From a virus (taxonomy: Duplodnaviria > Heunggongvirae > Uroviricota > Caudoviricetes): a stretch of 15,276 nucleotides of DNA. Of this stretch, positions 1-15,276 are shown piece after piece (position 1 is the first letter of the stretch; every line of letters starts with the position of its first letter). Location of the stretch: IMG/VR virus record IMGVR_UViG_2778261168_000006. One strand, written 5' to 3'. A model generated the notes under the pieces. That model ran no database searches. It was given only the letters and a program-made list of their open reading frames with translations, and was not told the DNA's origin. The translations under genes were made by a program, and so were the position numbers.

Positions 1-1254
1 ATGCTGGAACAAATGGGCATTGCCGCGAAGCAAGCCTCGTATAAATTAGCGCAACTCTCCAGCCGCGAAAAAAATCGCGTGCTGGAAAAAATCGCCGATG
101 AACTGGAAGCACAAAGCGAAATCATCCTCAACGCTAACGCCCAGGATGTTGCTGACGCGCGTGCCAATGGCCTTGGCGAAGCGATGCTTGACCGTCTGGC
201 ACTGACGCCCGCACGGCTGAAAGGCATTGCCGATGATGTGCGCCAGGTGTGTAACCTCGCCGATCCGGTGGGGCAGGTAATCGATGGCAGCGTACTGGAC
301 AGCGGCCTGCGTCTGGAGCGTCGTCGCGTACCGCTGGGGGTTATTGGCGTGATTTATGAAGCGCGCCCGAACGTGACGGTTGATGTCGCTTCGCTGTGCC
401 TGAAAACCGGTAATGCGGTGATCCTGCGCGGTGGCAAAGAAACGTGTCGCACTAACGCTGCAACGGTGGCGGTGATTCAGGACGCCCTGAAATCCTGCGG
501 CTTACCGGCGGGTGCCGTGCAGGCGATTGATAATCCTGACCGTGCGCTGGTCAGTGAAATGCTGCGTATGGATAAATACATCGACATGCTGATCCCGCGT
601 GGTGGCGCTGGTTTGCATAAACTGTGCCGTGAACAGTCGACAATCCCGGTGATCACAGGTGGTATAGGCGTATGCCATATTTACGTTGATGAAAGTGTAG
701 AGATCGCTGAAGCATTAAAAGTGATCGTCAACGCGAAAACTCAGCGTCCGAGCACATGTAATACGGTTGAAACGTTGCTGGTGAATAAAAACATCGCCGA
801 TAGCTTCCTGCCCGCATTAAGCAAACAAATGGCGGAAAGCGGCGTGACATTACACGCAGATGCAGCTGCACTGGCGCAGTTGCAGGCAGGCCCTGCGAAG
901 GTGGTTGCTGTTAAAGCCGAAGAGTATGACGATGAGTTTCTGTCATTAGATTTGAACGTCAAAATCGTCAGCGATCTTGACGATGCCATCGCCCATATTC
1001 GTGAACACGGCACACAACACTCCGATGCGATCCTGACCCGCGATATGCGCAACGCCCAGCGTTTTGTTAACGAAGTGGATTCGTCCGCTGTTTACGTTAA
1101 CGCCTCTACGCGTTTTACCGACGGCGGCCAGTTTGGTCTGGGTGCGGAAGTGGCGGTAAGCACACAAAAACTCCACGCGCGTGGCCCAATGGGGCTGGAA
1201 GCACTGACCACTTACAAGTGGATCGGCATTGGTGATTACACCATTCGTGCGTAA
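1..1254 (+). CDS. proA: gamma-glutamyl phosphate reductase (proline biosynthesis), complete 417 aa
   Basis: Full-length ORF from the first base of the window; translation reads as E. coli ProA end to end ([19 protein letters not shown] ... [14 protein letters not shown]). Followed by tRNA-Thr as in the proBA-thrW locus. Confidence 0.95.
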
Positions 1255-1258
1255 ATAA

Positions 1259-1323
1259 AACCGGGTGATGCAAAAGTAGCCATTTGATTCACAAGGCCAT
1301 TGACGCATCGCCCGGTTAGTTTT
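1259..1323 (+). terminator. possible proA terminator-like hairpin (long loop)
   Basis: Inverted repeat AACCGGGTGATGC (1259-1271) / GCATCGCCCGGTT (1305-1317, one G-U pair) followed by AGTTTT. The 33-nt loop is atypical, so this is weak. Confidence 0.25.
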
Positions 1324-1368
1324 AACCTTGTCCACCGTGATTCACGTTCGTGAACATGTCCTTTCAGG

Positions 1369-1444
1369 GCCGATATAGCTCAGTTGGTAGAGCAGCGCAT
1401 TCGTAATGCGAAGGTCGTAGGTTCGACTCCTATTATCGGCACCA
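1369..1444 (+). tRNA. thrW: tRNA-Thr, anticodon CGU, with encoded CCA
   Basis: 76-nt cloverleaf by hand: acceptor GCCGATA/TATCGGC, D-stem GCTC/GAGC, anticodon loop UUCGUAA (anticodon CGT at 1402-1404), T-stem GTAGG/CCTAT, discriminator A plus CCA at 1441-1444. Confidence 0.92.
1428..1444 (+). repeat. attL core: 17-bp direct repeat TCCTATTATCGGCACCA within the tRNA 3' end
   Basis: Identical 17-mer recurs at 12399-12415; flanking bases differ on both sides. Covers T-loop end, T-stem 3' strand, acceptor 3' strand and CCA, the classic P4-type integration target. Confidence 0.8.
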
Positions 1445-1558
1445 CCCCCTAGTTTTTTCAAGTCAACTCACATCAACAAAATCCTTTAAAAACATATATG
1501 TTATGTTCTTTTTAGTCATTTGAGGTCAACCCTTGTCTCTTGAAATCAACTCGCAATT

Positions 1559-1607
1559 GGGGGCACAATCAGGGGCATGTTCTGTTCGGTCCAGGAAATG
1601 TGCCCCC
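1559..1607 (+). promoter_or_regulatory. 9-bp inverted repeat GGGGGCACA / TGTGCCCCC bracketing the int ribosome-binding site
   Basis: Arms at 1559-1567 and 1599-1607, 31-nt spacer containing AGGA (1593-1596); right arm ends 1 nt before the int ATG at 1609. Could be a protein-binding site or an RBS-sequestering RNA hairpin. Confidence 0.3.
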
Positions 1608-1608
1608 A

Positions 1609-2799
1609 ATGATGCTGAATGCCCGCAAGGTTGAAGCTGCGAAAGGAAAAGAGAAGAGCTACAAGCTGTCTGATGGAGGTGGACTTTACCTTCAGGTTGA
1701 ACCTAATGGCTCGCGTTACTGGCGTATGAAGTACCGTTTTGCTGGTAAAGAGAAGCGCTTGTCCTTTGGTGTTTATCCAACAGTCACACTTGCTGATGCC
1801 AGACAAAAACGAGAAGACGCAAAGAAACTTCTCGCAGTAGGTGAAGATCCTGGCGAAGTGAAAAAAGCAAAAAAGCAGGCTTTAAACGCAGCGATTGAGA
1901 CACTTAACCCATTCAGAGACGTGGCGTTAGAGTGGCACAAAATGAAATCTCCCAAATGGTCTGAGGGCTATGCTTCAGATATCATTGAAGCATTTGAGAA
2001 AGACATTTTCCCGCATATTGGACATAGACCTATAGCTGATATTCAGCCCCTTGAACTGCTTGAAGTTCTGAGGTTGATAGAAGCACGAGGCGCTATGGAG
2101 AAAGCGAAGAAAGTCCGTCAGCGATGCGGTGAAGTTTTCCGCTATGCCATCGTAACGGGTAGAGCAATCTACAATCCGGCACCGGATCTTGCCAGCGCGA
2201 TGCAAGGACATGAAGCAGTCCACTATCCATTCCTCAAAGCCAACGAGCTGCCGGAGTTCTTTACTGCCCTTAACGCTTATTCAGGAAGTCCAATTGTATT
2301 GTTGGGGGCACAATTGCTTATCCTGACAGGCCTAAGAACTGGAGAACTAAGGGCAGGTGAGTGGCGTGAGGTGGACTTTAATAATGCGGTGTGGGAGATT
2401 CCAAAGGAACGTATGAAAATGCGTAGGAGCCATATTGTCCCGTTGCCAAAACAAGCATTATCCCATCTCAAAAGTTTGAAAAACCTAACTGGGAACTACC
2501 CGCTGATGTTCCCTGGACGCAACGATCCTAGCAAACCTATGAGTGAAGCAAGCATTAATCAGGTTTTTAAACGTATTGGATATGCAGGGCGTGTTACGGG
2601 ACATGGTTTCAGGCATACGATGAGTACGATTCTACATGAGAAAGGATTTAACAGCGCTTGGATTGAAACCCAGCTTGCTCATTTGGACAAAAATTCTATT
2701 CGTGGAATTTATAACCATGCCCAATATCTCGAAGGGCGAAGAGAAATGATGCAATGGTATGCTAATTATTTATCTGAGCTAGTTGGTACTCATAAATGA
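1609..2799 (+). CDS. P4-family tyrosine integrase (site-specific recombinase with N-terminal arm-binding domain)
   Basis: Translation MMLNARKVEAAKGKEKSYKLSDGGGLYLQVEPNGSRYWRMKYRF... matches the conserved N-terminus of P4-type integrases; C-terminal region has the expected R...HxxR...Y layout (GHGFRHT, IRGIYNH). Start moved from the track's 1540 to the ATG at 1609 on the basis of the family N-terminus and AGGA at 1593-1596. Confidence 0.85.
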   Translation: MMLNARKVEAAKGKEKSYKLSDGGGLYLQVEPNGSRYWRMKYRFAGKEKRLSFGVYPTVTLADARQKREDAKKLLAVGEDPGEVKKAKKQALNAAIETLNPFRDVALEWHKMKSPKWSEGYASDIIEAFEKDIFPHIGHRPIADIQPLELLEVLRLIEARGAMEKAKKVRQRCGEVFRYAIVTGRAIYNPAPDLASAMQGHEAVHYPFLKANELPEFFTALNAYSGSPIVLLGAQLLILTGLRTGELRAGEWREVDFNNAVWEIPKERMKMRRSHIVPLPKQALSHLKSLKNLTGNYPLMFPGRNDPSKPMSEASINQVFKRIGYAGRVTGHGFRHTMSTILHEKGFNSAWIETQLAHLDKNSIRGIYNHAQYLEGRREMMQWYANYLSELVGTHK

Positions 2800-3620
2800 A
2801 TGTTTTAAAAATTAATAATACTGATTCTCTGCTCAGAGATTACTACCAATTAGATGAGGCTTCAGAAAAAATTGGTTGTAATGAAAAGGATATACTTTGG
2901 TTTGCTAGAGAACGGGATGTAGAGTTATGCATGGAATTTCATGATGATGAGTATGATGTTTCATGTGGTTTGAAGATCGATGGTCAAATGGATGAGTTCT
3001 TATCCAATCTGAAATCTTTACCGCGAGACAGAAATGGCAATATTATGTTGTCAGATTTAAGCTCTATAAGAATTCCTGATGAAAATAATTTAATTGATAA
3101 AAATGGCTTTATTCGGTGCTTCATATCCGGTTTATGGGCTGTTGATTATGAATATAAAGATCTGTTAGTTAAACATGAAGGACAACCGGATTCCTGGCCT
3201 CAGCATTTTTTAGTAGCAGGTACGCCTAATGTAAATTATAAGGCAACGCTTTATGTTAATTATGATGAAAAAGAAAATTATTATCTTTTTGAGGTTTTGT
3301 GGATTACAAAAGTACAAATTCAAAAATTCATTGACTTAGTATCATGTGAGCAAAAGCGGATAAAAAACACCAACAAATATAAATCACAATCTGAAGCGCA
3401 AAAACAAAAGCATGCAGTTCCTCGGGCTGAAATACTCATGGCTGTTATTTCACTCTATCATCGTGATATGAGGTTAAGAAGAGAGAGCCCAGCAGCGATA
3501 GCTGATTATCTTTTTCAACACGCCAGTGAGTTCTGGCCTAAGGCCGGAGAGCCGCCTTTGAGCTATGATACTGTTGTTAGTTTGCTTCGTAGCTGTATGA
3601 AAAATACAAAATTTAACTGA
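2796..3620 (+). CDS. hypothetical protein, 274 aa, AT-rich, overlapping the int stop (ATGA); unknown function
   Basis: Long ORF in markedly AT-rich DNA relative to int and backbone; start codon overlaps int stop (ATG 2796-2798 / TGA 2797-2799); followed by a hairpin plus T-run. No motif recognised by eye. Confidence 0.6.
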   Translation: MNVLKINNTDSLLRDYYQLDEASEKIGCNEKDILWFARERDVELCMEFHDDEYDVSCGLKIDGQMDEFLSNLKSLPRDRNGNIMLSDLSSIRIPDENNLIDKNGFIRCFISGLWAVDYEYKDLLVKHEGQPDSWPQHFLVAGTPNVNYKATLYVNYDEKENYYLFEVLWITKVQIQKFIDLVSCEQKRIKNTNKYKSQSEAQKQKHAVPRAEILMAVISLYHRDMRLRRESPAAIADYLFQHASEFWPKAGEPPLSYDTVVSLLRSCMKNTKFN

Positions 3621-3635
3621 ATGTTAACAATTGTT

Positions 3636-3676
3636 GTGACTAATGATTTTGGGTTTTTCTCATTAGTCACATTTTT
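3636..3676 (+). terminator. rho-independent terminator candidate after the int-adjacent gene
   Basis: 11-bp perfect stem GTGACTAATGA (3636-3646) / TCATTAGTCAC (3660-3670), 13-nt loop, followed by ATTTTTCTCATTT. Confidence 0.45.
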
Positions 3677-3745
3677 CTCATTTATAACTTGTGTTTTAAT
3701 TTTCCGTGTTGAAGCCAATAGACTTAGATAAACGGAGAATGATGA

Positions 3746-4045
3746 ATGTTATCCAAGCATGACAATACTACTTTGCAACGCCCTTCAATGGATTCTCTGG
3801 TCGATATGAAGTTTATTACATCAGATTGCTTACTAAGTGATAAATGGATTTATAGGTTGATTTCTTTAAATCGTTTCCCTAAACCTATAAAAATAGGACG
3901 GATGTCGCGTTGGCGGGCAGCAGATTATTATATGTGGAGAGATGGGTTCGAAGAAAACTCTGGACAGAAATTTGAAGGGATGAGAGAAAAGGCAAGAAAC
4001 ATTAAAAGTGGGAATACCTTAGCGTCTACTCCCACAATTCAATAG
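3746..4045 (+). CDS. alpA: AlpA-family phage transcriptional regulator (excisionase-like HTH), 99 aa
   Basis: Core KFITSDCLLSDKWIYRLISLNRFPKPIKIGRMSRWRAADYYMW resembles AlpA/prophage CP4-57 regulatory protein; GGAG at 3734-3737 precedes the ATG; sits after int as in CP4-type islands. Start could be an internal Met. Confidence 0.65.
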   Translation: MLSKHDNTTLQRPSMDSLVDMKFITSDCLLSDKWIYRLISLNRFPKPIKIGRMSRWRAADYYMWRDGFEENSGQKFEGMREKARNIKSGNTLASTPTIQ

Positions 4046-4072
4046 AGTTCAATATTATTAATAACTAATGGC

Positions 4073-4246
4073 TTAGCCTTTAGGCTCTATTCCTCGTAAT
4101 TGAAGCTCTTTACGTAAAATTCTCTTGATCCAAGATGCCAATGCGTTATCTCCATCTTTGCGCATTTCATTTTCAAGCTGCAACCTGAAATCTTCGTTAA
4201 GACGCATTTGGAATGGAGGAGAGCGTTTTTCTTGTGGTGTTGACAT
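4073..4246 (-). CDS. small ribbon-helix-helix (Arc/CopG-like) DNA-binding protein, ~57 aa; candidate island repressor
   Basis: C-terminal 57 aa of the track ORF (MSTPQEKRSPPFQMRLNEDFRLQLENEMRK...) has the beta-strand-then-helix pattern of Arc-type RHH proteins. Upstream Met codons of the track ORF lie inside the operator palindromes and lack an RBS, so the short start is preferred but uncertain. Confidence 0.5.
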   Translation of the reverse strand: MSTPQEKRSPPFQMRLNEDFRLQLENEMRKDGDNALASWIKRILRKELQLRGIEPKG

Positions 4247-4288
4247 GGTAATTACCCTAACATATGATGCGTACATGGTAATTACCAT
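4243..4288. promoter_or_regulatory. paired palindromic operator sites (ACATGGTAATTACC x2) in the divergent control region
   Basis: 14-bp direct repeat at 4243-4256 and 4273-4286, each containing the 10-bp palindrome GGTAATTACC; the second extends to the perfect 14-bp palindrome ATGGTAATTACCAT (4275-4288). Centres are 30 bp apart; they overlap the start of the minus-strand RHH gene and lie upstream of the plus-strand early operon. Confidence 0.5.
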
Positions 4289-4376
4289 TGTAGAGCTAGA
4301 GAGCCTATAAAAGCAATGCCCGAGAGTGCTGGAACACCGCTCGAGCATTTAACCACCGTTAAAAGAGGTAACGAAG

Positions 4377-4553
4377 ATGGCTAAACAGAAGTGTACCTGG
4401 TTATTTGCGGCGATCAACCGCAGTCAGCGCAATGCCCGTCCTGTGATGTTAAGGATCAATGCAGATAACGAGCGGTCAGCGCGGCGCAGACTTGCCCCGG
4501 ACTATGTGCTGAGCTTTGCCAGTCGCATTCCTTGCGGAGGTGAAAATGCGTAA
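4377..4553 (+). CDS. small ORF (58 aa) missing from the ORF track; possibly Icd/Ash-like small phage protein
   Basis: ATG at 4377 preceded by AGAGG (4363-4367); translation MAKQKCTWLFAAINRSQRNARPVMLRINADNERSARRRLAPDYVLSFASRIPCGGENA; stop overlaps the next start (ATGcgTAA at 4546-4553). Family assignment is from memory and tentative. Confidence 0.45.
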   Translation: MAKQKCTWLFAAINRSQRNARPVMLRINADNERSARRRLAPDYVLSFASRIPCGGENA

Positions 4554-4905
4554 TTATCCGCAACCCGGCGAACGCTGGCAGCATGTACGTGGCTGGACCG
4601 TAACAATCATCCGATTAACTGAAGCCCCGCCCTCCGTGGCGCTGCTTAATCCTGAATTCAGCCGTGAAGTGCTGATACGTCATGACAGCGACAACCAGCT
4701 TTCTTCCTGCCCTCTGGCATGGTTTAAACAGCGGTATACGCGCCTGTTTGATGCGCCGCTCTTTAAATCTTCGCCAGCTCCGGCGGGCGGTAGTGGTTCC
4801 GGCCCGCTGACACTGCATCCGTCTGTGGTATTTACCCGCTGGCGGGAGCGCAGCATACGACGTTCTGCTGAACCTGACGACAGTCACTATTCCAGGTTTC
4901 TCTGA
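4546..4905 (+). CDS. hypothetical protein, ~119 aa, early operon
   Basis: ATG at 4546 preceded by GGAGGTG (4537-4543), a better start than the track's 4516; translation MRNYPQPGERWQHVRGWTVTIIRL...; contains a Gly/Ser/Pro-rich linker (SSPAPAGGSGSGP). Confidence 0.55.
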   Translation: MRNYPQPGERWQHVRGWTVTIIRLTEAPPSVALLNPEFSREVLIRHDSDNQLSSCPLAWFKQRYTRLFDAPLFKSSPAPAGGSGSGPLTLHPSVVFTRWRERSIRRSAEPDDSHYSRFL

Positions 4906-4936
4906 CAAAACACCGCTGAAAACGGAGTAATCCACG

Positions 4937-5221
4937 ATGAATATTTCAAACGGGCACAACGGTGCTCAGGGCCACTCCTTGCCTGAAAAACACTATACCG
5001 GTGCTTTTGCCTATGGGTTGTCAGAGGACGGTTTCGGAAAGCTGGCCAGAGCCAGAAAGGCCTGCGACATGCTGCAGCTTCTCTTTTCTGAATACCCGTC
5101 TCAGGGCGGAACGCTGGATGCAGGCTGTGCGCCAGGCATTGCCGCGCTGATGGAGTACCTGCGGGCAGATTTGACGGATATTGCGCACAGCTGCGCACTG
5201 ATTGAAGGAGGTGCTGAATGA
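4937..5221 (+). CDS. hypothetical protein, 94 aa, early operon
   Basis: ATG at 4937 with GGAG at 4924-4927; stop overlaps next start (ATGA at 5218-5221). Confidence 0.5.
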   Translation: MNISNGHNGAQGHSLPEKHYTGAFAYGLSEDGFGKLARARKACDMLQLLFSEYPSQGGTLDAGCAPGIAALMEYLRADLTDIAHSCALIEGGAE

Positions 5222-5601
5222 ACCAGCCGCAGGTTTCCATTTTCCCGGCAGAAATGACCACCGCACTGTACCGGCGGGCGATTGCATCGGCATGGCGGCA
5301 GAAAATGCTGACCGAAACCGGCAGTAATCGGTGTGGTCCGCACAGCCTGACGGTTGAGCGTATTGAAATGGCCATTGCCCTGCATATTGAGTGCGCACTG
5401 ATTAACGAGTACGGCGAAGAACAGGGCGCCGCTGTCGCGCTGGCACTGCTGACTGACATGCTGGAGCCGTCACTGCTGACTGCGCCGCCGGTACTGACCG
5501 TGCGCGGCTGTGAAGTGATGGCGGAGCTGTACCGCACGCTTCCGGCGGCCTTTGATGATTTCTGCAGCACGGGTGTGGCGCTGTATCAGGGGGAAGTATG
5601 A
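5218..5601 (+). CDS. hypothetical protein, 127 aa, early operon
   Basis: ATG at 5218 preceded by AAGGAGGTG; stop overlaps primase start (ATGA at 5598-5601). Confidence 0.5.
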   Translation: MNQPQVSIFPAEMTTALYRRAIASAWRQKMLTETGSNRCGPHSLTVERIEMAIALHIECALINEYGEEQGAAVALALLTDMLEPSLLTAPPVLTVRGCEVMAELYRTLPAAFDDFCSTGVALYQGEV

Positions 5602-8270
5602 CAACACAGACGGTTACGCAGATTTCAGCCGCCGCGCGGGGGAAATGGCCCGTTATTCTGCAGATGCTGCGTATTGATGTACCTGAAAACGGCAGGCACG
5701 GTCCCTGCCCGAAATGTGGGGGCAAGGATCGTTTTCGCCTCGATGACCTTGACGGGCGCGGGACGTGGATTTGCAGCCAGTGCGGCAATGGTGACGGTCT
5801 GGATCTGGTTAAGCTCATGACCGGTTACGGCGTCAGAAAGGCCGCGCAGGAGGTGGCGCAGGTGCTTAATGTGCCGGATATGCAGAAACTGCCCGTTAAG
5901 CCTGCCAGGCAAAAAGCCCCTAAACGCGACATGAGCCTTACCGTGGCGGCGCTGATGAAAGAGAGCCACACGGGAGAAAGCCCCTATCTGGCCGGGAAAG
6001 GGTTTGCCGGATACCCGGCCTCCCTGACCGGGAGCGTGCAGCATATCAGCGGTAAGGATTTCCCTGCCGGTTCCCTGCTGTTACCGCTCACGACCAACGC
6101 CGGAGCCGTGACCGGTGCGCAGCTTATCGCCCCGACGGGTGAAAAAAGCTTACTGCCCGGCAGCACGATGAAAGGTGCGTTTGTGGCGCTCAGCCCGTTA
6201 CCGCCTGAACCACCGGTACAGGTGGTGATTACCGAAGGCTATGCCACGGCGCTGACGGTAAGCCAGCTCACCGCCGGATGCGTAGTGGCGGCCATATCGG
6301 CGGTCAACCTGCCCAACGTTGCGCAGTCGCTGCGGGCACGCTGGCCGGAGGTAAAAATTATTATCGCCGGTGATAACGATTTTCAGGACGGGGGCGAAAA
6401 CCCGGGCAGAGCCTTTGCTGAACGGGCGGCAAAAGCCGTCGGCGGCTGGATGACGCTGCCACCGGGAGAGATGAAGGCCGACTGGAATGATTTCCATCGA
6501 GAGCACGGTATTACCCGCGCCCGTGATGCCTTTCGTAACGGTCTGGTGCTGTGCGGAGAAGGCCGCACGCAGCTGCCGCACGGGTTCCGTCTTACCCATG
6601 AATATCTGTGGTATGAAAAACAGGTACAGCGCAACGGTGAGACGGAGATCCAGAACGTCAAAATATGCAACCCGCTGCGCGTGACGGCAATCACCTGCGA
6701 TGCCGATGGCGGTAATTTCGGGCGACTGCTGGAGTGGGAAGATACATGGGGAGAGCGCCGCCGCTGGGCGATGCCGATGGAAATGCTCAGTGGTAGCGGT
6801 GAGGAACTACGCCGGGTACTGCTGGTTAACGGGCTGTCCTATATCAGCACCACCGGTGAGGCCCGTGCCCGCCTGATGGAATATATCTCGCTGTGTAAAC
6901 CGGAACGCCGCGTGACCTGCGTCAGCCGCACTGGCTGGCATGGTCAGGTTTACGTCCTGCAGGATGAGGTCAGCGGTGAAGGTGCAGAGGGTGTCATTCT
7001 CCAGACCACTTCCGTGCAGGGGCGCGATTTCCGTGTGTCAGGTACAACGGAGGAATGGCGGGAGCACGTTTCCCGTTACTGCACCGGTAACTCCCGCGTG
7101 GCGTTTGCCGTCAGTCTGGCCTTTGCTGCACCCCTGTTACGGCTGGTTGGGATGGACGGCGGCGGCTACCACCTCAAGGGGGAATCGACTGACGGTAAGA
7201 CCACCACCATGAAAGCGGCAACCTCCGTTTGTGGCGGGCCTGATTACTGGCAAACGTGGCGGGCAACCGGCAACGCGCTGGAGGGATGCGCCAGCCGCCG
7301 CAACGATGCCGCCATGATGCTTGATGAGATCCGGGAGGTGGACGGACGCGAGGCGGGTAATATCGCCTACATGCTGGCAAACGGTCAGGGCAAGGGCCGT
7401 GCCGGTACGGACGGTGAGCTGCGCACCCGTAAGCAGTGGCGGCTGCTGTTCTTTTCAACCGGCGAGCTGTCACTGACCGAACATGCGGCAAAAGCCGGTG
7501 AGCGTACCTTTGCCGGGATGGAAGTCAGGATGATCCAGATCCCCAGCGATTCCGGGAAATTTGGCGTATTTGAGGAGCTGCACGGCTTCGACAGCGGCAA
7601 GGCTCTGGCGGAACATCTGGAGTGGGCCACGTCCAGCTACTACGGTTCGCCGTTCAGGGAGTGGCTGAAAGCCCTGACCGCTGACCTTAACGGGCTGACG
7701 GCACAGGCAAAGTCACTGATGAAGGAATATACAGCCGCCCTGACCCCGAAAGATGCGGGTAATCAGGTAGGCCGGGCTGTGAACCGTTTTGCACTGGTGG
7801 CGATGGCGGGCGAGCTGGCAACCCGGCTGGGGATTACTGGCTGGCCTGAGGGGGAAGCGCTGCGGGCAACCCGCGTGTGCCTGAACGCCTGGCTGAAAGA
7901 TCGCGGGCACACCGCCAATCAGGAAGATATTGCCGCGCTGGAGCAGGTACGCAGTTTCTTTACCGCGAATCAGTACAGCCGCTTTGCAGACTGGCACGAC
8001 GAGCGCAACCGCCCCGGCAATATGGTGGGCTGGCGCAGGGTGGAGAAAGGCAGTACCGCGCAGGGCACGGAAGCCGTCACCACGTTCTACGTTATGCCGT
8101 CCGGCTGGAAAGAAATCTGCCGGGGATTTGACCCGCGCAAGGTGGCACGTCTGTGCGCGGATCGTGGATACCTGCAGCCTTCTGCCGACGGAAAGCTGCA
8201 GACAACCATTCGCCCGCCAGAGATGAATCCCCGCAGGCTCTACGTCTTCAACAGCGAGGTGCCGGGTTAA
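5598..8270 (+). CDS. P4 alpha-like replication protein: zinc-ribbon primase N-terminus, Toprim region, P-loop helicase C-terminus (890 aa)
   Basis: N-terminal CPKCGGKDRFRLDDLDGRGTWICSQCGNGDGLDLV is a primase-type CxxC...CxxC zinc ribbon; acidic Toprim-like motifs (VVITEGYATA, IIIAGDNDFQDGGENPG); Walker A-like GESTDGKTT in the C-terminal half. GGGGGA RBS before the ATG at 5598. Confidence 0.85.
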   Translation: MTTQTVTQISAAARGKWPVILQMLRIDVPENGRHGPCPKCGGKDRFRLDDLDGRGTWICSQCGNGDGLDLVKLMTGYGVRKAAQEVAQVLNVPDMQKLPVKPARQKAPKRDMSLTVAALMKESHTGESPYLAGKGFAGYPASLTGSVQHISGKDFPAGSLLLPLTTNAGAVTGAQLIAPTGEKSLLPGSTMKGAFVALSPLPPEPPVQVVITEGYATALTVSQLTAGCVVAAISAVNLPNVAQSLRARWPEVKIIIAGDNDFQDGGENPGRAFAERAAKAVGGWMTLPPGEMKADWNDFHREHGITRARDAFRNGLVLCGEGRTQLPHGFRLTHEYLWYEKQVQRNGETEIQNVKICNPLRVTAITCDADGGNFGRLLEWEDTWGERRRWAMPMEMLSGSGEELRRVLLVNGLSYISTTGEARARLMEYISLCKPERRVTCVSRTGWHGQVYVLQDEVSGEGAEGVILQTTSVQGRDFRVSGTTEEWREHVSRYCTGNSRVAFAVSLAFAAPLLRLVGMDGGGYHLKGESTDGKTTTMKAATSVCGGPDYWQTWRATGNALEGCASRRNDAAMMLDEIREVDGREAGNIAYMLANGQGKGRAGTDGELRTRKQWRLLFFSTGELSLTEHAAKAGERTFAGMEVRMIQIPSDSGKFGVFEELHGFDSGKALAEHLEWATSSYYGSPFREWLKALTADLNGLTAQAKSLMKEYTAALTPKDAGNQVGRAVNRFALVAMAGELATRLGITGWPEGEALRATRVCLNAWLKDRGHTANQEDIAALEQVRSFFTANQYSRFADWHDERNRPGNMVGWRRVEKGSTAQGTEAVTTFYVMPSGWKEICRGFDPRKVARLCADRGYLQPSADGKLQTTIRPPEMNPRRLYVFNSEVPG

Positions 8271-8304
8271 GGCTGTGCGTGAGTCTTATTTATTAAGGGT
8301 AACA

Positions 8305-8493
8305 GGTGAAACAGGTGGAACAACCGTGTTTTACAAGGGCTGAAACTGTTCCACCTTCTGAAATAGTGAGGTGGAACAGGTGAAACGCCAGCCGATCCGC
8401 TGTTCCACCTTGTTACCCGCGATGTTTCACCTGTGCTGTGCATATAAATGCTTTGCAAAACAATGCGGTAACACATGTTCCACCTGTTCCACC
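8305..8493. repeat. iteron cluster (ori/crr-like): nine copies of GGTGRAACA / TGTTYCACC in both orientations
   Basis: Copies at 8305-8313, 8314-8322, 8370-8378, 8379-8387 (top, last one ends G) and 8347-8355, 8401-8409, 8423-8431, 8476-8484, 8485-8493 (bottom), in an intergenic stretch directly after the primase-helicase gene. The 9-mer resembles the P4 alpha-binding iteron TGTTCACC recalled from the literature. Confidence 0.6.
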
Positions 8494-8581
8494 GCATCAG
8501 GGACATAAAGCAGGCTGAAACAGAGGGCATTTTTATCTGGCTGGCTTTCATAGCCACGTCTGAATAACCGCAGACGCCCGT

Positions 8582-8650
8582 TGTGCCAGCCACCACACAC
8601 CGAGCGCCGGTAGTGCGCTTGTGTCAGCCACGACACAATTGTCGTAACGA
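8582..8650 (+). promoter_or_regulatory. candidate Ogr/Delta-activated late promoter for the sid-psu-delta operon
   Basis: TGT-N12-ACA dyad at 8582-8599 (TGTgccagccaccacACA), the spacing reported for P2/P4 late-promoter activator sites, about 55 bp upstream of a plausible start near 8645; AGGAG RBS at 8662-8666 before the ATG at 8672. A similar half-repeat TGTGTCAGCCACGACACA follows at 8621-8638. Confidence 0.4.
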
Positions 8651-8671
8651 ACCAACCCGACAGGAGAAGTC

Positions 8672-9415
8672 ATGAACAACACCGCAGAGAATAACGACCT
8701 TTCCACTTTTCCGGCTGTAACGCAGCGGGCACTGGAAACCCTTAATGTCGCCCGAAATGAGTGGCTTGAAGTTCGACGCCAGCAAAAAGCGGCAGCGGAT
8801 AATATTGCGACAATCCGCCAGCGCCGCGCTGAAATGGAAGCCACGACTAACGCGCTGAATGAGGAGTGGCGCACGCTGTTTCGTGAAAGTCAGGGCGTAG
8901 TCTCAAAGGAAATGAAAAAACTGCGCACGGAAATTGCGCTGGGACGAGAAACGCTTGAGGATTTTGATGAACTGCTGGCAGCTCAGGAAAGCGAAGATGC
9001 ATTTTTACCGCAGAAGGCTGCGCAACTGGCCGGACAGTATATCCACGCTCACGAAAACCTTCTGAGTATTCGCGCAAAACAAATCTGGGAAGATTTTATG
9101 CAGGCGCATGGTAAGGCTCTAATCCAGACGCTGAGCCTGCTCAAATCCACAATGGGACGGGAAGCCAGTGCTGTTACCGGAGTGGTGCATTCTGTAAACG
9201 ATCCGGACACACTGCTGAAAGACTTTATCCGCAAACATATCACCGAACCGGCACTCGCTAACGACGCGATGCCGGAACAGGACCCGGTGTTCAGACTGGC
9301 GGGCGTTGCACCGGATTATGCGGCCCGTCTGGATTTCAGTAAACAGCCCTCTCCTGCAGCTATTCATAAAATGAAGGTTCGTCAGGAACGTGCCGGGAAG
9401 GAGAAATCAGTATGA
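8672..9415 (+). CDS. sid: Sid-like external scaffold (capsid size determination) protein, 247 aa
   Basis: First gene of the late operon; size close to P4 Sid as I recall it; Ala/Glu/Arg/Gln-rich helical sequence; shares the motif DFMQAHGKAL with the downstream Psu-like protein (NFMQANGAAL). Assignment rests on context and paralogy, not a search. Confidence 0.55.
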   Translation: MNNTAENNDLSTFPAVTQRALETLNVARNEWLEVRRQQKAAADNIATIRQRRAEMEATTNALNEEWRTLFRESQGVVSKEMKKLRTEIALGRETLEDFDELLAAQESEDAFLPQKAAQLAGQYIHAHENLLSIRAKQIWEDFMQAHGKALIQTLSLLKSTMGREASAVTGVVHSVNDPDTLLKDFIRKHITEPALANDAMPEQDPVFRLAGVAPDYAARLDFSKQPSPAAIHKMKVRQERAGKEKSV

Positions 9416-9963
9416 CGGCCCGGGCCACTCCTGCGCAGGCACTTACCAGTTTTCGAAATGCCCGTATTCTGTGGGCCGGACATAGTGAGAGCCGAAAAGC
9501 TGCTGAACAACAGATAGAATCTCTCCTCACTGCCACGGAAAAACCAGCAGATTATGCCCGACAGCTCGGGTTACTGCGGGAACGCCTGGATGTGCTGAAA
9601 TGGCAGATTAACTGCGCTGCGCGTGAGTGTATGTACTCGCAGCATCTGCTGATGGAGGCCTGCACAGAAGACGCTCTCAGCAATTTTATGCAGGCGAATG
9701 GAGCAGCCCTGACATCTGCACTGGCTCCGTTTCTTAAGGGGCGTGGAGGGGTTGACGTTGCGTCCCGTATGTTACGCAGTGCCCTGGTTCGACAGCTGGC
9801 AATAACACCGCCTGAAATCGCCGGGGATTATCGTGAGATTCTGGATGAATCCGGTGTGAGGCCTGACCCCAAGATGGTTCGTGACTGCCAGGGTACTTAC
9901 ACTCCGGCACAACATCTGCGCTTTCAGCAACGCCTGAATGACATTAACGATATGCAGGAGTGA
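9412..9963 (+). CDS. psu: Psu-like protein (polarity suppression / capsid decoration), 183 aa
   Basis: Start overlaps the sid-like stop (ATGA); motifs KWQINCAAREC, FMQANGAALTSALAP and TPAQHLRFQQR resemble P4 Psu as recalled; size close to P4 Psu. Confidence 0.6.
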   Translation: MTARATPAQALTSFRNARILWAGHSESRKAAEQQIESLLTATEKPADYARQLGLLRERLDVLKWQINCAARECMYSQHLLMEACTEDALSNFMQANGAALTSALAPFLKGRGGVDVASRMLRSALVRQLAITPPEIAGDYREILDESGVRPDPKMVRDCQGTYTPAQHLRFQQRLNDINDMQE

Positions 9964-9968
9964 TATTG

Positions 9969-10241
9969 ATGGCACTTAAATGTCCTGAATGCGGTACGAC
10001 GGCACACGCCAGAACCTCCGCCTATGAAGCTCCATCGGTTAAACGCTCATGGTATCAGTGCCAGAACCTGGAATGTTCCTGCACATTTACCGCACTCGAA
10101 AGTGTGGATACGATAATTATGAAGCCCCGGCGCAATGTAAATGTACCAGTCGAACCGGAGCAACCTGAAAAGCAGCAGAGAACGCTCAATCGCTATGGCT
10201 CCGCGTCAAAGCTGTCAGGCCGTCAGCAAATCCCGGTCTGA
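9969..10241 (+). CDS. Ogr/Delta-family zinc-finger late-gene transcriptional activator, 90 aa
   Basis: MALKCPECGTTAHARTSAY...RSWYQCQNLECSCTF..ESV matches the P2 Ogr signature (CPxC...AHARTS...YxQCQNxxCSxTF). ATG at 9969 with AGGAG at 9956-9960 preferred over the track's GTG at 9960. Single-finger size, unlike the duplicated P4 Delta. Confidence 0.8.
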   Translation: MALKCPECGTTAHARTSAYEAPSVKRSWYQCQNLECSCTFTALESVDTIIMKPRRNVNVPVEPEQPEKQQRTLNRYGSASKLSGRQQIPV

Positions 10242-10262
10242 TTAGCAAAAAACGCCCACGTA

Positions 10263-10289
10263 ATCCCGGTCCTGTACCGGGATTTTTTA
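10263..10289 (+). terminator. rho-independent terminator of the late operon
   Basis: Perfect 8-bp stem ATCCCGGT / ACCGGGAT with 5-nt loop, followed by TTTTTT (10284-10289), 22 nt after the delta-like stop. Confidence 0.7.
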
Positions 10290-10332
10290 CGCCTTTTCCC
10301 TGGCTGGCCTGAGAGCGCGTGAGTGCATGTCT

Positions 10333-10371
10333 ATGGCGCATGAAAACGCATGAGTATCATGCGCCATTTTT
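10333..10371 (+). other. second structured element: 11-bp inverted repeat plus T-run
   Basis: ATGGCGCATGA (10333-10343) / TCATGCGCCAT (10357-10367) with 13-nt spacer, followed by TTTT. Could be a tandem terminator or a protein-binding palindrome. Confidence 0.3.
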
Positions 10372-10440
10372 GACGCGAAAGCCCTTGTGCGGCAGCTTCT
10401 GAGACGATTTACGGGGTGCATGAAAACCAGTCTGTTAAGC

Positions 10441-10470
10441 GAAGCGGGCAGGCGGGCGGGGCTGTGCGAT
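10441..10470. other. GC-rich tract, candidate cos (packaging) site
   Basis: GGCAGGCGGGCGGGGCTGTGCG lies immediately after the late operon, where P4 has cos, and partly resembles the P2/P4 cohesive-end sequence as I recall it (GGCGAGGCGGGGAAAGCAC). Match is imperfect; hypothesis only. Confidence 0.3.
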
Positions 10471-10670
10471 GTTTGTATGCGACTCGTTTATTTTTCTTGG
10501 CTTTGTGTGCGGTAAGAGAGCCTATCAAGCTGGGCTTGGCGAAAGGAAGCGTATTTTCTATTGAGAAGCCTATAATTGCTCTGAGGCCTCGAGTATGCTT
10601 CAAACGCAGCTTACAAGGTTGATTATGTCACTTCGCTTTTTTTTGTCTTCTTCTGGGATGCTGGGAAAAA

Positions 10671-10699
10671 CTTCAAATCTGGCTAAAATTGAAGTAATA
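10671..10699 (+). promoter_or_regulatory. candidate sigma70 promoter for the cargo operon
   Basis: TTCAAA (10671-10676), 17-bp spacer, TAATAT (10694-10699) in an AT-rich leader about 90 bp upstream of the cargo start. No TGT-N12-ACA dyad was found here, so this operon is probably not Delta-dependent. Confidence 0.3.
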
Positions 10700-10786
10700 T
10701 CAGGCAGTCATACTGAATAATAATGTTACTAATTTTTCATTGAAACTATTAGCTTAGTGGTTTTCACACAGTAGAAAGGATTTAAG

Positions 10787-11710
10787 ATGAAAGTCAGACG
10801 AATTGGAATTTCTTTAACTAATAAAAATAAAACAATTCGCTTTTCCGATTTTATAAATTACTTAATCCCATTCAATGGGGAAAGAATGGGGTTTGATGGA
10901 GGGGAGCGCTTTTTCCTTTTCCACGAAGATGATGTGTTTTTTTCAGGTGTCGTTTTATCCTTTAAGGATCAGCGAAGAGATTGTAGGGCAAGATTTCAGG
11001 ATGGACAATTTACTATCCATACAGCTGATATTCTTGATGATGAAAAGTTGATTGATTTTAATTTTTTTGTTGTTAAGAAAAGCTCTTTGAAAGGCCTTTA
11101 CGAGTACTATCATAACTCTTGCAGTATACATGTTTTGTTTGCTTTGTTACGTAATAAATTCAATGCGTTGAAAGCGGAAAAAATTTCTAATTATATTGCT
11201 GATAATTTGGCTTTGGGGCGTGAAAAGGCTGAGGCTAAGGGTAAAAAGGAGTATGCAGGAAGACTCTCTACTTCTATCTTAATTGATAATAGAGATATAC
11301 CTACAGTCCTAGCTGAATACGCTAAGGTTAAGAAAATAGAAATGTTGTTTGATGCTCAGCAATTTGCTGTTGGGCATGCAGTTGCACTACAAAGGAGTTC
11401 GCGCGAGGTTAAAGTATCTTTTAATATCACGGATTCTGAACAATCGAATATTGATAGACTAACCCAAGGCGTAGTTGAGCTTGCAGGCAATGTAGGTTTC
11501 AAAAAAGGTAGTGTCAGTACTGTAGATAGTCATGATATAGAGCGAACTATTTCTATCTTAAATTGTCCTAAGAGATTAGGTGAGTGTGAGTTCGAAGATT
11601 TAGCTCATAGGATTGATGGCTTGACAGTGGAGAATTTTCATGAAAATGAAATACTTGTCGAGCTAAAAAGGGAAATAAACGAGGGGGAGTATCGTGCACT
11701 CTTTAATTAG
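10787..11710 (+). CDS. cargo gene A: hypothetical soluble protein, 307 aa, AT-rich; candidate component of an uncharacterised anti-phage system
   Basis: ATG at 10787 preceded by AAAGGA; AT-rich ORF with no hydrophobic segments; no known catalytic motif recognised by eye (no GS...DxD nucleotidyltransferase signature, no Walker A, no HxH/PD-(D/E)xK pattern I could place). Its 3' end overlaps gene B by 17 bp. Confidence 0.65.
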   Translation: MKVRRIGISLTNKNKTIRFSDFINYLIPFNGERMGFDGGERFFLFHEDDVFFSGVVLSFKDQRRDCRARFQDGQFTIHTADILDDEKLIDFNFFVVKKSSLKGLYEYYHNSCSIHVLFALLRNKFNALKAEKISNYIADNLALGREKAEAKGKKEYAGRLSTSILIDNRDIPTVLAEYAKVKKIEMLFDAQQFAVGHAVALQRSSREVKVSFNITDSEQSNIDRLTQGVVELAGNVGFKKGSVSTVDSHDIERTISILNCPKRLGECEFEDLAHRIDGLTVENFHENEILVELKREINEGEYRALFN

Positions 11711-12287
11711 ATATATAGCTCAGTTCCCTATGGCCAGTATTTTTAAACAAATGCTGGGTATTGTTATTTTCTCGCTAATCCTAGTGTGTGGTATTGCATT
11801 TCTGTATTATAAGTATGGATTCAGCATTACCTTAGAGAAAGATACTACTTTCTTTAATTATTATGAATCAAAAATAAGAGGGTATCTTTTTTCAGGCTTC
11901 ATTTCTGTTGGCTCTTTTTTGTTGTCATTACACACTTTTGTAATAGTAAATCTTAAAGATAAACTTTTTGATTCAGAAGCATATAAAAATAATTATATAG
12001 ATTTTAAAAGTCAACAGATTAGAAATTTCACCGCTGATATGATTAAACCATATGAGTACTATGCTCCTTTGAATGTTCTATCAGTCTTCCTTAATGTTTC
12101 TATATGGTTATCGATTATTACTGCTGTTATACAGTTTACACTTGGCTTTTATGATAACTCATATACAGCTCTTTTTTGTATGTACCTGGCTCTTGTGACT
12201 GTCCTCTTCCTCTTAAATTGCCTGATACTTATACGCTGTAACATTAAAGTTTGGCTAACACTTGAGCAAAAAAATAAACCTAAATAA
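11694..12287 (+). CDS. cargo gene B: hypothetical integral membrane protein, 197 aa, four predicted transmembrane helices; candidate effector/sensor partner of gene A
   Basis: GTG at 11694 preceded by GAGGGGGA (11681-11688); alternative ATG at 11730. Four hydrophobic segments (approx aa 20-38, 63-86, 126-150, 158-181) with positively charged flanks. AT-rich like gene A. Confidence 0.65.
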   Translation: MHSLIRYIAQFPMASIFKQMLGIVIFSLILVCGIAFLYYKYGFSITLEKDTTFFNYYESKIRGYLFSGFISVGSFLLSLHTFVIVNLKDKLFDSEAYKNNYIDFKSQQIRNFTADMIKPYEYYAPLNVLSVFLNVSIWLSIITAVIQFTLGFYDNSYTALFCMYLALVTVLFLLNCLILIRCNIKVWLTLEQKNKPK

Positions 12288-12291
12288 GCAA

Positions 12292-12332
12292 TGCCCCTAC
12301 CATTAAAGCATGAACTGAGTAGGGGCACTTTT
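12292..12332 (+). terminator. terminator candidate after the cargo operon
   Basis: 9-bp stem TGCCCCTAC (12292-12300) / GTAGGGGCA (12319-12327), 18-nt loop, followed by CTTTT. Confidence 0.35.
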
Positions 12333-12398
12333 GGGGGCATAAGAAAAAATATGGCAAATAAAGTCCTTTAATTTCAATTTGTTATGCTTATATTTTGT

Positions 12399-12415
12399 TC
12401 CTATTATCGGCACCA
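12399..12415 (+). repeat. attR core: duplicate of the tRNA-Thr 3' end (TCCTATTATCGGCACCA)
   Basis: Exact 17-bp copy of 1428-1444, no tRNA body attached; marks the right boundary of the island. Confidence 0.8.
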
Positions 12416-12541
12416 TTAAAATCAAAGAGTTACCCCATATTTAAATACACCACGTTTCCTCCTGTGCCGCATTTGTGCCATTGTAACCTTGGCAATTCAT
12501 CAAAATACTGTTCTGACATCAGGCAGTGCAGGTGCAGCTAT

Positions 12542-12880
12542 TTAAACCAATTGCTGCCGCCATTCTTTGACGTAGTCAATCAGGGCGCGGAGCTTTGGTG
12601 CAATATTGCGACGCTGTGGGAAATACAGATAGAAGCCCGGAAATTGTGGAAGAAAGTCATCAAGCAGCGATACAAGCTTACCGCTTTCAATATATGGCCT
12701 GAAAGTTTCCTGAGTGGCAATTGTTATTCCTCCGCCGGCAAGAGCCAGCCTCAACATCAGACGCAGATCATTAGTCGTAATCTGCGGTTCAATCGCAAGG
12801 TCGAAAGTTCTCCCGTTTTCTTCAAATGGCCAGCGATAAGGCGCAACCTCCGGGGACTGACGCCAGCCGATACACTTATG
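12542..12880 (-). pseudogene. LysR-family regulator remnant (C-terminal part of the effector-binding domain only; no HTH)
   Basis: C-terminal ~110 aa of the minus-strand ORF (HKCIGW...DLRLMLRLALAGGGITIATQETF...LYFPQRRNIAPKLRALIDYV) look like the end of a LysR substrate-binding domain. The N-terminal part of the track ORF is an out-of-frame overlap with paoD. Resembles the LysR fragment next to paoD in E. coli K-12 (yagP, from memory). Confidence 0.5.
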
Positions 12881-12930
12881 GGTATTTCCCCCGGAGGCGA
12901 GAAAGCGCTCTCCACGCCCGGCCGCAAGGA

Positions 12931-13887
12931 TCAGGACGACGGGGGCAGGCATGAATCCTCCTCCTGATGGAGACGTACAGAGGCGACTTCTGCCAGCACG
13001 GAGAGTGCCAGAGTATGCGCATCCCGGGCTTTGGGGAATATCCCGACGGGTGCCCGGATTTGCGTTGTTTCCTCCCTGGACCATCCCAGCTCGTGGAGCT
13101 TTTGCAGACGTAACGTGTGGGTTCGATAGCTGCCCAATGCGCCGAGATAAAAGGGTTTTGCTTCTCGCGCGGCCTGCAACACTGGCAGCTCCCGGTTGAG
13201 ATCATGGCACAGCAAAATGACCGCCGTATCGGTATCGATCTGAGCGCTGGCTGAGGCCGGAAAAAGATCGAAGATATGGCTGTCATAGCCTGTGGCTGCT
13301 GCAAGACTCGCAGTTGCCTGCGCCTCAAGAGAACGTCCGTAAATCATCAGCCTGACGCATGGCCTGAACCCCACCTCAAAGCCATTGAGATTCCAGCCCG
13401 TTCGGGTTTGCGTGGGCAGGCACACCAGCGATTGTGCTTGCGGATCGTAGCGCAGCCCCGCCGGTTTTCTCTGTTCCAGACGGTTCAGCACGGCGAGCAG
13501 AGGCTGTGCCGAGCGTAGTTTATGGAGCGTCAGCGTGATCCCACCGCCGCAGGGCAGAACGATGTCAAACCACGGCGAACCTTCGCCATAGCGAATTTCG
13601 CGATCGCGGCCTGAGCCCATCATCTCCAGCGCTTCAAAAGCGGCAGCGGCCTCCACGCAGCCGCCAGAGACAAAACCGCAGTAACGACCATCTTCGCGAA
13701 CCACCATCTGCGCCCCGAGCGGGCGCGCTGCGCCGCCGCGTATCTCCACCAGCGTCACCAGCACCGCTCCTTTACCGGACATTAGCGCCTCTACGGCGAA
13801 GCGCAGAATGGTCCGGTGGTCATCGGTGAGAAACGCCTGCTCTGGCTTATGCCAGTGTTCGTCTTTATCAAAAAGCGGGTATGACAT
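12931..13887 (-). CDS. paoD: XdhC-family molybdenum cofactor insertion chaperone for periplasmic aldehyde oxidoreductase, 318 aa
   Basis: Translation MSYPLFDKDEHWHKPEQAFLTDDHRTILRFAVEALMSGKGAVLVTLVEIRGGAARPLG... reads as E. coli PaoD (YagQ); strong AAGGAG RBS on the minus strand at 13893-13898. Confidence 0.85.
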   Translation of the reverse strand: MSYPLFDKDEHWHKPEQAFLTDDHRTILRFAVEALMSGKGAVLVTLVEIRGGAARPLGAQMVVREDGRYCGFVSGGCVEAAAAFEALEMMGSGRDREIRYGEGSPWFDIVLPCGGGITLTLHKLRSAQPLLAVLNRLEQRKPAGLRYDPQAQSLVCLPTQTRTGWNLNGFEVGFRPCVRLMIYGRSLEAQATASLAAATGYDSHIFDLFPASASAQIDTDTAVILLCHDLNRELPVLQAAREAKPFYLGALGSYRTHTLRLQKLHELGWSREETTQIRAPVGIFPKARDAHTLALSVLAEVASVRLHQEEDSCLPPSS

Positions 13888-13896
13888 TGTTTCTCC

Positions 13897-15276
13897 TTAA
13901 ACCACATCCGGCAGCTTATCGAGCAGCTTATCCAGAGTGATGGGATAATCCCGTACCCGAATACCGGTGGCGTTATACACCGCGTTGGCGATAGCCGCGC
14001 TCACGCCGCACAGGCCCAGCTCACCGACACCTTTGGCCTTCATCGGGGAGGATATGGGGTCGGTATCATCCAGGAAAATCACCTCCTGTTTTGGGATATC
14101 CGCATGGACCGGCACCTCATACCCCGCCATATCGTGATTAACGAAGTAGCCCAAACGGTCATCCACCGCCAGCTCCTCCATCAGTGCCGCGCCCATGCCC
14201 ATAGTCATTGCGCCAATGACCTGGCTGCGCGCAGTTTTCGGATTCAGGATGCGTCCTGCAGCACACACAGCGAGCATACGCCGGACCCGAACTTCTCCCG
14301 TCGCGCTATGCACGCCGACCTCCACAAAATGCCCGGCAAAGGTCGACTGCTGGTACTCTTTGCTCAGTGTTCCGAATTCAATGCTCTCTTCCGCTGTCAG
14401 TCTGCCGCCTGCGGTGGCTTCATGTAGCGTGGCGCTTCGGGTACCGTTGGTAATCTTGCCGTCGGCAAACTGCGACTGCTCAGGATCAAACCCGACTGCC
14501 GAGGCAATCATTTCGCGAAGCTTCATACAGGCGGCGTAAACGCCGGAGGTGGAGGTATTCGCGCCCCATTGTCCACCAGAACCCGCAGAAACCGGGAAAC
14601 TGGAATCGCCGAGGTGAACCGCAACCTGCTCCAGCGGTACGCCAAGCATTTCCGCTGCCGTCTGGGCCAGAATGGTGTAGCTGCCGGTGCCAATGTCGGT
14701 CATGTCCGTTTCTACGGTAACGGTGCCGTTTTGTTCGAGGTGAACCCGAGCACCCGATTTTTCCAGCAGATTATTGCGAAAGCCCGCCGCAACACCGTGG
14801 CCGACTAGCCACTCCCCGTCGCGCACCTGTCCGGGTGTGGCGTTGCGCTGCTTCCAGCCAAATTTATCCGCTCCGGTGCGCAAGCACTCGATAAGCTGAC
14901 GGCGAGAGAAGCAGCGCGTCGGGTCGGCGGGGTCAACCTGAGTGTCATTCAGGATGCGAAACTCGACGGGATCGATGCCCGCTTTTTCCGCCAGTTCGTC
15001 GATCGCGATTTCGAGCGCCATCAGACCGGGGGCTTCGCCGGGCGCACGCATGGCGTTCCCTTCCGGCAAATCAAGCGTGGCGAGCCGCAGGCCGGTATGA
15101 CGATTCGCCCCGGCGTAGAGTAATTCGCTTTGCTGTACCGCCGTTTCCGGCGTGCCGCCGGGCAGGTTTCCAGACCAGCTTTCATGTGAGATAGCGGTGA
15201 TTTTCCCGCTCTGGTCGGCACCGATACGCAAGTGCTGAAGGGGGGCGGGGCGGTGCGTGGTGTTATTGGGAATAGA
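13897..15276 (-). CDS. paoC: aldehyde oxidoreductase molybdenum-binding subunit, C-terminal ~460 aa (5' end lies beyond the window)
   Basis: Minus-strand frame stays open to the window edge; translation has the xanthine-dehydrogenase-family molybdopterin-binding C-terminal region; directly upstream of paoD as in the paoABCD operon. Confidence 0.8.
   Translation of the reverse strand, partial: SIPNNTTHRPAPLQHLRIGADQSGKITAISHESWSGNLPGGTPETAVQQSELLYAGANRHTGLRLATLDLPEGNAMRAPGEAPGLMALEIAIDELAEKAGIDPVEFRILNDTQVDPADPTRCFSRRQLIECLRTGADKFGWKQRNATPGQVRDGEWLVGHGVAAGFRNNLLEKSGARVHLEQNGTVTVETDMTDIGTGSYTILAQTAAEMLGVPLEQVAVHLGDSSFPVSAGSGGQWGANTSTSGVYAACMKLREMIASAVGFDPEQSQFADGKITNGTRSATLHEATAGGRLTAEESIEFGTLSKEYQQSTFAGHFVEVGVHSATGEVRVRRMLAVCAAGRILNPKTARSQVIGAMTMGMGAALMEELAVDDRLGYFVNHDMAGYEVPVHADIPKQEVIFLDDTDPISSPMKAKGVGELGLCGVSAAIANAVYNATGIRVRDYPITLDKLLDKLPDVV

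Follow-up and report, generated by a model that had tools for sequence, protein, structure and literature searches.

The best-described control regions resembling the one analyzed here come from phages, plasmids, and a bacterial chromosome. The immI region of phage P22 combines two RHH repressors, Mnt and Arc, with the overlapping promoters P_ant and P_mnt and with the sar antisense RNA; a small Arc/Mnt-type protein is encoded there divergently from the promoter that it shuts off, two promoters that face each other both overlap a single operator of 17-21 bp, bound by a tetramer; further downstream, a ribosome-binding site is spanned by a short cis-antisense RNA, the target of the whole system being an antirepressor. 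In the IncQ plasmids R1162/RSF1010, a 75-nt antisense RNA (RF00043) lies over the ribosome-binding site of the repAC primase/helicase operon, and the small autoregulated F repressor acts together with this countertranscript. The type I toxin-antitoxin system SymE/SymR of Escherichia coli (RF01809) pairs an AbrB-fold protein, SymE, with an antisense RNA of 75-77 nt that is transcribed opposite codon 2 (AGYCAU) from a -10 located inside the target ORF and that has a two-domain fold with a GUGRUUAG linker. In P4 (CI) and P1 (c4-icd-ant), finally, early genes are controlled by trans-acting RNAs (CI and C4), which are processed from the leader and encoded where the early operon begins, ahead of the primase.

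Among satellites, Gram-positive PICIs encode a divergent regulator (Stl/Rpr) beside int and the primase operon. In Gram-negative elements, the global repressor is unclear and AlpA acts as an activator (Fillol-Salom et al. 2018; PMC6092414), and other Gram-negative PICIs carry C4/CI/isrK RNAs (PMC10111431). More than 30% of Enterobacterales genomes reportedly carry P4-like satellites (PMC8628076). Here, we analyzed a 15,276-nt stretch of DNA (IMG/VR record IMGVR_UViG_2778261168_000006, hereafter the window), in which the early genes of such a satellite are probably controlled by a protein plus an RNA. We could not find this two-layer switch described for satellites, and no work that our literature search returned relates satellites to RHH/Arc-like proteins, to Icd-like genes, or to SymR.

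A P4-Like Satellite at tRNA-Thr

The window holds an ~11-kb island bounded by the 17-bp direct repeat TCCTATTATCGGCACCA (1428-1444 and 12399-12415), which corresponds to the 3' end of tRNA-Thr, and beyond which lie a yagP fragment and then paoD and paoC (table 1). This island is a P4-like satellite integrated at tRNA-Thr: in addition to the tRNA and the att repeats, it has the core set of an integrase, a primase, and, downstream of the latter, a Psu-like protein in the Sid position, Psu, and Ogr/Delta, while epsilon was not found among its genes. The 274-aa ORF that follows the integrase is coupled to it translationally through an ATGA overlap (2796-2799) and is kept in relatives, where it is annotated as "hypothetical." The AlpA-like gene scores 20.1 bits for a cut-off of 21, and no terminator was found in the interval that separates it from the RHH gene. 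At the far end of the gene set, two cargo ORFs have no match in Pfam or PADLOC and occupy the place where close relatives have drt3a/drt3b, on which grounds they may represent an undescribed defense system in a satellite hotspot.

With regard to distribution, a survey of 5,426 complete genomes of E. coli found the Icd-like early region in 333 of them and, in 66, a match to at least 80% of a query spanning 3700-4600 (AlpA-like to Icd-like gene). The module is common to the P4-like element of the window and to Pmp8, a 15-kb Pasteurella element with terminase genes. The candidate repressor gene occurs in only 4 of 50,697 phage records, none of which is named P4.

Table 1. Features of the window and of its early control region (positions are those of the window)
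Feature	Positions	Strand	Remarks
E. coli proA	1-1254		Left end of the window
tRNA-Thr	1369-1441		Integration point of the island
Integrase gene	1540-2799		First island gene
274-aa ORF	2796-3620		Without family match
AlpA/Vis-like gene	3746-4045	+	Convergent with the RHH gene
57-aa Arc/Mnt-like (RHH-type) candidate repressor gene	4073-4246	-	
P_early (predicted)	4240-4268	+	TTGACA (4240-4245), 17 nt, TATGAT (4263-4268)
Operator O1 (candidate site)	4243-4256		Core palindrome GGTAATTACC at 4247-4256
Operator O2 (candidate site)	4273-4288		14-bp palindrome at 4275-4288
Candidate RHH promoter (prediction)	4287-4316	-	-35 TTGCTT (4316-4311), 18 nt, -10 TACAAT (4292-4287)
SymR-like cis-antisense RNA (predicted), ~75 nt	4303-4382	-	Opposite the Icd-like ribosome-binding site
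Icd-like gene, 58 aa	4377-4553	+	Heads the early operon; NCBIfam NF033153, E 2e-22
Predicted antisense promoter	4390-4417	-	-10 TACACT (4395-4390), -35 TTGATC (4417-4412), start 4382, inside the Icd-like ORF
Remaining early operon	4546-8270	+	Three small ORFs (one DUF5375), then primase
Primase gene	5598-8270	+	Zn-ribbon/Toprim/DUF927 domains
Two cargo ORFs	10787-12287		307 aa, and a 197-aa hydrophobic protein

Paired Palindromes at Two Predicted Facing Promoters

A sequence-only reading of this region had drawn attention to two 14-bp repeats, the downstream one taking part in a perfect palindrome, at the 5' end of a small minus-strand gene and in the divergent control region that separates this RHH-like gene from the early operon leading to the primase. 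This anatomy is confirmed: ACATGGTAATTACC makes up O1 and recurs at 4273-4286, 30 bp away from start to start; the second copy is part of the 14-bp palindrome ATGGTAATTACCAT; the 10-bp palindrome GGTAATTACC lies inside both copies; and O1 covers the start codon of the small gene (4246-4244). When the window was simulated 300 times with a first-order Markov model, not one simulation contained a 14-mer directly and exactly repeated within 60 nt; at least two 14-bp palindromes occurred in 86, and the window itself has a second one at 11634. Because a lone 14-bp palindrome is thus unremarkable, what counts is that the site is repeated, where it lies, and that it is conserved. Further GGTAATTACC-like sites in the island (at 4827 and 6224, with one mismatch each) were taken as chance occurrences. 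One element of the initial description that had to be abandoned is the equation of the 30-bp spacing with three helical turns: relatives show spacings anywhere from 27 to 35 bp, which speaks against helical phase as the functional constraint and suggests that the position of the promoter is what matters, the conserved feature in these relatives being the position of the sites relative to it.

P_early has 11 of 12 consensus matches and is the sole strong sigma-70 match in 3600-4700; it would start transcription at ~4275 and drive the operon that runs from the Icd-like gene to the primase. Its TTGACA, which doubles as codons 1-2 of the minus-strand 57-aa ORF, is kept in nearly all relatives. O1 fills the spacer between its -35 and its -10, overlapping the -35, and O2 covers its predicted +1, a layout (-35, O1, -10, O2) that relatives retain across all classes of sites. 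On the opposite strand, O1 lies between the Shine-Dalgarno sequence and the ATG of the RHH mRNA, and the candidate RHH promoter (8 of 12 matches) faces P_early, with predicted starts ~5 bp apart, its own start falling inside O2 and its -10 abutting O2. The TAnAAT that forms this -10 is conserved beside O2 in class-A loci; in class B, the promoter was not consistently detected. If both promoters are where they are predicted to be, RNA polymerase could not occupy them simultaneously.

Two departures from this layout were observed among relatives. In Photorhabdus khanii (L038, ~2960-3000), the O1-O2 segment including the -10 is deleted, which leaves one fused operator, as expected from recombination between direct repeats. 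In L021, L022, L016, and L050-type loci, a third full or partial copy of the operator, such as ATGGTAACGACCA or CGCAATTACATGG, is found just 3' of O2, where it covers the -35 of the candidate RHH promoter; the window has no such copy.

The Sites Vary with the Small Protein

Genome loci came from 67 places, among Enterobacterales, Pasteurellaceae, and Oceanimonas/Oceanisphaera, and the sites were compared over ~60 related loci. Counted across these kin loci, whose phylogenetic relatedness means that the counts are not independent events, proteins with an RSP[PQ][FY]QMRL segment (R-S-P at residues 8-10, Q13) are accompanied by GGTAATTACC-type or ATGGTAA..ACCAT sites in 22 of 22 distinct loci, and proteins in which residue 10 is not a proline (KTD.., KSQ.., RSK..; from Pectobacterium, Cedecea, Buttiauxella, and some Pasteurellaceae) are accompanied by TGTAATTACA sites in 11 of 11. 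The SPQFPMRL proteins (Q13P) of Photorhabdus and of one Citrobacter go with GGTATATACC sites, and NPPFQFRLDPEL proteins with GTGTAAT..ATTACAC sites. Two near-identical Testudinibacter proteins, with P versus K at residue 10, have GGTA.. versus TGTA.. sites. The rule for the center of the site is not strict, Pmp8 having a class-A protein but GGTATATACC at O1.

A pattern evocative of a footprint emerges from 21 distinct class-A loci, with drifting flanks around a ACATGGTAA..ACCAT that hardly varies. It could be objected that the repeat has no binding function and merely reflects overlapping constraints combined with a local duplication: coding and promoter signals do overlap O1, whose conservation is confounded by the start codon, the ribosome-binding site, and the -35; a single 14-bp palindrome is nothing unusual in 15 kb; and recombination between the repeats does occur, as in L038. 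This explanation is nonetheless highly improbable, given that class-A O2 is nearly invariant although non-coding, that both copies are palindromic, and that any change of protein type brings in different paired palindromes.

Assuming that the sites are bound, one may wonder by which protein. The sequence of the sites is independent of the AlpA-like neighbor, close AlpA homologs being present only in L007-L009, and of the first early gene, be it an Icd-like variant or a member of a 113-119 aa family. This dependence on the type of the small protein, and on neither of these neighbors, supports a repressor-operator pair. Binding by another protein strikes us as improbable, be it a factor of the host or the helper or the AlpA/Vis-like HTH protein, which would then resemble P4 Vis in its action at P_LE/P_LL: the AlpA-like gene does adjoin the sites, and L004 and L005 differ from the window in AlpA type, but they differ in small-protein type as well, so that these two loci alone cannot separate the candidates, whereas class-A sites are kept in many loci whose AlpA-like neighbor is unrelated or only remotely similar, and single-residue differences in the arm or strand of the RHH protein accompany changes in the sites. 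The protein-repressor switch proposed in the sequence-only reading thus gains in plausibility from promoter geometry, footprint, and co-variation of the sites with the N-terminal arm and strand, from which we infer both the binding and its repressive sign.

A distinct protein occupies the RHH slot in other E. coli satellites: in L005 (2649-2960, E. coli strain 219) and in L006, a 61-aa member of the YlcI/YnfO family, RHH-looking but unrelated to the 57-aa protein, is found there, and the early promoter is overlaid by three GTGCGATTCAC repeats. On this evidence, the uncharacterized YlcI/YnfO family may be one of small operator-binding repressors.

A Small Protein Resembling Arc and Mnt

The 57-aa ORF has the same length in RefSeq relatives, where it is annotated as a hypothetical protein, and the 58 clusters of homologs that we gathered (Enterobacterales, Pasteurellaceae, and Aeromonadales) are nearly all "hypothetical" and have no Pfam domain annotated. 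Its dN/dS of 0.05-0.16 versus relatives, with saturated synonymous sites, reflects strong purifying selection and shows that the gene is real. The initial assignment of its product to the RHH type fares less clearly. The window protein has no match in Pfam or NCBIfam, and hence none to a curated RHH/Arc profile; it matches PHROG 228 ("Arc-like repressor") with an E of 0.003, 8 of 30 relatives match the Pfam Arc profile (PF03869) weakly (best E 1.5e-4), and hhalign places it in register with Arc and Mnt with a probability of only 13-14%. Its strand motif, P-Q-[F/Y]-Q-M-R-L, is comparable to the PQFNLRW of Arc, and the reduced form P-x-[F/Y]-[N/Q]-x-R is common to the 57-aa protein and P22 Arc/Mnt, in a similarity that is otherwise marginal. 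The family alignment also has a conserved G32-D33-[N/S/T]34 turn, of the G-x-S/T/N form, and the AF2 monomer consists of an extended N-terminus and two helices. Taken together, motif, turn, predicted shape, and PHROG match are consistent with, if weak support for, what looks like an Arc/Mnt-type RHH protein.

The resemblance to P22 immI extends to the arrangement of the locus, with the small gene divergent from the promoter putatively shut off, an operator-like site shared by two facing promoters, and an antisense RNA over the downstream ribosome-binding site. The two systems differ in that paired palindromes, 27-35 bp apart among relatives, take the place of a single operator, in that the 57-aa protein is without the tetramerization tail of Mnt, and in that the operon concerned is the replication operon of a satellite rather than an antirepressor gene.

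Orphan RHH genes were also found beside chromosomal genes in Pantoea (L058 and L060, ~3001-3177), where the early operon and the operators are lost. These loci, with a class-B protein and no operators, were considered as counter-examples and set aside as remnants of decayed satellites devoid of an early operon.

A Predicted SymR-Like Antisense RNA Opposite the First Early Gene

The interval from O2 to the Icd-like ATG holds first a hairpin (4316-4348); next come the TCTAACCAC motif, which is invariant, and a 5-bp stem with the Shine-Dalgarno sequence in its loop, and then ATGGCT. All of these are conserved with compensatory changes. A MAFFT/RNAalifold consensus was poor on the plus strand, and the structure was resolved by folding the minus strand and building a covariance model. 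All 36 sequences fold more stably as the minus strand (mean -31.8 vs -20.8 kcal/mol), and the G-U pairs, 66 vs 17, also favor the minus strand. The leader hairpin was rejected as a plus-strand attenuator or terminator, since no U run follows it and the minus strand folds better in all 36 sequences; read on the minus strand, it is followed by TTGYTTTT and forms a candidate intrinsic terminator. The predicted RNA would thus comprise a stem-loop at its 5' end, complementary in its loop to the Shine-Dalgarno sequence, a GUGGUUA stretch, the terminator hairpin (4348-4316), and a U tract.

Every intact locus has beside it one full-length match to our minus-strand covariance model, which scores 74.8 bits in the window. 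In the refitted alignment, 96% of cells are paired and 16 of 21 pairs are compensatory, a covariation that none of 500 shuffles reached and that collapses in slid controls. A second full-length element is present in some Photorhabdus loci (L024, L025, L027, L028, and L030, at ~1635-1720), ~1.2 kb from the first. The predicted promoter of the RNA is conserved in turn: in 37 of 38 distinct 5' coding regions, a -10-like TAnnnT precedes AGCCAT by exactly 7 nt, and codon 6 is always NNT through eight different codons, which points to a non-coding constraint.

The predicted architecture is that of SymR, namely a cis-antisense RNA opposite codon 2, with an internal promoter whose -10 is at the equivalent spot of the target ORF, a 3' terminator hairpin, a similar length, a two-domain fold, and the same type of linker. 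The Rfam SymR model aligns to the window over its full length with 26 bits and to relatives with 26.7-42.1 bits (the highest in L011, E 1.3e-4), all of them below the gathering threshold of 61; conversely, our own model finds the annotated symR of K-12 at its exact 5' end (29.5 bits, E ~1e-5). Unlike in SymE/SymR, the target is the Icd-like gene or the 113-119 aa early gene, and the symE promoter region has, rather than RHH operators, a CTG-N10-CAG motif that we take to be a LexA box. A likeness to the IncQ countertranscript is also apparent, in the partnership with a small, putatively autoregulated repressor, in the size of the RNA, in its position over the ribosome-binding site of an operon with a primase, and in the sense leader (hairpin, UAACCAC, Shine-Dalgarno hairpin, AUGGCU), which aligns over its full length to RF00043 with 25.7 bits for a gathering threshold of 55.

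The sequence-only reading had opposed its protein switch to the RNA-based immunity of classical P4, and this contrast is only half right. Rfam C4 and isrK gave no match at the gathering threshold over the whole window, nor with E up to 10 over 3600-5700, and classical P4 immunity was rejected for this element because the CI/C4/isrK RNA is absent by Rfam; nevertheless, the conserved SymR-like RNA lies within the very region in which that reading saw a protein switch. The window shares with P4 CI and P1 C4 its position at the head of the early operon and its apparent RNA control, and with P1 an Icd-type target, but it differs from both in that its RNA is predicted to be a true cis-antisense transcript and in the presence of a protein repressor gene. 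RefSeq relatives have no RNA or regulatory feature annotated at the control region.

The antisense RNA persists where the small-protein family is swapped, and its conservation equals or exceeds that of the operators. This observation bears on the role of the 57-aa protein, which might bind the sites without being the maintenance repressor, as an autoregulator, an activator or anti-repressor, or a minor modulator, the gate being then the antisense RNA, which outlasts exchanges of the protein, or AlpA, the trigger activator of Gram-negative PICIs (PMC6092414). We consider this rather unlikely, for a site in the spacer of a near-consensus promoter together with another at +1 is a classical repressor geometry, and the -35/O1/-10/O2 order is retained across all classes. 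We place somewhat more confidence in the antisense RNA than in the repressor-operator pair.

A Possible Two-Layer Switch

We thus favor, with fair but not high confidence, a model in which O1 and O2 are operators of the divergently encoded Arc/Mnt-like protein, to which the antisense RNA adds a second layer. One dimer would bind each 8-10 bp palindrome, of core GTAATTAC, with the strand residues Q11/Q13/R15 reading the core and the N-terminal arm reading the flanking bases. Because O1 fills the promoter spacer and O2 covers the start site, their occupancy would silence the early operon, Icd-like gene and primase included, and thereby keep the integrated satellite quiet. O2 also covers the point where the weaker RHH promoter, which faces P_early, would initiate, and the protein may thus autoregulate its synthesis: blocking P_early would probably free the RHH promoter, which would then be limited in turn. 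Transcripts escaping this repression would be met by the antisense RNA, issued from within the Icd-like ORF and pairing with their leader and ribosome-binding site, which would limit the translation of the toxic-looking Icd-like protein and, probably by polarity, that of the downstream genes.

More speculatively, a bistable switch could arise from convergent transcription, both between P_early and the antisense promoter and between the AlpA-like and RHH genes. Read-through from the AlpA promoter might provide a route by which a helper phage triggers derepression. The general plan recalls Gram-positive PICIs, in which a divergent regulator also sits beside int and the primase operon, although the RHH module is unrelated to Stl, and the AlpA-like gene recalls Gram-negative PICIs.

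Implications for Satellite Biology

Beyond CI, the RNA of P4, and AlpA, which activates E. coli PICIs, little is known about the silencing of P4-like satellites. A mini-repressor with readable operator classes would offer a testable answer for one big satellite lineage, and, if it is indeed a repressor, the RHH module would be the global repressor left open for Gram-negative elements. The natural allelic series, in which P10K goes with G-to-T and Q13P with AATT-to-ATAT, makes it a tractable system for protein-DNA specificity, and the operator classes predict immunity groups among satellites. As for the antisense RNA, it ties the early control of satellites to SymR and to IncQ countertranscripts.

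In its broadest and still tentative form, which we regard as possible but short of probable, the hypothesis would be that the mini-repressor, its paired operators, and the SymR-type RNA together form, in swappable types, the master repressor or "immunity" system that has been missing for a large Gram-negative satellite lineage, both P4-like and PICI-like. If this were true, these types would amount to at least four operator classes plus the YlcI/YnfO version, and the chromosomal SymE/SymR system of E. coli would be a relative, or a domesticated remnant, of a satellite control region.

Follow-up and report, generated by a model that had tools for sequence, protein, structure and literature searches.

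The stretch of DNA analysed here (the window) comprises 15,276 nt and contains a whole integrated P4-like satellite of approximately 11 kb, located at a tRNA-Thr gene. The gene for tRNA-Thr(CGT) lies at 1369-1444, and the 17 nt of its 3' end, TCCTATTATCGGCACCA (1428-1444), recur at 12399-12415. These direct repeats are likely the attL and attR of the element, which is flanked by chromosomal genes (for an aldehyde dehydrogenase, for XdhC and for a molybdopterin-binding protein). The presence of sid, psu and delta together with an integrase gene at a tRNA attachment site is what is expected of a P4-like satellite. Among the core genes of such satellites, alpA is represented by a weak match only and epsilon has no assignment among the window ORFs. 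The genes are co-linear, all on the plus strand, in the order int-alpA-...-rep-ori-sid-psu-delta, where ori stands for the candidate origin:

1540-2799, plus strand: integrase (Pfam)
3746-4045, plus strand: AlpA/excisionase-like ORF, weak (Pfam E 5.9e-4, below the cut-off; PHROG E 5e-6)
4377-4553, plus strand: small repressor/Icd-like ORF (PHROG "transcriptional repressor" families; Icd-like in an E. coli relative)
5218-5601, plus strand: DUF5375 protein, homolog of P4 ORF106 (Pfam DUF5375; 42% identity to P4 7020-7292)
5598-8270, plus strand: 890-aa primase-helicase (Pfam Zn_Ribbon_Prim, Toprim_3, DUF927)
8582-8599 and 8620-8637, plus strand: two TGT-N12-ACA boxes, 38 nt apart, then CACAATT
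8672-9415, plus strand: Sid homolog (phrog_6165 E 8.6e-93; weak Psu-family match)
9412-9963, plus strand: Psu (E 1.4e-45)
9960-10241, plus strand: Ogr/Delta zinc-finger protein (Ogr_Delta E 3.6e-16)

The DUF5375 gene overlaps the start of the gene for the 890-aa protein. P4p07 is likewise annotated as DUF5375, and we take P4 ORF106 / DUF5375 to be cnr, the copy-number regulator; by analogy, the homolog in the window likely modulates the use of the predicted origin. Among the window ORFs scanned with Pfam, none belongs to a Rep_3/RepA family, and the sole replication protein found is the 890-aa primase-helicase. The P4 neighbourhood equivalent to 4377-4553 encodes the CI immunity RNA; for C4 and isrK the window gave no Rfam match at gathering score.

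A 274-aa ORF (2796-3620) lies between the integrase gene, whose stop codon it overlaps, and the alpA-like gene, and is without a match in Pfam, PHROG and PADLOC. The cargo region from delta to attR (10242-12398) is the counterpart of the usual P4 defence hotspot. Its ORFs code for proteins of 307 aa (phrog_2802, function unknown) and 197 aa (no Pfam, PHROG or PADLOC match), whose place in the E. coli relative L002 is taken by another cargo, namely genes for an AAA ATPase and a hypothetical protein. It is possible that 10242-12398 represents an uncharacterised defence locus.

The 890-aa gene and sid, the first gene 3' of both the repeat array and the promoter, are separated by a non-coding gap of 401 nt (8271-8671). 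Two minus-strand ORFs at 8267-8596 and 8427-8636 were considered as genes and rejected because they have no PHROG match and are unannotated in RefSeq relatives, and because 1-nt indels occur in the gap among close relatives; PADLOC had no match for the longer one. The gap of a 94%-identical E. coli copy bears no RefSeq annotation. An Rfam scan of the window returned the tRNA only and no RNA family within the gap, and a scan of 8100-8800 for sigma-70 promoters and intrinsic terminators found none.

The downstream part of the gap contains the two TGT-N12-ACA boxes in a region that aligns with the P4 sequence upstream of sid and is conserved in sid-carrying relatives. Judged by this similarity, 8582-8637 is likely a Psid-like late promoter for sid-psu-delta with sites at approximately -55 and -18. 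Its activator is presumably Delta/Ogr, as at the late promoters of P2 and P4. The Psid-like promoter (8580-8650 of the gap) is separate from the repeats and outside the predicted origin.

The repeats themselves occupy the upstream part of the gap. GGTGRAACA has eight exact matches in the window, at 8305, 8314 and 8370 on the plus strand and at 8347, 8401, 8423, 8476 and 8485 on the minus strand, compared to a chance expectation of 0.22 on average and 2 at most in dinucleotide shuffles. A ninth copy, GGTGAAACG at 8379-8387, has one mismatch; beyond it, a one-mismatch search of the window gave only scattered singletons outside the cluster, approximately at the rate of chance. The nine sites and their 2-nt flanks gave a position weight matrix (PWM) with the extended consensus (C/A)AGGTG(G/A)AACAG, and a scan of the whole window with it found zero further sites, even at 4 bits under the weakest true site. 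Three degenerate units of GGTAACA type (GGGTAACA at 8297-8304, TGTTACCC at 8411-8418 and GGTAACAC at 8468-8475) sit where relatives have iterons. In total the array holds about 12 units, nine strong and three degenerate, which span 8296-8493 as follows:

8296-8322, plus strand: left outer triple of iterons that follow one another head-to-tail every 9 nt, first the degenerate AGGGTAACA, then GGTGAAACA and GGTGGAACA; its homologue in relatives is +26/+35/+44
8347-8355, minus strand: lone inverted iteron TGTTCCACC, at a position (~+77) conserved in relatives
8370-8387, plus strand: inner tandem pair GGTGGAACA and GGTGAAACG (one mismatch), conserved at ~+100/+109
8401-8431, minus strand: three inverted units, TGTTCCACC at 8401-8409, degenerate TGTTACCC at 8411-8418 and TGTTTCACC at 8423-8431
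8432-8475, no strand: AT-rich spacer, candidate DNA-unwinding element, including degenerate GGTAACAC at 8468-8475
8476-8493, minus strand: right outer tandem pair, TGTTCCACC twice, the counterpart of the left outer set in inverse orientation

A repeat search recovered the tandem pairs as well as an 18-nt inverted repeat formed by the outer sets, in which 8305-8322 and 8476-8493 are 94% complementary. The GC content, approximately 0.6 in the flanking gene, drops to 0.35-0.375 in two stretches, 8280-8319 and 8440-8479, and the local minimum in the spacer 8432-8475 is 0.35 compared to about 0.61 in the gene. Across relatives the composition and position of the spacer are conserved and its sequence is not. 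The spacer lies off-centre, with the majority of units to its left.

An earlier note on this DNA, made from the letters alone, had reported nine copies of a 9-mer within 190 bp in a non-coding gap 3' of the primase-helicase gene. Motif enumeration bears out the number, as eight exact copies and one with a mismatch between 8305 and 8493. The gap is indeed non-coding, and the array starts 26 nt past the stop codon with the degenerate unit and 35 nt past it with the first exact one. The two tandem pairs that the note counted on each strand hold in part: on the plus strand they are 8305/8314 and 8370/8379, the second with the one-mismatch copy, and on the minus strand one pair is exact (8476/8485) while the other consists of 8401 and the degenerate TGTTACCC at 8411-8418. 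The note would have abandoned its reading if the motif were equally dense elsewhere in the genome; within the window, the PWM has no match outside the array.

The 890-aa protein encoded directly upstream consists of a Zn-ribbon (aa 32-68), a Toprim domain (aa 209-304), a DUF927 AAA+ helicase (aa 330-612, Pfam E 3.7e-90) and a C-terminal part (aa ~640-890) with a helical linker and a winged-helix domain at ~780-885. In a BLAST comparison with P4 alpha, aa 6-316 were aligned at 37% identity (E 2e-46), and no similarity was found past aa 316. The sole PDB sequence matches in phmmer were 8tch (4.7e-15), the SaPIbov1 replication initiator-helicase, and 5dgk (3e-13), the SCCmec Cch helicase. In an AlphaFold2 model of aa 640-890, computed from 62 sequences with a mean pLDDT of 86.4, a helical bundle leads into a winged helix-turn-helix. 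Against aa 780-885 the Pfam family HTH_56 ("Cch helix turn helix") aligns over nearly its full length with 16.8-18.7 bits, where the curated cut-off is 26.2. The C-terminal family of P4 alpha comprises PF19263 and PF03288, the latter being the origin-binding domain; the C-terminal domain of the window protein showed no relation to PF03288 in single-sequence and profile-profile (hhalign) comparison, with a probability below 1%. On the evidence of these matches the protein appears to be a fused primase, self-loading helicase and initiator of "PriRep" type, and its C-terminal winged helix is the predicted reader of the iterons, akin to SaPI Rep initiators.

One genome per species was scanned, which gave 78 loci encoding relatives of the protein. 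Their identity amounts to 57-99% in Enterobacterales and 36-45% in Burkholderiales and other proteobacteria. For the 67 loci with sufficient downstream sequence we determined where in the ~10 kb of the locus 7-mers are repeated most densely, and in 60 of them this repeat window begins at the stop codon of the initiator gene. The copies in that repeat window number 6-13, compared to 3-6 elsewhere in nearly all of the 60 loci; the exception is contig L015 with a second, equally dense array at the contig start. The array follows the initiator gene with or without downstream sid, psu or delta, and it also adjoins the gene in the non-satellite context of Burkholderiales islands. This argues that the array is tied to the initiator gene and not to the late operon.

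The order of the units is conserved as well. It reads + + (+) / - / + + / - - (-) / AT-rich / - - (-), at near-fixed distances from the stop codon; in one example these are +26/+35/+44, -77, +100/+109, -125/-135, the AT-rich part and -190/-199, the sign giving the orientation. The GC minimum within 300 nt past the stop codon has a median of 0.28, compared to 0.60 for the gene; most Enterobacterales loci have this minimum 165-195 nt past the stop codon. In three loci (L038, L046 and L062, from Klebsiella spallanzanii, Scandinavium and Apirhabdus) a GTGGGAACA-type array of 10-13 copies lies about 1.1 kb past the rep stop codon, which implies that a gene was inserted between rep and ori.

The unit itself differs between lineages. 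The class GGTGGAACA is shared by the window, Pantoea stewartii, Citrobacter, Enterobacter and Shigella, and it also occurs with a Serratia protein of only 65% identity. The class GGTGTAACA was found in Pantoea, Yersinia, Xenorhabdus, Proteus and Brenneria; further classes among the relatives are GGGGTAACA, CTGGTAACA, TGGATACA, GTAGTACA, CAGGGGCA and TGGGGACA, and those of Burkholderiales are GGTGTAACG, GCGGTTACG and GGGTTACA. If origins of the G-class and the T-class are aligned, all copies switch from G to T at one position, while the spacers diverge freely. Such a change in concert is as expected for sites that are read by one protein. One must keep in mind that the unit has no strictly diagnostic base within an origin; in some relatives the copies of one origin carry G, A or T at iteron position 5. 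Units of GGGTAACA type remain unchanged between the GGTGGAACA and GGTGTAACA origin classes, whereas the other units all switch, and GGTAACA is also the core of the commonest unit classes of the family. These degenerate units may be ancestral or lower-specificity sites.

Two relatives, L050 (Serratia sp. Ag1) and L048 (Brenneria corticis), encode proteins of ~690 aa that are homologous to the window protein over its aa ~326-888 only and have another N-terminus without the P4-type primase domain. Their origins keep the layout and belong to known unit classes, GGTGGAACA with 11-12 copies and GGTGTAACA with nine. That the N-terminus is swapped while origin layout and unit classes are kept shows that the primase part is exchanged as a module.

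A circular E. coli episome of 12,152 nt codes for an integrase, an Icd-like protein, PerC and a TOPRIM-DUF927 protein, and has no further annotated replication gene. Its array has three tandem GTTGGTTCA units from 26 nt past the stop codon and three inverted copies. This episome lends indirect support to autonomous replication. Three other records were rejected as uninformative in this respect: OX345456.1, from a fragmented assembly, is linear, pTAO100 also carries RepM, and a Photobacterium record is a linear phage-plasmid-like molecule.

Which residues of the protein set the specificity for the unit was addressed by comparing close pairs. Proteins that are 96-98% identical and have different units show few differences in the C-terminal domain, including positions 846 and 866/867/870. 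L022 and L023 (96.3% identical, GGTGTAACA and CTGGTAACA) differ in P846S, S850A, K866R and T870S, among others; L024 and L027 (97.6% identical, GGTGTAACA and tGGGTAACA) in A846T and T867P; and the window and Pantoea proteins (91% identical, G and T unit) in P861A, T870S and P878V. In the model, 846-855 form the second HTH helix, which is the predicted recognition helix, and 866-870 lie beside the wing strands. A motif DG[K/R/W]xQ at 864-868 tracks the unit class in several clades. S819 as discriminator between GGTGGAACA and GGTGTAACA was ruled out, as L007 has N819 with GGTGGAACA. In close pairs the winged helix is not clearly richer in differences than the variable N-terminus, and L050 has the same unit as the window (GGTGGAACA) at only ~50% identity in the C-terminal domain. 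The correlation of residue and unit is weak and at most suggestive of specificity determinants among the C-terminal residues. If this were true, the natural variants (K866R, T867P, P846S/A846T and P861A/T870S/P878V) would amount to a compact code for origin specificity, which would also govern incompatibility among co-resident satellites.

Among known systems the closest model is the rep-ori module of SaPIs (SaPI1, SaPIbov1, SaPI5) and PICIs, and not the ori and crr of P4. The SaPI Rep helicase doubles as initiator, and its C-terminal winged helix recognises the iterons; SaPI Reps need no loader, and in SaPI5 the Rep is fused to a primase (PMC9371898). In the SaPI origin 6-12 iterons follow directly on the rep ORF; they flank an AT-rich centre, each side has two or more of them, and the two sides are oriented oppositely (PMC9371898). 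Gram-negative PICIs have a SaPI-like origin layout, and a rep-ori segment of EcCICFT073 sustained a temperature-sensitive plasmid, whose replication was abolished in a rep mutant (PMC6092414). The window agrees with this picture in the position of its array directly 3' of the initiator ORF, in the short iterons in oppositely oriented sets, the left outer set 8296-8322 (plus) facing the right outer pair 8476-8493 (minus), and in the AT-rich stretch. The protein also agrees, with a DUF927/MCM-like AAA+ helicase, a C-terminal winged helix, a primase fusion as in PriRep5 of SaPI5, and a fold and sequence that match 8tch and 5dgk. The array in the window therefore shows every sequence-level feature of a SaPI/PICI rep-ori replicon. 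There are differences. The units have 9 nt (11-12 nt with flanks) and tandem units abut, compared to 5-6 nt in SaPIs; the element is, unlike a PICI, a P4-type satellite with sid, psu, delta and cnr; and, differing from both, the primase is of P4-alpha type (Zn-ribbon and Toprim) and the predicted origin abuts a probable Delta/Ogr-type late promoter.

The likeness to P4 consists of the satellite context, the N-terminal primase with its 37% identity, the Cnr homolog directly upstream, and an iteron cluster ~180 nt upstream of the sid ATG that is followed by a Psid-like promoter, as at the P4 ori. Its type-1 repeats are octamers, GGTGAACA/TGTTCACC, and TGTTCACC has zero copies in the window. The earlier note had given the P4 iteron correctly and had described the window unit, GGTG[G/A]AACA, rightly as one base longer. 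In other respects the two systems part: the helicase of the window is DUF927 and that of P4 alpha D5/SF3, the origin-binding domain has no detectable relation to PF03288, there is one cluster compared to an ori and a crr 4.5 kb apart in P4, and the gene order is co-linear where that of P4 is divergent (PMC8628076). Compared to the alpha-ori-crr system the window thus has the primase and lacks the helicase with PF03288, the octamer and the second cis site. Since P4 needs both ori and crr and the window has one cluster, P4 is no safe guide to its function. As the reader domains have no detectable relation, the likeness of the iterons is no evidence for a shared reader. What the note had proposed, an origin or cis-replication region for an alpha-like protein, is strongly supported, as far as the origin is concerned, by the family-wide array and the winged helix; "alpha-like" fits the primase and does not extend beyond it.

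SCCmec Cch and Cch2 share the DUF927 core and a C-terminal winged helix of HTH_56 type; Cch is reportedly part of a primase-helicase pair and not fused to a Toprim primase. Iteron plasmids with Rep_3/RepA initiators (pSC101, RK2, F, R6K) resemble the window in direct repeats that are bound by a winged helix beside an AT-rich unwinding element. Their initiators, however, are small, act as monomers or dimers and recruit the host DnaB via DnaA and DnaC, whereas that of the window would itself be helicase and primase, and its iterons stand in inverted sets. We found no paper on the origin of DUF927-type P4-like satellites or on these unit sequences.

By analogy to these modules we propose, with a probability of about 80%, that the satellite starts its vegetative replication at the array 8296-8493, which would be the cognate binding-site array of the primase-helicase-initiator encoded upstream. 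The rep-ori principle as such is known from earlier experiments on SaPIs and E. coli PICIs; the window represents a P4-like satellite that carries it. After induction, hexamers of the 890-aa protein would dock with their C-terminal winged helices on the 9-nt iterons, as in SaPIs and PICIs. The iterons would act as oppositely oriented sets on either side of the AT-rich spacer, and the spacer 8432-8475 would melt. The DUF927 AAA+ rings might then self-load as helicases, with no need of a separate loader, and the N-terminal Toprim/Zn-ribbon domain might lay the first primers for the host polymerase. The Cnr homolog encoded upstream probably tunes initiation, by analogy to P4.

Copy control is another possible role of the array, next to initiation or in its stead. 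Plasmid iterons commonly combine the two functions, the P4 cluster directly 3' of alpha is crr and not ori, and a Cnr homolog is encoded just upstream of the initiator. We nevertheless consider it unlikely that the main role of the array is in copy control, incompatibility or enhancement, in the manner of plasmid handcuffing or the P4 crr, with strand opening elsewhere. The 11-kb element has no second cluster anywhere and hence no other candidate origin for this initiator, and the array has its own conserved AT-rich spacer between inverted sets in the SaPI/PICI origin layout. In EcCICFT073 deletion of the equivalent region, the ori, significantly reduced replication (PMC6092414).

Its place between two operons, ~90 nt upstream of the Psid-like promoter, might suggest that the repeats are operators for Delta/Ogr, AlpA or another factor and control sid-psu-delta or read-through from the initiator gene, the more so as every unit contains a TGT or ACA triplet as Delta/Ogr sites do. 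However, no pair of units makes a TGT-N12-ACA dyad, two proper dyads exist separately at 8582-8637, an array of the same type also stands behind the initiator gene where sid, psu and delta are missing, and 9-12 sites over 200 nt with an AT-rich centre are atypical of operators, so that such a role is very improbable. A packaging signal for the hijacking of a helper, pac or a terminase site adjacent to cos, is to our mind hardly credible. Satellites must carry a packaging site, and the P2/P4 cos 19-mer had no match in the window at up to three mismatches, although this 19-mer may be wrong for the helper concerned. The sequence of the unit, however, follows the lineage of the initiator and not that of any helper, the array stands beside the initiator gene in the non-satellite Burkholderiales islands too, and no terminase gene is nearby.

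If the array is the origin, as we prefer to read it, the near-identity of the iterons, GGTGAACA in P4 and GGTG[G/A/T]AACA in the satellite, gains a further aspect. It could be due to chance, to convergence, or to a new reader having replaced the former one while the site was conserved. Primase, Cnr, origin position and a near-identical iteron are shared, yet the helicase and binding modules are non-homologous, which would fit a recruited reader or convergence. That the DNA site is older than its reader, with a winged helix of SaPI/Cch type recruited to a pre-existing P4-type origin whose site and regulator were kept, or that the two converged, is a speculative idea which we hold to be rather doubtful.

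The analysis provides a predicted function for the sole long non-coding stretch of the replication module in this type of satellite. The gap with the predicted origin recurs, 90-99% identical, in ~6% of complete E. coli genomes (329 of 5,426), and the type occurs in many other Enterobacterales as well. By their sequences, a sizeable branch of P4-like satellites would appear to replicate with a self-loading helicase and an origin of PICI/SaPI type instead of the textbook alpha, ori and crr of P4. This is relevant to the classification of satellites because HMMs for "alpha" may miss or mislabel such elements. The natural classes of origin specificity could be used to study recognition of iterons by winged helices and incompatibility among satellites, and to build orthogonal replicons.

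Follow-up and report, generated by a model that had tools for sequence, protein, structure and literature searches.

Features of the thrW-paoD interval

The analyzed window is a stretch of 15,276 nucleotides from the Escherichia coli chromosome that carries the 3′ end of proA, the tRNA gene thrW, an inserted element, paoD, and part of paoC. Between the right end of the inserted element and paoD lies the 3′ part of a gene for a LysR-type transcriptional regulator (LTTR). This locus is the already known yagP-type pseudogene, which has been flagged by the PGAP pipeline in thousands of genomes and is a named gene in K-12. The features of the interval and its borders are as follows.

1369-1444: thrW, tRNA-Thr (CGU)
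12399..12415, plus strand: attR, a 17-nt direct repeat (TCCTATTATCGGCACCA) of the thrW 3′ end (1428-1444), 100% identical
12542..12880, minus strand: 3′ remnant of the LysR-type regulator gene, codons 188-299 plus stop (PF03466, tblastn, DNA homology, and PGAP)
12545..12952, minus strand: chimeric in-frame open reading frame (ORF) of 136 codons (paoE codons 1-24, a shared His-Lys, and LysR codons 190-299), equal to K-12 yagP
12876..12880, minus strand: deletion junction, a 5-nt microhomology (CATAA) found in both the paoD-side and the LysR-side parental sequences
12881..12952, minus strand: 5′ remnant of a MobA/MocA-like NTP transferase gene (paoE), start codon and first ~24 codons, MPAPVVLILAAGRGERFLASGGNT
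12957..12965, minus strand: Shine-Dalgarno-like AGGAGGAGG, 4 nt upstream of the ATG at 12952 and inside the paoD coding sequence
12931-13887, minus strand: paoD, an intact gene for an XdhC-family molybdenum cofactor insertion chaperone (PF02625 and PF13478), annotated as paoD in related genomes

The attR repeat is the right end of a ~10.97-kb P4-like island (island end at 12398/12415), a satellite that encodes an integrase, a primase with Zn-ribbon, Toprim, and DUF927 domains, two Psu-family proteins, and an ogr/delta-like zinc-finger ORF. In E. coli L002 (CP042969), whose thrW site is unoccupied, positions 1-1444 and 12399-15276 of the window align as a single unbroken stretch. An Rfam scan of the whole window at gathering thresholds returned thrW as the only structured RNA, a simple scan of 12250-13100 found no site resembling an intrinsic terminator, and the two promoter-like sites in the same interval were both at chance level. 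The last two ORFs of the island (10787-12287; 307 aa and a hydrophobic 197 aa, overlapping by 17 nt) have 34% G+C against ~51% in the remaining island, and searches with Pfam and PADLOC gave zero matches to either. They occupy the variable cargo position adjoining attR, a slot that in P4-like satellites often holds anti-phage genes.

The minus-strand ORF that ends at 12542-12544 (stop codon TAA at 12544-12542) matches the Pfam effector-binding domain LysR_substrate (PF03466) with E values between 1.4e-14 and 2.7e-14. The match is restricted to profile positions 103-207 of 209 and thus falls short of the complete effector-binding domain of ~209 positions in two subdomains, and a Pfam search of the ORF for HTH_1 (PF00126), the DNA-binding domain expected of a functional LTTR, gave zero matches. 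When the full-length regulator of O157:H7 (WP_000687183.1, 299 aa) was compared with the window by tblastn, residues 188-298 aligned to 12880-12548 at 98.2% identity, while residues 1-187 found nothing in any frame even at E ≤ 10. The identity and the domain match (E = 1.4e-14) establish descent from the LTTR family. The DNA homology to the full-length O157:H7 gene also stops at 12880, and PGAP annotates the same 339-nt pseudogene in other genomes as a LysR substrate-binding domain-containing protein that is incomplete, with its N terminus missing.

The first-pass annotation had assigned all of 12542-12930 to a LysR remnant holding only the C-terminal part of the effector-binding domain. The nature of the remnant is borne out by these searches and its extent up to 12880, whereas the 50 nt from 12881 to 12930 belong to the MobA/MocA-like stump. 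Its further statement that the gene is truncated on the paoD side and not on the island side agrees with the alignments, in which the island-side end (the C terminus and the stop codon) is intact, 126 nt away from attR, and the gene is broken off on the paoD side. The non-coding DNA downstream of the remnant, up to attR, is also common to O157:H7. Reconstruction of a full-length LysR gene by correction of a sequencing error is excluded, as N-terminal LysR sequence is missing from every frame and 2684 genomes share the same junction.

Parental genes and the 6129-bp deletion

The parent protein WP_000687183.1 of O157:H7 carries HTH_1 at residues 5-64 and a complete LysR_substrate domain (profile positions 4-207). 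The remnant shares 98% identity with its residues 188-299, and full-length orthologues at ~85-91% identity are found in Enterobacter cloacae and Pantoea ananatis (~90% in both), Klebsiella, and Leclercia. In general architecture the parent resembles the YafC-like and CrgA-like LTTRs, with NF040888 as its best NCBIfam match (below cutoff) and PDB 3hhg as its best solved relative. It scores 162 bits against the 470-bit cutoff of YafC and is therefore not a YafC equivalog; the remnant corresponds to the last third only of such regulators.

In every context examined, the full-length LysR gene is divergently paired with a gene for a 240-aa SDR oxidoreductase at a spacing of 98 nt, and the wider neighborhood varies. 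The pair (SDR-LysR1) occurs with this spacing in Enterobacter cloacae, in Pantoea ananatis, in a mobile-element context in E. coli, and on a metagenome contig. A LysR gene that diverges from a neighboring gene is the classic regulator-and-target arrangement, and the SDR gene is presumably the regulatory target of the parent LysR. The conserved pairing supports a regulator-plus-target module that has been wholly lost from the window, in which HTH_1, the complete LysR_substrate domain, and the divergent SDR gene of the O157:H7 locus are all missing, together with the LysR-SDR intergenic control region. Because the DNA-binding domain, half of the effector-binding domain, its own promoter, and the divergent SDR gene have been lost, we infer that the remnant is without function and cannot act as a LysR regulator. 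On two E. coli contigs (L092 and L093, 7180-9585), the SDR-LysR pair was observed again, with 86% protein identity, beside resolvase, Tn3-like (DUF4158), and integrase genes, a context which indicates that mobile elements carry the module as well.

Upstream of the LysR part, the reading frame stays open through 12881-12930 to an ATG at 12952, and this portion, MPAPVVLILAAGRGERFLASGGNT, is not LysR-like. It overlaps the final 22 nt of paoD. Relatives of PaoD were scanned in one genome per GTDB species, and the DNA after paoD was read in the 80 loci returned. Most of the Enterobacteriaceae loci among them carry an ORF of 183-188 aa after paoD, with the same N terminus and with a start that overlaps or abuts the paoD end; the genera include Leclercia, Enterobacter, Citrobacter, Franconibacter, Atlantibacter, and Pseudescherichia. 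For convenience we refer to this lost fifth gene after paoD as paoE. The stump in the window shares both the start offset (-21) and the N-terminal sequence of the full-length genes. In two of the loci, L010 (paoE at 10230-10784, N terminus MPAPVVLILAAGRGERFLASGGSTHKLAALLNGK...) and L011 (paoE at 10936-11490), the DNA alignment with the window is continuous through paoABCD and ends at 12876. The L010 protein belongs to the MobA-like NTP transferases (PF12804, E = 2.9e-26), and its best NCBIfam match is the equivalog model of the MocA/YgfJ cytidylyltransferases, below cutoff. Based on the shared N terminus and start after paoD, the continuous DNA alignment, and the MobA-like assignment of the L010 protein, bases 12881-12952 are the 5′ stump of a fifth pao operon gene that has been lost. 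The sequence upstream of the start reads CATCAGGAGGAGGATTC/ATG, where the slash marks the start of the gene, and the ribosome-binding site native to paoE is AGGAGGAGG.

The gene context of paoE is likened to that of MocA, PucB, and other MobA-like cytidylyltransferases encoded beside XdhC-family chaperones, such as pucA-pucB and the xdhC-mocA pairs of Arthrobacter and Oligotropha; in other bacteria, mocA homologues paired with genes for XdhC-family chaperones have been described (PMC2997495). In the chimeric ORF, the likeness to this group lies in the first ~24 codons with the motif LAAGRGERF, whose DNA shows homology to the beginning of the NTP_transf_3 gene found after paoD in other Enterobacteriaceae. 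The difference is that E. coli retains only ~24-27 codons, and a Pfam search of the 136-aa ORF gave no match to NTP_transf_3, a domain of ~160-190 residues. The E. coli pao operon has been described as ending at paoD (PMC2997495; PMC3909100), and the synthesis of MCD in E. coli is assigned to the unlinked mocA (ygfJ) (PMC2997495). The pao operons of L010 (NZ_JBOFIN010000094.1, labelled as a Scandinavium sp. MAG) and L011 (labelled as a Pluralibacter MAG) show 91-94% DNA identity to E. coli, far closer among the loci returned than those of the other Enterobacteriaceae genera. Their homology to E. coli is limited to the operon, from a point between yagU and paoA to paoE codon 27, which hints at horizontal transfer of the pao operon or at mislabelled bins.

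The ancestral arrangement, here called the long form, is still found in O157:H7 (L006). Read from paoABCD, it contains a paoE fragment of 27 codons, the genes for an MFS transporter and an alpha/beta hydrolase in the opposite orientation, a second LysR gene (LysR2) in the forward orientation, a ykgR fragment, a hypothetical gene and the SDR gene in the opposite orientation, and LysR1 in the forward orientation, followed by thrW. The spacer between paoABCD and the convergent MFS gene is 178 nt, and attR and the thrW island lie beyond the full-length LysR gene. Positions 13999-12876 of the window correspond to L006 4293-5415, and positions 12880-12394 to L006 11545-12030; the two blocks have 5 nt in common, 12876-12880, and the window is without 6129 bp relative to L006. 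The missing segment comprises the MFS transporter, alpha/beta hydrolase, second LysR, ykgR fragment, hypothetical, and SDR oxidoreductase genes and LysR codons 1-187. On the paoD side the deletion ends 50 nt downstream of the paoD stop codon. The junction and its two parental sequences are given below, with a slash at the breakpoint.

Long-form strain L005: ...GGAAATACCCATAA/ATTAAGAG; short string ...ACCCATAA/ATTAAG; read ACCCATAAATTA
LysR1 gene (L006): ...GTGAATCATAA/GTGTATCGG; short string ...AATCATAA/GTGTATC; read AATCATAAGTGT
Window: ...GGAAATACCCATAAGTGTATCGG; short string ACCCATAAGTGTATC; read ACCCATAAGTGT

Since LysR1 is intact and continuous across the right breakpoint in the long form, and since the long form retains two extra paoE codons (AAA TTA, K L) that are the same as in the full-length paoE of L011, sequence comparison identifies the long form as the parent of the short form. 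In the order of events, paoE was first cut to 27 codons and the 6129-bp deletion came afterwards. A single deletion between the two CATAA pentamers removed the segment from codon 26 of the paoE fragment to codon 187 of LysR1, presumably by a microhomology-mediated mechanism. The left breakpoint (L006 5411-5419 versus window 12876-12880) lies only 4 nt from the older truncation point of paoE, a closeness that we treat as coincidence.

The deleted 6.1-kb segment also contains a fragment of a gene for a ykgR-like small membrane protein (L006 9246-9314). Over 117 nt, it shares ~90% identity with the ykgR copy that most E. coli genomes have annotated at another location. A related metagenome contig (L094) has an intact 33-aa ORF of the YkgR family at the same place (1479-1580). 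The copies suggest an old duplication or rearrangement in the region.

Alleles of the interval and islands at thrW

Among 5426 complete E. coli genomes, the junction is present in 2684 (200-nt query centered on the junction, at least 80% of its length matched). A query that joins proA, thrW, the remnant, the junction, and paoD without an island identified the junction beside an unoccupied thrW in 948 of these 5426. The complete 6.1-kb long form was found in 424 genomes (at least 80% of the segment), and the island of the window in 53 (at least 80% of the island). The body of paoE was found in 0/5426, in a search that reached down to ~65-70% identity, and in every E. coli form examined paoE is cut to 24-27 codons. 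A local alignment for decayed paoE sequence past codon 27 in the long form scored 22, against 19.1 ± 2.3 (maximum, 31) for shuffled sequences, and was not significant.

The junction is identical in the window, in L002, in the K-12-like strains L003 and L007, and in Shigella flexneri (L009). In K-12-like strains the island next to it is another one, CP4-6 with intF. The truncation is independent of the P4-like island, because the same junction occurs in the 948 genomes with an empty thrW and beside CP4-6 in K-12-like strains; by parsimony it is also older, and much older, than this island insertion. Both parts of this result had been anticipated by the first-pass annotation, and the comparison with the same locus lacking a thrW island (L002) returned the same remnant and the same junction. 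The truncation is thus shown to be unconnected with the neighboring island. The word "decay" used in that annotation is too strong, as a single clean deletion is seen with no frameshift or internal stop.

The accompanying view that the site has been rearranged more than once is well supported, by the cut in paoE, the 6129-bp deletion, a separate 2051-bp deletion, alleles with IS1, and the various islands inserted at thrW, which differ among K-12, O157:H7, and the window. The 2051-bp deletion characterizes L005-type strains. It spans L006 9602-11652, its two sides likewise overlap by 5 nt, and it took out the SDR gene together with LysR codons 1-223, leaving a remnant of 231 nt. In L005 (NZ_CM128597.1) this remnant was observed at 5153-5383, beside a ykgR fragment. 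L004-type strains carry IS1 and are without the remnant, and some other alleles end against an AbiEii-bearing island. The thrW-paoD interval of E. coli is therefore deletion-prone and multi-allelic and could serve as a lineage marker.

The chimeric reading frame and competing explanations

What these comparisons modestly add is the chimeric nature of the yagP ORF, in which a single 6.1-kb deletion flanked by microhomology joined the start of the lost MocA-like gene to the tail of LysR. Because the deletion happens to be in frame, the 136-codon ORF is uninterrupted, and this chimeric origin explains why K-12 yagP has an open frame of 136 codons with a good ribosome-binding site. In K-12, yagP (b0282) lies beside CP4-6 and paoD and is listed as a pseudogene or as a putative LysR-family substrate-binding-domain protein; the UniRef name of the K-12-type allele is Putative LysR family substrate binding domain-containing protein YagP. 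Locus, ORF, and junction are the same as in the window, where the ORF likewise lies between the thrW attachment site and paoD and where ACCCATAAGTGTATC is shared with the K-12-like strains L003 and L007. The differences are a few substitutions, such as GRGECF in K-12-like strains versus GRGERF in the window, and the occupant of thrW, which is CP4-6 in K-12 and the ~11-kb P4-like satellite here; the remnants themselves are no different. The possibility that a full-length mocA-like gene was fused directly to LysR was also considered as the source of the chimera and was rejected, as paoE is already cut at codon 27 in the long form and its body occurs in none of the 5426 genomes.

Compared with the full-length O157:H7 allele, the remnant differs at 8 of 339 nt, which affect 5 codons synonymously and 3 non-synonymously, too few to separate relaxed from purifying selection. 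All six of the short-form copies examined are free of frameshifts and internal stops. The intact frame and the few differences fit a fairly recent clean deletion. Collectively, it is very probable that the feature is a non-functional LysR pseudogene remnant, of the same allele as K-12 yagP, that arose by one 6129-bp deletion.

Two other histories of the truncation were weighed. The position of the remnant beside attR, at a busy integration site that holds different islands in K-12, O157:H7, and the window, would be consistent with damage from the island side through integration or imprecise excision of a thrW island. This account is refuted by the geometry of the locus, in which the gene is complete at its island-proximal end, with the stop codon 126 nt from attR, what is missing lies toward paoD, and the junction at 12876-12880 contains no island-derived sequence. 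The 948 genomes that share the junction with an empty thrW and the O157:H7 island that stands beside a full-length gene speak against it as well, and we assign it a negligible probability. A somewhat less remote but still highly improbable history is that the short form did not pass through the long form but arose alongside it, when an ancestor whose paoE was still full-length lost the segment from paoE codon 26 to LysR1 codon 187. The ACC CAT AAG (T H K) of the window is indeed also present in full-length paoE (STHKL in L010 and L011), and two paoE breakpoints 4 nt apart are odd under either history. However, this route requires an ancestor that has not been observed and two independent deletions, the paoE body is absent from all 5426 complete genomes down to ~65-70% identity, and the long form holds every base needed to yield the short form in a single event.

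With the ribosome-binding site and start of paoE directly behind paoD, the fusion ORF is probably co-transcribed with paoABCD, and its translation may yield a 136-aa by-product. Translation is hinted at by a two-dimensional gel spot that was assigned to the yagP protein by peptide-mass fingerprinting, with a marginal score of 43 and 3 peptides (PMC3342100), and a Keio yagP mutant is listed with low sensitivity in a boric-acid screen (PMC11502571). In the literature searched, yagP appears only in such screen or gel listings, with nothing on its origin. That YagP is a real translated chimera kept for a function, e.g., titrating another LysR-type regulator or acting with PaoD and PaoABC, would accord with these two records, with the in-frame fusion and its intact start and strong ribosome-binding site AGGAGGAGG just behind paoD, with an ORF that is unbroken in all sampled copies, and with the occurrence of the exact 136-aa sequence on at least 1000 contigs in an exact-sequence look-up. 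We nevertheless consider this unlikely. Of the NTP transferase the protein retains only ~24 residues, the HTH is missing, and so is the opening half of the effector-binding domain. With so little divergence, the frame would be expected to stay intact without selection. The 424 long-form genomes and others with a different truncation or without the remnant indicate that the fusion is not needed by the species. In addition, the peptide-mass fingerprint has a marginal score, and the Keio mutant may reflect polarity or an effect on the paoD 3′ end, which overlaps yagP and would be touched by that deletion. Slightly less likely again is the reading of YagP as a young gene, born by deletion and co-expressed with PaoABCD in about half of E. 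coli strains, that has acquired a function of its own; its parts may be the LysR C-terminal subdomain placed behind the start codon, the ribosome-binding site, and the nucleotide-binding loop of the lost MocA-like gene.
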